A stretch of DNA of 64,000 nt from a virus (Duplodnaviria; Caudoviricetes). The notes beneath the pieces are model-generated. The model did no database searches and was not told the DNA's origin. It saw only the letters and a list, made by a program, of their open reading frames with translations. Location: positions 20,380 to 84,379 of the IMG/VR virus record IMGVR_UViG_3300032314_000513. The stretch is one strand, 5' to 3'. Shown in pieces: positions 1 through 64,000 of the stretch (the first letter of the stretch is position 1; every line of letters starts with the position of its first letter). The translations under genes were made by a program, and so were the position numbers.

Positions 1-2
1 AA

Positions 3-215
3 AGCAATGCTGAAATGGTTTTAAGTCAAATTAAGGCAGTAAAACATCATGCTATGGAATTATCTAATGTTGTATCTAAAAATAGTGATATTGAAGCATG
101 GGTAGTAGCTAAAATAGAAAGAGCTAGTACAGACCTAAGCGATATTACTCATTATTTAGAATATCAAACTAAGAAAATGGCTATGGGCGGAGAAATTCAC
201 AGAACACAAGAATAA
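3..215 (+). CDS. 3' part of a phage protein running in from the left edge, ending in MAMGG
   Basis: Frame is open from position 3 (SNAEMVL...); EAWVVAKIERASTDLSDITHYL helix. Confidence 0.75.
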   Translation, partial: SNAEMVLSQIKAVKHHAMELSNVVSKNSDIEAWVVAKIERASTDLSDITHYLEYQTKKMAMGGEIHRTQE

Positions 216-224
216 AATAAAATT

Positions 225-1670
225 ATGAAGCTATTCACTAAAGAAGTAGATAAGCAATTATTTGCACAATATCCAAAAGGAAGCGACCTAGATAATCAAA
301 TGGTTGTAGCCAAAATCTTTAACCCCTATGGAAAAGGAGTATACTACCTATTGAACTCAGACCCTGAAGACCCTGATTATATTTGGGCCATAGTAGACTT
401 ATTTGAAGTTGAAATGGGTAGTGTAAGTCGTTCTGAGCTTCAAACAGTAAAATTGCCGCCATTTGGCTTAGGATTTGAAAGAGACATATATTTTACACCT
501 AAACCTGCAAAAGAAGTATGGGAAGGTGTAATTAGAGGCGAAAGATTTGCTCATGGTGGAATGACTGCAGGTCGTTATTATAAAGATAATAGTGGGAATG
601 AGTTTAGATTTATTGGAGAAAGCGAAGGGAAACTACTATTTAAAGATGGAGAAAAGATAATTACGAAATCTCATGAAGATTTTGAGGATGCACCAAAAGA
701 GAAAAAGCTATTTGGCATTTTTGATGATGGTGGCGAAACTGCTGCTGCAGAGCATAACATCAAACAGGCTAAATATGGTGCTAAGTTAGTAGGGAAACAA
801 AAGAACTTAGATGTCAATAAAAATGGCAAATTAGATGCTGAAGACTTTAAGATGTTAAGAGGGGAAAAAATGGGTATGGGTGGAAAAGTTAAAAAAGACT
901 TTAGAGTTGGAGATGAAGTAATTTATGCTCCTAATGGTAAATGGTTTGTACGAAATAATCCAAATTTTAAAAATGGAGTTATTACAAACAAAGAAATAAT
1001 TGGGGATTTAAAAATTATTAACTACACAATAAAAATAAACAATGGTAGTGAAATAATGACTTCTAACACAAAAGAAATAGAACTAAATCCTGATTCAATG
1101 GCTATGGGTGGAAAGGTTAAATTCGAGGACAAGGTAAAAGCTGTTAAAGAAAGCCTTTTAAAGCGTAAAAAGGTTTCTCCTAAAGTTCAAAAGGACTATG
1201 GGAAGACTTATAGCCCAAAAGAAGCTGAAGAATCAGCAAAAAGGATAATAGGAGCTCAAACTGCAAAGTATGAGTTAAAAAAAAAATTCAAAGAAGGCGG
1301 TAAAACAATAGCACAAACCCCTGCACCAAAAAAAGATAGAGTATTTGGCTCTTCTAAAAATAAAGCAGGAAGTGCTAGTTCAAAAAAAACTGCCTCAAAC
1401 ATTGAATTAAATAAAAGTATTGTAAAAACATTAGGAGAAAAAGCAAAAAAATATAACGAAAACCACTCAAGCAAAGTAAGTACAAGTACATTAAAAGCAG
1501 TAATGCGTAGAGGTATGGGTGCTTATTCTACATCTCATAGGCCCACTATAACAGGTGGAGCACCTAACTCAAGACAAGCTTGGGGATTTGCAAGAGTTAA
1601 TAAATTTTTGTTAAAAAAAGGAGGAACAAAAGTAAAAGCCGCTTATGTTCAAGATGATGACCTACTATAA
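225..1670 (+). CDS. Modular polyprotein: DUF2958-like N-domain, EF-hand-like loop, SH3/KOW-like module, basic modules, DUF5824-like C-domain
   Basis: KIFNPYGKGVYY...EMGSVSRSEL...FERD; LDVNKNGKLDAEDF; STLKAVMRRGMGAY...HRP...QAWGFARVNKF; modules separated by xxxGG. Confidence 0.7.
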   Translation: MKLFTKEVDKQLFAQYPKGSDLDNQMVVAKIFNPYGKGVYYLLNSDPEDPDYIWAIVDLFEVEMGSVSRSELQTVKLPPFGLGFERDIYFTPKPAKEVWEGVIRGERFAHGGMTAGRYYKDNSGNEFRFIGESEGKLLFKDGEKIITKSHEDFEDAPKEKKLFGIFDDGGETAAAEHNIKQAKYGAKLVGKQKNLDVNKNGKLDAEDFKMLRGEKMGMGGKVKKDFRVGDEVIYAPNGKWFVRNNPNFKNGVITNKEIIGDLKIINYTIKINNGSEIMTSNTKEIELNPDSMAMGGKVKFEDKVKAVKESLLKRKKVSPKVQKDYGKTYSPKEAEESAKRIIGAQTAKYELKKKFKEGGKTIAQTPAPKKDRVFGSSKNKAGSASSKKTASNIELNKSIVKTLGEKAKKYNENHSSKVSTSTLKAVMRRGMGAYSTSHRPTITGGAPNSRQAWGFARVNKFLLKKGGTKVKAAYVQDDDLL

Positions 1671-1680
1671 AAGAATATAA

Positions 1681-2220
1681 ATGAATATAGACCAACAAAT
1701 ATATAATACAGCCATTCAGCAAGGATTTAATCCTGTTGCTGCTAAATTGATAGCAGCTCAGGCTAGATTTGAAAGTGCTGACTATAATTCTAATGTTTTT
1801 AAAAATAATAATAATACTAGTGGCATAAAATTTGTAGGGCAACCTAATGCAGTTCAAGGAACACTTTCTCCTGAAGGAAATTACTATGCTAAATTCAATA
1901 CAATTCAAGATTCAATCAATGATAAAATAGTTAGGATTTATAATATCACAATGGGTGGTATATCTCCTGACCAATTGAAAAGCTCAAATAGTGCAGATGA
2001 TTTTGCAACTAAACTAAAGAAAAGAAATTATTTTGGTAATTATAGCTATGCTACTCCACAAGGTCAAAAAGAAGCATCAGCTTACGCTTCAGGTTTAAAG
2101 TCTAAATTGTTGAAAATCAATGTAATAGAATTTATACAAAGAAACAAAGTAGCTTTAGGTTTAGGCTTATTATTGTTAGGTGGTGGTTTATGGTACTATT
2201 TAAAAATTAAAAAGAAATAA
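1681..2220 (+). CDS. GH73-like peptidoglycan hydrolase with C-terminal membrane anchor
   Basis: AQARFES...NNNTSGIKF; ends LGLGLLLLGGGLWYYLKIKKK. Confidence 0.75.
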   Translation: MNIDQQIYNTAIQQGFNPVAAKLIAAQARFESADYNSNVFKNNNNTSGIKFVGQPNAVQGTLSPEGNYYAKFNTIQDSINDKIVRIYNITMGGISPDQLKSSNSADDFATKLKKRNYFGNYSYATPQGQKEASAYASGLKSKLLKINVIEFIQRNKVALGLGLLLLGGGLWYYLKIKKK

Positions 2221-2222
2221 CT

Positions 2223-2708
2223 ATGTACGGAATTGCTACATACAACGCAACAAAACAATTTATCAAAGAGTATGGTGTTGGAATTGCCAATGCTATTAAA
2301 GGTACAGGTATATTCTTTCCTGTTGCTATTGGCCAAAAAGCTTTTGAAAGTGGTTATGGTAAAAGAATACCTGCAGGTTCAAATAACTTTGGAGGTATAA
2401 AGTATAATCCTAATTTAACAGGTGTTGTTGGATATGTTTTAGCAGATACAACAGAAGTTGTAAAAGGTAAAAAAGTTAATATTAAACAAAAGTTTTCAAA
2501 ATTCAAAGATGTTGAATCAGGAATCAAAGGTTATGTAGAGGTTTTAAAAAACCCTTTATATGCTAAAGCGTTACAAGCTAAAACTCCTGAAGAGCAAATT
2601 AAGTTAATTGGTAAAGCAGGTTATAGTACAGCTCCAACCTATTCTACAATGTTAATGCCTCTTATTGAAGCAGCAAGAGATATTTCTAAATTAGGTAAAA
2701 TTGTTTAA
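2223..2708 (+). CDS. GH73/FlgJ-like glucosaminidase or muramidase
   Basis: GQKAFESGYG...NNFGGIK...AGYSTAPTY. Confidence 0.8.
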   Translation: MYGIATYNATKQFIKEYGVGIANAIKGTGIFFPVAIGQKAFESGYGKRIPAGSNNFGGIKYNPNLTGVVGYVLADTTEVVKGKKVNIKQKFSKFKDVESGIKGYVEVLKNPLYAKALQAKTPEEQIKLIGKAGYSTAPTYSTMLMPLIEAARDISKLGKIV

Positions 2709-2717
2709 ATTTACATT

Positions 2718-2864
2718 ATGAATAAAAAGACTTTAATTTATTTAGGTGTAGGGGTAATTTTAGCTTGGGGCGGTTGGCTTATTTATAGAAACAACCGAAA
2801 TACAAAAATTGATGCTACTCCTGTACCACTTGACGAAGCTATTAAAAAGATAGAAGAATTATAA
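2718..2864 (+). CDS. 48-aa single-pass membrane protein (not in ORF track)
   Basis: Hand-translated MNKKTLIYLGVGVILAWGGWLIYRNN...; fills the gap after TAAATTTACA. Confidence 0.75.
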   Translation: MNKKTLIYLGVGVILAWGGWLIYRNNRNTKIDATPVPLDEAIKKIEEL

Positions 2865-2887
2865 AATCACAATAAAACCATAAACAA

Positions 2888-3427
2888 ATGAGAAAATTTG
2901 AAAAAAAAATCAATGAGTTGAACCTTGTAAAGGGAAAACTGTCAAAAGCACTTAATTCAAATATTAAGGACTTTGAAATGCTTGAACAATCTTTAGTTGG
3001 CTTACATGCTGAATTAAGAGAAGCCGAGGCTAAAGAAAACAATGAAGATGAAGTTGAAAAACTTACACAGGAGTCAGAAGAACTAGAAGAGCAATTAGAG
3101 AACTTTGATGGTATTTTAACTGAAAAAGTTCAAGTATATGCTGACAACTATGACTCTTATCAAGAAAGAATTAGAAAAATGGATGAAGGAAGAAAGGCTA
3201 AAGCTGCAGCTAAATCACAACAAACTGCTCCTGTAGAACCTGCTCCTGCTCCACAAGTTGAACCAATTGTAGAACCTGCTCAACAACAAGCTGCACCCCC
3301 ACCTCCGCCTCCACCTGCTCCAAAAGAAGAAGAGAAAGAGAAAAAAGGAACTAATTGGCTTTTATGGGGTGTTTTAGGTGTTGCAGGTATATTCGTAGGA
3401 ATAAACTTGTTTAAAAATAAAAGATAA
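2888..3427 (+). CDS. Acidic coiled-coil, Pro-rich linker, C-terminal membrane anchor
   Basis: Glu-rich helix, APPPPPPPAP, WLLWGVLGVAGIFVGINLFKNKR. Confidence 0.8.
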   Translation: MRKFEKKINELNLVKGKLSKALNSNIKDFEMLEQSLVGLHAELREAEAKENNEDEVEKLTQESEELEEQLENFDGILTEKVQVYADNYDSYQERIRKMDEGRKAKAAAKSQQTAPVEPAPAPQVEPIVEPAQQQAAPPPPPPPAPKEEEKEKKGTNWLLWGVLGVAGIFVGINLFKNKR

Positions 3428-3708
3428 TGGCATATCGTATTTTGAACTATACTTTGGAACAAGCTTCTAAGCTTGGGGTTACAGTAAAACCATCCTCTGT
3501 AAAGGGAAAAAAGATTGATGTGTTTAATAAAAAAGGCGAGAAGTTGGCTAGTGTCGGTGCAATAGGGTATGGGGACTATCCAACTTTTAAAGCTTTATAT
3601 GGCAAAGAATATGCTGATAAAAGGCGTAAACTTTACAAAATGAGGCATGAATCTGACAGACATGAAAGAGGGACTGCAGGTTTCTATGCTGATAAATTAC
3701 TTTGGTAA
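3427..3708 (+). CDS. DUF5754-like small basic viral protein
   Basis: GAIGYGDY...DKRRKLYKMRH...AGFYADKLLW pattern, recalled rather than searched. Confidence 0.6.
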   Translation: MAYRILNYTLEQASKLGVTVKPSSVKGKKIDVFNKKGEKLASVGAIGYGDYPTFKALYGKEYADKRRKLYKMRHESDRHERGTAGFYADKLLW

Positions 3709-3715
3709 AAAAATC

Positions 3716-3889
3716 ATGATAAAGCCTAAAATAAGAATATTGTACTTTATTGTATATTTTGCAATTATTTGGGTAATAAGTGCTTTAAGTTTTCAAAGTT
3801 ATATGCTTTATTTATATTTTTCAGACCAAAATCAAAAAATAAAATTCATTATAAATAAGATAGAAAGTGTAATTGATAAAATAAGATAA
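3716..3889 (+). CDS. Small membrane protein (start moved to Met24 of the tracked ORF)
   Basis: One hydrophobic segment; ATG 3716 follows the stop at 3708. Confidence 0.6.
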   Translation: MIKPKIRILYFIVYFAIIWVISALSFQSYMLYLYFSDQNQKIKFIINKIESVIDKIR

Positions 3890-3890
3890 T

Positions 3891-4199
3891 ATGTTTAGTT
3901 ATCCTAATTTATGGGTTATGATTACAGGTATTTTGTTGGGATTAACCATCATTATATCTTCTGTGTTCTTTGTAAATAAAATGTTTGTAAACGATACAAA
4001 AGATGTACTTGTAAGGTTTATTATACTTGTATTTACAGCTTTAGTAGCTCTCTTTATAGTAGATAAGGTAATTGCTTTTAGAATTAAGTTATTGGATGAT
4101 TCTGCAAGTAAAGAGCTCTTTGACCTTATAAAAACGCTGATATTGATGATTTTCAGCTATTATTTCGGTACAAAGAACAATTCAAAAGAAAACCATTAA
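3891..4199 (+). CDS. Three-TM membrane protein, lysis-associated candidate
   Basis: Three hydrophobic segments upstream of the endolysin. Confidence 0.6.
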   Translation: MFSYPNLWVMITGILLGLTIIISSVFFVNKMFVNDTKDVLVRFIILVFTALVALFIVDKVIAFRIKLLDDSASKELFDLIKTLILMIFSYYFGTKNNSKENH

Positions 4200-4244
4200 A
4201 TATTAAATAGTATTACTTAATTTTAATTAATAAATAAATAGTAT

Positions 4245-4505
4245 ATGAAACAATTTTTAATGAGAATGTTCTCTGACAAAAGCGATGTTAACTCAAAAGC
4301 TGTAGTAGGATTTATGTCCTTTATATCTATGTTAATTTATGGAATGACAGATGTGGTTACAGGAGCAATTGGAAAAGAGTTTTTAGTCGAACCAATAGTA
4401 TTTAATGGTCTTATGTACACTACATTTGGATGTTTAGGTATTGCAGGAGCTGAAGCAATATTTGGTAATAAGAATCTTGCAAAAGATGAACCAAAGTCTG
4501 AATAA
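4245..4505 (+). CDS. Holin-like two-TM protein
   Basis: Two TM segments, directly upstream of the GH19 gene. Confidence 0.55.
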   Translation: MKQFLMRMFSDKSDVNSKAVVGFMSFISMLIYGMTDVVTGAIGKEFLVEPIVFNGLMYTTFGCLGIAGAEAIFGNKNLAKDEPKSE

Positions 4506-4510
4506 ATTTT

Positions 4511-5107
4511 ATGATAGAAAAATTAAATGGTAAGTTACCACAGGCTGTTTTAAACGAGCTTCCATTAGTAATGGAAAAGTTTGGTATTAGCAATTCTAAT
4601 AGATTAGCTCACTTTTTGTCTCAAGTAGCTCATGAAAGTGGCAATTTCAAATTAGTTAACGAAAACTTAAACTATAGTTCTAAAGGTTTAATGTCTATAT
4701 TTAAGAAATATTTCCCAACTGAAGCTTTAGCTACAGCTTTTGAAAGAAAGCCTGAAAAAATAGCCAATAAAGTCTACGCAAGTCGTATGGGTAATGGCGA
4801 TGAGGCTTCAGGAGAAGGTTATAAATTCAGGGGGCGTGGTTATATCCAATTGACAGGTAAAGACAATTATAAAGCCTTTTCTGATTTTATTGGGGAAGAT
4901 TGTGTGGCAAACCCTGATTTGGTAGCTACAAAATATCCTTTAACTTCCGCAGCTTTTTTTTTCCATAAGAATAAATTATGGGATATTTGCGATAAGGGAC
5001 ATTCTCATGAAATAGTTACTGCGGTAACAAAGCGTGTAAATGGTGGGATTATAGGATTGGATGATAGAATTAAACATTTTGATGAATATAATAACTTATT
5101 AGCATAA
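4511..5107 (+). CDS. GH19 endolysin
   Basis: AHFLSQVAHESG, FRGRGYIQLTGKDNY, VTKRVNGG. Confidence 0.92.
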   Translation: MIEKLNGKLPQAVLNELPLVMEKFGISNSNRLAHFLSQVAHESGNFKLVNENLNYSSKGLMSIFKKYFPTEALATAFERKPEKIANKVYASRMGNGDEASGEGYKFRGRGYIQLTGKDNYKAFSDFIGEDCVANPDLVATKYPLTSAAFFFHKNKLWDICDKGHSHEIVTAVTKRVNGGIIGLDDRIKHFDEYNNLLA

Positions 5108-5108
5108 T

Positions 5109-5561
5109 ATGGAAATGACACCAATAAAATCGACATTTAGCAAAACTAGTGCTGTATTTTTAAAAATAGCAGCAATATCAACGGCAACTCTTGCTTTTGT
5201 TGGTTTATATACTTTTTATAGAAATAATTTGTGGCATCCAAAAGTGATAATTAATAGCATTGATTATGTAAATGGTGTTGCAAACCTTACAATTAATGGT
5301 AAAGAGGTTATTTTGAGAGGAGATTCCACATTTTTAATAGATTATGATTGGGGTATTAAATTTGGATATACTTATCTACCTGATGGTAAAAGAGTTTATG
5401 ATAGAATTGAAGTAACTAAAAGAGGAATGGTTCATGAGGTAGTTAAACAAGCAGATAGTCCATCCACATTAGCTTTTACAGGTTTTAGTGAAGAAAACTA
5501 TTGGAATGATGCTTTTAACCAATTTCCTTCTTATACTCCCACAGATAGCGTAAAAAGATAG
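5109..5561 (+). CDS. N-anchored membrane protein with beta-rich domain
   Basis: TM at about residues 14-35; AFTG near C-terminus. Confidence 0.7.
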   Translation: MEMTPIKSTFSKTSAVFLKIAAISTATLAFVGLYTFYRNNLWHPKVIINSIDYVNGVANLTINGKEVILRGDSTFLIDYDWGIKFGYTYLPDGKRVYDRIEVTKRGMVHEVVKQADSPSTLAFTGFSEENYWNDAFNQFPSYTPTDSVKR

Positions 5562-5598
5562 TATATAAATTAGTAATTTGATAATAATAAAATAATAT

Positions 5599-5608
5599 TA
5601 TATTTACA
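5599..5608 (+). promoter_or_regulatory. Putative -7 promoter box TATATTTACA
   Basis: Intergenic; identical copies at 11043, 35248 and 45938. Confidence 0.6.
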
Positions 5609-5706
5609 TAAATAATAAAAATTTAATATTATTTTTATAATGTGTATTAAGATGGTGATTAAGCAAGTGTAGATTTTTTTAAAAAAAAACCAAAAAAATA
5701 CAATAA

Positions 5707-6714
5707 ATGCCACCAATTAGTCTCAGAAGCAAATTAGCTAGAGAATATCGTACTAAACATCCTGATTATCCTACTAAAAAATTAGCTAGGATAATGTATT
5801 CAGAAAACAATCTTACTTTTCTTAATGAAGAAGCTGCAAGGTCTACATTAAGATACATTGAAGGTAAAAATGGTAATTACCTAAGGACAAGAAAAATAGT
5901 ACAAAATGGCGAGTTTTTAAAAGAAGAACCTAGGCCATACAATCCATATAATCTTCCAAAATCAGATGAAACCGCTTTTGAACCTTTTGTTTTTAAAGGG
6001 CATAAAAGAATTTTGATACTTTCTGATATTCATGTACCATACCACAGCATAGATGCGGTAACTGCAGCTATACAATATGCTAAGAAATCAAAACCTGATG
6101 CGTTACTTTTAAATGGAGATACTATTGATTGTCATAGACTTAGTAGATTTGTAAAAGACCCAAAAAAAAGAAATTTTAAGTTAGAACTAGATACATTTAA
6201 AGCATTATTTGAAATATTTGAAAAAGAATTAAACTGCAAAATATATTTCAAAATTGGGAATCATGAAGAAAGATATGAGCATTTCCTATACGAAAAAGCA
6301 GGTGAATTAGTAGGCGTAGAAGAATTTGAGTTTGAAAATATTATCAAAGCAAGAGCTAAGGGTATTGAAATTATAGGAGATAAAAGGCCCATGAGATTAA
6401 ATAATCTTTGGGGAATACATGGCCATGAGTATATAGGAGGTATTTCTGCACCTGTAAATCCTGCTAGAGGATTATTTCTTAAAGCAAAAGTTAGTACATT
6501 CCAAGGTCATAACCATCAGACTTCAGAACATACTGAACCAACACTTACAGGTAAAATGGTAACTACTTGGTCTTTAGGATGTTTAAGCGAATTACATCCT
6601 GCATATATGCCATTAAATAAGTGGAATCATGGCTTTGCCGAGATTGACTTAGATTCTAATGGAGAAGATTTTGAATTTAGAAATAAAAGAATATATAAAG
6701 GAAAAATAGTATAA
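5707..6714 (+). CDS. Calcineurin-like metallophosphoesterase with N-terminal helical extension
   Basis: SDIH, GDTID, GNHE, HGH, GHNH motifs. Confidence 0.9.
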   Translation: MPPISLRSKLAREYRTKHPDYPTKKLARIMYSENNLTFLNEEAARSTLRYIEGKNGNYLRTRKIVQNGEFLKEEPRPYNPYNLPKSDETAFEPFVFKGHKRILILSDIHVPYHSIDAVTAAIQYAKKSKPDALLLNGDTIDCHRLSRFVKDPKKRNFKLELDTFKALFEIFEKELNCKIYFKIGNHEERYEHFLYEKAGELVGVEEFEFENIIKARAKGIEIIGDKRPMRLNNLWGIHGHEYIGGISAPVNPARGLFLKAKVSTFQGHNHQTSEHTEPTLTGKMVTTWSLGCLSELHPAYMPLNKWNHGFAEIDLDSNGEDFEFRNKRIYKGKIV

Positions 6715-6715
6715 T

Positions 6716-7141
6716 ATGAAAACTTTAAAGGTATTTAATAGGGGTAAAATCCTAAATCCTAGTTTTTATATAGAATTGAAAGAATTAGACTATAGAATTT
6801 TCAAAGATTGTGGAGATGAATTTCAAAAAAATAGAGATTGGTGGGTTATTACTTCAGGAAATAAGATAATAGCTTATTGTGGCTGTTTATTTACTGAAAA
6901 TATATGTATATTTGTAAGAGCTTGGGTACAAAAAGAGTATCGTGGACAGGGATTGCAGAAAAAAATGATAAAATTAAGGCTAAAATCAGCTTTTGATTGT
7001 AGAATAGCGATAACTTACACTACTGTTGATAATTACCCAAGTGCTAATAGTTTAATATCTCAAGGATTTAAACTTTTTTCTCCTGAATATGCTTATGCAG
7101 GGAGACAAATGCTTTATTTTCAAAAAGAATTAAAAAATTAA
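6716..7141 (+). CDS. GNAT acetyltransferase
   Basis: VQKEYRGQGLQKKM acetyl-CoA motif A; NYPSANSLISQGF. Confidence 0.85.
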   Translation: MKTLKVFNRGKILNPSFYIELKELDYRIFKDCGDEFQKNRDWWVITSGNKIIAYCGCLFTENICIFVRAWVQKEYRGQGLQKKMIKLRLKSAFDCRIAITYTTVDNYPSANSLISQGFKLFSPEYAYAGRQMLYFQKELKN

Positions 7142-7197
7142 TCAAAAAGTATTAATTTTAAATAATTATTTATAATTTTAAACTAAAATTCAAATTT

Positions 7198-7308
7198 ATG
7201 AACAGTAAAGATTTAGTACCTGCTTTAGTAGGTTTTGGAATTAGCTTAGTTGGTGTTTACATCATCGTAAGAGTTGCTTCAGGAGCTTGGGCTTCAGGAC
7301 AAAAATAA
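7198..7308 (+). CDS. 36-aa hydrophobic protein (not in ORF track)
   Basis: MNSKDLVPALVGFGISLVGVYIIVRVASGAWASGQK. Confidence 0.65.
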   Translation: MNSKDLVPALVGFGISLVGVYIIVRVASGAWASGQK

Positions 7309-7318
7309 AAATAAAATA

Positions 7319-7438
7319 ATGGCGAAAGCAACAAAAAAAGTAGGCGTAGCAGATATTGCTAAACTTGCAAAGAAAATTAGGAAACCTAATGAAAAGTGGA
7401 CTGATGCAATAAAAAGAGCAGCGGCCCAATTAAAGTAA
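7319..7438 (+). CDS. 39-aa basic, possibly DNA-binding core protein (not in ORF track)
   Basis: MAKATKKVGVADIAKLAKKIRKPNEKWTDAIKRAAAQLK. Confidence 0.65.
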   Translation: MAKATKKVGVADIAKLAKKIRKPNEKWTDAIKRAAAQLK

Positions 7439-7444
7439 TTTAAC

Positions 7445-9052
7445 ATGGCAAAGAAGAATGTAGTCATCTTTGATGGGGAAGATAAATTTATCAACCCCAA
7501 AAAAGCCGTTTATAGCAAGTCAAAAGGACAATCAAAAAAAGCAGAGTCTTTTAAATCTGCTGTATCTGATGAAGATAGAAAAGGTCTTGTTGATGGAGGA
7601 GGTTCAGCAACTCAAGAGGCTGTTAGTGAAAACTTAACCGAACCGTCTGCTAATGATTCTCGTGTAGAAAGAACTGCAGTAAACAATATTCCTAGTATTA
7701 CGGCACCTCCTATTGACATTCCTTCTCCTAGTACAATTGCTGCAGATATAAGGGCAACTGTGTTACCTAATATACAAACTAGTACTGTTACAAAAGAAAC
7801 AGTAATGGCTCCTACTCCTCCATTACCTTCATACGCTGCATCTTCTCCTGTTTCAGGTTTAGGTTTAAGTTTTGGTCAAAATGCCACAGCTAAAAGTTGT
7901 CCTGCAGGTTTTAGAGATTATTTCGGTACATGTGTTCCTATAACAAACACTCAAGGTGCTTGTCAACAAGGTTACATGAAAGAGTACGAAGGTGGTCCTT
8001 GCGTTCCAATTCCTGCTTCTACTTCAATTGGTGGATGTGCTGCAGGTTATGAATATAAAATGGGTATGAGGTCAGGTAGTTTAACTCCTGAAATGGGTTG
8101 TTATCCTATTGGTTCTACTCAAGATATTAATACAGGAAGTAGCACAGGTGCAATTTTAGGTGGTGGTGCAGGAACAAATATTGGTGGTGGTGGAACGGTT
8201 CAAGGCGGTGGTGGTTCTTATGCTGATACTAGCGTTACTCAAGCAGCACAACCAAGTGCAGGTCTTACTTGTAATGATAATCAAATATTCGACCCTAAGA
8301 CAGGAAGCTGTATACCAAAATATACAACTGCTCCTGTACCATGTCCTGCAGGTTTTACTTTAAATAAAGCTACAGGTACTTGTATAGAAAGTCTTAATCC
8401 TCAAGATTACAAATGCCCTCCTGTTGATTTACCAACTCCTCCTAAATGTAAAAAATATGCAGTAGTTGGAAAAGATACATTTGGATGCGATAGATTTGAG
8501 TTAGTAGACGATGCAGCTAATTGTCCTGATGTAATTCAAGAGAAACCTATTGAATGTAAAGATGGTTTAATATATAGTGAAGCATTAAAAAAATGCGTAA
8601 ATCCAATTGATGAGACTAAGAGACCTCCATTGACAACTCCTGAAGGAACTTGTCCTGTTGGTTATGATTGGAGTGTTGCTGAACAAAAATGTATTGCAAA
8701 ATGTGAGGCAGGTAAAACTTATGACCCTGTCAACATGATGTGTGTAGACACAACACCTAGCACTCCAAAAACTCCTTATTGCTCTGCAAATCAAGTTTGG
8801 GATGAAAAACTACAAAAATGTGTATTCTCAGGAACAATTACTAAACCTCCTGTTACTGCAAAACCTATTGATACTCTTGGTATTTTACCTATTGCACCTA
8901 TTGATGGTGGTGGTTCTACAGGTGGAGGTGGAGGTGGTGGTGGAGAAGAATCCGTTGCAGCCGCTGTAGCTAAAAAGAACTATTTTTGGTGGTATGTAGG
9001 TGGTGCCGTATTAACATACTATTTATATAAAAAATATTACAAGAAAAAATAA
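7445..9052 (+). CDS. Cys-rich repeat protein with C-terminal membrane anchor
   Basis: Nine two-Cys modules such as CPAGFTLNKATGTC; ends FWWYVGGAVLTYYLYKKYYKKK. Confidence 0.85.
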   Translation: MAKKNVVIFDGEDKFINPKKAVYSKSKGQSKKAESFKSAVSDEDRKGLVDGGGSATQEAVSENLTEPSANDSRVERTAVNNIPSITAPPIDIPSPSTIAADIRATVLPNIQTSTVTKETVMAPTPPLPSYAASSPVSGLGLSFGQNATAKSCPAGFRDYFGTCVPITNTQGACQQGYMKEYEGGPCVPIPASTSIGGCAAGYEYKMGMRSGSLTPEMGCYPIGSTQDINTGSSTGAILGGGAGTNIGGGGTVQGGGGSYADTSVTQAAQPSAGLTCNDNQIFDPKTGSCIPKYTTAPVPCPAGFTLNKATGTCIESLNPQDYKCPPVDLPTPPKCKKYAVVGKDTFGCDRFELVDDAANCPDVIQEKPIECKDGLIYSEALKKCVNPIDETKRPPLTTPEGTCPVGYDWSVAEQKCIAKCEAGKTYDPVNMMCVDTTPSTPKTPYCSANQVWDEKLQKCVFSGTITKPPVTAKPIDTLGILPIAPIDGGGSTGGGGGGGGEESVAAAVAKKNYFWWYVGGAVLTYYLYKKYYKKK

Positions 9053-9059
9053 TTAAATA

Positions 9060-9455
9060 ATGGAAGCAAATGTAACTCCCCAAACAGCTCCTGCACCAAT
9101 GGTTCCGCCTCCTGCCGCAGCTCCTGCTGCAGCTCCTATGGCTGCTCCTCCGATGGCTCCTCCACCTTATGAAGATGGTGGTGCTATTGTTAAAAAAGGT
9201 GGCGGAATAAAAGAATGGTTTAGCGATATTAATATTGTTGATGTGGCTGTAAGTGCTGTTATTGTCGGTGCTGTATTATATACTGTTCATTATTATAAAT
9301 TTATGATGATGTTAGAAAAATCAGGTTACGCTGATTTGAATACTAAAGTAGCTAAATTACAAAGTGCCGTAGATGCTCAAAAAGCTGAAATGAACGCTGC
9401 AGGTAATGGTAAGCTAGATAGACAACGCAGAAAACCTGTAATGAGATTAGCATAA
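9060..9455 (+). CDS. Pro/Ala-rich membrane protein
   Basis: PPPAAAP N-terminus, YEDGG, central TM, coiled coil. Confidence 0.75.
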   Translation: MEANVTPQTAPAPMVPPPAAAPAAAPMAAPPMAPPPYEDGGAIVKKGGGIKEWFSDINIVDVAVSAVIVGAVLYTVHYYKFMMMLEKSGYADLNTKVAKLQSAVDAQKAEMNAAGNGKLDRQRRKPVMRLA

Positions 9456-9467
9456 AATATATCCTTT

Positions 9468-9953
9468 ATGAAACAAAATAATAAATATATAATTCTAGGT
9501 ATTTTAGCAATTGGTGGCTATTTATTGTATAGAAAATATATGAAAAATAGTTCAACACAACCTGATTCTAATGTAAATTTTTTGGGTTTAAATATCCCTC
9601 CCATTCTAAATGATTGGAAAGATAATTTTGATAATAAAAGATTAGATGAAATAACCAATAATTACGCACCTGACGGTATTTTAGTATCTACTTTTGGAGA
9701 TATTTTAAAGGGTAGAAAGAAGATTAAAGACTATTTCAAAGGTTTATTTGAAAAAGATAATTTAAGTGTTGATTATTTAGGCACTCCTGATGTGAAAGAC
9801 TTGAAAGATGTTAAAGTATATACAGGTTTATATCAATTTAATTATTTAGAAAATGGTAAAATGAATCATGTTAAATCAAGATATTCATTCATTTCTAAAG
9901 AGATTGATGGTAAAACTTATATATTGAAACAACATTCTAGTGTTGCTAATTAA
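9468..9953 (+). CDS. Membrane-anchored NTF2/SnoaL-like protein
   Basis: N-terminal TM; WKDNF...YAPDGILV...LKGRKKIKDYF...QHSS. Confidence 0.7.
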   Translation: MKQNNKYIILGILAIGGYLLYRKYMKNSSTQPDSNVNFLGLNIPPILNDWKDNFDNKRLDEITNNYAPDGILVSTFGDILKGRKKIKDYFKGLFEKDNLSVDYLGTPDVKDLKDVKVYTGLYQFNYLENGKMNHVKSRYSFISKEIDGKTYILKQHSSVAN

Positions 9954-9975
9954 AAGTTAAAAAAAACCATAAAAT

Positions 9976-10623
9976 ATGTTAGATTCAATATCTTGGGGAA
10001 ATCCTCTCCAAAAGCATCTGCCGTACATTGAAAAAGACAACTTGACTTTTCTTGAGAAGTATTATCCTCAACTAATCAAGTATAGTTTCCCAAAAAACAC
10101 TTCAAAAGCTACAAGAGAAGAATTAAATCAGCTTGTAGATAATATTGAAGTTGCTAAATCAAACCCTGAGCATCTTAAAAGATATAAAGCTTATGATAAT
10201 TCCCTTGTTAAAATATTTGGAGATGTAATTATTGAAAATAATTTAGGCGAAAAAGGAGCTGATTTGGTTGATAAGCTATTTGATGATACAGTTCCTTTAA
10301 TCCTCAAGCTTAAATTCTTTTTTCAAAGACCTAGGCCTTATCAATTGGCTTACGCTTATAAATTAAAACTTTTCCCATTTTCATCTCCATCTTCAGATTC
10401 CCCTTCTTATCCTGCAGGACATACTTTGCAGTCAGCTTTGATTTGCTATGTGTTGGGTAACCATTTCCCTGAAAAATTTGATTATTTTCAAAATCTAGCT
10501 AAAGACATAGAATACAGTAGATTGTTCTTAGGTTTACATTACCAATCAGATAATGATTTTTCTTTATATATGTATGACTTAATTATCAGAGATAAGGAGT
10601 TTAAGGCGAAATATGCTTTATAA
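9976..10623 (+). CDS. PAP2/haloperoxidase-family phosphatase
   Basis: KFFFQRPRP, SPSYPAGH, SRLFLGLHYQSD. Confidence 0.85.
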   Translation: MLDSISWGNPLQKHLPYIEKDNLTFLEKYYPQLIKYSFPKNTSKATREELNQLVDNIEVAKSNPEHLKRYKAYDNSLVKIFGDVIIENNLGEKGADLVDKLFDDTVPLILKLKFFFQRPRPYQLAYAYKLKLFPFSSPSSDSPSYPAGHTLQSALICYVLGNHFPEKFDYFQNLAKDIEYSRLFLGLHYQSDNDFSLYMYDLIIRDKEFKAKYAL

Positions 10624-11024
10624 TGCAATTACAACTAAAAGAAGGGAGAGTTACTTGGAAACAAGGGTGGGCTGAAATATCCGATAAAAGGTGCTACTTC
10701 AGAAGCCGTTGGGAATATAGGTATGCCCTTTATTTGGATTTAATGAAAAGACATAATCATATTATTGATTGGTTTTATGAACCGCAAACTTTTTATTTTG
10801 AAGGTATCAAAAGGGGTACAACAAATTATAAACCTGATTTCAAAGTAGTATTTCCAAGTGGTAACGAAGAATGGATTGAAGTTAAAGGATACATGGATGC
10901 TAAATCAGCAACCAAAATAAAAAGAATGGCTAAATACTTCCCTGAATTAAAATTAAGAGTAGTGGATGGTGATTGGTTCAAAGTTAATGCCTTAATGCTA
11001 AAAAAAGTTCTAAAAAATTGGTAA
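10623..11024 (+). CDS. PD-(D/E)XK endonuclease
   Basis: FRSRWE, YEP, YKPDF, IEVKG. Confidence 0.85.
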   Translation: MQLQLKEGRVTWKQGWAEISDKRCYFRSRWEYRYALYLDLMKRHNHIIDWFYEPQTFYFEGIKRGTTNYKPDFKVVFPSGNEEWIEVKGYMDAKSATKIKRMAKYFPELKLRVVDGDWFKVNALMLKKVLKNW

Positions 11025-11042
11025 AAAAAGCATAATTATACA

Positions 11043-11052
11043 TATATTTACA
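11043..11052 (+). promoter_or_regulatory. Putative -7 promoter box TATATTTACA
   Basis: Intergenic, upstream of the 11070 ATG. Confidence 0.6.
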
Positions 11053-11069
11053 ATGTGTAAAATTATACA

Positions 11070-11501
11070 ATGAACCAACAGAATGAAATTATATTACTTG
11101 AAGAGTTAATTTCTATAGTCAAAAACAAAGGCTATACCAAAACTTTAAATATTCTTAAAAAGAATAATACATCTTTTTTTGAGATAGATAATTCCTACGA
11201 TAAATTTGTCGTAAACCTAATTGCTAATACTTTTGAAATAGATTCAAATGACTTATTACAAAGTAGATATAGTAGAGGTAATATGAAATACGCTATTGGA
11301 TTTTGCGTTTATTATTTGTATCAAGAAAGAACACTTGGCTACATAGGTAAAAATATATTCAAGGATAAGAATTTAACTTTGCTATCAAGATATAGACAAA
11401 TGATATTCGAATTAACTAAAAAGGATTTACCTTATTACGAAATAAAAGAAGATTTAGATAAAAAAATAGAAAATTTTAAACTTAAAAATAAAGTTAAATG
11501 A
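11070..11501 (+). CDS. Helical protein, possibly DnaA-C-like HTH
   Basis: IANTFEIDSNDLL.SR...YAIGFCVYYL pattern; weak. Confidence 0.4.
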   Translation: MNQQNEIILLEELISIVKNKGYTKTLNILKKNNTSFFEIDNSYDKFVVNLIANTFEIDSNDLLQSRYSRGNMKYAIGFCVYYLYQERTLGYIGKNIFKDKNLTLLSRYRQMIFELTKKDLPYYEIKEDLDKKIENFKLKNKVK

Positions 11502-12649
11502 GTACTGAACAAAACATACCCACCGAAGAAGTAAAACCAAAACAATCTCCTTCTAATTATAATCCATTTTTGGAGCAAGTTAGTGAAAAGCCATATTCAA
11601 CTGTGAATGTTGGAGTTACCCAAGAACAATTAAAATCCTCTATTCCTGAGCCTGTTTATTCTCCTTTTTCAGTAGATTCAAACGAGAACCCATATAATAT
11701 GTTAGGCGGAGACGGACAGCCTAGTGGAGGAGGACAAAAAAGGGAATCAGCACCTTTTAATCCTATGATGAATGATGTTTCTGATGGAGATAAAAAAATG
11801 GGTGCACAGCACATGGCTAAATTATTAGTTGAAGGCTATGAGCAATTACATGTTTTTGGTAATAAAGCTTTGCAGGTACCTGAGAAAAAGATTAGGAAAA
11901 TGGAAAAGGAAGGACTTATAGATTTATCTATTCCGATTCCTTATGAATATGGTAAGACTATTACTGCAGGAGAATTTTTACAAGATTTCAATGAACAAAA
12001 TAAAGATGCTTTAACAGTATCAAGAGAATTTAAAAAAGAAGTTACTCCTGTATTAACTAGAGTTTTAGAAAAAAGAGGTGCAGGATTAACTGATGAGCAA
12101 TATTTAGGTTTTTTAGTTGGTAAAGATTTAGTGGTAAAATTAGTTATTGTAGCACAATTGCGTTCTACTATGAATGACATGATTAATGTAATTAAAGATT
12201 ATACAGAAGCTACAAGAGCAGGTGGTGGTGTACCTCCGCAGCCTCAAGCTCCTACTCCTCAAGCTCCTACTCCTCAACCATCAGCTCCACAGCCACAATA
12301 TCAAGAGCCTTCTCATTCAGCACCTGATTTTAACTTTCAAGATAATGAAGTGGTAATGAATAGTACAGTACAACAAATGCAAGTTCCTAGCACAGGTAAA
12401 GCAAGAGTTATTGCACAAATTCAAAAAGAAAAGAAATGGAAAAATGATGCGGATAAAGCAGGTGGGGGGTCATCTTACGAACAAGCTATGAAAGAAAGAA
12501 AAAATAGTGGCAAAAGAGGAAGAAAAAAAGCAAAAGATTATGTTGATGAAGTAAAAATGGATGAAGACCAAATTGCTGAAGCTATAATTTTGAATGAGAC
12601 TATTAATCAACCTAAAAAGGTTAAGGACCCTTACGCAGATTTAGATTAA
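11498..12649 (+). CDS. 383-aa protein upstream of the packaging ATPase
   Basis: Long ORF with QAPTP repeats; no recognised domain. Confidence 0.7.
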   Translation: MSTEQNIPTEEVKPKQSPSNYNPFLEQVSEKPYSTVNVGVTQEQLKSSIPEPVYSPFSVDSNENPYNMLGGDGQPSGGGQKRESAPFNPMMNDVSDGDKKMGAQHMAKLLVEGYEQLHVFGNKALQVPEKKIRKMEKEGLIDLSIPIPYEYGKTITAGEFLQDFNEQNKDALTVSREFKKEVTPVLTRVLEKRGAGLTDEQYLGFLVGKDLVVKLVIVAQLRSTMNDMINVIKDYTEATRAGGGVPPQPQAPTPQAPTPQPSAPQPQYQEPSHSAPDFNFQDNEVVMNSTVQQMQVPSTGKARVIAQIQKEKKWKNDADKAGGGSSYEQAMKERKNSGKRGRKKAKDYVDEVKMDEDQIAEAIILNETINQPKKVKDPYADLD

Positions 12650-12650
12650 T

Positions 12651-12938
12651 ATGAAAGTAAAAAATCAAGATTGGATTGAATTTAAAAAAACAATCATCTC
12701 TTTCATAAGGGTTTTTGAAAACGAATCTACAAAATTTGAATACCCAATTTGTCAAGATGAAGATTTTACCATTCTTGTTGAAGAGTGTGAAGTATTTCCT
12801 GTATTTACTAAAAAAGAAGATTTTTTAAAAATAGAATATGATTTTACACTATGTCAAACTAGTATTAGAACTTTAAGCTTTTCAAAATACAAAGATGCTG
12901 CAAGAATAGAAATTACTTTAAAAGATAAAAGTATTTAA
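12651..12938 (+). CDS. Hypothetical protein
   Basis: In-operon ORF. Confidence 0.6.
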   Translation: MKVKNQDWIEFKKTIISFIRVFENESTKFEYPICQDEDFTILVEECEVFPVFTKKEDFLKIEYDFTLCQTSIRTLSFSKYKDAARIEITLKDKSI

Positions 12939-12939
12939 T

Positions 12940-13761
12940 ATGGCAAGAGAACCTATGCTAATGGCTGCCTGTGGAAAGAAAGGGGTGGGTAAAAGTTATC
13001 AGCACATGATTCTCATGAACCAATATGTTCAAGGAGATTATTATAATGGTGTAAGAGGTAGAAAATGTTTGATAATGGATGTTAATGATGAATATGGTCA
13101 TGGTACTTATTATGTACAAGCTTTATCATTAAAAGATGTTTCATTATTTTCTGTACATCCTAATGTTGAAATTAGAAGAATTAGGCCGTTTCATCCAAAT
13201 GGAACTAGAATGACTTTAGATGAATGGGCTCAAGCTTTATTCTATGTTTTAAATAGATTCAGAAATGGTTTATTATTAATTGAGGATGTAAATAAATTTA
13301 TTGGAGACCATTTACCAAATGATTTAGTGGGTTCTATTGCAACTAATCGACATGTTGGTTTAGATATAATTCTTTCTTATCAGTCTTTAGGTAGAATTAA
13401 TACTAAGATTTGGGGTAATTTAAACCAATTAAGATTCCATAAAAACAATGAGAGTGTTGAAAGACATGCTTTAAAATTCCCTGATAAAGCCGAGTTTATG
13501 CGTATTGCAGAGATTATGGTTAATAATGAATATGCAAGAGGCAATAATAGATTTTTTTTATATGTAGATATGGATGAATCTAAAATTAGAGGTAATATTA
13601 ATGATGAATTAAGAGAAGAGGCTCTAAATCAATATATTAACGAAAACTACAATATTCTTTTAAAGCCATTTTTGGTACAAAGAGATGGCAACAAGAAAAA
13701 ACATACTACAGAAACTGCTATAAAAGAGATAAAACAGAGACTTACTTCAGCCTATTTTTAG
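12940..13761 (+). CDS. FtsK/HerA-superfamily genome packaging ATPase (P9/A32-like)
   Basis: N-terminal Walker A GKKGVGKS, IMDVNDEY, Walker B LLLIED, NRHVGLDIILSYQ (Arg finger and Gln). Confidence 0.88.
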   Translation: MAREPMLMAACGKKGVGKSYQHMILMNQYVQGDYYNGVRGRKCLIMDVNDEYGHGTYYVQALSLKDVSLFSVHPNVEIRRIRPFHPNGTRMTLDEWAQALFYVLNRFRNGLLLIEDVNKFIGDHLPNDLVGSIATNRHVGLDIILSYQSLGRINTKIWGNLNQLRFHKNNESVERHALKFPDKAEFMRIAEIMVNNEYARGNNRFFLYVDMDESKIRGNINDELREEALNQYINENYNILLKPFLVQRDGNKKKHTTETAIKEIKQRLTSAYF

Positions 13762-13802
13762 GCTTTTTGCTTGATTTTCAGGCTTATATACCCATCTAAT
13801 AC

Positions 13803-13836
13803 ACCCTTTCCTATTTATTCAGGAAGGGGTTTTTTT
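13803..13836 (+). terminator. Intrinsic terminator
   Basis: ACCCTTTCCT/AGGAAGGGGT stem, 8-nt loop, T run. Confidence 0.75.
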
Positions 13837-13928
13837 ATTTTCAACTAATTATATACATATAAAAGTAGCTATATAAAAAAGTTACAAAAAACTGATTAAT
13901 TTATTTCTATTAATGCCTAGTAATTACC

Positions 13929-13936
13929 TAAATTTG
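13929..13936 (+). promoter_or_regulatory. Bacteroidota-type -7 box TAAATTTG of the capsid operon
   Basis: Exact TAnnTTTG between the terminator and ATG 14002; another copy at 14947-14954. Confidence 0.6.
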
Positions 13937-14001
13937 ATATGTCAATGCTGAATCTGTATTCACAATGACACTTATTCATAAAACAATTAAATAGTATTAA
14001 G

Positions 14002-14109
14002 ATGAATTTCAAAGCAATCGCAGGACAATTACTAATCGTTGCAGGTGGTGTTGCTCTATACATGTTGGCTATAAAGCCTATGTTAGACAAAGCTAATGTA
14101 TCTAAGTAA
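14002..14109 (+). CDS. 35-aa membrane protein preceding the capsid gene (not in ORF track)
   Basis: MNFKAIAGQLLIVAGGVALYMLAIKPMLDKANVSK. Confidence 0.7.
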   Translation: MNFKAIAGQLLIVAGGVALYMLAIKPMLDKANVSK

Positions 14110-14165
14110 TCATAGAAGTAAACGAATTTAAAATCAAATTAATTCAAAATTAAAATTCATTAAAA

Positions 14166-14864
14166 ATGAGTAGTATTCAACGCTATTTACAAATGGCAAA
14201 CCGTCAAGTAAACGAATCGTTTATTGGCGTAGATGGTTTTGTAGACGATGACATGTATTTTGCAGCAGGAGATAATTTCTTCGGTGCAGACGGTACAGAA
14301 GCAGCTCCTGCTGCAGCACCTGCAGTTATGCGTTCTCAACCTTACATCTTAACAGTATCTAACGCTTCTAACGCAGCAGTTACTATTGATGTATTCGGAG
14401 CTTATATCTATTTGAACAACGCAGGTTTTTCAGGTGGAAGCTTAACAGTAAGCAATGTTACAATCACTTCAGGATTGTCAAATGTTACTTACTATAACTT
14501 ATTGAACCAATCATCTGTATCTCCTTTCACAATTGGAAGTACTTTGATTTCTTCAGTAAATGGTACAACTAGCCAAGTGTTACAACCTTTAACACTTAGC
14601 ACTTTAGATGCAAACGGTAACCAAGCAACTAAAATCTTAACTCCTGTTATTGACCCGTATCAACAACAAAGTGGTGTTATTGAATTGAAACAACCATTCA
14701 GAATTGATGGTTTCACTAAGTTAACTTTCAGCATTTATGCTTCAAGTTCTGTTCAATTCCAATTCTACCCTTCTGATACAATCAACATCGCAAGAGGTTT
14801 AGGTGGTAACGCTGTATCTAAGCAATATGGTAGTCCAAAAATTATCAGACCGGCTTCTCGTTAA
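14166..14864 (+). CDS. Probable major capsid protein, single-jelly-roll size
   Basis: Beta-strand-rich 232 aa, own terminator, TTC/AAC/ATC-rich codons, follows the ATPase; DANGN...IDPYQ. Confidence 0.7.
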   Translation: MSSIQRYLQMANRQVNESFIGVDGFVDDDMYFAAGDNFFGADGTEAAPAAAPAVMRSQPYILTVSNASNAAVTIDVFGAYIYLNNAGFSGGSLTVSNVTITSGLSNVTYYNLLNQSSVSPFTIGSTLISSVNGTTSQVLQPLTLSTLDANGNQATKILTPVIDPYQQQSGVIELKQPFRIDGFTKLTFSIYASSSVQFQFYPSDTINIARGLGGNAVSKQYGSPKIIRPASR

Positions 14865-14890
14865 TCCGAGTAGATTAGGAAAAATATAAG

Positions 14891-14933
14891 AAAGGGGCGA
14901 GAGTGTGATTTTATCTTACTCCGCCCTTTTTTT
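14891..14933 (+). terminator. Intrinsic terminator after the capsid gene
   Basis: GGGCG(A)GAGT...ACTCCGCCC stem followed by T7. Confidence 0.8.
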
Positions 14934-14958
14934 AATTAAAATTTAGTAAATTTGTGTT

Positions 14959-15378
14959 ATGTCATTACCTAGAGTAAATATATTCAACTATACCGCTGCA
15001 GCTAACCCTTATTTCGTTAAGAGTTTAGCCCATAAGTATGGTTATGAATTTGATAAGGACCAAAAATTAGATACTGTTTTACAACAACTAGTAACTTACG
15101 AAGGTGAACCTGTCATGATGGAAATAATTGAGAACAGTCCTGATAAGGATTTATTCATGGATTATTTTGAAAAGAAGTATGGCAAAAAAGAAGAAAAGAA
15201 TAATTCAAATGAATTAGGTGGTGCAAGACTACTTGATACTTATATGAATTTCACAGGACAACTACAAGCTGCACAACAAACTGCTGAAAATAAAATGTTG
15301 ACAAAAGAAACAAGTGTTATGGTTTTACTTGGTGCAGTTCTTATTTCATTCGCAATAATGTTTAAAAACAACAAATAA
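14959..15378 (+). CDS. Virion membrane protein, C-anchored, with NFTG
   Basis: C-terminal TM; YMNFTG. Confidence 0.75.
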   Translation: MSLPRVNIFNYTAAANPYFVKSLAHKYGYEFDKDQKLDTVLQQLVTYEGEPVMMEIIENSPDKDLFMDYFEKKYGKKEEKNNSNELGGARLLDTYMNFTGQLQAAQQTAENKMLTKETSVMVLLGAVLISFAIMFKNNK

Positions 15379-15379
15379 T

Positions 15380-16048
15380 ATGGCACTTTCAGCAATAGAA
15401 ACTGCAAAAGAATTAATTTCATACGCAGTCGTAACAGATAAGAATGGTTTAGTTAAGTTATTACAAAGAAATGGTATTGAGTTACCAAATAATCCTTCTG
15501 ACAACGAAGTAACAGTTGCTGTCTTGATGGCAAATAATAAAAGTGGTGTTTTCAGAAATGAATTAAAAAAATATTTAGGTGGGTTAGTTCCTGAAATATC
15601 TAATTATACAACAGAATTAGGTGGTGGAATGAACTTCACAGGTACAGATGATTTTTCTTTTACTGCAGGAGATGATAATTTTTATAATGCAACCGCTGCT
15701 GAGGCAAAAGCCTTAAGGGTATCAGCTACAAATCCTACAGGCAAAACTAAAGTAGGTTTAGCATTAGCAAGTATTGGAACTTTCTTTAAAGATAGTGTAC
15801 TTACAAAAGATAATATCAACGCAGGTATTAATATTGGTTTAACTAGTTTAGCTAATAAGACTCAAGCACAGCAAAATGCTGTTACTGCTCAGTCTTTACA
15901 ATTACAAAATTATCAAGATACTTTAAGACAACAATTACCTAATGCAGATAAGAAATCTAACACTATGTTATATGTATGGATTAGTGTTGGTGTGTTAGCT
16001 GTTGGTGTTTTAGGATTTGTTTTATACAAATCATATAAGAAGAAATAA
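15380..16048 (+). CDS. Virion membrane protein, C-anchored, with NFTG
   Basis: MNFTGTDDFSFTAGDDNFYNA; C-terminal TM then KSYKKK. Confidence 0.75.
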   Translation: MALSAIETAKELISYAVVTDKNGLVKLLQRNGIELPNNPSDNEVTVAVLMANNKSGVFRNELKKYLGGLVPEISNYTTELGGGMNFTGTDDFSFTAGDDNFYNATAAEAKALRVSATNPTGKTKVGLALASIGTFFKDSVLTKDNINAGINIGLTSLANKTQAQQNAVTAQSLQLQNYQDTLRQQLPNADKKSNTMLYVWISVGVLAVGVLGFVLYKSYKKK

Positions 16049-16239
16049 TGTCCAATAATAAAAAAATATTATTAATTGGAGGTGCTTTGGTAATAGCATA
16101 TCTTTTATTAAAAAAGAAAAAAAATACTTTGGTTAGTGAAAATGGAAAAGAAAAGATAGTGCAGTTTGACCCTATAAATGTTAAACCAATGCCATGGATA
16201 GGTGTTCCAAATTCACTTCCTGAAATTAAAATAAATTAA
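16048..16239 (+). CDS. N-anchored small membrane protein
   Basis: ILLIGGALVIAYLLLKKKK. Confidence 0.75.
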   Translation: MSNNKKILLIGGALVIAYLLLKKKKNTLVSENGKEKIVQFDPINVKPMPWIGVPNSLPEIKIN

Positions 16240-16240
16240 A

Positions 16241-16375
16241 ATGACTAAAGAGAATAAAGAATTATTATGGATAAGTGGATTTGTATTTGTTTTATATACA
16301 CTTTATAAGATATATGAAAAGAAATATCAATCAGTTCCTGATTCAGTAGTAATTCCAACAGAGTTCGAAAATTAA
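16241..16375 (+). CDS. 44-aa membrane protein (not in ORF track)
   Basis: MTKENKELLWISGFVFVLYTLYKIYEKK... Confidence 0.7.
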   Translation: MTKENKELLWISGFVFVLYTLYKIYEKKYQSVPDSVVIPTEFEN

Positions 16376-16402
16376 ATTAAATAACAAACAAAAACAAAAA
16401 TT

Positions 16403-16546
16403 ATGTTAAAAGGTAAAAATTTATGGATTTTATTAGGTGTAGGTGCTGTAGCATACTACTATTTTATGATGAAGAAGAAAAAAGATGCTGCTGCTTCTGC
16501 TCCTGCAACTGCTGCAACTAACTTCACAGGAACTATGGGATATTAA
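16403..16546 (+). CDS. 47-aa membrane protein, paralogue of the next gene (not in ORF track)
   Basis: MLKGKNLWILLGVGAVAYYYFMMKKKK...APATAATNFTG. Confidence 0.8.
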   Translation: MLKGKNLWILLGVGAVAYYYFMMKKKKDAAASAPATAATNFTGTMGY

Positions 16547-16570
16547 TTTTAAATTTTAAAAAATTAAAAA

Positions 16571-16843
16571 ATGTTAAAAGGTAAAAATTTATTGATTATT
16601 GCAGGTGTTGCTGCTGTAGGTTATTATTTATATAAGAAAAATCAAGATGCTAAAGTAATTGCTCCTGCAACTGCTGCAAAGAACTTCACAGGAGACTTAG
16701 ATGTTTTAGCAAATCAAAACTTTACAGGAGATTTAGGTGTTCTTAACGCAAGTGGTCCTAGCGATAGACAATTAAATAGATTAGAAAAAGTTATGACTAG
16801 AAATCCACAAAGAGCTCAAAGAATGATTAAAAGAATGTTCTAA
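16571..16843 (+). CDS. N-anchored membrane protein with two NFTGDL repeats
   Basis: MLKGKNLLII...; NFTGDL twice, then NASG. Confidence 0.8.
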   Translation: MLKGKNLLIIAGVAAVGYYLYKKNQDAKVIAPATAAKNFTGDLDVLANQNFTGDLGVLNASGPSDRQLNRLEKVMTRNPQRAQRMIKRMF

Positions 16844-16861
16844 TCAGATAATTTAAAAATT

Positions 16862-17254
16862 ATGACAAATACAAAAAAAGTATTGTTATACGCAGGTGCT
16901 GTTATAGTAGGTTACCATTTATGGAAATACTACAGTAAGCCTAAAAGCGTATTATTAAAAGGTTCTGATGCTGACACACCTGAAAAGGTAGAATATAGCA
17001 CAGGAAAAGAAGGTATGTTAGGTTCTGATGGTTCTTTAGATACAATGATTAATTTAAAGAAACCCATCTATATTAGACCTCAAAATTCTATTCCTAATGT
17101 TTATGATAGAGGTATTGGACAATTTATTAATGGTAGCGGTGGTTACATGAACGCAACAGGTTTTCATGAGAACTTAGCTACAGCTTGTAACGCTAAAACA
17201 GTTAAAAATTTAGGTGCTACAAAAATTGATATACCTATAATACCTCAAAACTAG
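16862..17254 (+). CDS. N-anchored membrane protein
   Basis: N-terminal TM; NGSG and NATG. Confidence 0.75.
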   Translation: MTNTKKVLLYAGAVIVGYHLWKYYSKPKSVLLKGSDADTPEKVEYSTGKEGMLGSDGSLDTMINLKKPIYIRPQNSIPNVYDRGIGQFINGSGGYMNATGFHENLATACNAKTVKNLGATKIDIPIIPQN

Positions 17255-17257
17255 AAA

Positions 17258-17398
17258 ATGAATAAAACAACAAAATACATTTTAATTTATGCTGCAGTAG
17301 CAGGTGGAGTTTATTTACTTTATAAACAATATCAAGTTATGCAAAATAAATTAGATGGAGATTCCGCTTTAAAAAAGTGGAACGCACAACACAATTAA
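17258..17398 (+). CDS. 46-aa membrane protein (not in ORF track)
   Basis: MNKTTKYILIYAAVAGGVYLLYKQY... Confidence 0.7.
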   Translation: MNKTTKYILIYAAVAGGVYLLYKQYQVMQNKLDGDSALKKWNAQHN

Positions 17399-17408
17399 AA
17401 TAAAAACA

Positions 17409-17645
17409 ATGGCAGAGGCAAAAGATATATTAGATAAAGTAAAACAATTAAAATCTAATTCTGAAAGCATGGCCTTAAAGAAAATGAAAGGAACTGTTTC
17501 AGGAGCATTGATTGGCATGGGTGGAGGCTTACTAATAGGATTTACAAGAGGCTATAGTTTAGTCTCTTCTGCGTTTGTAGGAGCTTTACTTGGTGGTGTT
17601 ATATCTCAAGTTTTATTACCTAAATTAGATGATAATAATGAATAA
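17409..17645 (+). CDS. Gly-zipper two-TM membrane protein
   Basis: GALIGMGGGLLIG and GALLGG. Confidence 0.7.
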   Translation: MAEAKDILDKVKQLKSNSESMALKKMKGTVSGALIGMGGGLLIGFTRGYSLVSSAFVGALLGGVISQVLLPKLDDNNE

Positions 17646-18324
17646 TAAGTACATCAAAATGGCAGCTTTGGCTGCTATCGCAATAGGTGGTTATTTAGTG
17701 ATTAAAAATTTACTAGGTAAATCTGTTGGTACGCCTAAGCAAGTGGGTGATTCCGAAGCAGGAACAAGTAATGGTAAGGCTACAGTTTCTAATTATTTCC
17801 CTTTGGCTAAAGGTAGTAAAGGAGAAAAGGTTCGAGAACTACAGACTATTTTAGTAGGTATTGATGCAAACGCATTACCTAAATACGGTATTGATGGAGA
17901 CTTTGGAAGTGAAACAGAAGCTGCTTTATTTAAGTATTTGAATAAGAAAAGTGTTGATAATCAAGAAGATATAGCTACTTTAAATTCTTTAAAGACTACC
18001 GCACAATCTAAAGCTTTAGCATCTTCAATAAACGCTAATAGAAGTATAACTGCGAATGAAATTATCAATAATTGGAAGTTAAACAATACTAAAAGTGTTT
18101 ATGCAGCGAACGACTTAGGATATGTTATAGGAGATTTATCAGCATCAGGCTTAGAATTAAACGCTGTAAACAAATACGCCAAGAAAGGTGATGTTATTGT
18201 TAATGGATTTGAAATTAAAGATATGAAAGTACTACCTAGTGGATACATTATGGCTTCAATAGGTGTACTTGGCCTTGGGGGTAAATTTGCTAAATTTAGT
18301 CCTTTCGGTGTGATGATAAATTAG
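17638..18324 (+). CDS. Membrane-anchored peptidoglycan-binding-domain protein
   Basis: N-terminal TM; LAKGSKGEKVRELQ...IDGDFGSETEAAL (PG_binding_1); start moved to Met4. Confidence 0.8.
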   Translation: MNNKYIKMAALAAIAIGGYLVIKNLLGKSVGTPKQVGDSEAGTSNGKATVSNYFPLAKGSKGEKVRELQTILVGIDANALPKYGIDGDFGSETEAALFKYLNKKSVDNQEDIATLNSLKTTAQSKALASSINANRSITANEIINNWKLNNTKSVYAANDLGYVIGDLSASGLELNAVNKYAKKGDVIVNGFEIKDMKVLPSGYIMASIGVLGLGGKFAKFSPFGVMIN

Positions 18325-18352
18325 TAATTTTAAAGCAAAAAATAACCATAAA

Positions 18353-18643
18353 ATGGAAGAAGTGAATTTAGATAAAAAGCTTACTGCTAACCAACTTTTT
18401 AAAGAATATAAAGACGAGGGTGGCACATTGAATTTTTCAGATTGGTTGACTAGAGAAAAGACAAAAGGTATTTTCCCTATAAATTCTAATCTAAATCAAG
18501 AAGTAGGTAAAAAATTAACTGATTTAAAACAAGAAGAAATGAATAAAACAGTTTTAGGTTTCCCTGTAAGCACCTTATTAATAGCAGGTGGAGTAATCAT
18601 AGTAGCAATAGTTGCTGTTAATGTATTAAAAAAGAAAGCATAA
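18353..18643 (+). CDS. C-anchored membrane protein
   Basis: ANQLFKEY...FSDWL; C-terminal TM then KKKA. Confidence 0.75.
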   Translation: MEEVNLDKKLTANQLFKEYKDEGGTLNFSDWLTREKTKGIFPINSNLNQEVGKKLTDLKQEEMNKTVLGFPVSTLLIAGGVIIVAIVAVNVLKKKA

Positions 18644-18924
18644 TGAAAAAAGATAATTTTATTTGGTGGGTATTAGGTGGCGTTGGAGCTGTTGCTCTTT
18701 GGTATTATTATCAGAATAATAAAAAGAAAGTAACAACACAAGACTTAATAGTTGATGTTCTTAAAGAAGAGCAAGATAAGTATAGTACTCCTTTTAAGGC
18801 TGAGTACAATATAGTCATGCCTTCTGATTTAGTGTCAAAGAGAGTAAGAGAAAAAGGAGAACAATTAAGAGCAGGTAGATTTGAAATCCAACCTGATAAA
18901 GTACAAGCACCTTTATTTATATAA
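18643..18924 (+). CDS. N-anchored membrane protein
   Basis: FIWWVLGGVGAVALWYYY. Confidence 0.75.
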   Translation: MKKDNFIWWVLGGVGAVALWYYYQNNKKKVTTQDLIVDVLKEEQDKYSTPFKAEYNIVMPSDLVSKRVREKGEQLRAGRFEIQPDKVQAPLFI

Positions 18925-18925
18925 G

Positions 18926-19732
18926 ATGCAGTACAAATTGTGGACAAGATATGAACCTGTAATGGTTAAAGTTGTGGTAAAAACAAATTCACCTCAACTT
19001 ATTGTGTTAAAGGCATTTGACCCAACACAAGCCAATACAGTTTTTATGGAAAGGGAAAAAACCATTGAAGGAGTACAAGAGTTGTATGTAAGGATGCCAT
19101 TATCCCCTAGTTCAACTGCTCTATCAATTTATAATAAAAAAAATGGCAACTTACCAAAAGGTAAGGATAGTTCTTTTGAAGTAGTGGAAATTAAAAAAGA
19201 AGATTTGGACATTACCTTGGGTCAAACCAAAATGGACAATTCTTTAGTTAGGAATTTTGTTGCTTTTGCTCAGAAGTTTGCATTTAACGCAGGTTGGATA
19301 CAAGCTCCAAAAGATTATATAAGTACAGTAGGTGCTTTTAAAATTGAATACTTACCTTATATAACAAACAACAAAACAAATGCAAAGATGGCTACACCTG
19401 CTCGTATAAGTACCAAGAATGGTCGTATACAAGTGTCTCAGGAAGCTTTCTTACCATTTACTATTCCTATGAGAATGGCAATATTATTACATGAGTTTAG
19501 CCATTTTTATTTGAATAGCGATATTTCTAATGAGACTGAAGCGGATTTGAACGGACTTACAATTTATTTAGGATTGGGCTACCCTATCAAAGAGGCCTAT
19601 TCTGCTTTTATAGATACCTTTATTGGTTATCCTACAGAACAGAACAAAAGAAGATATGATATAATCAATAGGTTCATAAAGGACTATATTGAAGAATATA
19701 AAATAAAAGATGTCTACGCTGTAGGCGAATAA
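18926..19732 (+). CDS. Zincin metallopeptidase
   Basis: ILLHEFSHFY and NETEAD; start moved to ATG 18926 (MQYKLW). Confidence 0.75.
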   Translation: MQYKLWTRYEPVMVKVVVKTNSPQLIVLKAFDPTQANTVFMEREKTIEGVQELYVRMPLSPSSTALSIYNKKNGNLPKGKDSSFEVVEIKKEDLDITLGQTKMDNSLVRNFVAFAQKFAFNAGWIQAPKDYISTVGAFKIEYLPYITNNKTNAKMATPARISTKNGRIQVSQEAFLPFTIPMRMAILLHEFSHFYLNSDISNETEADLNGLTIYLGLGYPIKEAYSAFIDTFIGYPTEQNKRRYDIINRFIKDYIEEYKIKDVYAVGE

Positions 19733-19742
19733 AATTAAAGTT

Positions 19743-20270
19743 ATGGCAGATAAAGGTGCTTTACGAGTTTATACAGAATTACCACAATGGGCTAAAGGTG
19801 TTGTAGTCGTGGGTGGACTTGTTGTAGGTTACATAGCTGTTACTGCTATTTTAAGAAAGATAAAAGAAGCTAAAACTAAAGCAGAATCTTTAACAGAAGT
19901 TAACGATGCTACTAATGAATTACAAACTGAAGTAAAAAATGGTAAAAGACCAACAATAGCTAAAACAACTGTTGAAGCAATGGCTAATGCAATTGTAGCA
20001 GCTTCAAATGATTGTGGAACAGATGAAGAAAAAATTTATTCTCAATTTGATAAAGTAAGTAATCAAGCAGATGTTTTATTATTGGTTCAAGTATTTGGTT
20101 TAAGACAAAAAGTAAGATGTCCTTTCTCAGATGACCCTAGAGAGTCTTTCTTCTCAGCAAATACACCTCCAATGTCATTATCAGCTATGTTAAATTCAGA
20201 ATTGGATACAACACAGATGCAGACTTTGAACAATAAATTAGCAACAAAAGGAATTAAATATAAATTTTAA
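19743..20270 (+). CDS. N-anchored membrane protein with helical domain
   Basis: TM GVVVVGGLVVGYIAV; GTDEEKIY. Confidence 0.75.
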   Translation: MADKGALRVYTELPQWAKGVVVVGGLVVGYIAVTAILRKIKEAKTKAESLTEVNDATNELQTEVKNGKRPTIAKTTVEAMANAIVAASNDCGTDEEKIYSQFDKVSNQADVLLLVQVFGLRQKVRCPFSDDPRESFFSANTPPMSLSAMLNSELDTTQMQTLNNKLATKGIKYKF

Positions 20271-20273
20271 TAT

Positions 20274-20888
20274 ATGGCACTTTTTGAATCAGAAAAAAAG
20301 AGAGTAACAGAAGCAAGTAATAGCTATGCACAGAAATATCCTTTAAGTGATAACATATCTAACTTACAAGCTAGTGTTAATGCGGCTAATGTAGATTTAG
20401 TTGGTTTAAGAAATGAACAACCTGAAACTGCAGGAGGTAAGCGTGTAAGACAAAGAAACATTACTGCTTTATCTAATAGAATTATGCAGCTTCAAAATAA
20501 AATTAAAGATTTACAAAGCGGTATGAGTGGTAGTGATATTATTAAAATTGCTTATCCTTCTTTTGCTACTCTTCCAAAAGTTACTTCTCAAACTATTTTA
20601 GGAAGTACACCATATAGCTTTCAGATACCAATGTTGAATATGCCAAATAGCGTTAAAAATATAGCAAAATCAAAACCTGCATCAACTACAACTGATGCAA
20701 CTGATTTAGCTGATAGTATTGCAAATAACGATGGTGTGCCTGTAGGTGGAGAAGCAAATGGTGCTAAAGGTGATTATCCACCTCCTTATGGAGTTCAAAA
20801 TTCAGGAAGTAAATCAATATTATTGTACGGTGGATTAGCAGTAATATTAGGTTTTACAGCTTATTATATGTTTATAAAGAAAAAATAA
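20274..20888 (+). CDS. C-anchored membrane protein, paralogue of the next gene
   Basis: KYP...KRVRQRNITAL; C-terminal TM. Confidence 0.75.
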   Translation: MALFESEKKRVTEASNSYAQKYPLSDNISNLQASVNAANVDLVGLRNEQPETAGGKRVRQRNITALSNRIMQLQNKIKDLQSGMSGSDIIKIAYPSFATLPKVTSQTILGSTPYSFQIPMLNMPNSVKNIAKSKPASTTTDATDLADSIANNDGVPVGGEANGAKGDYPPPYGVQNSGSKSILLYGGLAVILGFTAYYMFIKKK

Positions 20889-20892
20889 TTAT

Positions 20893-21357
20893 ATGGCAAT
20901 ATTAGGACCAACAGGTAAAAAAATAGCAATAGGGGCAGCAGTAGCAGGTGGTTTAACACTTGCAGGAATAGGTATTGCTAAAAACGCAGAGCAAAAAAGA
21001 GTTTTAGCGGCTGAAGATGAAATGAAAAAGAAATATCCTTTCTCAGAAGATTGTCTTCAAATGCAACATATATATAAAACAGCAAAACTTACTTTGGCTC
21101 AATTAGAAGCTGAATCAGGTGGAGATGCAGGTGCTAAAAGAGTAAGAGCAAGAAATGCAGCAGCTTTAAAGAAAAGAATTTTAGAGCTTGAAAATTATAT
21201 ACCAAATTTAGATTGCTCAAAGGCGGTTTTAGCTCCTGATGGGTTACCACAAGCTTCACCTGCTCCTGCATCTAATATTACTAAATATTTGTTATATGGT
21301 GTTGCAGGTTTAATTTTATTGGTGGTATTTTCTAACTTAATGAAGAAAAAAGACTAG
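20893..21357 (+). CDS. Membrane protein hydrophobic at both ends
   Basis: KYP...KRVRARNAAAL; TM-like N- and C-termini. Confidence 0.75.
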   Translation: MAILGPTGKKIAIGAAVAGGLTLAGIGIAKNAEQKRVLAAEDEMKKKYPFSEDCLQMQHIYKTAKLTLAQLEAESGGDAGAKRVRARNAAALKKRILELENYIPNLDCSKAVLAPDGLPQASPAPASNITKYLLYGVAGLILLVVFSNLMKKKD

Positions 21358-21359
21358 TT

Positions 21360-22034
21360 ATGGCAATAGACATGATTGAAAATAATGAACTTGGTGCCCT
21401 TGCAAAAAGCAGATTAGGGGATACTAAGCAGTTTACTGATGAAAACCAAAAGTTTAAAAACTTCTCAGGTAATGAGGAGGTTTTTCAAAGAGTAGACATA
21501 AATGAAGAGTTTGAAAACCTTTTTGGAAGTAAAACATTCAAAGACAATAAAGCAAAAGCTACTAAAGAAGCTGAAGATTTTGTCGCAGCTTTACCAAAAG
21601 GTAATTGTGATGATATTGAAAAAAGTTTAGAAAGACTTGCTTTATACATTGAAGCTCAAACTAAAGAATTGGGATTAGCTAAAGGTCATGTTACTGAATA
21701 TCCTAAAAACAGATTAATAGTAGCTAGAAAAGCAGAAGCGAATTTAAAAATGGCACAATCTAATGCTGATTGTTTAAATATACAAGCTAAAGCACAATCT
21801 GAAGCTAAAAAAGCTGATTTGATAAAGACTTTAACTAATGTTTCAGAAGCTAGTGTTCAACAAGCAAAAACAGACCTTTTTGGCACTCCTGTAGGCCAAC
21901 CTTTGTACGCACCTGCTACAAGTGGTGAAGGGGCATTAAGTTCTGTGCAAAATGCACTTGGTTCTAATAAAAATTTATTAATTTACGGTGGAATTGGAGT
22001 AATTGCTCTAATTCTCTTATTAAGAAGAGACTAA
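21360..22034 (+). CDS. C-anchored helical membrane protein
   Basis: FKNFSG; C-terminal TM. Confidence 0.75.
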   Translation: MAIDMIENNELGALAKSRLGDTKQFTDENQKFKNFSGNEEVFQRVDINEEFENLFGSKTFKDNKAKATKEAEDFVAALPKGNCDDIEKSLERLALYIEAQTKELGLAKGHVTEYPKNRLIVARKAEANLKMAQSNADCLNIQAKAQSEAKKADLIKTLTNVSEASVQQAKTDLFGTPVGQPLYAPATSGEGALSSVQNALGSNKNLLIYGGIGVIALILLLRRD

Positions 22035-22036
22035 GA

Positions 22037-22528
22037 ATGAAATATTTAAAACCTGCATTGATAATTAGTGGATTAGGCGTAATTGGTTACGCCCTTTTCC
22101 GTTATTATAAGAAGCAAATAGATTTTGTAAAAGATATTCAATACACCATTTCAGGGTTAAAAATTGTTAATATCGCTAAAGAAGATGTTACACTTGAAAT
22201 ATTTTTAAAAGTCTATAACGCATCTAATGTCGAAGCTAAGGTTACTGAGATTTTTCTTGATGTAATTATGAATGGTACGAAAGTAGGTTCAATTAATGAA
22301 TCAACTGAATTTACTATTAAGCCAACACAAACAACTGAGGTAAGCTATAAATTTAGCTTTAACCCTAGCTTGGTTATTAAAAATATTGTTAATATATTGA
22401 CTTTGACTGTAGCATTGAAAGATGTTGTAATAGTAGCAGATGGATATATGAAAGTAAAGAGTGGTTTTTTATCAACAACAATACCATTCACATATCAAAA
22501 CACATTGAAAAATCTTTTAAAAAAATAA
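22037..22528 (+). CDS. Membrane-anchored LEA_2/WHy-like beta protein
   Basis: N-terminal TM; LKVYNASNVEAKV...VGSI strand pattern. Confidence 0.6.
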   Translation: MKYLKPALIISGLGVIGYALFRYYKKQIDFVKDIQYTISGLKIVNIAKEDVTLEIFLKVYNASNVEAKVTEIFLDVIMNGTKVGSINESTEFTIKPTQTTEVSYKFSFNPSLVIKNIVNILTLTVALKDVVIVADGYMKVKSGFLSTTIPFTYQNTLKNLLKK

Positions 22529-22531
22529 GAA

Positions 22532-22807
22532 ATGGGAGCAACTAATATTTGGTCTAAAACAATTACTAATGATTCATTAACTGTATCAGCTAGTCAAAAT
22601 GTAGTTAGAATATCAATTTTAGCTAGACAAGGACCTGTAACTCTTTTAGGTACAGCAACCTTTAATGGTGCTGCATCAGATTTAGTTACTTTTGCTACGG
22701 GCCAAGGTGTAACACTAACTGCAGCATCAACACAAAATCCAATTGATGGAGTATCTATAAATGTTGCAGGTGGTGGAATAGCAGATGTAGTATTATCTTA
22801 TCAATAA
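22532..22807 (+). CDS. Small all-beta protein, vertex or fibre-base candidate
   Basis: 91 aa of alternating strands just before the fibre genes. Confidence 0.5.
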   Translation: MGATNIWSKTITNDSLTVSASQNVVRISILARQGPVTLLGTATFNGAASDLVTFATGQGVTLTAASTQNPIDGVSINVAGGGIADVVLSYQ

Positions 22808-22836
22808 AAATATTAAAACAAAAAAAAATCATAAAA

Positions 22837-23235
22837 ATGGAAGAATTTATCCTATCGGAAACAAGAACAATTTTTAACAAAGCCATAAAAAGATTTGCAA
22901 AAGATAATAAGAAAGACCAATTAGATGTGTCTTTCCTTTTGCGTTTGACTCCTGAACGAGAAGTTGGTTATATGTATTGTCAAGACCATGCTCCATTCAG
23001 GGAAACTAGTATTAAAGAGATACTAAATGTTAGAGCTTTTGATATGAAGGGATATACTGTTTTAGTTCCCCCTCAAATCAAAAAAATAATAGAGAATTTA
23101 GAATCTCAATTAAGCTCTACAAATGTTGAAGTTTGTGTATATCTTGATAGAGAAGATGAAGAAGAAATTCGTTATTTTGTATATCAAGATGGTAAATATA
23201 TAAAGGAAGTTAATTTACTTGAATTGATTAAATAA
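22837..23235 (+). CDS. Hypothetical acidic protein
   Basis: In-operon ORF. Confidence 0.65.
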   Translation: MEEFILSETRTIFNKAIKRFAKDNKKDQLDVSFLLRLTPEREVGYMYCQDHAPFRETSIKEILNVRAFDMKGYTVLVPPQIKKIIENLESQLSSTNVEVCVYLDREDEEEIRYFVYQDGKYIKEVNLLELIK

Positions 23236-23241
23236 TTTGTA

Positions 23242-26200
23242 ATGAGTAGTACATTTTTAGGAGGAGATACTTTTAGTTTTATTAGTGGCGGTGCCGGTGG
23301 TGGCGGTGGAACTGATGGTTCTGCAGGTACATCAGGCGTATCAGGAACTTCAGGTACATCAGGTACTCTAGGTACTAGTGGTATAAGCTATGGCTCTAGT
23401 GGTACTAGTGGAACTAGTGCTTCTTCAGGTACTTCAGGCTCAACAGGTTTAACAGGTTCAAGCGGTACTTCAGGTGCAGGTGGTTCTAGTGGTACTTCAG
23501 GAAATTCAACTGCAGGTACTTCAGGTACAACAGGTTCAAGCGGTTCAAGTGGTTCAAGTGGTGTGAGTGGAACAAATGGTACAGCAGGTTCAAATGGTAC
23601 ATCAGGCTCTAGTGGAAATAATGGCTCTAGTGGTACTTCAGGTGCTGCAGGGTCAAGCGGTAATAGTGGTACTAGTGGTGTCAATGGTACTAGTGGAACA
23701 TCAGGTTCTACAGGTACATCAGGTTCTTCTGCCTCTTCAGGAACTTCAGGTTCTAGTGGTAGTGCAGGTACAACAGGTACGGATGGTAGTAATGGTACTT
23801 CAGGTTCAGCAGGTACTTCAGGTCGTGATGCAACTGCAGGAACAAGTGGTCGTGATGCGACTGCAGGAACAAGTGGTCGTGATGCGACTTCAGGTTTAGA
23901 TGGTTCTTCAGGTACTTCAGGAATAGATGGTACAAATGGTTCTTCAGGTACTTCTGCATCAAGTGGAACTTCTGCAACTAGTGGAGCAAATGGTACTTCA
24001 GGTACAGATGGTACAAGTGGTACTTCAGGTCGTGATGCAACTGCAGGTACTTCAGGACAAGATGCAACAGCAGGTACCTCAGGTTCTTCTGCAACAGCAG
24101 GAACTTCAGGTTCTTCTGCTTCTTCAGGTTCAAGTGGAACTAATGGTTCAAGCGGTACTTCAGGTACAACAGGCTCTTCAGGAACAGCAGGTTTATCAGG
24201 AGATAGATATAGAACGACCTCAAGTACTGAATTTACTTTATCAGGTTCAGGACAAATTACAATTACAATTGGTTTAGGCCTTTCTTACACAATAGGACAA
24301 GCTGTAACCATTGCTTACGATATTAACGACATTCAATTTGGTGATGTTGTATCTTATAATTCAAATAATGGAACTTTAGTATTTAATGCAACAACATTTA
24401 CAGGTTCAGGAACATACAACTTTTGGACTGTAAACTTATCAGGTGCTGCAGGAGGAGATGGTTCTTCAGGTACTTCAGGTTCTTCAGGAACAAATGGTAC
24501 TTCAGGTTCTTCAGGCACTAGTGGTACAAGTGCAAGTTCAGGTTCTAGCGGAACTACAGGAACAGATGGTTCTAGTGGTACAAGTGGAGTAGATGGTACT
24601 TCAGGTACTGATGGCTCTAGCGGTACTTCAGGCATTGATGGTACTTCAGGAACAGATGGTTCTAGTGGAACAGATGGTAGCTCAGGAACTTCAGGTTCTA
24701 GCGGAACTACAGGTACAGATGGTAGCTCAGGAACTTCAGGAACAGATGGTTCTAGTGGTACTTCAGGTACAGACGGAAGCTCAGGAACTGATGGTTCTTC
24801 AGGTACAACAGGTACAGATGGTTCAAGCGGAACAGATGGTAGCTCAGGTACAGATGGTAGCTCAGGAACTTCAGGAACTACAGGTACTACAGGTACTTCA
24901 GGTTCTTCAGGAACTAGTGGAACTTCTGCAACTTCAGGTTCAAGTGGAACTTCAGGTACAGATGGTAGCTCAGGAACTTCAGGCTCATCAGGAACTACAG
25001 GTACCTCAGGAACTTCAGGTTCTTCAGGAACAGATGGTTCTAGTGGTACTTCAGGCTCTAGTGGAACAACAGGTACTTCAGGTACTTCTGCAACAGCAGG
25101 TTTATCAGGAGATAGATATAGAACAGCCTCTACAACTTCTGCAACTTTAGGAGTTAGTGGTACTATAACAATCGGTTTATCTTTAGCATACACCTCTGCT
25201 CAAACATTTATAATGACTTATGATAGTTCAAACTATCAAATTTGTCAAGTAGTTACATATAATCCTTCAAATGGATTATTAACATATTCAGCACCTGTTA
25301 CAGTTGTAGGTTCAGGTACTTATGATGTATGGGTTGTTAACTTAGCAGGAGCTTCAGGAACTTCAGGTTCTTCAGGTACTTCTGCATCAAGTGGAACTTC
25401 AGGTACAACAGGTACTTCAGGTACGGATGGTAGTTCAGGAACTTCAGGTTCTTCAGGTACTTCAGGTTCAAGTGGAACTTCAGGTTCTTCAGCTACTTCA
25501 GGAACTTCTGCCTCTGCAGGAACTAGTGGTAGTTCAGGAGCAGCAGGAGATAGATATGCTACTACTTCAGTAGAAACATTTACATTAGGAAATAGTGGTT
25601 CATTAACCGTATCTCCTAATTTATCATATACTGTAGGTCAATCAATTATTATAGCTTATGATATTAATAATTACCAAGAGTGTAATGTAGTATCTTATAC
25701 AGCTGTTCCGGGTATATTATATTTTGATGCTCCTACAATAACAGTAGGTAGTGGAGAATATAGCTCATGGGAAATTAACTTAAATGGTGCTACAGGTGGT
25801 GCAGGTTCAAGTGGAACTTCAGGTTCTGCAGGAACTTCAGGAACTACAGGAACAGATGGTTCATCAGGAACAAGTGGTACAAGTGGTACAGACGGAAGCT
25901 CAGGTACAACAGGTACTGATGGTTCTAGCGGTTCTTCAGGTACTTCAGGTGAATCAGGTTCTTCAGGAACGAGTGGTAGCACAGGAACTTCAGGAAGCTC
26001 AGGAACAAGTGGTTCTTCAGGTACTTCAGGAGTAAGTGGTGCTAGTGGAACTTCAGGTTCTTCAGGTACAGATGGTAGCAATGGCACAAGTGGTAGCTCA
26101 GGTTCAAGTGGTACTGATGGTAGTAATGGAACTAGTGGTACAACAGGTACTAGTGGAACAGATGGTTCTAGTGGTACTTCTGCTGCTGATGGAACAAGCG

Positions 26201-26415
26201 GTACTTCAGGAGAAAATGGTACTTCAGGAACTACAGGAACAGATGGTTCAAGTGGTACTGATGGAAGTAGTGGAACTTCAGGCACAGCAGCAACAGCAGG
26301 TACAGCAGCAACTTCAGGATTATCTACTTTAATGGCAGGAACAAGTGGAAGTACAATTACTATTCCACCTGCAGAAGCAACTACTAGTACAACAACAACT
26401 ACTACAACAGTCTAA
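23242..26415 (+). CDS. Gly-Thr/Ser-triplet fibre protein with three internal beta-domains
   Basis: GTS/GSS/GTD triplets; three GDRY...SY...W.VNL.GA domains. Confidence 0.85.
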   Translation: MSSTFLGGDTFSFISGGAGGGGGTDGSAGTSGVSGTSGTSGTLGTSGISYGSSGTSGTSASSGTSGSTGLTGSSGTSGAGGSSGTSGNSTAGTSGTTGSSGSSGSSGVSGTNGTAGSNGTSGSSGNNGSSGTSGAAGSSGNSGTSGVNGTSGTSGSTGTSGSSASSGTSGSSGSAGTTGTDGSNGTSGSAGTSGRDATAGTSGRDATAGTSGRDATSGLDGSSGTSGIDGTNGSSGTSASSGTSATSGANGTSGTDGTSGTSGRDATAGTSGQDATAGTSGSSATAGTSGSSASSGSSGTNGSSGTSGTTGSSGTAGLSGDRYRTTSSTEFTLSGSGQITITIGLGLSYTIGQAVTIAYDINDIQFGDVVSYNSNNGTLVFNATTFTGSGTYNFWTVNLSGAAGGDGSSGTSGSSGTNGTSGSSGTSGTSASSGSSGTTGTDGSSGTSGVDGTSGTDGSSGTSGIDGTSGTDGSSGTDGSSGTSGSSGTTGTDGSSGTSGTDGSSGTSGTDGSSGTDGSSGTTGTDGSSGTDGSSGTDGSSGTSGTTGTTGTSGSSGTSGTSATSGSSGTSGTDGSSGTSGSSGTTGTSGTSGSSGTDGSSGTSGSSGTTGTSGTSATAGLSGDRYRTASTTSATLGVSGTITIGLSLAYTSAQTFIMTYDSSNYQICQVVTYNPSNGLLTYSAPVTVVGSGTYDVWVVNLAGASGTSGSSGTSASSGTSGTTGTSGTDGSSGTSGSSGTSGSSGTSGSSATSGTSASAGTSGSSGAAGDRYATTSVETFTLGNSGSLTVSPNLSYTVGQSIIIAYDINNYQECNVVSYTAVPGILYFDAPTITVGSGEYSSWEINLNGATGGAGSSGTSGSAGTSGTTGTDGSSGTSGTSGTDGSSGTTGTDGSSGSSGTSGESGSSGTSGSTGTSGSSGTSGSSGTSGVSGASGTSGSSGTDGSNGTSGSSGSSGTDGSNGTSGTTGTSGTDGSSGTSAADGTSGTSGENGTSGTTGTDGSSGTDGSSGTSGTAATAGTAATSGLSTLMAGTSGSTITIPPAEATTSTTTTTTTV

Positions 26416-26436
26416 TAAAATATAAAATAAATATAA

Positions 26437-28320
26437 ATGTCTTATTCTAATATTACCATAACCACTAACACAGGTTTATCATTTTATCCCGGCCAATATG
26501 TTCAGGTGATACATGATGAGAATAACTATATTTTTGGTCAAGTAGTAAGCTATGACCCTAATACAGGAATTTTTACTTTTTTACCTACAAATTTTTTAGG
26601 AGCAGGAACTTTTAATACATGGACTGTGGTGGCATCTGCTGTTTCAGGTTCAAGTGGTACTTCAGGTTCAAGTGGAACTTCAGGCTCTTCAGGTACAGAC
26701 GGAAGCTCAGGTACAGACGGAAGCTCAGGTTCAAGTGCAAGTTCAGGAGAAAGTGGAACTTCAGGTACATCAGGAGTAAGTGGTGCTAGTGGAACTTCAG
26801 GCTCTTCAGGAACTGATGGCTCAAGTGGTACTTCTGCATTAGATGGAACTAGTGGAACGACAGGAACTTCAGGAACTACAGGAACTAGCGGAACAGATGG
26901 TAGTTCAGGTTCAAGCGGTACATCAGGTTATGATGGAACAGCAGGAACTTCAGGCACTAATGGAACTGCAGGTACTTCAGGAGAAAATGGAACAAGCGGA
27001 ACAGATGGAAGCTCAGGTACAGATGGAAGCTCAGGAACATCAGGCACTAACGGAACAGCAGGAACAAGTGGAAGCTCAGGAACAGCAGCTACATCAGGTT
27101 TAAGTGGTGATTTATATAAAACAACAACAACTGATTCAATTGATTTAGGAACATTAGCTCCGGGTGATGGTATAAATATTACTGTAGCAACAGGATTAGC
27201 ATACACAATAGGTCAAACTGTAGTAGTATCTAATAGTATAACTGATTATTTAGAAGGAAATGTTAGTTCATACACATCTATTGATGGTGCAATGGAAATA
27301 TTAATAGTTACTATAGTTGGTACAGGTATATTTACTTCTTGGGAAGTTAACTTAGCAGGAGCAGCAGGAGGAGATGGTACAGCAGGTACTTCAGGCTCTG
27401 CAGGAACAAGCGGAACTAATGGAACTGATGGTTCTTCAGGTTCTAGTGGTACAAGTGGAGAAAATGGAACAAGCGGTACTTCAGGTTCTAGTGGTACTAA
27501 TGGAAGCTCAGGAGAAACAGGTACTTCAGGTACAACAGGAACATCAGGTTCTAGCGGTACTAGTGGAAATGAAGGTGCTGATGGTAATTTAGCAGAATGG
27601 TTATATAACCCAAGCCCTGATACTACAACAAATCCCGGAAGTACAAAATTTACATTAGACATTAACTCATGGGGAGAAACTGTAACTAGCATTGCGATTA
27701 GTGATAACGCATATAATCCTGCAGTAAATTTTTCTACATACTTAAATTTCATTGGAGCAAATACTGTTATTAGATTAACAAGTTTAATAGATAAATCTAC
27801 TTTTAAGTTTTTAAAAGTAATTACAAATACTCCTCTTACAGCAGGTTTTGAAAACTATGATGTAACACAAATTGGTAGTGGTGGTACTGACCCTGCTCCA
27901 AATGCTGTATTCTATTTTAATATTATTGGTGTAAGTGGTACTTCAGGAACAAGTGGAACTAGTGGAAGCTCAGGTACTTCTGCTTCTGCAGGAACAAGTG
28001 GAAGCTCAGGTACAAATGGTACAGCAGGTACTTCAGCATCTTCAGGTAGTAGCGGTTCTTCAGGAACTAGTGGTACAAATGGTACAGCAGGTACTTCTGC
28101 TTCATCAGGAACTAGTGGTTCATCAGGAACAAGTGGTAGCTCAGGTACTTCAGCTTCTAGCGGTACTTCAGGAACAGATGGAAGCTCAGGTACAGCGGCT
28201 TCTTCAGGTTCTAGTGGAACAGCAGGTACTTCAGCATCTTCAGGAACTGCAGCAACCTCAGGTAATTCATCAACATATAATGGTACTTCAGGAACAACAC
28301 AAACATTACCTTTGACTTAG
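26437..28320 (+). CDS. Second Gly-Thr/Ser fibre protein
   Basis: Same triplets; N-truncated and internal copies of the beta-domain. Confidence 0.85.
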   Translation: MSYSNITITTNTGLSFYPGQYVQVIHDENNYIFGQVVSYDPNTGIFTFLPTNFLGAGTFNTWTVVASAVSGSSGTSGSSGTSGSSGTDGSSGTDGSSGSSASSGESGTSGTSGVSGASGTSGSSGTDGSSGTSALDGTSGTTGTSGTTGTSGTDGSSGSSGTSGYDGTAGTSGTNGTAGTSGENGTSGTDGSSGTDGSSGTSGTNGTAGTSGSSGTAATSGLSGDLYKTTTTDSIDLGTLAPGDGINITVATGLAYTIGQTVVVSNSITDYLEGNVSSYTSIDGAMEILIVTIVGTGIFTSWEVNLAGAAGGDGTAGTSGSAGTSGTNGTDGSSGSSGTSGENGTSGTSGSSGTNGSSGETGTSGTTGTSGSSGTSGNEGADGNLAEWLYNPSPDTTTNPGSTKFTLDINSWGETVTSIAISDNAYNPAVNFSTYLNFIGANTVIRLTSLIDKSTFKFLKVITNTPLTAGFENYDVTQIGSGGTDPAPNAVFYFNIIGVSGTSGTSGTSGSSGTSASAGTSGSSGTNGTAGTSASSGSSGSSGTSGTNGTAGTSASSGTSGSSGTSGSSGTSASSGTSGTDGSSGTAASSGSSGTAGTSASSGTAATSGNSSTYNGTSGTTQTLPLT

Positions 28321-28330
28321 AAAATATAAA

Positions 28331-30652
28331 ATGAATAATATAAATCCAAATACCTTATTAGCTGCTAGTGGAAATAATAACCCTACTAATAATAATATTC
28401 GTACTCTAATTCAATTTTTATGGCAAGTACAAGGAGCAACTTCATATTATCCAACACCTATTGGTATAAATGATATAGGATATGGAGCAAGTGATGAAAC
28501 ATTCTTTTTTAATGGAGTAGATTCAGATTTATTAAGTTCTAATTATCAAGAAGATATATTCATAGTAGTAAGGAATTTGACAAGTATAGCTCCTTATGAC
28601 CAAACTTATGATATAAGATACGCTAATAATGCAAATGAATTAATTCAAATTGCAAATTCATATTTATTCGAAGGTCAATCAGCTTATACAAATACAAGTA
28701 CAGCAATTAATGGGATGTTAAATAGTAACATTCTAATTATGCCATATAATTTACCAAATTTTTCAACTAATTTACAAGTTGTTCCTACAGATGGAGATGC
28801 AGGAAATTTAGGTATCGTATGCGGTTTTATTTCAGGATTTACCTCTTGTATATCAAAATATCTTACAACACCTGCATTAGTTAGATGTTTTACATCAGGA
28901 TACACACAAGGTGATAATGTTGGAACTTATATGTCTAACAACACAAACCCAATTGTTTTAAGTTATGCAAATAATTATGCAATTCAAATGGTTGAGGGGG
29001 AAAATTTAGAATTAAATAATACAGGTGATATTCCTAATGGTTCAGAATCTTTTTCTTTTAGTTGTTGGTTTAAAGCAGATAATACATCTACTACACAAGT
29101 TTTGGCATCATGGGGATATATTCAAGTACAAATAACAAACAACAATGTTCAAATACTTGTTAATGGAACTTATCAAGATTTAGGTGGAAGTGTTTTATCT
29201 GCAGATACTTGGTACAATGTATTTTTTACATACGATACAACAAGTTCCTTATTAAGTTATGAGCTATTTAATTTTAGTGGCTCTATTGATTCAGGTAATA
29301 CAACTGTTGCTATAAATAACCCAACTCAAAACTTTTATTTAAGTGATTCTACAAATGTTGACAGTTTTGTAGGTTACATTAAATCTTGCATGTTGTATTC
29401 ATTTACATTATCTCAGAATCAAATAGATAGTGATTATGCTAATATGGTGGCTTTAGTTAATGCTACACCATCAGCTCCAACAACAACTACAACTAGTACT
29501 ACTACAACAACAACTACAATTTGTGCACCATATATTAATAATATTATTATTTCTAATGGTTCTTATACTGCTGCCAATGGAACTTATACAAGAGCTAATC
29601 CTTCAGAAGCTTTTGCTCTAACAGGTGGAGGTGGTTCTATATTCTTTGGTGGTGATGCTTGGTATATTTTTAATACTGCAGTTGGTAATGTTGCAAGAAA
29701 TACCTCTCAGCTAGGTACAGGAACTTGGGAACCTTGGGCTCCGGGAAATTCAACAGGAATTACTGCAGAGTATTCTAGTTATGTTTGTCCAACAACGACA
29801 ACTACGACAACTAGCACCACAACTACTTCTACAACGGAAGTTCCTACAACTACAACTAGCACCACAACTACTTCTACAACGGTAGCTCCTACTACTAGTA
29901 CGACTACGACAACTAGTACAGCATCAGGAGGTCTCGTTACAGATGGATTAATAGTTAATTTAGATGCAAGTAATCCTTCTTCTTATTCAGGCTCAGGTAA
30001 TACATGGACTGACTTAACAGGTAATGGATATAATGCAACAAGACAAGGTTCTGTACCATTTACTTCAGCAGGTCAACAATCTTATTTTGGTTTTAGTGGC
30101 TCAAGTTCTAATTACTTCTTAGGTAATAGTAATTTATATGGATTTAACTCTAATCAAATTAGTGGAACTGTTGGTATAACTGTTTCAATGATATTTAGAC
30201 CATCAAATACTAGTACTAGAAGCACTTTATGGTCAACTTACGCAAGTGATAAAGGAAGTGTTTTTGAAATTGGAACATTAGGTGGATTATGGACAAATAC
30301 ATTAAGACAGTATTTAAGTGATAATGGTCCTATTCGTAGCTCTGATAATAGAGGTGGTGCAAATACAATATCAAATGGAACAACTTACTTAATGACAGTT
30401 ACTTGGAATCAATCAACTTTTACAAGTACTATGTATGTAAATGGTAGTGCAATTGCACAAAGTAATGTTGGTTTTAATAAAAATAATATAACTTCAGCTT
30501 GGGCTAACTCAGCTAACTATAATTTAGGAGGAGACCCAACTCAAACAGGTACTTATGGAAATTTATATACTGCTTATGTATACAATAGACCATTGACAGC
30601 AGGAGAAGTGTTACAAAACTATAACGCATTACAATCAAGATTTGGATTATAA
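28331..30652 (+). CDS. Two-LamG/ConA lectin-like protein with Thr linkers
   Basis: FSFSCWF...WYNVFFTY; LDASNPSSYSGSGNTWTDLTGNG; VLQNYNA. Confidence 0.8.
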   Translation: MNNINPNTLLAASGNNNPTNNNIRTLIQFLWQVQGATSYYPTPIGINDIGYGASDETFFFNGVDSDLLSSNYQEDIFIVVRNLTSIAPYDQTYDIRYANNANELIQIANSYLFEGQSAYTNTSTAINGMLNSNILIMPYNLPNFSTNLQVVPTDGDAGNLGIVCGFISGFTSCISKYLTTPALVRCFTSGYTQGDNVGTYMSNNTNPIVLSYANNYAIQMVEGENLELNNTGDIPNGSESFSFSCWFKADNTSTTQVLASWGYIQVQITNNNVQILVNGTYQDLGGSVLSADTWYNVFFTYDTTSSLLSYELFNFSGSIDSGNTTVAINNPTQNFYLSDSTNVDSFVGYIKSCMLYSFTLSQNQIDSDYANMVALVNATPSAPTTTTTSTTTTTTTICAPYINNIIISNGSYTAANGTYTRANPSEAFALTGGGGSIFFGGDAWYIFNTAVGNVARNTSQLGTGTWEPWAPGNSTGITAEYSSYVCPTTTTTTTSTTTTSTTEVPTTTTSTTTTSTTVAPTTSTTTTTSTASGGLVTDGLIVNLDASNPSSYSGSGNTWTDLTGNGYNATRQGSVPFTSAGQQSYFGFSGSSSNYFLGNSNLYGFNSNQISGTVGITVSMIFRPSNTSTRSTLWSTYASDKGSVFEIGTLGGLWTNTLRQYLSDNGPIRSSDNRGGANTISNGTTYLMTVTWNQSTFTSTMYVNGSAIAQSNVGFNKNNITSAWANSANYNLGGDPTQTGTYGNLYTAYVYNRPLTAGEVLQNYNALQSRFGL

Positions 30653-30678
30653 AAAAAACCATAAAAAACTAAAAAACT

Positions 30679-31476
30679 ATGCCATACGCAGATTTAACAT
30701 TTCAACTTCAGCCTAATCTGAGATTTGTTGCAAATGATTTTGTAACACTAACAGGTGTTAACTATACTACTACAACTAGTACTACAACTACTACAACTAC
30801 ATTGAATGTAATAAGTAGTGGATTGCAATTATATGTTGATGCTAGTAATCCTGCTTCATATTCAGGAACAGGAAGTACATGGTATGATTTAAGTGGAAAT
30901 GGTTATAATGGTACATTAAGTGGTAGTACAGCTTATAATTCTGCAAACGGTGGTTATATTTCCACACAATCTAATACAGGATATATAGATTTTGGTCTTT
31001 CTTCTCAAGGAAGTAGTACTAGTGCTTTTACTTGGGGTGGTTGGTTTAATGTTCCAAGTTTTACAAATATCCCTATGGCAAGAGGCAATGATATGACAGG
31101 AGGTTATCCCAATGGATGGAATCTTGCTACTGTATTCTTGTCAAACGCATTTAATGCTTCAATAATCACTTCTGTACCCGGTATAACTCAAACAAATAGT
31201 TCATACTCTTCAAGTCCAAGTAGTAATACTTGGTATAATCATATATCAGTATGGAATCCGGGAGTAAGTTTAAAAGTATATATAAATGGTGTTTTAAGAG
31301 CTACTGTAAATACTTCAAATACAGTTTTAAGAAATTCAGGTACAGGTTGGAATAGTTCAAATGATGCTACAAAGTATAACGCTAGTTATGGTTCAATGAT
31401 TGTTTATAATATAGCATTGAGTGATGCACAAGTTCTTCAAAACTTTAATTCAACTAAAACAAGATTTGGATATTAA
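30679..31476 (+). CDS. LamG/ConA lectin-like protein with a partial fibre domain at the N-terminus
   Basis: MPYADLTFQLQPNLRFVANDFV, Thr run, VDASNPASYSG... Confidence 0.8.
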   Translation: MPYADLTFQLQPNLRFVANDFVTLTGVNYTTTTSTTTTTTTLNVISSGLQLYVDASNPASYSGTGSTWYDLSGNGYNGTLSGSTAYNSANGGYISTQSNTGYIDFGLSSQGSSTSAFTWGGWFNVPSFTNIPMARGNDMTGGYPNGWNLATVFLSNAFNASIITSVPGITQTNSSYSSSPSSNTWYNHISVWNPGVSLKVYINGVLRATVNTSNTVLRNSGTGWNSSNDATKYNASYGSMIVYNIALSDAQVLQNFNSTKTRFGY

Positions 31477-31488
31477 AAATTAAAAATT

Positions 31489-31725
31489 ATGAAAAAATAT
31501 TTAATATTATTTTTATTATTATTTAGCATTAATTCTTATTCTCAAGTAGATAGCACTAAAAGAGCAGCAGCTAGACAAGAATGGTTATCTAATAAAGATA
31601 ATTGGAGTAATGGTCAATCGATGCCTAATTGGGATTTGGATGGTAATATTATACCAATAGTGGGTATTTTATTAATATCATCCATATTTTTAAAAAGAAA
31701 GAATAAATTAAGGTTTGGACTATAA
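31489..31725 (+). CDS. Small signal-peptide and TM protein
   Basis: MKKYLILFLLLFSINSYSQ signal; C-terminal TM. Confidence 0.65.
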   Translation: MKKYLILFLLLFSINSYSQVDSTKRAAARQEWLSNKDNWSNGQSMPNWDLDGNIIPIVGILLISSIFLKRKNKLRFGL

Positions 31726-31736
31726 AATAATTAACA

Positions 31737-32738
31737 ATGGCTAACGCATCAATATATGGAAGAGTAGTAAGTTATAATACCGTAACAGGCGTTATGGTGG
31801 TAACACCGCTTTCTTATTCAGGAGATGCAGGTTCTTATAGTACTTGGACTGTCTCATTAGATGGTCAAAATGGTACTTCAGGAACTTCAGTTATTTCAGG
31901 AACAAGTGGAACAAATGGAAGTTCAGGTACTTCAGGCACTAGTGGTACATCAGCTTCTTCAGGTTCTTCAGGAACAAGTGGAAGTGCAGGTACTTCAGCT
32001 TTATCTAATTCATCAGGTACATCAGGTACAAGTGGTTCTGCAGGTACAAGTGCTGTACAAGGCGGTCAAGGTCCTACAGGTGCAACAGGTCCTCAAGGCC
32101 CTCAAGGATTAGGTGGTTCTTCAGGAACTTCAGGCTCTTCAGGTGCTACAGGTCCTCAAGGACCAATAGGAGCTCAAGGTCCTCAAGGATTTACAGGTAA
32201 TCCGGGTCCGACAGGTCCTACAGGTGCAACAGGACCACAAGGCCCAACAGGTACTTCTGCAAGTTATAATCAAGATAATAATGCAGGAGCATCAGTTACA
32301 TTTACTTATCCTACTACTACAGGTACTTTTTATGCAGGAAGTAGATTTTATATGCCCGGTGACGCTTATTTAGGAATAGCAGGAAGTTATGGTCCTGTTT
32401 GGTTTGGATTTAACTTTGGTTGGGCTAGTAATGCAGGATTAGGAGGGGCATACTTTTTTAACTCATCTTCAAGAGAATCTAAAAAAGAAATTAAGCCATA
32501 TACTGATTCTGCAACTGAAATAATTAATAGCACAGAAATAGTTACTTTTGATATGGAAAGTGGAGAACATACTCATATAGAACATATTGGTTTTATTGCA
32601 GAAGATACTCCGCAAGAATTATCAACTCCTGACCATAATGTAATGGATATTACAAACACAGTTGGAGTTGTTTTAAAAGCAATTCAAGAAATTGATGATA
32701 GAATAACAGCATTACAAAATAAAAATAACAATGGCTAA
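31737..32738 (+). CDS. Collagen-like fibre tip with peptidase S74 chaperone
   Basis: GPT/GPQ; [21 protein letters not shown]. Confidence 0.85.
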
Positions 32739-33795
32739 CGCAACTTTTAATTGCTCACCTAATTTAAGCTATGTAGCAGGAGATTTCGTACAGCTAAGTT
32801 ACGATGCGAATAACTATGTTATTGGTACGGTAGTGTCATATAATGATATAACAGGTGTTATGGTAATTACTCCTGTACAATCTATTGGAAGTGGAACTTA
32901 TTCTATATGGAATGTTGCTTTGACAGGTAATGCAGGTACAGCAGGAACTAATGGTACAGCAGGAACAGCAGGTTCAAGTGGAACTTCAGCTTCATCAGGT
33001 ACTGCAGGTACTGCAGGTAGTTCAGGTACAAGTGGTTCGGCAGGTACAAGTGCATTTTCAGGTACAAGTGGTACATCAGGTACTAGTGGTTCGGCAGGAA
33101 CGAGTGCATCCTCAGGAACTTCAGGAGCTATTGGACCAACAGGTGCTCAAGGTCCTCAAGGACCAATAGGTGCAACAGGAACTTCAGGTTCATCAGGAGT
33201 TTCAGGAGTTAATGGTCCAACAGGACTAACAGGTGCAACAGGTCCTACAGGTGCAACAGGTCCGCAAGGTCCTGCTACTCCCGGTCCAACAGGACCAACA
33301 GGTTCTCCCGGAGGTCAAGGTCCACAAACAGTTTATAATCAAGCATTAACAACTAGTTCAAATGTTACTTATGGTGATATGGCTAGTAATAGCCCATTAG
33401 CAGGTGGTAACTTTTTAGTACCTAATGGAGGTAAAGTTTCTAATAGTGCTAATCAAGGTGTAAGTTGGTATGGTAATAGTGGTACTTGGTTTTCTTATGG
33501 CTCTATAGGTTCTGCATATTTCTTTGGAACTTCTACAAGAGAAGTAAAAAAGAATATTCAACCTTTTACTAAATCAGGTATAGACCTTATCAAACAAACA
33601 GAAATTGTATCTTATAAGTACGAAAATGAAACAGTTTATACTGATTTAACAAAAATAGGATTCATTGCAGAAGAAACACCTGAAGAAATGTCTTCAAAAG
33701 ACCACGACCAAATGGTAATAAATTCTACAATATGTGTAGCTATGAAAGCAATTCAAGAGTTAGATGAAAAAATTAAAAACTTACAAAATAAATAG
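32731..33795 (+). CDS. Collagen-like fibre tip with S74 chaperone
   Basis: [21 protein letters not shown]. Confidence 0.85.
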
Positions 33796-33797
33796 AT

Positions 33798-34160
33798 ATG
33801 ACAATTAATGATATTAAATATACATGGGAAATAACTCATTTACATGTAGCACCATCAAAAAACAATCAAAATAATGTAGTTACAAAAATTGCCTTTACTT
33901 TACATGGTGAATATACCAATGAAGTAGGTCAATTTTTTAGTGAATTTTGGACAGGAGCAACATTAATAGAATTTGATGAAAATTCTTCATTTACAAATGT
34001 TGACCAAATAACTCATGAAATGGCTGTAAAATGGGTAGAAGATTCTGAAAACAAAAAACAAAGAAATGTAAATTGGATTAAAAATAAAGTATTAACAAGA
34101 CTTCAAGAAAAAATTAATCCAAGTGTAGTAGTAATTACTCCTCCTTTTGCACAAAAATAA
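33798..34160 (+). CDS. Fibre-associated protein
   Basis: YTWEI...NNVV pattern, seen in genes next to phage fibres; family recalled. Confidence 0.55.
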   Translation: MTINDIKYTWEITHLHVAPSKNNQNNVVTKIAFTLHGEYTNEVGQFFSEFWTGATLIEFDENSSFTNVDQITHEMAVKWVEDSENKKQRNVNWIKNKVLTRLQEKINPSVVVITPPFAQK

Positions 34161-34170
34161 TTAAGAAACA

Positions 34171-35244
34171 ATGCCTTATTCTAATTTGACATTTACTGTA
34201 AATACAAATCTTTCATTTGTAGCAAATGATTTTGTACAGCTTAGTGCAAATTCTACCAATTATATTATTGGAAGAGTAGTGTCATATAATCCTAGCACAG
34301 GTGCATTAATTATAACTCCTTTAGAATCAGTTGGTTCAGGCTCTTATAGTTCATGGACTGTTGCATTAACAGGATTTTATGGAACTTCAGGAACATCAGG
34401 TACGGCAGGTACTATGGGCTCTTCTGCTACAAGTGGATTATCAAGTTCATCAACTGCTGCAGGTTCTTCAGGTACATCTGCATCAAGTGGTAGTTCAGGC
34501 ATTGCAGGTTCAAATGGTACATCAGGTGCATCTGCTTCTTCAGGTTCTTCAGGTTTAGCAGGAGCTAATGGTGCAACAGGACCACAAGGTCCAATAGGCC
34601 CAACAGGTGCTCAAGGACCTCAAGGAGCTAGAGGTACATCAGGTTCTAGTGGTGTTAATGGAGGAACAGGTCCGCAAGGTCCTCAAGGAGCTAGAGGTCC
34701 GCAAGGCCCAACAGGAGCTAGTCCACAAGGTCCAACAGGTCCAACAGGTCCGCAAGGTCCTTCAAATACAAATGGTCAATCATTAAACTATGGTGATTCT
34801 CCAACATTTGCTAGTATAACTGCAAATGGACAAGTTTATTCTGCATCAAATATTAGAAATAATGGTGGTGTAAGAGGTATGTATGTAAATGGATATGGCA
34901 TATATTTTTACAATAATACTTCAAGTCAATGGTATAGTAATGGTGGAATTGGTGCAGGTGGTGGTAATTTTTTCCCTGCATCTACTAGAGAAGTTAAAAA
35001 GAATATTGAGCCTTTTACTAAATCAGGTTTAGATATAATAAACAGTACAGATATTGTTTCTTTTGAGTTTGAGATTACAGGACTTGAAGGACAAACACAC
35101 ATAGGATTTATTGCAGAAGATACCCCTGAAGAATTAGCTACTAGTACTCATGACCAAATGGTTGTACCTTCTAATTTAGGTGTTGTTATGAAAGCTTTAC
35201 AAGAATTAGATGAAAAATTAAAAATATTAGAGAATAATACTTAA
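34171..35244 (+). CDS. Collagen-like fibre tip with S74 chaperone
   Basis: [21 protein letters not shown]. Confidence 0.85.
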
Positions 35245-35247
35245 ATT

Positions 35248-35257
35248 TATATTTACA
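35248..35257 (+). promoter_or_regulatory. Putative -7 promoter box TATATTTACA
   Basis: Intergenic, upstream of ATG 35274. Confidence 0.6.
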
Positions 35258-35273
35258 AAAAATAACCACAAAA

Positions 35274-35885
35274 ATGAACACATCAAAATTAAATACATCT
35301 ATAGTTTTCCCTAAGGAAACAGTTGATTCTCAAAATTATTATTTTTTTAACCCCGGTTTTTCATCAGAAGAATTAGATATAATTTATAAAGGGGTATCTT
35401 TACTTCCATTCAAACCTGCAATTATTGGCAATTATGAAGAAAATCCTGAAATTAGGACTTCTTCTATAAAGTGGGTTCCACCAACAGATGAGTGGAGATG
35501 GCTTTATGAGAAAATGATGCACCAAATAGTTGAAGCAAATAATGCTATTTGGCATTTTGATTTAGATTATTTAATAGACAATATACAATACACAGAATAT
35601 TATGCAGAAAATGGCGGTCATTATACTTGGCATCAAGATGTTGGTCCGGGTGAAATGTCCAAAAGAAAAGTTAGTATAACTGTACAATTATCAGACCCTA
35701 GTGAATATGAGGGAGGTGATTTAGAATATTTTCAAGGCGGAAACCCTGATGAAGCTGTAAAAGCACCAAAAGGCAAAGGGGTTGTATTTATATTCCCTTC
35801 TTACATGATGCACAGAGTTACAAAAGTAACTAAAGGAGTTAGGCGTTCTTTTGTATTATGGGTAGGTGGTGAGCATTATAAATAA
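35274..35885 (+). CDS. Prolyl-4-hydroxylase/PKHD-like 2OG-Fe(II) oxygenase
   Basis: YTWHQD, RKVS, YEGGDL, FPSYMMHRVT, R.S.V.W. Confidence 0.88.
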   Translation: MNTSKLNTSIVFPKETVDSQNYYFFNPGFSSEELDIIYKGVSLLPFKPAIIGNYEENPEIRTSSIKWVPPTDEWRWLYEKMMHQIVEANNAIWHFDLDYLIDNIQYTEYYAENGGHYTWHQDVGPGEMSKRKVSITVQLSDPSEYEGGDLEYFQGGNPDEAVKAPKGKGVVFIFPSYMMHRVTKVTKGVRRSFVLWVGGEHYK

Positions 35886-35890
35886 TTTAT

Positions 35891-36376
35891 ATGCAATCTA
35901 TTATATTTAAGGCTAATATAGATAGACCTTTTACAAAAGACGAAAGGCAAAGTTTTGTTAAATATTTAAGAAATGTAGCTAATATTGAAGCTCATGTCAA
36001 AAATGCAAAAACAAAAAATATGTCTGTTTTATCAGAACCTGATTTAATAGATATAAAAGCATTTTGTTTAAATTCAATATATAAATACAGCAATAATACT
36101 GATATTTCTATTACAGAATCATGGTTGAATTTTTCTATGCCCGGTGAGTCTCTTCATTCTATTAATTATCCAAATAGTTTTATTAGTGGTATATTCTATG
36201 TAAATGCTCGTATATCATTGCATAATATTATATTTTCAGAAATTGGAGAAACAATTAGTGCAGGTAGAGGTGATTTATTACTATTTCCATCAAATTTATT
36301 ACATCATGAGCCTAAAAATACAGGTAATGATTTAAAGATAAGTCTAGCTTTCAATACAACAAAACCAATAAAATGA
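35891..36376 (+). CDS. 2OG-Fe(II) oxygenase-like protein with degenerate metal site
   Basis: GESLHSINYPNSFISG lacks the HxH of its paralogues; LLFPSNLLH. Confidence 0.7.
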   Translation: MQSIIFKANIDRPFTKDERQSFVKYLRNVANIEAHVKNAKTKNMSVLSEPDLIDIKAFCLNSIYKYSNNTDISITESWLNFSMPGESLHSINYPNSFISGIFYVNARISLHNIIFSEIGETISAGRGDLLLFPSNLLHHEPKNTGNDLKISLAFNTTKPIK

Positions 36377-37188
36377 TTCAGCAAATATTCTATAATAGCA
36401 GTTTACCTAGGTCAGGAAGCACATTATTACAAAATGTATTTAATCAAAACCCTGATATGTATGCTACACCAACAAGTGGAGTTATAGAGTTTTTAGAAGC
36501 TGCAAGAGTTATTTATGTACAAGCTGAATTTAAAGCTCAAGAGGTAAATACAATGGAAAAGGCTGTATTATCATTTTGTAGAGAAGGAATGAAAGGTTAT
36601 GCTAATTCTATAACTAATAAACCATATTTTATAGATAAAAGTTTTTATTGGGGTATGAATTATGATTATTTAAAATCAATTTTTGGATATGAACCTAAGA
36701 TAATCATTATGATAAGAGATGTTAGAGACATATTTGCATCATTTGAATCTAATTTTAGAAAGAACCCATTAGTAATTAATCCTTTAGTAAGTTGGCCTGA
36801 TTTGAAGAATACAACTATGGAAAAAAGAATAATTGATTGGACAAAAACTAAACCACTTGGTGTTGTATTTGATGGCTTAAAAGACATAATTAACTACAGA
36901 AATAGCTCTAAAATATTATTCATTAAATATGAAGATTTTTGCCAAAACCCTAAAGAAGAAATGGCTAAAGTTTATAACTATTTAGAATTGCCATATTTTA
37001 ATCATAATTTTAATAATGTAGAACAAACTACTAAAGAGAATGATGTATTCTATTTTGCAAGTCATGATATTAGAAATATAGTAGAGAAGAAAGAATCAAA
37101 AGCAGAACAAATTATAGGTAAACCTGCATGTAATTGGTTATATAAAAACTATGATTGGTTCTTCCAATACTTTAAATATGATAAATAA
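36373..37188 (+). CDS. PAPS-dependent sulfotransferase
   Basis: LPRSGSTLL (5'-PSB), IRDVRDIFAS (3'-PB). Confidence 0.88.
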   Translation: MIQQIFYNSSLPRSGSTLLQNVFNQNPDMYATPTSGVIEFLEAARVIYVQAEFKAQEVNTMEKAVLSFCREGMKGYANSITNKPYFIDKSFYWGMNYDYLKSIFGYEPKIIIMIRDVRDIFASFESNFRKNPLVINPLVSWPDLKNTTMEKRIIDWTKTKPLGVVFDGLKDIINYRNSSKILFIKYEDFCQNPKEEMAKVYNYLELPYFNHNFNNVEQTTKENDVFYFASHDIRNIVEKKESKAEQIIGKPACNWLYKNYDWFFQYFKYDK

Positions 37189-37818
37189 TTATACAATATT
37201 ATTTATTTCTAAGTAATTAACTCCGTCATTTTCCATTCCAATTTTACCTTCATAAAAAGAATTAAAAGCTAAACTTATTCTAGTTTGTGTACTAGTAGTT
37301 TCAGGAACGCCATGAAAAACATGAGAAGGGAATAATACCATAGCTCCTGTTCTTATTGGTAAATGATATAAATGTGAATTATAACCATTATGATTTTGAA
37401 CATCAAATTGCCAATGTGATATCTCTTTTGTATTAGTAAATACTATTTCATCATTATTAATATCTGCTTGTATGTATATAACACCACTAACAATACTATT
37501 AGGATGAAAGTGTTGGTGATGGTTTTCACCCGGTTCTGTAATATTTGTCCATGATTGAGTTAACTTTAATCTAACTTCATTTGGTCTTGCAGGGGAATTA
37601 ATTTCCATAAACCATTGGTCTAAACCTTCTTGTGCAAACTTTTTAAGATTTGCCATAGCAGGGTCTTCTAAAACTCTATGATTATATGAACCTTCGTTTC
37701 CTACGCTGAATCCTAATTCTTGTCCTTTAATACAATCTATCTCTTCTTTTGTAAACTCTCTACCAATATCAAATGTCATTAATGGAGTAGCAAATATTCT
37801 TAGTGTGTCTAATTTCAT
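37189..37818 (-). CDS. 2OG-Fe(II) oxygenase (TIGR02466-like)
   Basis: HHQHFHPNSIVSGV, LFPSHVFHGV, RISLAFN. Confidence 0.85.
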   Translation of the reverse strand: MKLDTLRIFATPLMTFDIGREFTKEEIDCIKGQELGFSVGNEGSYNHRVLEDPAMANLKKFAQEGLDQWFMEINSPARPNEVRLKLTQSWTNITEPGENHHQHFHPNSIVSGVIYIQADINNDEIVFTNTKEISHWQFDVQNHNGYNSHLYHLPIRTGAMVLFPSHVFHGVPETTSTQTRISLAFNSFYEGKIGMENDGVNYLEINNIV

Positions 37819-38459
37819 TATTTTATATTTAATTGATTAATTCCTTTTAATGGTCCGTCAATATATCCTACAGTTCCTGTTATGAAAGAGCTAAAAGCTA
37901 AACTAATTCTAACATAATTATAATTATTTACAGGTGTGCTATGGTATAAATTAGCAGGGAATATTATTATATCTCCTGTATTAACGCTATTATGAAAATG
38001 ACTAGCATTAAACGCAGTTGATTCTTTTGATTGTATCTGCCAATTAAATTCTGTTTCAGTTTTAGTAAAAATAATACTATCCTTATCTCTATAAGCATTA
38101 ATGTAAAGTACACCACTTAAAAATGAATTATAGTGTTTATGCTTTTCGTGAAATTTTCCCTGAGTTGTAAAATTTAACCAAGATTGTGTAATTCTTAATT
38201 TTACATCATTCGGGTTTATAGGGTCATATATTTTATAAAAGTATTGATTTAATGCTTCTTCACAAAAATATTTTATATCAGACAACCTTTCATCATCAAA
38301 AACATTATTATCATTTGAAACTATAGATTCTGTTTTTGTATTTAATTTATCATAATGTTCCAATACGCAAGTCATCTCATCTTTTGTAAAATCTCTGTTT
38401 ATTTTATTACTCATTATTACAGTTGGAAATAATGGTGTAATCTTACCTTCTTCTATCAT
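37818..38459 (-). CDS. 2OG-Fe(II) oxygenase (TIGR02466-like)
   Basis: HEKHKHYNSFLSGV, IFPANLYH, RISLAF. Confidence 0.85.
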   Translation of the reverse strand: MIEEGKITPLFPTVIMSNKINRDFTKDEMTCVLEHYDKLNTKTESIVSNDNNVFDDERLSDIKYFCEEALNQYFYKIYDPINPNDVKLRITQSWLNFTTQGKFHEKHKHYNSFLSGVLYINAYRDKDSIIFTKTETEFNWQIQSKESTAFNASHFHNSVNTGDIIIFPANLYHSTPVNNYNYVRISLAFSSFITGTVGYIDGPLKGINQLNIK

Positions 38460-39523
38460 AAATTTTGTTTTATTTCATTTAATACAGTTTGCATACTAAT
38501 TGATTTATGACATTCAAAATGTCTAGGCGTACCTTCATGCTCAGGACACCAAGTCCAATCTCCTTTATTAAACTTAAATACAGGATTATTCCAACAACTA
38601 TTGCAAACTTTATCATTAGTTATACGAATACAATTAGATTGAAATTCATGCTCTGAGTTAGTAAAGTTACTAATCATAACTGTCTTTTTTTGAATACCCC
38701 AATTTAACCAACTAATACCACTAGAAAGTCCTATAAACAAATCAGCATGATGTAAGTAATTCATAGCAACATCTAAAGATGTATCTTCTAGTTTTTCAGC
38801 CCCCACATCATCAGCTTCTTTTGATAGTTCAATTACTCTATAACCCATATTTTTCAATTCCTGTATTAATTCAGGCCAATAGTACCAATGTTTACATTGA
38901 GCAGTAGAACGAGTAGATATACATATATATTTATCTATTGGCTTTTCGGATGGCGTAAAAGCTATTCTAGGTTGTATTTCTTTATAATCTAATGCTAATA
39001 TATTACTAGCAGATTGTTGTAAAGGAACTGTTGCAGGATGAAAAGGTTCTTTATCTTTATCCCAAAACCAACCAAGTTCTACTTGAGCAACTATATTATT
39101 AACCACAACTCCTCTTCCAACAAACTCAAGTTCAGGGTAAACTGATTGAAATAGCTCATTTCTAAAAGAAGATACTATTACATGGCATTTGTATTTTTCT
39201 TGAAAATCTAAGCAATATGGAATCCACGCAATACTATCACCTAAACTTTTAGACTCAAATACAATAAATACTCTTTTGCCTACTATCTCATCTAGTAGGT
39301 TAATTTGTTTTACTACACGACCTTGATAAGTCAATATAATAGATAAATCAGATAGATATTTTCTATTAAGTTTAATCCAAGATTGTGGCTTTATTTTTGT
39401 TTCATAAATGCCTACATTAAATCTTTTGTCTATGACAGTAACATCATATTCTCTATTTTTACCTTCATCATTTAAAAGCTCAAAATGTAAACCATTTACA
39501 TGAGATATTTTGTATTGTATCAT
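38456..39523 (-). CDS. TibC/Aah-like protein O-glycosyl(heptosyl)transferase
   Basis: FESKSLGDSIAW, FIGLSSGISW, CNSCWN...CPEH...EC. Confidence 0.75.
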   Translation of the reverse strand: MIQYKISHVNGLHFELLNDEGKNREYDVTVIDKRFNVGIYETKIKPQSWIKLNRKYLSDLSIILTYQGRVVKQINLLDEIVGKRVFIVFESKSLGDSIAWIPYCLDFQEKYKCHVIVSSFRNELFQSVYPELEFVGRGVVVNNIVAQVELGWFWDKDKEPFHPATVPLQQSASNILALDYKEIQPRIAFTPSEKPIDKYICISTRSTAQCKHWYYWPELIQELKNMGYRVIELSKEADDVGAEKLEDTSLDVAMNYLHHADLFIGLSSGISWLNWGIQKKTVMISNFTNSEHEFQSNCIRITNDKVCNSCWNNPVFKFNKGDWTWCPEHEGTPRHFECHKSISMQTVLNEIKQNL

Positions 39524-40104
39524 CTTTCAGTATTTAAAAAAAATGTTTGAAATAATCTTCCATCGGAAATATTTCTTCCAAAATAGTCTAATGAGACATG
39601 GAATAAATCACCCCTATATAATATAAGCCTATTGTAAATATTACCTATTCTATCTACCATTTCCCATTTAGTATAATCAACTTGGTCTCTTGTATGTGGT
39701 CCACCTGTTAAATTTTCTTCTTCGCTATATTCTGAATGAATCCAACCTCTTAGTCCTGTTTTTTTGTGTCTATAAATACCTGTTCCTGCAGAAAGTGGTG
39801 CATCAGGAGTTAAATAAATAACACCTGCCCATGAAGTAGTTCCATCAGTATGAATCCATGACCTATCGGCTGATGTTGTGTATTGAAAACATCCTGAATC
39901 TTTACCTCCCCACCAAGTTACTTCTCCGCAAAGTGGTCTAATTATATCTTGTATTAAATCTTTAACTCCATCGTTTAGAAAAGGTTTAGTTCTTCTACCG
40001 GGAAAATGTCCTGCATCTTCATAATATTCTTGTTCCATAGCAAACTTTCTTACTTCATCTACATTACTATAAAAATCAGCTATTGATATTACTTCTAGTC
40101 TCAT
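39520..40104 (-). CDS. DUF6445-like 2OG-Fe(II) oxygenase
   Basis: ADFYSN, WIHTD, NRLILYRGDLFH. Confidence 0.75.
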   Translation of the reverse strand: MRLEVISIADFYSNVDEVRKFAMEQEYYEDAGHFPGRRTKPFLNDGVKDLIQDIIRPLCGEVTWWGGKDSGCFQYTTSADRSWIHTDGTTSWAGVIYLTPDAPLSAGTGIYRHKKTGLRGWIHSEYSEEENLTGGPHTRDQVDYTKWEMVDRIGNIYNRLILYRGDLFHVSLDYFGRNISDGRLFQTFFLNTER

Positions 40105-40107
40105 ATT

Positions 40108-41127
40108 TTAAATATTTTGATATAAATTAATGTATTTGTTTCTTATTGTATTTGAATCAAAGTTTTGGAATTGTTTTACAGCGTTATATTTCTTTTCTAA
40201 ATTTTTACATACATTTAACCAATCGTAAGATTCTCTTTTTATTGACATTTCTACAACTAAAATATCATATCTGCTAGATACAAAATTTATACCTTTAATA
40301 ACTTCTTCAGTATTTAATTCATTCATAACATACATTCCCTCAATTTTATTAGTTCCTTTATATGTACCAACAATTGGAAGGCAGCAACTTGCAGCTTCTA
40401 ATAATGTTAAATTAGGATGTCCAAACTCTAAATTAGAAGGATGTAAGAATATTGTATGGTCTTGAAATATCTTTAACTTTTCTGCTTCAGTTGGGTTTGA
40501 GTCTATAATAGTCAATTTATCATAATCTAATAAGTCTTTATGAATCTCAAAAAACTTAGTATTTGCATCTGCTCCAACAATAGTTATAGGTAAATTTAAT
40601 GATTTTGCAGCCTCAATACCATATCTAAAACCTTTCCTATCTGCACCATAATCACCTGCAACTCCATTATTAGCACACATAAGTAGCTTATGGTTACTAT
40701 AATCAAAATTAGGTGTATAGTAGCTAGTATCTACTCCATGAGATAGATAAAATAACTTATCTGTATCATCAAAATAATCCACAACATATTCTGCAGGAGC
40801 TAAAGAGAATATAGATTTCTTCATTGCTTCTAATTGTTCTCTATAATTACTACTATTTTTACCATAATGATAGCTATGGTGGTCATGAGTTGAATAAACA
40901 TACTCAATACCTCTTTTATGAGCTTCAATACAAAGGTTTGCTACATGAATATGAACTATATCATATATTTTAGGGTCTACATTGTTTAAATATAATAAGT
41001 CTAATTCATGTCCTAGTTTTTTAAGGTTTTTAGTATACTCATCCATGATTAATTCAGTTGCTCCCCATCCCCTTTGTCCTGTTGGTAAAATAGGTAAATT
41101 ACTACTTATAACTTGTGCTATTCTCAT
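40108..41127 (-). CDS. GT4-like glycosyltransferase
   Basis: WGATE, LSHGVDT, FLHPSNLEFGHPNLTLLEAAS. Confidence 0.85.
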   Translation of the reverse strand: MRIAQVISSNLPILPTGQRGWGATELIMDEYTKNLKKLGHELDLLYLNNVDPKIYDIVHIHVANLCIEAHKRGIEYVYSTHDHHSYHYGKNSSNYREQLEAMKKSIFSLAPAEYVVDYFDDTDKLFYLSHGVDTSYYTPNFDYSNHKLLMCANNGVAGDYGADRKGFRYGIEAAKSLNLPITIVGADANTKFFEIHKDLLDYDKLTIIDSNPTEAEKLKIFQDHTIFLHPSNLEFGHPNLTLLEAASCCLPIVGTYKGTNKIEGMYVMNELNTEEVIKGINFVSSRYDILVVEMSIKRESYDWLNVCKNLEKKYNAVKQFQNFDSNTIRNKYINLYQNI

Positions 41128-43829
41128 ATAAATTTCTTTTCTTGTTTGTCAATTAATGAAAATCCTTCAGCTTGAGTCGTTAATCTATTGTGAACTATTC
41201 CAAATTTGTATGGACTACCATAGAAAACATGATTAAAGTACATATCTGCGGCATCCCACTTCTCTGTTCTTAGTCTTTCAAATAACCATTTTTTAACACT
41301 TTTAGGAAACCCAATACATTGAAGTCCAATTATATGGTCTGTAACAAATAATAAATCTTGGTCAGGTATTACCTGCTTTACAGGTGATTGTAACCATCCA
41401 TGCTCTAATGTTTTTACATCTCCAAAAGACATATAACCAATTTTATTGTCTTCTATAATTTGATAAGACCTTTCGACCTTATTTACAAATTCATGTATAG
41501 GCACTTCTATTATGCAATCCCCTTCACATACTATTAAAAAGTCAATATTATCATCAAACTCACTCATTATCCCATTTTTGAAGGATTCAAAACATCCATA
41601 ATGTGATGGGGTGAGGGCTGTTCCCAATTCTTTAACTTGCTGCTCATTGAAGAGTTCCATTGATACACAATTGGGTCTTTGACAATTGTACTTAGGTGGC
41701 AAATCTGCATAAGGGGTATTGGTGTGTATGATATATTCCCACCCATAGTTGGCCACATGCTTGAGTGATTCTCTACTTTTTTGTTCTCTTTCATCATTTC
41801 TAGTTGTTTGTAAGTGTACTAATCTAATTTTAGGTTTTCTGTTTTTAATCTTATAATGACCTGTATTTTGATATTTATGAAGAGTTTTATCATTTAAAAT
41901 ATACTTTTCATTTTTATATATTCTATCTCCATCATAAAAGTCAAGCTCTATTTCAATTTCACGATTTTTGTATTCAAATTCTTTTTTAAATTCTTTTGTT
42001 TTATCAATTTGCCATCTAAATATGAAAAAATCTTGTCCTCCTTCACGCATAGTAATATTTATCTTTCTATCATCTACATTATAGGTATAGAAATAAAACA
42101 TATAAGTATTAGGCTTATTTACTACAGGTATTATTGAATAATATTCAGAATTAGATGCCACACCTAGGCCGCTATGCTTTAATAGAGTTTCTTCTTGATT
42201 ATGTTCAATAATATAATCGTTTTCTAAACCCTTCAGTTTTTTAACTAAATAATCTTCAAGAAAGTTTTGAGCACCAATATTTTGACAAATATTATTATAT
42301 TCCTCTGCAATTCTTACATCATCAAAAGTATTTAAAAAGAAGTCTACTTCAAAAGCCATACCATTTGTCTGTATACCTTTACCAAAAGGGGTATTTAAAC
42401 TTGCTAAATAGGCTTTTGGAAGATATGGATTTGTTTTGTCTCCAATATCAAATGCCTTTTCAACTTGTGGTATATCTCTAGGGTCCAATACTACATCATA
42501 AGTAGTATAAAAGAAAGCTTCATATCCTAATGATTTTGCGGCCTTAGCACCATTAAATAAATTAGTAAGTACAGTCAATGATTGGTTGCTATTTTTTAAA
42601 CCATTAATATTAATTTCAGCATGGTAATCATCTGTATATCTATAAAACCTAGTATAATATGAATGATGTGTCAATGGGTTATGCTCATCATAAATATAAT
42701 AATCTACCATTTTTTGAATATCATCATCAACAGGATAATGAGACAAAAGCATAATTTTTCTACCCAATGGCTTTAAGCTATTGATAGTATCTTTTGTTAA
42801 TTGTTTTCTACTTTCTAAATTAGGCCAAGTACCTACAATTATTAATTCTCTTTTATTGTTAGTTGGTTTTGCTTGTGTCAATTGTAATACTTTTTCAGCA
42901 TCCTCAGTAAGATTGCCTGTTAAATAATGAAAGTCTTCGTACCCATTCCACCTATTCAAATAAACATCTAGGTTATATATTAGCTTGGGTATTTGCTTAT
43001 ATTCTGCAGCCTCTTTAATTACAATAGGGTTTAATTCCTTATTGCCTCTATCTCCTTTAGATGGGAAGAAGAAAAGGTCAGCAGCTTTGATAAAGTCTTC
43101 TGTATCGCCTCTTTCACCCCAAATAATGCAATTTTCAGGCTTATTGTCCATCAATGGTTTCCAATAGCTTTCAAAATTACCTGCTTGATTGCCTAAGAAG
43201 TGGAATTTAATTTTATAATCTTTAAGCTTTTCTCCCATCTCAAATCCATATTTCTGATTCTTTCTAGGAGTAAATAAACCAATAATTACTGCATGTTTAT
43301 AATCATGCTCAAGTCCTAATTTATCTCTTGCTATTCTTTTATCTGAAGTTTTGGCATCTATTGGGTATTCAATAATCTCTTGATGTACATTTAAGTGGTC
43401 GTATTTCATCATATTATATGGACTAACAAATACAAACTTATCAGGCATCCATTTTTTGTTTCTTGGATTAAAGCTGCTATCATGTGTTGTTTCTACTATT
43501 TTCCAAGTTTTTGATTCAGAATATAAAAAACTTGACATTTTATCATCCATAAACATCTCAGGGAACTCTTCCATAGATACCACATCAGGATTGAACTGTT
43601 GCATTATTTCTACAAGTTCATTATATTTATCTTCTCCTAAAGAATGAAAGTTTTGTTCTCCTACTAAATTAATAATTCTATTCCTTTGAACAACAAAAGC
43701 CCAAGCTAAAAAAGCATGTTCAATGACTTTAATTTCAAAATCATTTTTTATTAATTCAATTTTGTTAACAGTTACCTGTGGAGCACCTCCTGTGGATAAA
43801 TGTGGGGTGATAATTAGTAATTTCTTCAT
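41124..43829 (-). CDS. Multidomain glycosyltransferase (GT-B, GT-A-like, GT25-like)
   Basis: LSTGGAPQ...ELNPIVIKEA; SHYP...YDVV; HYGCFES...EGDC. Confidence 0.75.
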   Translation of the reverse strand: MKKLLIITPHLSTGGAPQVTVNKIELIKNDFEIKVIEHAFLAWAFVVQRNRIINLVGEQNFHSLGEDKYNELVEIMQQFNPDVVSMEEFPEMFMDDKMSSFLYSESKTWKIVETTHDSSFNPRNKKWMPDKFVFVSPYNMMKYDHLNVHQEIIEYPIDAKTSDKRIARDKLGLEHDYKHAVIIGLFTPRKNQKYGFEMGEKLKDYKIKFHFLGNQAGNFESYWKPLMDNKPENCIIWGERGDTEDFIKAADLFFFPSKGDRGNKELNPIVIKEAAEYKQIPKLIYNLDVYLNRWNGYEDFHYLTGNLTEDAEKVLQLTQAKPTNNKRELIIVGTWPNLESRKQLTKDTINSLKPLGRKIMLLSHYPVDDDIQKMVDYYIYDEHNPLTHHSYYTRFYRYTDDYHAEININGLKNSNQSLTVLTNLFNGAKAAKSLGYEAFFYTTYDVVLDPRDIPQVEKAFDIGDKTNPYLPKAYLASLNTPFGKGIQTNGMAFEVDFFLNTFDDVRIAEEYNNICQNIGAQNFLEDYLVKKLKGLENDYIIEHNQEETLLKHSGLGVASNSEYYSIIPVVNKPNTYMFYFYTYNVDDRKINITMREGGQDFFIFRWQIDKTKEFKKEFEYKNREIEIELDFYDGDRIYKNEKYILNDKTLHKYQNTGHYKIKNRKPKIRLVHLQTTRNDEREQKSRESLKHVANYGWEYIIHTNTPYADLPPKYNCQRPNCVSMELFNEQQVKELGTALTPSHYGCFESFKNGIMSEFDDNIDFLIVCEGDCIIEVPIHEFVNKVERSYQIIEDNKIGYMSFGDVKTLEHGWLQSPVKQVIPDQDLLFVTDHIIGLQCIGFPKSVKKWLFERLRTEKWDAADMYFNHVFYGSPYKFGIVHNRLTTQAEGFSLIDKQEKKFI

Positions 43830-44788
43830 AGTTCATTTTTAATTGCAGTAATAACTTGTTCTATAGATGGATGACATTCGTAGGTTTCTTTCTTCTCTAA
43901 ACAACCTATTAAAGGTTGTACATAATCGATTGTAGGCCAATATTCAAGAGCATATTTCATATTAGATGAACAATGTAAACCACATCCGCCTTTAATATAT
44001 GTATGATTAAATCCTTGTTTTCCTTCTCGATAAGGTGTTCTAAATTCAGGATTGATTGCCGAACCAAGCTCAAATATATGTGTCTTAGTTGTACCTGCTA
44101 AATGTAGAATACCACTATCCATTGTGATAACAGCTTTGGCATTGTTTATTATATACCAAGTTTGTGATATAGAAGTTTGATTCATTAAATTAATAATATT
44201 ATCATTCATTTTATGTACAGGTTTTTGTACATTAAAGAATCCTGTTTCAGAACTATCTTTACCTACTGCTACAACCATATAACCCATTGATATTAAATGT
44301 TCAGATAATTTTATCCAATTTTCTTCTGACCAAGTTCTATTAGGCCAACTGTTAACAGGGTGTATAACAACATATCTTTTATTACCTGATGTACTTTTGT
44401 CACTAAGTCCAAGTTTACAATCATCTTCTTCTGTTGGTTTATAAAAGCACTCCATTTCATCTTGTTTAAGCATAAATCCTAAATGAATAGCATGAAATTG
44501 TCTAATATCCATCATATTATGCTTCATCTCTACACCTCTTTCATCTTTTTTTCCAACTAGATAAAACGAGTTGTGCATTATATAATTTTTGTTAAAATAT
44601 TCTTTATCTATAGATGAAGCTTTATAGCTTTTTTCTACATAAGGATTCATTTTAAATATCTCAGGCATATTTGAGATAACAATTATTTTTCTTTGATATG
44701 CTTCATAAAGCTTTTTGATAGTAGGAGTAGCACATATCAAATCTCCCATACCATTACACTCTTCTAAGTTTAAACAAACTGTTTTCAT
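43826..44788 (-). CDS. GT9-like glycosyltransferase
   Basis: GMGDLICATP, NRTW, MDSGILHLAG, Cys-rich tail. Confidence 0.85.
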   Translation of the reverse strand: MKTVCLNLEECNGMGDLICATPTIKKLYEAYQRKIIVISNMPEIFKMNPYVEKSYKASSIDKEYFNKNYIMHNSFYLVGKKDERGVEMKHNMMDIRQFHAIHLGFMLKQDEMECFYKPTEEDDCKLGLSDKSTSGNKRYVVIHPVNSWPNRTWSEENWIKLSEHLISMGYMVVAVGKDSSETGFFNVQKPVHKMNDNIINLMNQTSISQTWYIINNAKAVITMDSGILHLAGTTKTHIFELGSAINPEFRTPYREGKQGFNHTYIKGGCGLHCSSNMKYALEYWPTIDYVQPLIGCLEKKETYECHPSIEQVITAIKNEL

Positions 44789-45273
44789 TAATTTTTATCT
44801 TTTAAAATTAAATTTGTAGTAATTACCCACCTATCTTCTGTTGAATTATTCACTTGTGTTTTATGTTGAAGTCCACCGGGAAAAATTATTACATCACCAT
44901 TTATAGTAGGTAATGGTTTCCAATTTGAATTTTCTTTATATTCAAAGTACCCACTATTGTCAGGAATCCTTAAATAAGCTGCTGCTACCATATCTACATT
45001 AGGATGATTATGCTCTATAGTATACCCACCTTTGTTTTGTACATTAATCCAACTATTACCAATAAAAAATCTATCACCAATTTTTTTACTTAACCAAGTA
45101 TAAAATGGCTTAAACTCTTCCATGTTATGAGGAGAAAGTTCGTTTAAATAAGATGTTTTACCATTTCTAACTAAGTTCATTTCTGCTTTTTCTATATTAA
45201 TTAATTCATCACATATTGGATTTAATTTCGCCCAATCAAATTCAAAATGTAATTTATAAATTCTTGTTATCAT
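44788..45273 (-). CDS. 2OG-Fe(II) oxygenase
   Basis: EHNHPN, IFPGGLQH. Confidence 0.8.
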   Translation of the reverse strand: MITRIYKLHFEFDWAKLNPICDELINIEKAEMNLVRNGKTSYLNELSPHNMEEFKPFYTWLSKKIGDRFFIGNSWINVQNKGGYTIEHNHPNVDMVAAAYLRIPDNSGYFEYKENSNWKPLPTINGDVIIFPGGLQHKTQVNNSTEDRWVITTNLILKDKN

Positions 45274-45892
45274 TTTTTTCAGGAATTAAAAAATATTCAT
45301 TGTTAAATATTTGGTCATAAGAACTTGTTATAACCCATCGTTCTTGTCCTGATTTATTTTGTTGTGTCCTGTGTTTAAGCCAACCGGGAAAGATTAAAAC
45401 ATCTCCACTTATTGTTGGTATTTCTTTCCAAGCCCAACTTGGGTCGTTACGATAGTAAAATGATTTTAAATCTTCTAAAGGGTCTTTAGCTTCAAAATAA
45501 CCACTGTTTTCAGGTATGTTTAGATAAGTAGAAGCTACTAAAAAAGTATTTGGATGCTTATGGCCAAGAGTTTGACCTTCATCGTAAGTAACATTCATCC
45601 AACTATTAGTTAAAACATAATCATGGAAATCACTAAAATAACCCATTCCTTTGGTAGCTACTTCATTAATCATCATTTGTAGCCATTCATAAAAATCTTT
45701 AAATTCATCAAGCATGTGTGGTTGCATAGCGTTTTGATGAGAAGAACCACCTTTAGTTACCAAAGCAAAATCTGAAGGAGCAGAATGTAGTAATTCTTGA
45801 CATTTTGGCTTAATCTTTTCCCAATCAAAATTGTAATGAGCTTTAAATATATAAGAACTGTAAGGATTAATTATATCAATTCTATTTTCCAT
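45254..45892 (-). CDS. 2OG-Fe(II) oxygenase
   Basis: GHKHPN, IFPGWLKH. Confidence 0.8.
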   Translation of the reverse strand: MENRIDIINPYSSYIFKAHYNFDWEKIKPKCQELLHSAPSDFALVTKGGSSHQNAMQPHMLDEFKDFYEWLQMMINEVATKGMGYFSDFHDYVLTNSWMNVTYDEGQTLGHKHPNTFLVASTYLNIPENSGYFEAKDPLEDLKSFYYRNDPSWAWKEIPTISGDVLIFPGWLKHRTQQNKSGQERWVITSSYDQIFNNEYFLIPEKNDNKNL

Positions 45893-45937
45893 GGTTATTT
45901 TTATTTTATAAAATTAATGTATTTTCTACATATTTTG

Positions 45938-45947
45938 TATATTTACA
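45938..45947 (+). promoter_or_regulatory. Putative -7 box TATATTTACA in the divergent intergenic region
   Basis: Between 45892 (minus) and 45963 (plus). Confidence 0.6.
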
Positions 45948-45962
45948 ATCTAAAATATTTTT

Positions 45963-46340
45963 ATGATAATTGAAATTAGCATCGGAGAAGCATTTGACAG
46001 ACTTACTATCCTCAAAATTAAATCAGAAAAGATTAAAGATGAGGCCAAATTGACGAATGTCATGAAGGAGTACTTCTATTTACAAAACCTTTTAAATGAA
46101 GAATTGGAGGTAGATGAGGATAATGAAGATTTCAAAAGACTATTAGAAATCAATGAGACTTTGTGGAATGTTGAAGATTTGTTAAGAGAATATGAAGCCA
46201 AAAAAGATTTTGGGTCTAATTTTGTTCAATTGGCTAGGTCTGTGTATGTATTGAACGATGATAGAGCAAGAGTTAAAAAAGAGATAAATTTAGCCTATGG
46301 TAGTCAATTTGTCGAGGAAAAATCTTATAACCAATTATAA
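45963..46340 (+). CDS. DUF6165-like protein
   Basis: ISIGEAFDRLTILKIK...LWNVED...ARSVY..ND.R..VK..IN...EEKSY. Confidence 0.75.
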   Translation: MIIEISIGEAFDRLTILKIKSEKIKDEAKLTNVMKEYFYLQNLLNEELEVDEDNEDFKRLLEINETLWNVEDLLREYEAKKDFGSNFVQLARSVYVLNDDRARVKKEINLAYGSQFVEEKSYNQL

Positions 46341-46346
46341 ATCAAT

Positions 46347-46802
46347 ATGATAGTAGTTTTTTATGGCCAACCTAGTTCAGGAAAGACTACTTTGGCTAAA
46401 TTGCTTCAAAAAACATTTTTCTTAAAGAATCTACCAACCCCTGTTATTATAGATGGGGATGAAATTCGTGATATTTTTAGATGTAAAGACTTTTCAAAAG
46501 AAGGAAGATTAAATAACCTTAGAAGGATTAGCGATATAGCTACTTTTTTAGAAAGTAAGTATAACTTAGTGATAATCAGTGCTGTATATCCTTATCAGGA
46601 AGCAAGATTCTATTTAGATAGCATGTGTAAAAATGCACTTTGGGTTTATTTATATTATGATGGACTTAGAGAAAGACAAGATTTTCATGTTAAAGATTTT
46701 GACCTTCCTTATCTTGAAGGGAAAAACAATTGTTCTATAAACACTTCTGATATTACACCTGAATTATGTATTGATAAAATACTAGATTATATGTCTTTAT
46801 AA
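46347..46802 (+). CDS. cysC: Short adenylyl-sulfate (APS) kinase-like protein
   Basis: GQPSSGKTT, DGDEIR, FSKEGRLNNLRRI. Confidence 0.75.
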   Translation: MIVVFYGQPSSGKTTLAKLLQKTFFLKNLPTPVIIDGDEIRDIFRCKDFSKEGRLNNLRRISDIATFLESKYNLVIISAVYPYQEARFYLDSMCKNALWVYLYYDGLRERQDFHVKDFDLPYLEGKNNCSINTSDITPELCIDKILDYMSL

Positions 46803-46880
46803 GTAATCATTAAATATTACTTAATTTTTAGTATATAAATGTAAAATTGTACTATTTTTATACTAAATTTTAATGGTTAT

Positions 46881-47177
46881 ATGGCAACAGCAAAAACTAC
46901 AGCAAAAAAAATTGATACACATGATGAATTATCATCAAGAGTAAATCACATAGAGAGGACAATTTTAAAAATTAGTCCTCAAATTGATGAAATTTATAAA
47001 GTAATAGTTGGTAATGAAGCTTTTCAACAAGAAGGCCTTATTTCAAGAGTTAAAAAATTAGAAGACCAAAACGAAAAGACTAATGCTTTAAGAAATAAAT
47101 TAATGGGAGCATTTGTGGTAGGTGGTGCAGTTTGGACAATTTTATGGGAAGTAATAAAAAATAGCTTTTTTAAATGA
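46881..47177 (+). CDS. Coiled-coil protein with C-terminal TM
   Basis: EGLISRVKKLE; GAFVVGGAVWTILW. Confidence 0.7.
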   Translation: MATAKTTAKKIDTHDELSSRVNHIERTILKISPQIDEIYKVIVGNEAFQQEGLISRVKKLEDQNEKTNALRNKLMGAFVVGGAVWTILWEVIKNSFFK

Positions 47178-47605
47178 TACCAAAAGGAGACCCTACAGCT
47201 ATAAATCCTATTCAAAAAATGTTCTCTAAGGGGGACTTAAAAAAAATAGGTACTGCAGATGCAATAGGACAGATTGTTGAATTAGCCTCTTCTGTAGCAG
47301 GTGGTGTAGCAGCTATAAATGATGCTAAAAAAGCTCAACAGTTTCAAAACTATTTGTCTAATCTTAGCGATGACCAACAACAAGCTTTGATTAATTCAAT
47401 AGATAAGGCTAAAACAGAGGAAGAGACATATAGAATTATTGCTGCTGTTATACAAAATGCTCAAGCAAAAAGGGTTGAAAATCTTGCAGGTGTATTAGTA
47501 CAACAAGAGCAGATAAATAGGAAAATTAGAATAGAAAAGATAGTTATTATGTCTTTATTAGGTGTATTAGCTATTGCTTTAATCTATTCAAGAAAAAAAG
47601 ATTAA
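47174..47605 (+). CDS. C-anchored helical membrane protein
   Basis: Paralogue of 48108; C-terminal TM. Confidence 0.7.
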   Translation: MIPKGDPTAINPIQKMFSKGDLKKIGTADAIGQIVELASSVAGGVAAINDAKKAQQFQNYLSNLSDDQQQALINSIDKAKTEEETYRIIAAVIQNAQAKRVENLAGVLVQQEQINRKIRIEKIVIMSLLGVLAIALIYSRKKD

Positions 47606-48105
47606 TGCAAAACGAAACCATAAAAAGAGAAAACGATAAAAGGATTGATGAGTTGGAGGCTGCTATAGTTGATAATTTAGAATTGGTTGAATGTCCTGTT
47701 GTGCACAGATTCACAGATGGATTGTACATTAGGGAAATATTCATGCCAAAAGATTCATTATTAACTAGTAAGATTCATAATACTAATCATCCATATACTA
47801 TCTCAAAAGGGATAGCGATGGTACAAATTGATGCAGGAGAATGGATTGAGTTGGCTGCTCCTTATACAGGTATAACTGTAGCAGGAACAAGAAGGGTTTT
47901 ATATATTGTTGAAGATTGTATTTGGACAACATATCATCCATTAGGAGATATGAAATTGTCTTATAATGATTTAACTGAAGAGGAAAAACAAAATATAGTA
48001 GATGAAATTGAAAATGAAATAATAGAACCGCATCAAAATTATATTACAGGAACTAATATTCATTTAGATTATAAACAAAAGATTGATAAAAATAAAATTG
48101 ATTAA
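47605..48105 (+). CDS. Cupin-fold phage protein
   Basis: HRFTDGLYIREIFMP, SKIH, GTRR, WTTYH. Confidence 0.7.
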   Translation: MQNETIKRENDKRIDELEAAIVDNLELVECPVVHRFTDGLYIREIFMPKDSLLTSKIHNTNHPYTISKGIAMVQIDAGEWIELAAPYTGITVAGTRRVLYIVEDCIWTTYHPLGDMKLSYNDLTEEEKQNIVDEIENEIIEPHQNYITGTNIHLDYKQKIDKNKID

Positions 48106-48107
48106 TT

Positions 48108-48458
48108 ATGGCATGGTTAATGACAGGAGCATCAGTTGTTCAAGCAGGTACCGCAGTAGCGAGTACAATTGCAAGTACAAGAGATAATAGATTAAGAACA
48201 CAATATGAACAACAGTTAGGTTTATTAGACTTTGACCAAAAAAAGCAATTAAATGATGCTTTGATTAAAGCCCAAGATGAAACATCTAGGCAGCAAATAT
48301 TAGCAAATGCTTTAGGAGGTGTTAGTCAAGCTAGAGTACAAACTTTTGGAAATATTGCTTTAGAAAGAGAAAAAACTAATCAAGTTGTAACTATTCTAGG
48401 AGTTGTTGCAGGTATTGGTCTTTTAGGTTTCTTATTATACACAACTAAAAAATCATAA
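48108..48458 (+). CDS. C-anchored membrane protein, ejection-protein-like N-terminus
   Basis: MAWLMTGASVVQAG; C-terminal TM. Confidence 0.65.
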   Translation: MAWLMTGASVVQAGTAVASTIASTRDNRLRTQYEQQLGLLDFDQKKQLNDALIKAQDETSRQQILANALGGVSQARVQTFGNIALEREKTNQVVTILGVVAGIGLLGFLLYTTKKS

Positions 48459-48459
48459 A

Positions 48460-48822
48460 ATGGCAATTTTAGAAGGACAAATATTAACGCCAAATAAAAA
48501 GTCTATTTTGGCAGATGAGCTTAAACTTGAGTTAGATAACTTAAATAAAGCCATAGCTTTAGGCGGTATTGATGCAGGTCAAAAACAAGCAATAGATGCT
48601 AGTAAAGTGGCTATTCAAAAAGTTTTAAATAGTATATTAAGCAAAAGAGGGGTTGTTACTCCTGATGAAACGGATAACGCTTTAAAGAAAATTGATGAAG
48701 CTAAAAGAGCAAGACTTCAAAATGATTTTTATGGAAGTATCAAAAAATATGGAATTTATATAGCTATAGCTATTGTTGCAGGAGCAGGATTATATTATTA
48801 TACAAAAAATAGTGCAAAATGA
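48460..48822 (+). CDS. C-anchored membrane protein
   Basis: YIAIAIVAGAGLYYY. Confidence 0.7.
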   Translation: MAILEGQILTPNKKSILADELKLELDNLNKAIALGGIDAGQKQAIDASKVAIQKVLNSILSKRGVVTPDETDNALKKIDEAKRARLQNDFYGSIKKYGIYIAIAIVAGAGLYYYTKNSAK

Positions 48823-49151
48823 ATACGAATGTAAAAAAACTTTTATTAATTTTTGGAGGTGGATTTTTGCTTTTTTGGGCTTTTAAAAAAATAAAGCCTA
48901 TTGATGTTAAAAAGAAAAGTACATCTAAATCAGATTCAAATGCTTCTGCTGATGGAAATTCTGAAGAAAAAATTAAAAATGCTAAAATATGCTTAAAAGC
49001 ATTTATGGAAGCAAAAAAAGCAGGTGAATCAAAAGAATTTTTAGCTGATATGAATAGAGAGTTTTCTAAAGAGTATGGCTTAAAAGTAATGCCTAATAAA
49101 AGTAACGGTAAATTATTTATAGCTGATTTAGAAGGTAATAAAGTTATATAA
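48819..49151 (+). CDS. N-anchored membrane protein
   Basis: LLLIFGGGFLLFWAFKK. Confidence 0.7.
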   Translation: MNTNVKKLLLIFGGGFLLFWAFKKIKPIDVKKKSTSKSDSNASADGNSEEKIKNAKICLKAFMEAKKAGESKEFLADMNREFSKEYGLKVMPNKSNGKLFIADLEGNKVI

Positions 49152-49162
49152 CTTAATTAACA

Positions 49163-49834
49163 ATGGCAGAAGTACAGGCTTTAGCATTAACGCAGGAACA
49201 ATTACTGCAATTTCAGATAGTAAATAATACAAATTTTCCTATCCCTAACATTCCGTTTTTAACACAGAATGATAGTTTTAATGCTACAACTCAATATCAA
49301 TATACACTTCCACCAAATCTTAATATACCAACTGTAATAACGCCTGTTGTTACTATTTTAAATACACCTGCATTACAAACAATAATTCCTATTGATGTTA
49401 CTACAGGAACTCAACTTACTTATGAGCAAATAACTACATCTATTAGTACTAATAATTATAGTACTAATTTCTTTTATGCTCAATCTGTAAGTTGTAATCA
49501 AGTAGGTCAGGTATTTACATATAATGATACTGATATAGCAGGTAATGGAACTGTAAATGCACTTCCATTTACTATTGACCCTTATCAAAAACAATGTGCT
49601 GTTTATTATTATCCTCCTGAAAATCTTGTAACTTTTAATGGTACTAGTTCATTAAACTTTACTATGTTAGCTGATACTACATTAAATTTAAAAGTATTTT
49701 CTAGTAGTACTTCTCCTTCTCAAATATTAGATGAAATATCAGGATACAAAGACAATGCTTTTACAGAAATAGAAGCGGCTATGGGTTCTGATGTATTTAC
49801 TGATTATTGTAACTATTTAATTGATAACGAATAA
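49163..49834 (+). CDS. Paralogue of the putative major capsid protein
   Basis: DIAGN...IDPYQKQ aligns with DANGN...IDPYQQQ. Confidence 0.7.
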   Translation: MAEVQALALTQEQLLQFQIVNNTNFPIPNIPFLTQNDSFNATTQYQYTLPPNLNIPTVITPVVTILNTPALQTIIPIDVTTGTQLTYEQITTSISTNNYSTNFFYAQSVSCNQVGQVFTYNDTDIAGNGTVNALPFTIDPYQKQCAVYYYPPENLVTFNGTSSLNFTMLADTTLNLKVFSSSTSPSQILDEISGYKDNAFTEIEAAMGSDVFTDYCNYLIDNE

Positions 49835-52545
49835 TGCCAAGTTTTACAATAAATATTAATGGAGATAACTATACAGTAGGCTATGATGGAACATTTAATA
49901 GTCCACAAGGCTTACTTCCTGCATTAAATAATTTAGGATTTGGTACATTTTGGATAGAACAAGTTAGTGGAAATAATGTATTAACTACAACAGACAATGT
50001 TAATGTATATTCAACTGCTGAGACTAATTCTGACCCAACTACGACTACTACAACAAGTACGACTACAACAAGTACTACTATAGCTCCTATTCCAACAAGT
50101 ACGACCACTAGTACAAGTACTACAACGACTACAGAAACTTCTACAAGTACAACTACAACGAGTACAACACTTGCTCCGACAACGAGTACGACCACAACTA
50201 CAACTACTCCTGCAGGACCAACAACAACGAGTACGACAACAACTACTACAACATTATTTGCTCAAACAGTAAGATATGCAAGTAATCAAACAGATGCTTG
50301 TTTAAATCCAACAGGTACTCAGAATGTAACAGGTAACGCTACATCTTTTTGTGGTTGTACGATATTTAATTCAGCAGGTTTTGTAACGCTTCCTAATGGA
50401 AACTATGTTTTAGCTTATAGCGGTAGCACTTTAAATATTAATATTTCAGGATTCCCAACTACAACTGCAACTGTTTATGGTGGTGGATGCGGAACTTGTC
50501 CTTTAAGTACTTCAACTACCACTACAAGTACTACCCTACAACAAGTTTGGTATCAATTAACAAATTGTAATGGAGGCGGTACTGTTTATACAACAAATTA
50601 TGATATTGGCTATGCAATAGTAGGTGATAGAGTATTTGGAACTGTTTTAGGTGTTCCTTCAACTTTAGTAGTGGCAAGTGTATTATTTAGCAACCCCGGT
50701 GGAACTCAAATAGGGATTGTTAATTCAGGGTTAACAGGCTGTCCTGCTTCTACTACAACTACTACAACTACTACAACATTACCTCCTGTAACTTTAGATT
50801 TAACTGCTAATTGTACAGGAGTTACGCAAACAATAACGATAGATAATTTCGCAGGTGGTGATGGTGTAACTTATTATGCAAATGACACTACTTATGATAA
50901 TCCTTCTTCTGCATCAGGTGGAGCTACAAGCATTATCGTAGGTGGAACTAGAACTTATAATAATCAACCAAACGGAACTAGATATATATATGTTTTTAGT
51001 GCAAGTAGAAATACTGTTAAACAAGGTGGTCAAACTGATTGTGTAACTACAACAAGTACAACTACAACTACTACAACTATACAACAAGTATGGTATGCAA
51101 TGGATATTTGTGATGTAGGTGGAACAGCTAATTCGACAAATTATGATATTGGCTATGCTGCAGTAACAGACAGGGTGTTTGGGACAGTTTCAGGCACTCC
51201 AAGAACATTAGTAGTTACTTCAGTATTAACTTCAGACCCCGGTGGAACACAAATAGGGATTACTAATTCAGGTTTAACAGGTTGTCCTACCACTACAAGT
51301 ACTACGACTACTACTACTACCCAAGCACCTGTCAATGCAAGTGTTAACTCGGTATGTACAGGAATTACGCAAACAATAACTGTAAATAACTTTACAGGTG
51401 GAGATGGAGCAACATATTATGCTAATACAACTACTTATGCAGACCCTGTAAGTGCTGCTGCAGGTCCTGTTACTTTAGTAATTGGTGGAACAAGAGATTA
51501 TCTAAATCAAACAAATGGTACTAGATATATTTATATAACATCTACAATCAGAACAAATGTTGTATCAGGTGGTCAAGTTTGTACAACAACAACAACTACT
51601 ACTTCTACTTCAACAAGTACAACAAGCACAACTTTTACAACTAGCAGTACAACAACTACGACTACTCTTCCTCCAATTAATGTTACTATAAGCTCGGTGT
51701 GTACAGGAGTTACTCAAACAATAAGTTTAAATTCATTCAGCGGTGGAGATGAAACTACTTATTTTGCAAGTGACACAACTTATTCTAGTCCTGCCTTAGC
51801 AGTTGCAGGTCCAACAAGTATAATTGTAGGAGGAACAAGAAGTTATACAAATCAGCCAAATGGAACAAGATATGTATATGTAACATCAGGAAATGTTAAT
51901 GTTATTAAGCAAGATGGTCAAACTTGTACTACGACAACTTCTACTACAACAAGTACAACTACTTTACCAATAACTAGTACTACAACTACGACTACAACTT
52001 TGCCAATAACTAGTACAACTACGACTACAACAACTTTACCTCCTGTAACTGCTAATATTAGCTCAGTTTGTACAGGAATTACCCAAACAATAACAGTTGA
52101 TACATTTGGCGGTGGAAGTGGAACTTATTTTGCAAGTACGACAACTTATGGAGACCCTGCAAGTGCAGCATCAGGTCCTGTAACTTCAGTTTCAGGCTCA
52201 AGAGATTATACAAATCAGCCAAATGGTACACGATATGTATATGTAACTTCAACAGGTGGTGCTCCTGTAGTGAAGCAAGGCGGACAAACTTGTACTACGA
52301 CAACTTCTACTACAACAAGTACAACTACTACTGCTCCAACTTGTACATCTTGGAATGTAGCTAATTTTAATGGATTTGGATTAACTGATACTGTTTTCTA
52401 TGTAGATTGTGCAGGTACTTCTACATCTCAAATTGTAAATGACGGCAATCAATTTGATATTTGTGTATTAGATTCAGGAATACCTACTCCTTATATGGAA
52501 TTTGGATATGGTTCAGTTAATACTAATTCAACCCCTTGCACTTAA
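49834..52545 (+). CDS. Thr-rich mucin-like surface protein with Cys-bounded repeat domains
   Basis: Poly-Thr linkers; two QVWY domains and four CTG[VI]TQT domains. Confidence 0.85.
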   Translation: MPSFTININGDNYTVGYDGTFNSPQGLLPALNNLGFGTFWIEQVSGNNVLTTTDNVNVYSTAETNSDPTTTTTTSTTTTSTTIAPIPTSTTTSTSTTTTTETSTSTTTTSTTLAPTTSTTTTTTTPAGPTTTSTTTTTTTLFAQTVRYASNQTDACLNPTGTQNVTGNATSFCGCTIFNSAGFVTLPNGNYVLAYSGSTLNINISGFPTTTATVYGGGCGTCPLSTSTTTTSTTLQQVWYQLTNCNGGGTVYTTNYDIGYAIVGDRVFGTVLGVPSTLVVASVLFSNPGGTQIGIVNSGLTGCPASTTTTTTTTTLPPVTLDLTANCTGVTQTITIDNFAGGDGVTYYANDTTYDNPSSASGGATSIIVGGTRTYNNQPNGTRYIYVFSASRNTVKQGGQTDCVTTTSTTTTTTTIQQVWYAMDICDVGGTANSTNYDIGYAAVTDRVFGTVSGTPRTLVVTSVLTSDPGGTQIGITNSGLTGCPTTTSTTTTTTTQAPVNASVNSVCTGITQTITVNNFTGGDGATYYANTTTYADPVSAAAGPVTLVIGGTRDYLNQTNGTRYIYITSTIRTNVVSGGQVCTTTTTTTSTSTSTTSTTFTTSSTTTTTTLPPINVTISSVCTGVTQTISLNSFSGGDETTYFASDTTYSSPALAVAGPTSIIVGGTRSYTNQPNGTRYVYVTSGNVNVIKQDGQTCTTTTSTTTSTTTLPITSTTTTTTTLPITSTTTTTTTLPPVTANISSVCTGITQTITVDTFGGGSGTYFASTTTYGDPASAASGPVTSVSGSRDYTNQPNGTRYVYVTSTGGAPVVKQGGQTCTTTTSTTTSTTTTAPTCTSWNVANFNGFGLTDTVFYVDCAGTSTSQIVNDGNQFDICVLDSGIPTPYMEFGYGSVNTNSTPCT

Positions 52546-52612
52546 AATTTTAATAAAATATTGATTATTTTAGATAAATGCCTTAATTTTATAACTTAAA
52601 AAAAACCATAAA

Positions 52613-53602
52613 ATGTACAAACATAAGACCCTAACACTAATGTGTGTTCAGCCTTGCATACAATACTATGCTTGGCAAGTGGAAGTGATGTTAACCAATT
52701 TCAAAAATCTTAGAATCCACGAAGAATTTAATGTTCATACCCTTTGGGCGTTTAATAAGAACGAATCCGATTGGGAAGCAAAAAGAGCCATTATCAAGAA
52801 AGTAGAAGATGCTTACTCTGATGTGGCTGAATTTCATTATTACGAAGACACAAGAGAATATCCAATAAGTTACATAAGCTCAATTAGACCTAATGTACTT
52901 AAACAGCATTTTCAAGCATTTCCTGAATTAAGTGATGAAACTATATTTTACCACGACTGTGATGTAGTTTTTACTCGTTTCCCTCTATTTTTACATAATT
53001 ACCAACAAAAAGATAATAATTGGTATGTATCTGATACTATTTCTTATATAGGGCATAATTACATACAATCTAAAGGGGATGATGTATTGAAAAAAATGTG
53101 TGATATAGTAGGTATTTATAAAGATGAAGTTAGACTTAGAGAAGGACAATCAGGTGGTGCTCAATACATTATGAAAAATGTAGATTTTGCTTTTTTCCAT
53201 AAAGTAGAAAAAGATTCAGAAAAACTTTTTAAAGAAATAACTGAGCTTAACAATAAAAAGAAACAAGCTGACCCAACCCATCATGAATTACAAATATGGT
53301 GTGCTGATATGTGGGCTGTTTTATGGAACGCTTGGATGAGAGGTTATAATACTAATGTAATTAAAGAAATGGACTTTTGTTGGGCTACTGATTCAGCTAA
53401 AACATGGGAGGAAAAGATATTATTCCATAATGCAGGTGTAACAGGAAGTCCTAATGAAAAACTTTTTTATAAAGGTAAATATATAGCACAATTGCCTTAC
53501 GAAGATGAAGGATTAGATTATGATGTTGAAAAGGCTTCATATAAGTATTTTGAAATTATTAAATCAATCGGTAAAAATTCATGTTTATATGGGACTATTT
53601 AA
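52613..53602 (+). CDS. GT95/GT96-like protein O-glycosyltransferase
   Basis: YYAWQ, SIRP, HDCD, GGAQY, WCADMWA. Confidence 0.65.
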   Translation: MYKHKTLTLMCVQPCIQYYAWQVEVMLTNFKNLRIHEEFNVHTLWAFNKNESDWEAKRAIIKKVEDAYSDVAEFHYYEDTREYPISYISSIRPNVLKQHFQAFPELSDETIFYHDCDVVFTRFPLFLHNYQQKDNNWYVSDTISYIGHNYIQSKGDDVLKKMCDIVGIYKDEVRLREGQSGGAQYIMKNVDFAFFHKVEKDSEKLFKEITELNNKKKQADPTHHELQIWCADMWAVLWNAWMRGYNTNVIKEMDFCWATDSAKTWEEKILFHNAGVTGSPNEKLFYKGKYIAQLPYEDEGLDYDVEKASYKYFEIIKSIGKNSCLYGTI

Positions 53603-53819
53603 TAAAATACAAGAAATTGTAACAGCATATTCAACAATGATGAATCCTACTGAAGAACAGAAGCAAGTTGCAGGAAGAAGATTACAAGTTTGTATGACTT
53701 GCGAGGCTTGGAGAAATGTTCCTGTAGACCATTGCTCAAAATGTGGATGTGCTACTAAAGCAAAAGTATTTACACCAAAAGGACAAGAAGCATGTCCTAT
53801 GGGTAAATGGACAATTTAA
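53589..53819 (+). CDS. Small Cys-rich metal-binding protein (DUF6171-like)
   Basis: RRLQVCMTC...CSKCGC...CPMGKW; start moved to MGLFNK. Confidence 0.7.
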   Translation: MGLFNKIQEIVTAYSTMMNPTEEQKQVAGRRLQVCMTCEAWRNVPVDHCSKCGCATKAKVFTPKGQEACPMGKWTI

Positions 53820-53828
53820 AATTAATTT

Positions 53829-54329
53829 ATGCCCTATTCGTATAACCTCTTTAAAGATGAAGTAAAGAAAAATATTGTAAATACATTTGAAAGAGATATA
53901 CAAATTTTAGATGTTGGTGCAGGTTGTGGTACCTATTCTAATTTGCTTAAAGCCAATTTCCCTAATATGGATGGGATTGAGATTTTTGAGCAATATGTTA
54001 ATGATTTCGATTTGCGTTCAAAGTACAATAAATTATATATATCTAATATATTAGATTTTGACATCAAGCCTTATGATTTATTTATAATGGGAGACATCAT
54101 TGAGCACTTAACATTTTATGAAGCTAAAAATTTGATTGATAAAATACATAGAGCAGATAAGTTTATGATGATTGCTGTACCTTATAATTACGAGCAAGGT
54201 GCTGAATTTGGTAATGTACATGAAATACATAAACAACCTGATTTGACTAAAGAGCTTTTTTTAGAAAGATATCCTTGTATGAAATATTTAATTGGAGATG
54301 ACCATTATGGTTATTTTACAAACTATTAA
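53829..54329 (+). CDS. Class I SAM methyltransferase
   Basis: ILDVGAGCG, GDIIEHL. Confidence 0.85.
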   Translation: MPYSYNLFKDEVKKNIVNTFERDIQILDVGAGCGTYSNLLKANFPNMDGIEIFEQYVNDFDLRSKYNKLYISNILDFDIKPYDLFIMGDIIEHLTFYEAKNLIDKIHRADKFMMIAVPYNYEQGAEFGNVHEIHKQPDLTKELFLERYPCMKYLIGDDHYGYFTNY

Positions 54330-54331
54330 TT

Positions 54332-55039
54332 ATGAGACTACCTACTGAATATGTAGAAACAAGAAAAAAGTACATTCTTTTTAAAAATGATTGTGGTGTT
54401 ACAGATATGACACGAAGGGGAGGTATTTATGAACATTATATATTTGATTACATAAAAGAAAAATTAAATGTACAAGGCACTACAATTATTGATGTAGGTG
54501 CTAATTTTGGTTTCCATACTTTAGAGTTTGCTGATTTGGTGGGTGATGAAGGGAAAGTATATTCTTTTGAGCCACAAAGATTGGTTTATTATCAATTATG
54601 TGGTAATGTTATTTTAAATGGAAGGGGTAATATATATCCCAATAATGTTGCCTTAAGTGATGAGAAAACCATTTTAAAAATGGAAAACTTACAATATTAT
54701 TCAGAGGAGGCAATAAACATAGGTAATGCACATTTAGATGCTTGTACTCACTTAGCTTATAATATGGTTGATGTTAATACTTTAGATTCATTTGAATTTG
54801 ATAATGTAAGTGTTTTAAAGATTGATGTACAAGGATATGAGCCAAAAGTTTTAGATGGAGCAAAAGAAACAATTTTAAAAAATAAACCTGTAATATTTAT
54901 TGAAGTGGAATCACCTCAATTAAGCATTTATGGATGGAACGAAAATGATATTTTTAGCCGTTTAGAAGCATTAGGATATACTTATACTAAAGTTATTGAT
55001 GCTGAACATTTGGTTGATTATGTTGCAATACCAAAATAA
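54332..55039 (+). CDS. FkbM-family methyltransferase
   Basis: DVGANFG, SFEP, KIDVQGYE. Confidence 0.9.
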   Translation: MRLPTEYVETRKKYILFKNDCGVTDMTRRGGIYEHYIFDYIKEKLNVQGTTIIDVGANFGFHTLEFADLVGDEGKVYSFEPQRLVYYQLCGNVILNGRGNIYPNNVALSDEKTILKMENLQYYSEEAINIGNAHLDACTHLAYNMVDVNTLDSFEFDNVSVLKIDVQGYEPKVLDGAKETILKNKPVIFIEVESPQLSIYGWNENDIFSRLEALGYTYTKVIDAEHLVDYVAIPK

Positions 55040-55041
55040 CC

Positions 55042-55692
55042 ATGATATTAGATTACTTTGAAGGAGCTTTCTACTTGAATTTAGATAAGCGTACAGAAAG
55101 AAAAGAAGCTTTTGAGAAAAGAAGCTCAGAAATTGGAATACAAGCCGAAAGGTTTTCCGCTACTCAATTAGGTGAAGGTGATGTACCAAACCCATTGAGA
55201 AATAAAGATTGGCATATAAAAATATCATGCACTTATTCTCATTTTGAAATGATTAAAGAAGCTAAAAGAAGAGGATGGAAGAATTGTTTAATATTTGAAG
55301 ATGATTGCATATTTGAACCAAATTTTATTGAAAAAATGAAAGAATGTGTACAAGAATTAAAACAAATAGAATGGGATATGTTTTATATGGGTGGTGAGCC
55401 TAATGCTGAATGTTATTCTATTTCTGATAATCTTGCTAAATGTACTACAGGACTTTATGGTACACATGCTTATGCAATAAATGAATGTTTTTATGATAAA
55501 ATTTTAAGCATACCATATACTTCAGGTGTTATTGACACATTATATTTATTTTATGATAGGAATAATAAGAACTATCTAATGTCAAAAGACCTATTAGTAA
55601 TACAAGATGAAGAATTTGTAAGTGATTTATGGAATGGAAAAATAAAAAGAACAGAACAATATCAAGAAGCCTATAAAAAATGGATAAAATGA
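55042..55692 (+). CDS. GT25 glycosyltransferase
   Basis: LNLDKRTER, CTYSH, IFEDD. Confidence 0.88.
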   Translation: MILDYFEGAFYLNLDKRTERKEAFEKRSSEIGIQAERFSATQLGEGDVPNPLRNKDWHIKISCTYSHFEMIKEAKRRGWKNCLIFEDDCIFEPNFIEKMKECVQELKQIEWDMFYMGGEPNAECYSISDNLAKCTTGLYGTHAYAINECFYDKILSIPYTSGVIDTLYLFYDRNNKNYLMSKDLLVIQDEEFVSDLWNGKIKRTEQYQEAYKKWIK

Positions 55693-56510
55693 AAAAATTA
55701 AGCTTTGTATGTACATCATACCGCAGATTTACATGTGTAGAAAGAATTGTTGCTCAATTTCATGCACAAACATACCCAAACAAGGAATTAATCATTTTTA
55801 ATACAGATGAGGAGTACCCTTATAGTTTGGGATTTGAGGATAGCTCTATAATAATTGTAAATAATGGAATAAACTACCAAACAGGAACTCCTTATGAAAA
55901 TAGAGGACAGATATGTAGAGATGCTGTAACACATGCTACAGGAGATTATTTCATGTTGGCAGATGATGATGACATTTATTTGCCTTGGCACATGCAACAA
56001 GCTGTAGATGGTATTGAGGCTAATCGAAAAGATGCTTGGAAACCTGAGCAAAGCTTTTTTGCTACACCCAATAAAGTACAAATGGTAATGAATACACTTG
56101 AGGCATCAGTTATTGTAAAAATGGAAAGGATAAGAGAAATTGGATTTAGAAGCGATATTACAGGATATGAAGGCCTAAGTTGGTACACTCAATTAAGAGA
56201 TGAAAAGCACTTAGATGAGCATAACAAGTATTATGTTCCTTCTTATTGTTTTAATTGGTCTGACCCTCATGAGATAGCAGGTCATAAGCAAAGTGGTGCT
56301 ATCGGTAGTCCCAATAATTTTGAAAATCATAAAGAAGCATCAAAAGATTATGCTAAACGACCTTTAGAGAAAATTTCTGAAGAAAAATTAAGGGAAACCT
56401 ACAAACCATATTATCATTATTTAAGAAAACATGTTGAAGATTTCCCCTTGGAGTTAATAAGTAAGTATATCCCTACTCAGGTATTTCAGGTAGAGAATTT
56501 ATTGTATTAA
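55689..56510 (+). CDS. GT2-like glycosyltransferase
   Basis: QTYPNKELII, ADDDDIY; start moved to the ATGA overlap. Confidence 0.85.
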   Translation: MKKLSFVCTSYRRFTCVERIVAQFHAQTYPNKELIIFNTDEEYPYSLGFEDSSIIIVNNGINYQTGTPYENRGQICRDAVTHATGDYFMLADDDDIYLPWHMQQAVDGIEANRKDAWKPEQSFFATPNKVQMVMNTLEASVIVKMERIREIGFRSDITGYEGLSWYTQLRDEKHLDEHNKYYVPSYCFNWSDPHEIAGHKQSGAIGSPNNFENHKEASKDYAKRPLEKISEEKLRETYKPYYHYLRKHVEDFPLELISKYIPTQVFQVENLLY

Positions 56511-57507
56511 TTACAGAAGCTTGTTTTAATGAAGTAACTTTCTTTCCATCAATAATTTTAATGTTATTGTCCTCATCTAAGCTTAAAATAGCACCACCCT
56601 CAAGTTGGCCATCCATTTCTACTGCTTTTTTGCCATAGAAATCTTTTGGTAACATTTTAGATAACTGAATTAAAGCAGTCTTTCTGACCATCCACATTTG
56701 TGGGTCTTTTTTGTCATTAAAATATAAATCATTGTCATAACGAGAAAGGGCCTTAATCTTTAAAATTTCCCCTTTTGACAATACTTGGAACTGATAATCA
56801 CCATTCTTTAGTTTTGCCACCGCATAAACGAATTTAAGCGTATTAGCAGACCTTTCTGTATCAAAGTTAGGTTTATGTATAATATTCTGCTCAAGGCCGT
56901 AAATCGCCTCAAAATGGTCTCCTTCGTATACACATTCAGTATGTATCTTGGTTATCTCTCCTGACCTTAAAAGGATGCTTACAAGTCCTTTATAGCCAAT
57001 TAATGGTGTAACTGTCTGTTTGCCATCAATTCTTCGTGGAATTAGGTAAAACTCACCTAGCATATCACTAGGGATTAAGCCAATTTCTGCTCCTGCTAAT
57101 ATAGAGGCAAATAAGGAACTAGGATTCTCTTTGAACGCATCTATTAGCTTTGGGTTCTTTTTGAGCTCAGAAACGACTATTTGAACAAATTGAGCAGGTT
57201 CTATGTTATGCTTTGATAACAAGTTTGGTAATACCTGCTTTTTATAAGCTTCAAGACTATTATTAAATAGTTGAATAGCTGTTAAAGGTTTTGCAGGGGG
57301 TGGAGGGGGTGCTATCTCTTTCTTTTCTTCAGGCTCAATTACTTCAGGCACCTCATCTTTTTTTGCCCTATTTCTGTTTCTTTGGTCCATTTCTTCTTTG
57401 GATGCAGTTGTGTTTAAAGATACAGGGCTTGTCGATGGTTCTTTTGAAGCAACATCTTCTTTGTTGTCAATTGAGAAAATGTCAGTTTGTTGTAATTTTT
57501 CTTTCAT
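56473..57507 (-). CDS. recT: RecT single-strand annealing protein with disordered N-extension
   Basis: AEIGL...YLIP...IGYKGL, YAVAKL, MVRKTA..QL.K.LP. Confidence 0.88.
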   Translation of the reverse strand: MKEKLQQTDIFSIDNKEDVASKEPSTSPVSLNTTASKEEMDQRNRNRAKKDEVPEVIEPEEKKEIAPPPPPAKPLTAIQLFNNSLEAYKKQVLPNLLSKHNIEPAQFVQIVVSELKKNPKLIDAFKENPSSLFASILAGAEIGLIPSDMLGEFYLIPRRIDGKQTVTPLIGYKGLVSILLRSGEITKIHTECVYEGDHFEAIYGLEQNIIHKPNFDTERSANTLKFVYAVAKLKNGDYQFQVLSKGEILKIKALSRYDNDLYFNDKKDPQMWMVRKTALIQLSKMLPKDFYGKKAVEMDGQLEGGAILSLDEDNNIKIIDGKKVTSLKQASVINTINSLPEIPE

Positions 57508-57530
57508 TTTATGGTTTTTTGTTGAATAAT

Positions 57531-57797
57531 TTATTTTTTCTTGGGTCCAAAATGATTTTTTAAACCTTTTATAAATTGTTTATTAGTGGGAATTAAAGGT
57601 TCTCCTGTAGTGGGATTTCCATATATCTTAACATCGTTTTGGTCTACGGTTCTAATATCTCCTGTATCATATAATCTAATTATGAATTGAGGATTAGAGT
57701 GAATCGAGCCACCAATCATAAAAATTGCTACTCCATATCCTAGTGGAGTTTCTACATCAAAAGGGTTTAATATTTCGTGGATTGTTTGTACTATCAT
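57531..57797 (-). CDS. Hypothetical phage protein
   Basis: VETPLGYG; AACCATAAAATG start context. Confidence 0.7.
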   Translation of the reverse strand: MIVQTIHEILNPFDVETPLGYGVAIFMIGGSIHSNPQFIIRLYDTGDIRTVDQNDVKIYGNPTTGEPLIPTNKQFIKGLKNHFGPKKK

Positions 57798-57916
57798 TTT
57801 ATGGTTATTTTGTTCTATAAATTTTTGTGTATCTCTGTTTTAATTCGCACCAATATCTTATAAAAGATTTATTATATGGTAGATATATTATTTGGTTGCA
57901 TAAATAACATCTGTAT

Positions 57917-58156
57917 TTAAACATAAGAATCTGCAATAAGTTTTAATTCTTTTTTATTTAGCTTATGAGTTATATCTATTTTTTCTCCATTATCTAAAAA
58001 AATAACTACACTTGTAACTACTCTTTTTATTTCTTCAGCATCGTAAAAAGTATGTATTCCATGACCTTCTTCGTAGTTATTTTCTTCTTCGTAAGTTACA
58101 TTAAACTCAATACAAAGTTCTCCGTACTGTGTTTCATTTTTATTAATCCTTTTCAT
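57917..58156 (-). CDS. Hypothetical acidic protein
   Basis: In-operon ORF. Confidence 0.6.
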   Translation of the reverse strand: MKRINKNETQYGELCIEFNVTYEEENNYEEGHGIHTFYDAEEIKRVVTSVVIFLDNGEKIDITHKLNKKELKLIADSYV

Positions 58157-58247
58157 TTTTTTCTTCTGATTTAACTAAAGTTAATATAATAAGAAAAGCC
58201 AAAAAAAAGCAAAATAAAGCTCCCATAGTTTCAATTAAATTATACAT
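58143..58247 (-). CDS. 34-aa membrane peptide (not in ORF track)
   Basis: MYNLIETMGALFCFFLAFLIILTLVK...; fills the gap. Confidence 0.5.
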   Translation of the reverse strand: MYNLIETMGALFCFFLAFLIILTLVKSEEKNEKD

Positions 58248-58248
58248 T

Positions 58249-59049
58249 TTAATAATGGATTTCTTCTATCAAAGGTACATCAGTTTTTTTATTACAGTTA
58301 TCAAAAAATGGACATTCTAAGCACCTTATATAATTAGGTCTAGCCTCAAGCTTTTCAGGATTGTTATAGTGAAAATCTATATAATTTTTCATTTTAGGAA
58401 CAAAAATGTCCTCATGTAATTGTAAATGCTCAGGCTGAATATTAGTTTTAATAATTTTTGCTTTTTTAGGGTCTTTTGAAGAAAAAATAAAATAATAAAA
58501 AGGTATATCTTCAATTCCTAATGTTTTGCTAATCAAGTATTTATAATGTATAGGCTGTAATAACTGCTTTGATTTATAAATTAAACTTTCTGTATGCCAT
58601 CCATATTCATTCCATTTATCGTCTATTAATGCACTATACTTCAAATCAATGATACATTCTTCTCCTTTCCATTTTGCTCTAATATCAGATATGCCACTAC
58701 TTCCTTCAAAAGACATATACTCACCAATCTTTAAAATCTCAATATCGTGTTTTTTGACTATTTCTTTAAATAAATCTGCTGACTCTGCCGCCCTCTCGTA
58801 ATCTACAGCATACTTCTCTTTTGATGTACCTGCATATACCATTTTAGGCTGAGGTATTGGGTCACCCTCTCTAACATAGTCAGTAGCTTTATACTCAAAA
58901 TAAATTCCGAGTTTAGCAGCTTCACTAGAAGGAGTAGGTAGTTTTTCAAAGTACTGCTTACGGATTTTTAATCCACAGCCTCTTACATTTTCATCGTAGT
59001 AATCCACATAAGCTTTTAATAAGCTTTGGGAAAGATTTGGTTTTTGCAT
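58249..59049 (-). CDS. PD-(D/E)XK exonuclease (RecE/Cas4-like), probable RecT partner
   Basis: LSQS, GISD, IDLK, Q..HY, CLECPF. Confidence 0.8.
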   Translation of the reverse strand: MQKPNLSQSLLKAYVDYYDENVRGCGLKIRKQYFEKLPTPSSEAAKLGIYFEYKATDYVREGDPIPQPKMVYAGTSKEKYAVDYERAAESADLFKEIVKKHDIEILKIGEYMSFEGSSGISDIRAKWKGEECIIDLKYSALIDDKWNEYGWHTESLIYKSKQLLQPIHYKYLISKTLGIEDIPFYYFIFSSKDPKKAKIIKTNIQPEHLQLHEDIFVPKMKNYIDFHYNNPEKLEARPNYIRCLECPFFDNCNKKTDVPLIEEIHY

Positions 59050-59192
59050 TTTTTTATGGTTTTTTTGATTGTTCTAATAATACTAAAGTATATAACACAT
59101 ATACCTCCCATTAAGTATACTGATATTACTAATAGAGGTATAATTACTAATGATAAAACAAATATTAATGTTGCAATAATTGGGTTAGCCAT
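59016..59192 (-). CDS. 58-aa membrane protein (not in ORF track)
   Basis: MANPIIATLIFVLSLVII... Confidence 0.5.
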   Translation of the reverse strand: MANPIIATLIFVLSLVIIPLLVISVYLMGGICVIYFSIIRTIKKTIKKCKNQIFPKAY

Positions 59193-59193
59193 A

Positions 59194-59499
59194 TTAATCG
59201 TTTATAAAATAATCTCTTTTATGTTCTTTTAAATTTTTTGCTTGGTCAATTACTCTCATAGCATCTTCAATCGTTTCATATTCTACTACTATAGCTTCAT
59301 CTTTTAATATCTCTTCATTTTTGAATTTATGCCTATCGCAGTATAAATTATCCCCTGTAGTTAAGTAAATATTTTTTTTATAATCAAAAGCGTTGGTCAC
59401 CCTCATTAATGAACAGCTTTTAAATTCTGTATGATAAAACCTACAGCTAGAACACTTTCTTATCATTGGTAGGCTTTTTTGGTTTAAATAAAATTCCAT
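59194..59499 (-). CDS. Small Cys-containing protein
   Basis: CSSC...C...C; real start may be Met12. Confidence 0.6.
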   Translation of the reverse strand: MEFYLNQKSLPMIRKCSSCRFYHTEFKSCSLMRVTNAFDYKKNIYLTTGDNLYCDRHKFKNEEILKDEAIVVEYETIEDAMRVIDQAKNLKEHKRDYFIND

Positions 59500-59508
59500 G
59501 TTTTTGTT

Positions 59509-59961
59509 TTAAAATAAGGTTATTTGTTGATTTTCAACTGAAGTTTCTTCTATTTTATAAACTTCTTTATAGAATGAAATTACGGAATCATTTACAATAT
59601 TCAAAAATTCAACCATGTCATCAACCATGGTCGTTTTACCTTTAAGAACAGTCATTTTTCTATATTCATCGTATTTTTTAGTTACAAAGCCATTTCCTTT
59701 AAAATTAGTTAATACTCTGTTAGTTTCCTTCTGTAACATATCTATATGCTTCTTAAACTGCCCTCTGTGAGATTCGTGGGCTTTAATCATATCTGTAAGC
59801 TGCCCTGAAAGGCCTTTTGAGTTTTCAGTATAAATGATATATGCCTTATCCCCTAGTTTTTCAGCTAATCTTCTCCTTTGAGCCTCAGTCAGCTCAGGAA
59901 AATCTTTCTCAAATACCTCTAAAAAAGATTGGAAAATATTGTCTTTTAAATGATTTTTCAT
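59509..59961 (-). CDS. Hypothetical helical protein
   Basis: In-operon ORF. Confidence 0.65.
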   Translation of the reverse strand: MKNHLKDNIFQSFLEVFEKDFPELTEAQRRRLAEKLGDKAYIIYTENSKGLSGQLTDMIKAHESHRGQFKKHIDMLQKETNRVLTNFKGNGFVTKKYDEYRKMTVLKGKTTMVDDMVEFLNIVNDSVISFYKEVYKIEETSVENQQITLF

Positions 59962-60019
59962 ATTATCTTTGTTTTACGATTCACTTACTTCTAGTCCAAA
60001 TTCGTGAAACTTCGTTACT

Positions 60020-60056
60020 AAGAGCAGTCTAGGTTTGAGCCATTCTGCTCTTTTTT
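60020..60056. terminator. Hairpin between early genes
   Basis: AAGAGCAG/CTGCTCTT stem with 17-nt loop; the T run is on the plus strand, opposite to local gene direction. Confidence 0.35.
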
Positions 60057-60798
60057 AGTTTATTTCCTTCTCCTCTTCGTTTAAAATTGGTTTCTCAGGT
60101 TCTATAAGTTGTTTCCATTCTAAGCTCACACTATCTAAATAAGTCTGTATCATATCTCTATTTGCAGGGGTATCTCGATAATAGATGCAATCGGTTTTGT
60201 AACAAATGAAATCCTCACCAAGCATTTTAGCCATTATCATCATGTGCTCATAACAGATATAACGAATGTTATTGTAAACTTTTTGCAGAATAGGGTCAAA
60301 TTTGAGCTCAATTGTTTTATTGGTCATTTCCCCATCCTTTATGATAATATACTCTTTATGGGATGCTAAATTGGCAAGAGAGGCCAATCTGAGAGCTTTA
60401 TCCTTTAGCAAAAGTCCTTTTTGATATGTTTTAGGCTTTATAATTTCCTCTAAGTAGGCAATACGCCAATAAGCATGGTCTACATCAGTAGCCGTTATTT
60501 TGCCTCTAAAACTACGGTTTTTGGCGTTCCAATAATTTACAGGTAGTTTTTCCTTTTCTCTGATTCTACGATTTTCTAAATAGTCCTTTACATCGTTTTG
60601 GACACTCCTAAATATCCAAACACCTGTTGTAACCTTCTTTTTTGGGGAAGGGAACAGAAATTTTCTATTTTGCCAAATTAATTCATCGGAGAATGACCCT
60701 TTTCGATAATAAGCTATTCCTTTCTTACCTTTTAACTTATCTAGTATAATCTTTTGTTGGTCGTGTCTCAGGATGGTAAATCCATTTTGTAAAGACAT
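60055..60798 (-). CDS. Minimal family-B DNA polymerase-like palm protein
   Basis: Motif A TDVDHAYW and motif C YKTDCIY; no exonuclease domain. Confidence 0.65.
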   Translation of the reverse strand: MSLQNGFTILRHDQQKIILDKLKGKKGIAYYRKGSFSDELIWQNRKFLFPSPKKKVTTGVWIFRSVQNDVKDYLENRRIREKEKLPVNYWNAKNRSFRGKITATDVDHAYWRIAYLEEIIKPKTYQKGLLLKDKALRLASLANLASHKEYIIIKDGEMTNKTIELKFDPILQKVYNNIRYICYEHMMIMAKMLGEDFICYKTDCIYYRDTPANRDMIQTYLDSVSLEWKQLIEPEKPILNEEEKEIN

Positions 60799-60816
60799 TT
60801 TATGGTTTTTTTATGG

Positions 60817-61695
60817 TTATTTTTTATTCTTAAATGCTAAAATACTCTTTTTTTGTTTTTCAAACTGAGCTTTTGTTATTACTTTTTTCTTAACTAATTG
60901 CTGTAGAGATTTTAGTGCATTTCTCACAGCCGCATTAAGTTCTTTCTTTTCCTCTGCAGGTTTTTTAGGTGCAGTTTTTTTCGCTATTCTCTTTCTCTTT
61001 CTTTTCTCTTTCTGTAACTCTTTAAACTTACCTGCTAAATAGTCATTAATTTGGTCAACCTTCTTTTGTTCTGTTGCAGGTAAATCAAAGCTAACAGACT
61101 CATCATTAGCTTCAGGTTTATCATTAATATAAAGAATATATTCAACAAAATAATTGTCAGGATTACCATTATTCTTTTTGCCATACTTCAATTTCACAAC
61201 ACCACTAAAATAAGCCATTCCTGATTGGTTTTTAGCCAAGTCTTCTCTAATGTTCTCAGTTATCTTTCTTACTCCATCTCCGTAGTAGCTATAGTTTCTA
61301 GTATTAAATACTCTTGTCTTACCTAAACTTCCTGCATTTACTCTTACATCTAGGCAGTCAGGTAATACAGTTCTGATGTGATTATCTATCTCGTAATATT
61401 CGACAAAAGCTAAATAAGCTTCAGAAAGATATAAAGGATTACAAATCTCTTTAGGCGGAAGTGTTTTGACTACTCTTCTGATGTCGGTCCTTATCTCTCT
61501 TAATGATAGCTTTTCTTTTGCTTTAAACTTTGGATATATTAAATCACTTACAATTTTTCTTCTTTTGGTAGCACCTATTTTCTGCTGATTAGGTAACTTA
61601 TTGTTTGCCTCACCTAACTCTTTTACGAGAAAATTATATAACTTAATACCCTTTAATTGAGATACATTAACTATCTTTTTTTTGTTAGAGGCCAT
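60817..61695 (-). CDS. Lys-rich 292-aa protein
   Basis: Basic termini, aromatic core. Confidence 0.7.
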   Translation of the reverse strand: MASNKKKIVNVSQLKGIKLYNFLVKELGEANNKLPNQQKIGATKRRKIVSDLIYPKFKAKEKLSLREIRTDIRRVVKTLPPKEICNPLYLSEAYLAFVEYYEIDNHIRTVLPDCLDVRVNAGSLGKTRVFNTRNYSYYGDGVRKITENIREDLAKNQSGMAYFSGVVKLKYGKKNNGNPDNYFVEYILYINDKPEANDESVSFDLPATEQKKVDQINDYLAGKFKELQKEKRKRKRIAKKTAPKKPAEEKKELNAAVRNALKSLQQLVKKKVITKAQFEKQKKSILAFKNKK

Positions 61696-61731
61696 GATTC
61701 TTTAAAATTTAGAGACAGGAGAACGAAAATA

Positions 61732-62061
61732 CTAAATAAATTTATAATAGTCTCTAACAATTTCATTAAGCCTAACTCCTAACAATAATTCCCTACTTGT
61801 TACAGTTAAATGGAACTCAGTTCTTAAAAATTTATCTATCAAAATGCTTGATACACAGAGTAATGTGTATTTTTCAATACTTCTATGTGTAGCTAAGTAT
61901 ATATCTTTCCATTTTAAATTATTTTCATCAGCAATAGTTTTAAATACTTTCTCAAATATTTCATATTGATATTTACATTTATCTATGTTCAAACTATATA
62001 TAAATTCATTTTCTAGGTATTTATGCTTTCGTAACTTCAGCATAACGGAACTTGGTATCAT
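61732..62061 (-). CDS. Hypothetical protein
   Basis: In-operon ORF. Confidence 0.6.
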   Translation of the reverse strand: MIPSSVMLKLRKHKYLENEFIYSLNIDKCKYQYEIFEKVFKTIADENNLKWKDIYLATHRSIEKYTLLCVSSILIDKFLRTEFHLTVTSRELLLGVRLNEIVRDYYKFI

Positions 62062-62491
62062 TTTCTTTTAAAGGTTTTTCGTATGGTCTAATAAGATTAA
62101 AGTCTAAAAACTTCTGTAGTTCAAATCCCTGTTGCTTAAAGTTCAAAAAAATTCCCCTTTCTTCAATAAGCTTCTTTGGGAACACATAAAGCTTGTCATC
62201 ATCTACTCTGAGAGCTATGGTTTTAATATGGATTAGGTTACTGCTCAGGATTTCCCAATTAAATCCAAATCCTCCTGCTTTTCTATGGTAATGTTTAGCA
62301 CAATCTCTAACGCAGTTAAATGTGGCTGTTTGCACATCTACATAACCTAATAAACGAGGCTTATTAAGGTTAGCTAGTTTAAGATGGATGGTAGCCCAAG
62401 TCCAATCTTTGTTTTCATCGTAGAATCCTCTAACGATTAGTGCATTACCTTGTTTGTCTTCTTTCCCAAATACTTTACTTCCAATGTCCAT
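62021..62491 (-). CDS. Hypothetical phage protein
   Basis: In-operon ORF. Confidence 0.65.
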   Translation of the reverse strand: MDIGSKVFGKEDKQGNALIVRGFYDENKDWTWATIHLKLANLNKPRLLGYVDVQTATFNCVRDCAKHYHRKAGGFGFNWEILSSNLIHIKTIALRVDDDKLYVFPKKLIEERGIFLNFKQQGFELQKFLDFNLIRPYEKPLKENDTKFRYAEVTKA

Positions 62492-62618
62492 GGTTTAAGT
62501 TTTTTATGGTTTTATAAATTGAAACTAAGCCCTGCATAGTGATAGCAAAAACATAAACTAAAATTCCTAATGGAAGTGAAAACAATATGAATTTTAATAT
62601 CTCTAAAATTGGCTTCAT
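62475..62618 (-). CDS. 47-aa membrane protein (not in ORF track)
   Basis: MKPILEILKFILFSLPLGILVYVF... Confidence 0.5.
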   Translation of the reverse strand: MKPILEILKFILFSLPLGILVYVFAITMQGLVSIYKTIKNLNHGHWK

Positions 62619-62626
62619 ACCTAAAG

Positions 62627-62827
62627 TTAATTTGTAAATCTATAATGTGAACTTGGTTTTCGGTAATGTTTATAACTTCTTAAATTTTGTGAATATCGTG
62701 GAGGGGAGTAAAATACAGGTCTGTAATATGGTCTGTTGTATATAGCATTGTAAGTTAACAACTCATTAACAACACCACAACTTGATAGTGTTAAAATTAC
62801 TATTAGAGATAAAATAATTTTTTTCAT
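62627..62827 (-). CDS. Small lipoprotein
   Basis: MKKIILSLIVILTLSSC lipobox. Confidence 0.7.
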   Translation of the reverse strand: MKKIILSLIVILTLSSCGVVNELLTYNAIYNRPYYRPVFYSPPRYSQNLRSYKHYRKPSSHYRFTN

Positions 62828-62831
62828 AAAT

Positions 62832-63101
62832 TTAATTTACATGGTTATAAATACCTGCATTTCCTTCTTCAAGTATTTGTGGGTCTTGTTGATTAATATA
62901 CATAACCCATCCTTTAAACTTGCTTCTCATTAAAGTTCTATAACTAGCTTGGTCCTCTCTAGCAGCTTGTTCCATAAAAGCCTTTTCAAGCTCTTCTATT
63001 TCATGAGCTAACTTCAATCTAGCTATGATTATGTTATCTGCTGAGACAACGAAGAAATCTTGTGATACATAAGCTGTGTCAGCCCAAATGTATGTTTTCA
63101 T
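62832..63101 (-). CDS. Hypothetical protein
   Basis: In-operon ORF. Confidence 0.6.
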   Translation of the reverse strand: MKTYIWADTAYVSQDFFVVSADNIIIARLKLAHEIEELEKAFMEQAAREDQASYRTLMRSKFKGWVMYINQQDPQILEEGNAGIYNHVN

Positions 63102-63104
63102 AGG

Positions 63105-63332
63105 TTATTTGTTTTGGTTATAGGTTTGGTTATAGTATTGTGTCCAATGTCCACCACCTAACATTGATGATGTGCTACCATTTCTAAAGGCATCTGCTAT
63201 CTGCTCTTTTTCTTTTTCAAGGTATAAATTATCTATATAGTTAAGTATTCTATTACAAGAATTTTCAGTAATAAAACCAAGGTTTTTTTCAATTATAATA
63301 TCATTCTTCAATAAATGTATTGCTGTTTTCAT
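63105..63332 (-). CDS. Hypothetical phage protein
   Basis: LEKEKEQIADAF...YYNQTY pattern. Confidence 0.65.
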   Translation of the reverse strand: MKTAIHLLKNDIIIEKNLGFITENSCNRILNYIDNLYLEKEKEQIADAFRNGSTSSMLGGGHWTQYYNQTYNQNK

Positions 63333-63336
63333 AGGT

Positions 63337-63702
63337 TTATTTATCTTTTAAAATATTAGGTTCATTAGTGGTGTCAATTATATCTATTAAAGCCTTTTGT
63401 CTAGGATGTTCATAAATTGTGAATTGGTCAAACTCCCCTTCTTCATAAGAATATTTGAAATCAATACAATACAAAGTATCCTTATACTGATTAATGATAA
63501 TTGATATAGCTTTATCTAGTTCTCTTATTCCTTTAAATCCATAAAACTCATCAAAATCATATTTACCCTCTTCATAGGTAGTATATATCATTAATTCGTA
63601 TGTAGGGAAGTATTCATCATCATCCCATGCTTTCTGTTTAGGTAACCCCTTAATTATGGATTTAACCTGTTGCTTTAAATCATCCGTCATGTAATTACTC
63701 AT
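63337..63702 (-). CDS. Hypothetical acidic protein
   Basis: In-operon ORF. Confidence 0.6.
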   Translation of the reverse strand: MSNYMTDDLKQQVKSIIKGLPKQKAWDDDEYFPTYELMIYTTYEEGKYDFDEFYGFKGIRELDKAISIIINQYKDTLYCIDFKYSYEEGEFDQFTIYEHPRQKALIDIIDTTNEPNILKDK

Positions 63703-63904
63703 TTGAATTATTTTTTAAAAATTTATAAATAGTTGTTAGGATTGCTCCACCCATAAACCCATTACCTAAAGATGTATTAATAGGATATAATAAATAAACG
63801 CTAATTAAAGTACAAATTATTATAAATAATAGAGCAGAAGCCCACTTATTATTAAAAATAAAGTCTAATATATCATAAACGAAATCCTTTATTTTCTGTT
63901 TCAT
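63695..63904 (-). CDS. Two-TM small membrane protein
   Basis: Two hydrophobic segments. Confidence 0.6.
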   Translation of the reverse strand: MKQKIKDFVYDILDFIFNNKWASALLFIIICTLISVYLLYPINTSLGNGFMGGAILTTIYKFLKNNSNE

Positions 63905-64000
63905 AGTTAAGCTAATTGTTTTTGTGGAGCTAATTTAAGATACTTGTTGAATAATGCTCTAGCATGTTTCCAATCTTTAGGGGTAATGTTAAGAACCCAA

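Follow-up and report, generated by a model that had tools for sequence, protein, structure and literature searches.

The mini-PolB Locus

The region considered here lies towards the right end of the window, a stretch of 64,000 nt from a virus of the Caudoviricetes (Duplodnaviria) represented by IMG/VR record IMGVR_UViG_3300032314_000513. It carries a gene, termed here mini-PolB, whose product had been interpreted in an earlier note, from the sequence, as a stand-alone PolB-like palm. The open reading frame and the motifs TDVDHAYW (T104-W111), KALRLASLANL (K134-L144) and YKTDCIY (Y200-Y206) were all found where that note had placed them, and 41 residues separate the end of the last motif from the C-terminus. 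The gene is adjoined by another, c1, for a protein that we call the partner, and the pair heads a module that includes a PD-(D/E)XK exonuclease and RecT (Table 1). Among the other products of the module, the c5 translation shows a CxxC motif together with further Cys and His residues and is possibly zinc-binding.

Table 1. Genes, protein features and contig end at the mini-PolB locus, with positions in the window and, for neighbouring genes, their occurrence among related loci
Feature	Position	Strand	Description
c3, RecT-family single-strand annealing protein	56473..57507	-	Last gene of the module; PF03837 E 4.7e-29; phrog_148 E 4.5e-46; 22/26 loci
c2, PD-(D/E)XK-type exonuclease	58249..59049	-	C-terminal Cys cluster; phrog_69 'exonuclease' E 7.5e-7; 22/26 loci
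c5, 101 aa, Cys-containing	59194..59499	-	14/26 loci, distant ones included
c12, 150 aa	59509..59961	-	11/26 loci, all closer relatives; no significant family match
mini-PolB, P0001	60055..60798	-	ATG start, 247 aa; unannotated viral family of ~250-aa proteins
Predicted PolB-like palm and short fingers, residues 80-240	60079..60561	-	VIA-align of AF2 model
Motif C-like Y200-K-T-D203-C-I-Y	60181..60201	-	D203 80/80, at turn of hairpin 197-201/204-208
Motif B-like helix K134-ALRLASLANL	60367..60399	-	K134 80/80, at start of helix 134-145
Motif A-like D105-V-D-H-A-Y110	60469..60486	-	D105 80/80, near C-terminal end of strand 101-106
N-terminal beta-alpha-beta-beta-beta module, residues 1-50	60649..60798	-	Predicted to dock the 292-aa partner
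Partner c1, 292 aa	60817..61695	-	Adjoins mini-PolB upstream; candidate terminal protein or DNA-binding subunit
c11 (109 aa) and c9 (156 aa)	61732..62491	-	Upstream of the pair; 11-12/26 loci; no family matches
Right end of assembled contig	63712..64000		Terminal inverted repeat missing; end ~125 nt or more short

Two Abundant Viral Protein Families

mini-PolB and its partner represent two abundant viral families that have hitherto been classed as 'hypothetical'. Clustering at 90% identity gives 355 clusters for the mini-PolB family and 337 for the partner family, and at 50% the mini-PolB family still has 281. Nearly all mini-PolB homologues are 235-275 aa in length. A small number reach 300-400 aa, with no known domain in their extensions, and a weak search for fused forms among proteins of 493-2000 aa yielded none. 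The earlier description of the protein as stand-alone is borne out by these lengths and, more weakly, by the lack of fusions.

No match to mini-PolB was found in Pfam, PHROG, NCBIfam or PADLOC, and Pfam gave 0 matches for the query or any of 80 family members. Neither sequence nor profile searches produced a PDB match. A tblastn search against 50,697 isolated phage records yielded nothing, nor did halovirus PH1 when scanned with the HMM profiles of the mini-PolB and partner families.

Predicted Fold of mini-PolB

The AF2 model of mini-PolB (pLDDT 94, pTM 0.87) shows the palm fold that the earlier note had predicted, and Foldseek, VIA-align and BFVD comparisons agree in placing it with the PolB type. 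Every PDB match given by Foldseek was a right-hand polymerase. In VIA-align, which is a search independent of Foldseek, ranks 1-8 among 48,161 representative chains were all PolB-type with Z scores of 8.8-7.3, on a scale where best Z values of 7-8 are common for models lacking a clear relative, and in a second VIA-align comparison all of the best 50 rows were PolB-type (50/50). The best VIA-align match was to pol alpha (8g9l_A, Z 9.6, rmsd 4.0), with 140 aa aligned over model residues 80-239, a span of about 160 residues, and KOD/Tgo aligned at Z 9.0-9.3 and rmsd 2.9-3.6 over 135-141 aa. Matches in BFVD were annotated as 'DNA polymerase', 'divergent family B DNA polymerase' or herpesvirus helicase-primase accessory proteins, with a best E value of 1.4e-5. 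The leads from the ESM Atlas were PF03175 at 0.88 and PF00136 at 0.86, both under the reliability mark of 0.9.

The PolB chains align to the model in the palm and fingers only (KOD 385-603, pol alpha 836-1061), and the alignment to KOD stops at residue 603 of 774, before the thumb. The protein ends about 40 residues past motif C, and ahead of the palm there is just the 50-residue N-terminal module, which weakly resembles half a glyoxalase-type module (Z ~5), and no exonuclease domain. As claimed originally, the 247 aa of the AF2 model include no counterpart of either a DEDD exonuclease or a thumb.

Sequence profiles gave a different picture from the structural comparisons. Alignment with hhalign of the family profile to phi29 Pol, and to eight aligned pPolBs, gave probabilities below 1%, and genome searches with PF00136 and PF03175 did not recover the mini-PolB gene. 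Since no profile method ties the family to PolB, we do not claim homology to PolB from sequence, and the assignment rests on the predicted structure with its middling Z scores. At the level of the model, the assignment of the predicted fold to the PolB palm and fingers is solid.

A palm core is also present in GGDEF and adenylyl cyclase domains, which scored at Z ~5, and mini-PolB might therefore be a nucleotidyltransferase that is not template-directed, either a cyclase or signal synthase (GGDEF, class III, Cas10-like) or a terminal transferase acting in counter-defence, a role that was raised in the earlier note. Against such activities, the PolB chains reached Z 9.6 (8.8 in the same search) with 135-147 residues aligned, including the fingers helix, and the protein shows the motif A spacing of PolB; moreover, the GG(D/E)EF motif is absent from the mini-PolB sequence. 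We consider a function of this kind quite improbable and the counter-defence role, in particular, is not upheld, given the lack of a PADLOC match and the location of the gene in a recombination/replication module, a context of DNA metabolism and not of anti-defence islands.

Conserved Motifs and Candidate Catalytic Residues

Motif conservation was examined by aligning 80 members of the family, which share 21-58% identity with the query. All of them keep D105, K134 and D203, so the motifs are not due to chance, and retention of both Asp residues among homologues, which the earlier note had made decisive for its reading, holds without exception. At position 110, five residues after D105 where PolBs have their steric gate, Tyr occurs in 76/80 sequences and Phe in the other 4/80; W111 is conserved in 78/80, and position 107 is Asn in 45 of the 80 and Asp in 15. 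The spacing D-x-N/D-x-x-Y is, we take it, equal to that of the PolB motif A, DxNSLYP (phi29, RB69, KOD numbering). In the motif B-like helix, R137 is present in 54/80 sequences and position K+4 is Asn in 17/80, to be compared with KxxxNS of PolB, a resemblance that is partial, and in the motif C-like turn, which carries a single Asp, T202 is kept in 63/80. Active PolBs with a single-Asp motif C do exist (PMC11161782).

D105 is located near a strand end, K134 where a helix begins and D203 in the turn of a hairpin, which is where motifs A, B and C, respectively, lie. From the secondary-structure positions and the aligned ranges, we infer that D105 and D203 are equivalent to the metal ligands of PolB. 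The two residues are separated by 97 residues that form three short helices, one hairpin and one long helix, and with just 97 residues there is no room for TPR1 and TPR2, the insertions that are diagnostic of protein-primed PolB (PMC11161782).

The predicted palm and fingers core is thus common to mini-PolB and family B polymerases (PF00136; pol alpha, KOD/Tgo, E. coli Pol II, RB69 gp43), with Z scores up to 9.6 and 135-146 residues aligned at 2.9-5.3 A. The three conserved motifs, look-alikes of A, B and C, follow one another as they do in PolB and fall on matching secondary-structure elements; also shared are the motif A spacing D-x-N-x-x-Y, a basic residue opening the fingers helix and an Asp at the motif C turn. 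The differences are considerable. mini-PolB has 247 aa as against 550-1500 aa in family B polymerases, it lacks the N-terminal domain, the 3'-5' exonuclease and the thumb, its fingers are reduced to short helices, and its motif C reads TDC, with one Asp, in place of DTD. Unlike PolB, it also has a separate and unrelated partner protein with which it is predicted to form a complex.

The invariant residues bear on whether mini-PolB is a catalytically dead, PolB-derived scaffold within a replication or recombination complex, comparable to herpesvirus UL8. Herpesvirus helicase-primase accessory subunits are inactivated PolBs, and they are among the structural matches, the PolB-derived palm of the UL8-type subunit scoring at Z ~8. 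UL8, of about 750 aa, is devoid of catalytic residues, whereas the mini-PolB family keeps D105, K134 and D203. Invariance of two Asp and one Lys over 80 sequences, down to 21% identity, is the pattern of an active site and unlike that of a scaffold, and we regard a dead protein as very improbable indeed.

The Upstream Partner

Related loci were retrieved with a 29-sequence family alignment, and the partner gene is positioned directly upstream of mini-PolB in 29/29 loci examined, down to 28% identity. The partner (model pLDDT 85.6) consists of a helical N-terminal part, an alpha/beta middle, a Lys-rich linker, long C-terminal helices and a SHOCT-like end. Modelling of mini-PolB together with the partner gave a complex score of 0.61, as against 0.00 for the best of three controls; a score of 0.61 was reached by 58/80 solved complexes and by 2/110 mismatched pairs, a rough calibration since own alignments were used. 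Two of three complex runs passed and one scored 0.00, with agreement between runs of at least 0% and a partner pLDDT of at least 76. The predicted interface residues of mini-PolB (6, 8, 10, 14, 17-18, 21, 26 and 42-45) all fall within the N-terminal module, and the modelling supports binding of the partner through this module.

Searches for relatives of the partner yielded little. Among BFVD and PDB folds there were just helical-hairpin look-alikes of its C-terminus, a comparison in which the middle alpha/beta domain (residues ~110-205) was barely tested. PRD1-type terminal proteins have been derived from the fold of the Y-family little-finger/PAD domains (PMC11161782). A search of named clusters in the ESM Atlas gave no usable match, hhalign comparison with phi29, PRD1-type and Bam35-type terminal proteins gave nothing, and no recognisable polymerase domain was found in the partner. 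Like a terminal protein, it is encoded by a gene that adjoins the polymerase gene in linear genomes with inverted terminal repeats, and its near-invariant residues T127, S158 and Y182 are, judged from conservation, candidates for a covalent link to the genome 5' ends.

The gene order provides a means of weighing the possibility that mini-PolB serves the recombination module as a polymerase for gap filling or repair. It would extend RecT-annealed 3' ends after resection by the exonuclease and support recombination-dependent replication or repair, without priming at the ends, and the partner would direct it to DNA. Such a role is consistent with the synteny with exonuclease and RecT genes in most loci, and a small thumbless palm recalls distributive repair polymerases, Y-family chains being found at Z 5-6. 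The pairing with the 292-aa protein is, however, tighter (29/29) than that with RecT or the exonuclease (22/26), three loci (L021, L022 and L028) carry the pair with no recognisable recombinase genes nearby, and host repair polymerases would normally be sufficient. We consider such a role unlikely.

Genome Ends

The related genomes are linear, 65-100 kb in size and carry inverted terminal repeats (ITRs). Two family-bearing genomes are labelled ITR in IMG/VR, and the repeats were confirmed for G007 (653 bp at 100% identity) and G010 (132 bp at 99%). Collapsed ITRs of 114 nt and 57 nt were seen in G005 and G003, respectively, that of G003 extending to about 700 nt by cross-genome comparison, and an ITR is present in G011 too. 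No direct terminal repeats (DTRs) were detected in any record. The contig that contains the window (G000) has neither an ITR nor a DTR of its own. In its close relative G001 the equivalent right-end sequence runs about 125 nt further, and this extension is the reverse complement of the left end of the contig (G000 nt 4-76, 77% identity); from the relatives, we infer an ITR for G000 as well. ITRs could also accompany hairpin telomeres, although no protelomerase was found.

The pair lies 87-400 nt from a contig end and reads inward in G009 and G011, whereas it is 7-23 kb from the contig ends in G006, G007, G008 and G010, and in G005 it reads toward the contig end. Nearness of the pair to a genome end is, therefore, a tendency only.

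Other Replication Enzymes

Ten genomes, five of them at least 90% complete, were scanned for polymerases, and the Pfam models of PolA, PolB, pPolB, Pol III alpha and Prim-Pol gave no matches. A search for a full polymerase or a lone exonuclease, as advised in the earlier note, thus revealed no PolA/B/C and no conserved DEDD or PolB-exo domain in these genomes; an RNase_T domain is encoded in G006 only, far from the pair. The proposal that mini-PolB is one half of a split polymerase, a PolB with its proofreading exonuclease or thumb on a separate half, was rejected on these results and on the partner's lack of a recognisable polymerase domain. Searches of these genomes for a helicase, a primase or an SSB came up empty, and dependence on the host is therefore likely in any case.

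One interpretation of this gene content is that mini-PolB and the partner constitute the main replicative polymerase and copy the 65-100 kb genome in its entirety, with or without protein priming, the partner contributing DNA binding or a thumb through its basic region and coiled coil, and a host sliding clamp contributing processivity. It accords with the absence of family A, B and C polymerases and Prim-Pol from the ten genomes, with the universal occurrence of the pair in the group and the invariance of the catalytic residues, and thumbless, divergent phage polymerases with substitute domains are known (divPolA2, PMC11348598). On the other hand, the view in the earlier note that mini-PolB is too small for a replicase is reasonable: a 160-residue palm with short fingers that lacks a thumb, a TPR2-like clamp and proofreading is unlikely to be both processive and accurate over 84 kb, the missing helicase, primase and SSB point to the host, and the modelled interface involves the N-terminal module and is not obviously at the DNA exit. 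A main replicase is, for these reasons, rather unlikely.

Alternatively, mini-PolB could be a primer-independent initiator, analogous to piPolB or PrimPol, that makes short DNA primers de novo, at origins or on recombination intermediates, which host Pol III would then extend. PolB palms are able to start de novo, as does that of piPolB, which likewise lacks the first motif C Asp (PMC5695915, PMC11161782), the lack of a primase would leave scope for such an enzyme, and the small size would suit a distributive initiator. Nevertheless, piPolB itself retains the full length of a PolB, exonuclease and thumb included, and both the obligate partner and the ITR architecture would go unexplained, such that an initiator of this type appears distinctly unlikely.

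Comparison with Protein-Primed Systems

Close parallels exist with phages that encode protein-primed PolBs (PF03175). In phi29 (gp3 and gp2) and PRD1 (P8 and P1) a terminal protein of about 260-290 aa precedes the polymerase, and the order of terminal protein and polymerase genes in phi29 and a PRD1-type phage is mirrored by that of the partner and mini-PolB. These phages have linear ITR genomes, as do the relatives of the mini-PolB virus, and the operons of G009 and G011 run from the genome end inward in the same manner. phi29 Pol aligns to the mini-PolB model over 220-227 residues at Z 7.3-8.2. In contrast to the phi29 and PRD1 polymerases, mini-PolB is without TPR1/TPR2, exonuclease, thumb and a PF03175 match, its genomes are 4-6x larger than those of the protein-primed PolB phages, and hhalign detected no similarity between the partner and the phi29, PRD1 or Bam35-type terminal proteins.

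Reduction of a protein-primed palm has a precedent in the Tlr1-like helicase pPolB-S1H of polinton-like viruses and transpovirons, whose palm has lost the exonuclease and the first motif C Asp and is nevertheless predicted to be active, in elements that replicate by protein priming (PMC11161782). pPolB-S1H is, however, a large multidomain protein (TP-vOTU-palm-helicase) which keeps TPR1/TPR2, whereas mini-PolB is a stand-alone protein of 247 aa in bacterial viruses.

A separation of bulk copying from the copying of ends is known for the linear ITR replicons of Streptomyces, where cellular enzymes are responsible for the bulk and the ends are patched by protein-primed synthesis (PMC4513846, PMC3273824). 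End patching there employs the terminal protein Tpg, together with Tap and host polymerases; no homology to Tpg or Tap was found here, and the mini-PolB viruses would differ in bringing their own minimal polymerase. The haloviruses PH1, SH1 and HHIV-2, which are tailless membrane viruses with linear genomes, ITRs and terminal proteins and no recognisable polymerase, have also been proposed to replicate by end patching (PMC3622292).

A Proposed Two-Subunit Polymerase

The interpretation that we favour, which is plausible but somewhat less than probable, is that mini-PolB and the partner form a two-subunit minimal polymerase for protein-primed synthesis at the genome ends. mini-PolB would be a catalytically competent mini polymerase made up of a PolB-type palm with short fingers (residues ~80-240) and a 50-residue docking module. 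D105 and D203 would serve as metal ligands, K134 as a triphosphate contact and Y110 as a sugar gate, and such a gate leads us to propose dNTPs as the substrate. Together with the product of 60817-61695, it would act as a heterodimer at the ends of the linear ITR genome, the partner being the protein primer (terminal protein), a DNA-holding subunit that replaces the missing thumb, or both. mini-PolB would add the first nucleotide or nucleotides and then a limited stretch at the ends, and the bulk of the 65-100 kb genome would be copied by host enzymes and the adjacent exonuclease/RecT recombination functions, a scheme that resembles the end patching of the Streptomyces linear replicons.

Among the functions offered in the earlier note, primer synthesis or protein nucleotidylation in conjunction with the 60817 protein is favoured by the synteny, the modelled interface and the ITR genomes that lack another polymerase; a split half and a counter-defence enzyme are the parts that did not stand. 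In a bolder version, the 247-aa PolB palm would be the smallest DNA polymerase known and, as a heterodimer with a new type of terminal protein or thumb-substitute, would copy either the ends or the whole of the 65-100 kb linear genomes by protein priming, a possibility that we consider rather doubtful.

Implications

If the proposal is correct, the lower size limit of PolB-type enzymes would shift to a core of about 160 residues assisted by a separate partner, and protein-primed replication would be able to proceed without the large architecture of TPR1/TPR2, exonuclease and thumb. The mini-PolB core would also lend itself, as a minimal scaffold, to the study or engineering of nucleotidyl transfer. 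For a widespread group of uncultured freshwater viruses, the partner, mini-PolB, exonuclease, RecT and ITRs provide a replication signature.

The pair is, moreover, a candidate answer to how the ends are copied in linear ITR viruses without a recognisable polymerase. The question has been raised for SH1, PH1 and HHIV-2, where a polymerase was sought on the premise that 'DNA polymerases are large enzymes' (PMC3622292). If the present interpretation is true, such 'polymerase-less' ITR viruses, the halosphaeroviruses SH1, PH1 and HHIV-2 among them, may hide equally small palm proteins.

A Family of Small PolB-Like Proteins

The window constitutes the final 64 kb of an 84,379-bp IMG/VR virus record, which places the mini-PolB gene 3.2 kb short of the record's right end; the GC content is about 30% across the whole sequence. 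The three strings that the earlier note had read as polymerase motifs were all located in the protein, TDVDHAYW at T104-W111, KALRLASLANL at K134-L144 and YKTDCIY at Y200-Y206, the last ending 41 residues from the C-terminus. No match was found in Pfam, PHROGs, NCBIfam, PADLOC or the PDB sequences, nor among 50,697 isolated phage records. Homologues of 235-276 aa form 355 clusters at 90% identity and 281 representative clusters at 50% identity, and the named ones are all annotated as 'hypothetical', bar one obvious misannotation.

An alignment of 80 family members, with 21-58% identity to the query, yielded only four invariant columns, M1, D105, K134 and D203; both aspartates that the earlier note had considered essential are retained in 80 of 80 homologues, as is the lysine. 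Conservation of at least 90% was observed for V66, A109, Y110, W111, A114, I120, Y175, R179, M186 and F197. Position 110 is Tyr in 76 members and Phe in four, position 107 is Asn in 45 and Asp in 15, and the fourth residue after K134 is Asn in 17. The family consensus D-x-N-H-A-Y-W has the spacing of D-x-N-S-L-Y-P in PolB motif A, and the +5 aromatic residue (position 110) is, by the phi29, RB69 and KOD numbering, the counterpart of the PolB steric-gate Tyr. We consider the invariant Asp/Lys/Asp triad plus aromatic gate to be established for the family, and the triad contradicts the reading of mini-PolB as a dead scaffold, which is very improbable. The single Asp of motif C is compatible with activity; one motif C Asp is likewise missing from active PolBs, among them those of mavirus and pipolins (PMC11161782).

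Predicted Fold

The AlphaFold2 model of mini-PolB, with the 80-member alignment as input, had a pLDDT of 94 and a pTM of 0.87, and its elements are listed in the table together with the genes of the locus.

Genes of the mini-PolB locus (window nucleotides) and elements of the mini-PolB AlphaFold2 model (residues)
Feature	Position	Strand	Remarks
mini-PolB ORF	60055-60798	minus	ATG start, 247 aa
Partner	60817-61695	minus	292 aa
101-aa protein	59194-59499	minus	CxxC and further Cys/His, possible zinc ribbon; kept even in distant module relatives
PD-(D/E)XK exonuclease	58249-59049	minus	phrog_69, E 7.5e-7; C-terminal Cys cluster CxxC...C
RecT annealing protein	56473-57507	minus	PF03837, E 4.7e-29
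beta-alpha-beta-beta-beta module	7-50
Helix	61-75
Strand	101-106		D105 close to C-terminal end
Two helices	109-116, 122-129
Helix	134-145		opens with K134
Hairpin	148-165
Long helix	169-196
Hairpin	197-201/204-208		D203 at turn
Helix	211-223
Strand	228-231

Foldseek searches against the PDB gave weak scores (best E 5.7e-3), all matches being right-hand polymerases (PolB, RT and RdRp). In a Foldseek-independent VIA-align search of 48,161 representative chains, ranks 1-8 were all PolB-type; pol alpha headed the list (Z 8.8 over 137 aligned residues), and the other matches included HSV polymerase (8.5), Pyrobaculum PolB (8.3), RB69 and a herpesvirus helicase-primase accessory chain (both 7.6) and phi29 (7.3 over 224 aa), best Z values of 7-8 being common with this method. 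PolA reached 6.2, Y-family chains 6.0, RTs 5.8 and cyclases about 5. Beside this list, the alternative that mini-PolB is a nucleotidyltransferase of another kind appears improbable. A second VIA-align look gave PolB-type chains in every one of the 50 top rows, led by Xenopus pol alpha at Z 9.6 (140 aa with an rmsd of 4.0; model residues 80-239 on chain residues 836-1061), with KOD/Tgo at Z 9.0-9.3 (rmsd 2.9-3.6; residues 84-239 of the model on 385-603 of the chain), and these chain ranges comprise the palm and fingers. BFVD matches were named 'DNA polymerase', 'divergent family B DNA polymerase' or herpesvirus helicase-primase accessory proteins (best E 1.4e-5), and the nearest named ESM Atlas clusters were PF03175 and PF00136, with scores at lead level only.

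The PolB-like fold is trusted because the match list is coherent, about 87% of the domain is covered, and the invariant D105, K134 and D203 fall on the motif A strand, fingers helix and motif C hairpin, respectively. Sequence-profile comparison revealed no link between the family and PolB, and the claim is therefore of a PolB-like palm and not of PF00136 or PF03175 membership. The model aligns only to palm and fingers ranges, in agreement with the earlier proposal of a palm lacking exonuclease and thumb, and on the strength of this model we consider mini-PolB to be a PolB-type palm with fingers and neither of those domains.

The Neighbouring Partner

Joint clustering of ORFs from the window and 25 related viral loci placed a partner of about 292 aa directly upstream of mini-PolB in 24 of the 26, and a partner HMM revealed the same adjacency in the other two, as well as in all 10 of the larger genomes. 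The arrangement recurs in three MAG contigs, and the partner family, with 337 clusters, is on a par in size with that of mini-PolB. The MAGs to which these contigs (L063, L064 and L065) were assigned carry the labels Gammaproteobacteria, Ignavibacteria and Sediminibacterium; the labels disagree, which suggests an artefact of binning and not a clue to the host.

In the partner model (pLDDT 85.6) a helical N-terminal region leads into an alpha/beta middle part (116-190), after which come a Lys-rich linker and, at the C-terminus, long helices with a SHOCT-like end; neither a known fold nor terminal-protein similarity was found in searches that barely covered the middle domain. The modelled complex with mini-PolB scored 0.61, the best of three controls 0.00. 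Of 80 solved complexes, 58 attained this score mark, as did two of 110 mismatched pairs, counts that are only rough here because custom alignments were used. Three runs gave 0.00, 0.61 and 0.62, with a run agreement of 'at least 0%' and a partner pLDDT of at least 76. The modelled interface involves residues 6-45 of the enzyme, its N-terminal module, and partner residues 91-97, 192, 204 and 217-228. The modelling supports, but does not prove, binding between the two proteins, and we consider it shown that mini-PolB has an obligate partner encoded next to it, with the interface between them modelled.

Gene Content

Genes for a 150-aa protein, the 101-aa Cys-containing protein, the exonuclease and RecT recur downstream of the pair. 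The 101-aa protein gave no family match. Exonuclease and RecT constitute a two-component recombinase, 3' of the pair, that is kept in 22 of the 26 related loci; in this setting mini-PolB could be a recombination-associated gap filler, a role that we judge unlikely.

Pfam-model searches of ten genomes of 65-146 kb (G000, the full record of this contig, and the relatives G002, G003 and G005-G011), five of the ten being at least 90% complete, gave no matches to PolA, PolB, pPolB, Pol III alpha, Prim-Pol, SSB or PolB-exo. Of the full polymerase and the lone exonuclease that the earlier note had suggested seeking on the contig, neither a polymerase nor a PolB-type exonuclease was detected with these models. 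DnaB helicase occurs only in G011 (146 kb) and an RNase_T exonuclease only in G006. Mini-PolB with its partner has a small chance of being the main replicase, and de novo primer synthesis by mini-PolB is decidedly unlikely.

Elsewhere, a minus-strand block at 37189-45892 carries four 2OG-Fe(II) oxygenase (PF13759), two GT9 heptosyltransferase-like, two GT4-type glycosyltransferase genes and one DUF6445 gene. Outside the window, the first 20 kb of the record (L002:3730-5844 and L002:11768-16660) encodes two N6/N4 DNA methyltransferases and a MoxR-type AAA_5 ATPase; an LPD29 'polyvalent protein' domain is also found there, as is a protein of 610 aa that bears an ART-PolyVal ADP-ribosyltransferase domain.

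Genome Ends

The G000 contig, ending at window positions 63712-64000 and L002:1-120, carries no terminal repeat of its own. The reverse complement of its GT-rich left end (nt 4-76) occurs in the close relative G001, at the right end, where G001 continues about 125 nt past the point at which G000 stops. IMG/VR assigns inverted terminal repeats (ITRs) to G007 and G010, and sequence comparison bore this out, with repeats of 653 bp (100% identity) and 132 bp (99%), respectively; G011 has a near-terminal inverted repeat of 48 nt; the CheckV/IMG label for most records of the group is merely 'linear'. Exact inverted copies of the first 114 nt of G005 and the last 57 nt of G003 lie 0.6-0.8 kb from the opposite end, as expected if an assembler had collapsed a long ITR. 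For G003 this collapse is proved by a MAG contig (stretch L063:1-700) of which the first 666 nt match the G003 left end (79% identity) and the next part the reverse complement of its right end (92%). Direct terminal repeats were found in none of 26 records, and a search for protelomerase found none. The group has linear genomes with ITRs of 0.13-0.9 kb, often collapsed by metagenome assemblers, and we consider it shown that these genomes lack any other recognisable polymerase. The outer part of the ITR is AT-rich, and several members have a GT-rich inner part.

The partner-enzyme operon begins 87 and 400 nt from the contig end in G009 and G011, respectively, and reads inward, its order matching that of terminal protein then polymerase in a PRD1-type phage; in other genomes the distance between the pair and an end is 3-23 kb. 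The right end of the G009 contig (last 14 nt of locus L058) closes with 12 consecutive G residues, apparently an artefact of sequencing or assembly, so that the contig, which stops 87 nt upstream of the partner gene, probably falls short of the true terminus.

A Possible Role in End Replication

Tentatively, mini-PolB and the partner may form a minimal polymerase of two subunits that acts on the ends of the genome. The partner could serve as protein primer and/or thumb substitute, mini-PolB would add the first dNMP(s) followed by limited synthesis, and the remaining replication would fall to host enzymes plus the exonuclease/RecT pair. Such a mode would resemble end patching in Streptomyces (PMC4513846, PMC3273824) and the end replication proposed for haloviruses that carry ITRs and lack a polymerase (PMC3622292).

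The literature searched contains no account of a free-standing PolB palm of roughly 250 aa, the nearest precedents being exonuclease-less palms within large Tlr1-like proteins (PMC11161782) and thumbless divergent phage PolAs (PMC11348598). The mini-PolB family is an abundant and previously undescribed form of PolB-like enzyme and, if the end-priming role is true, an old problem would gain a new solution.
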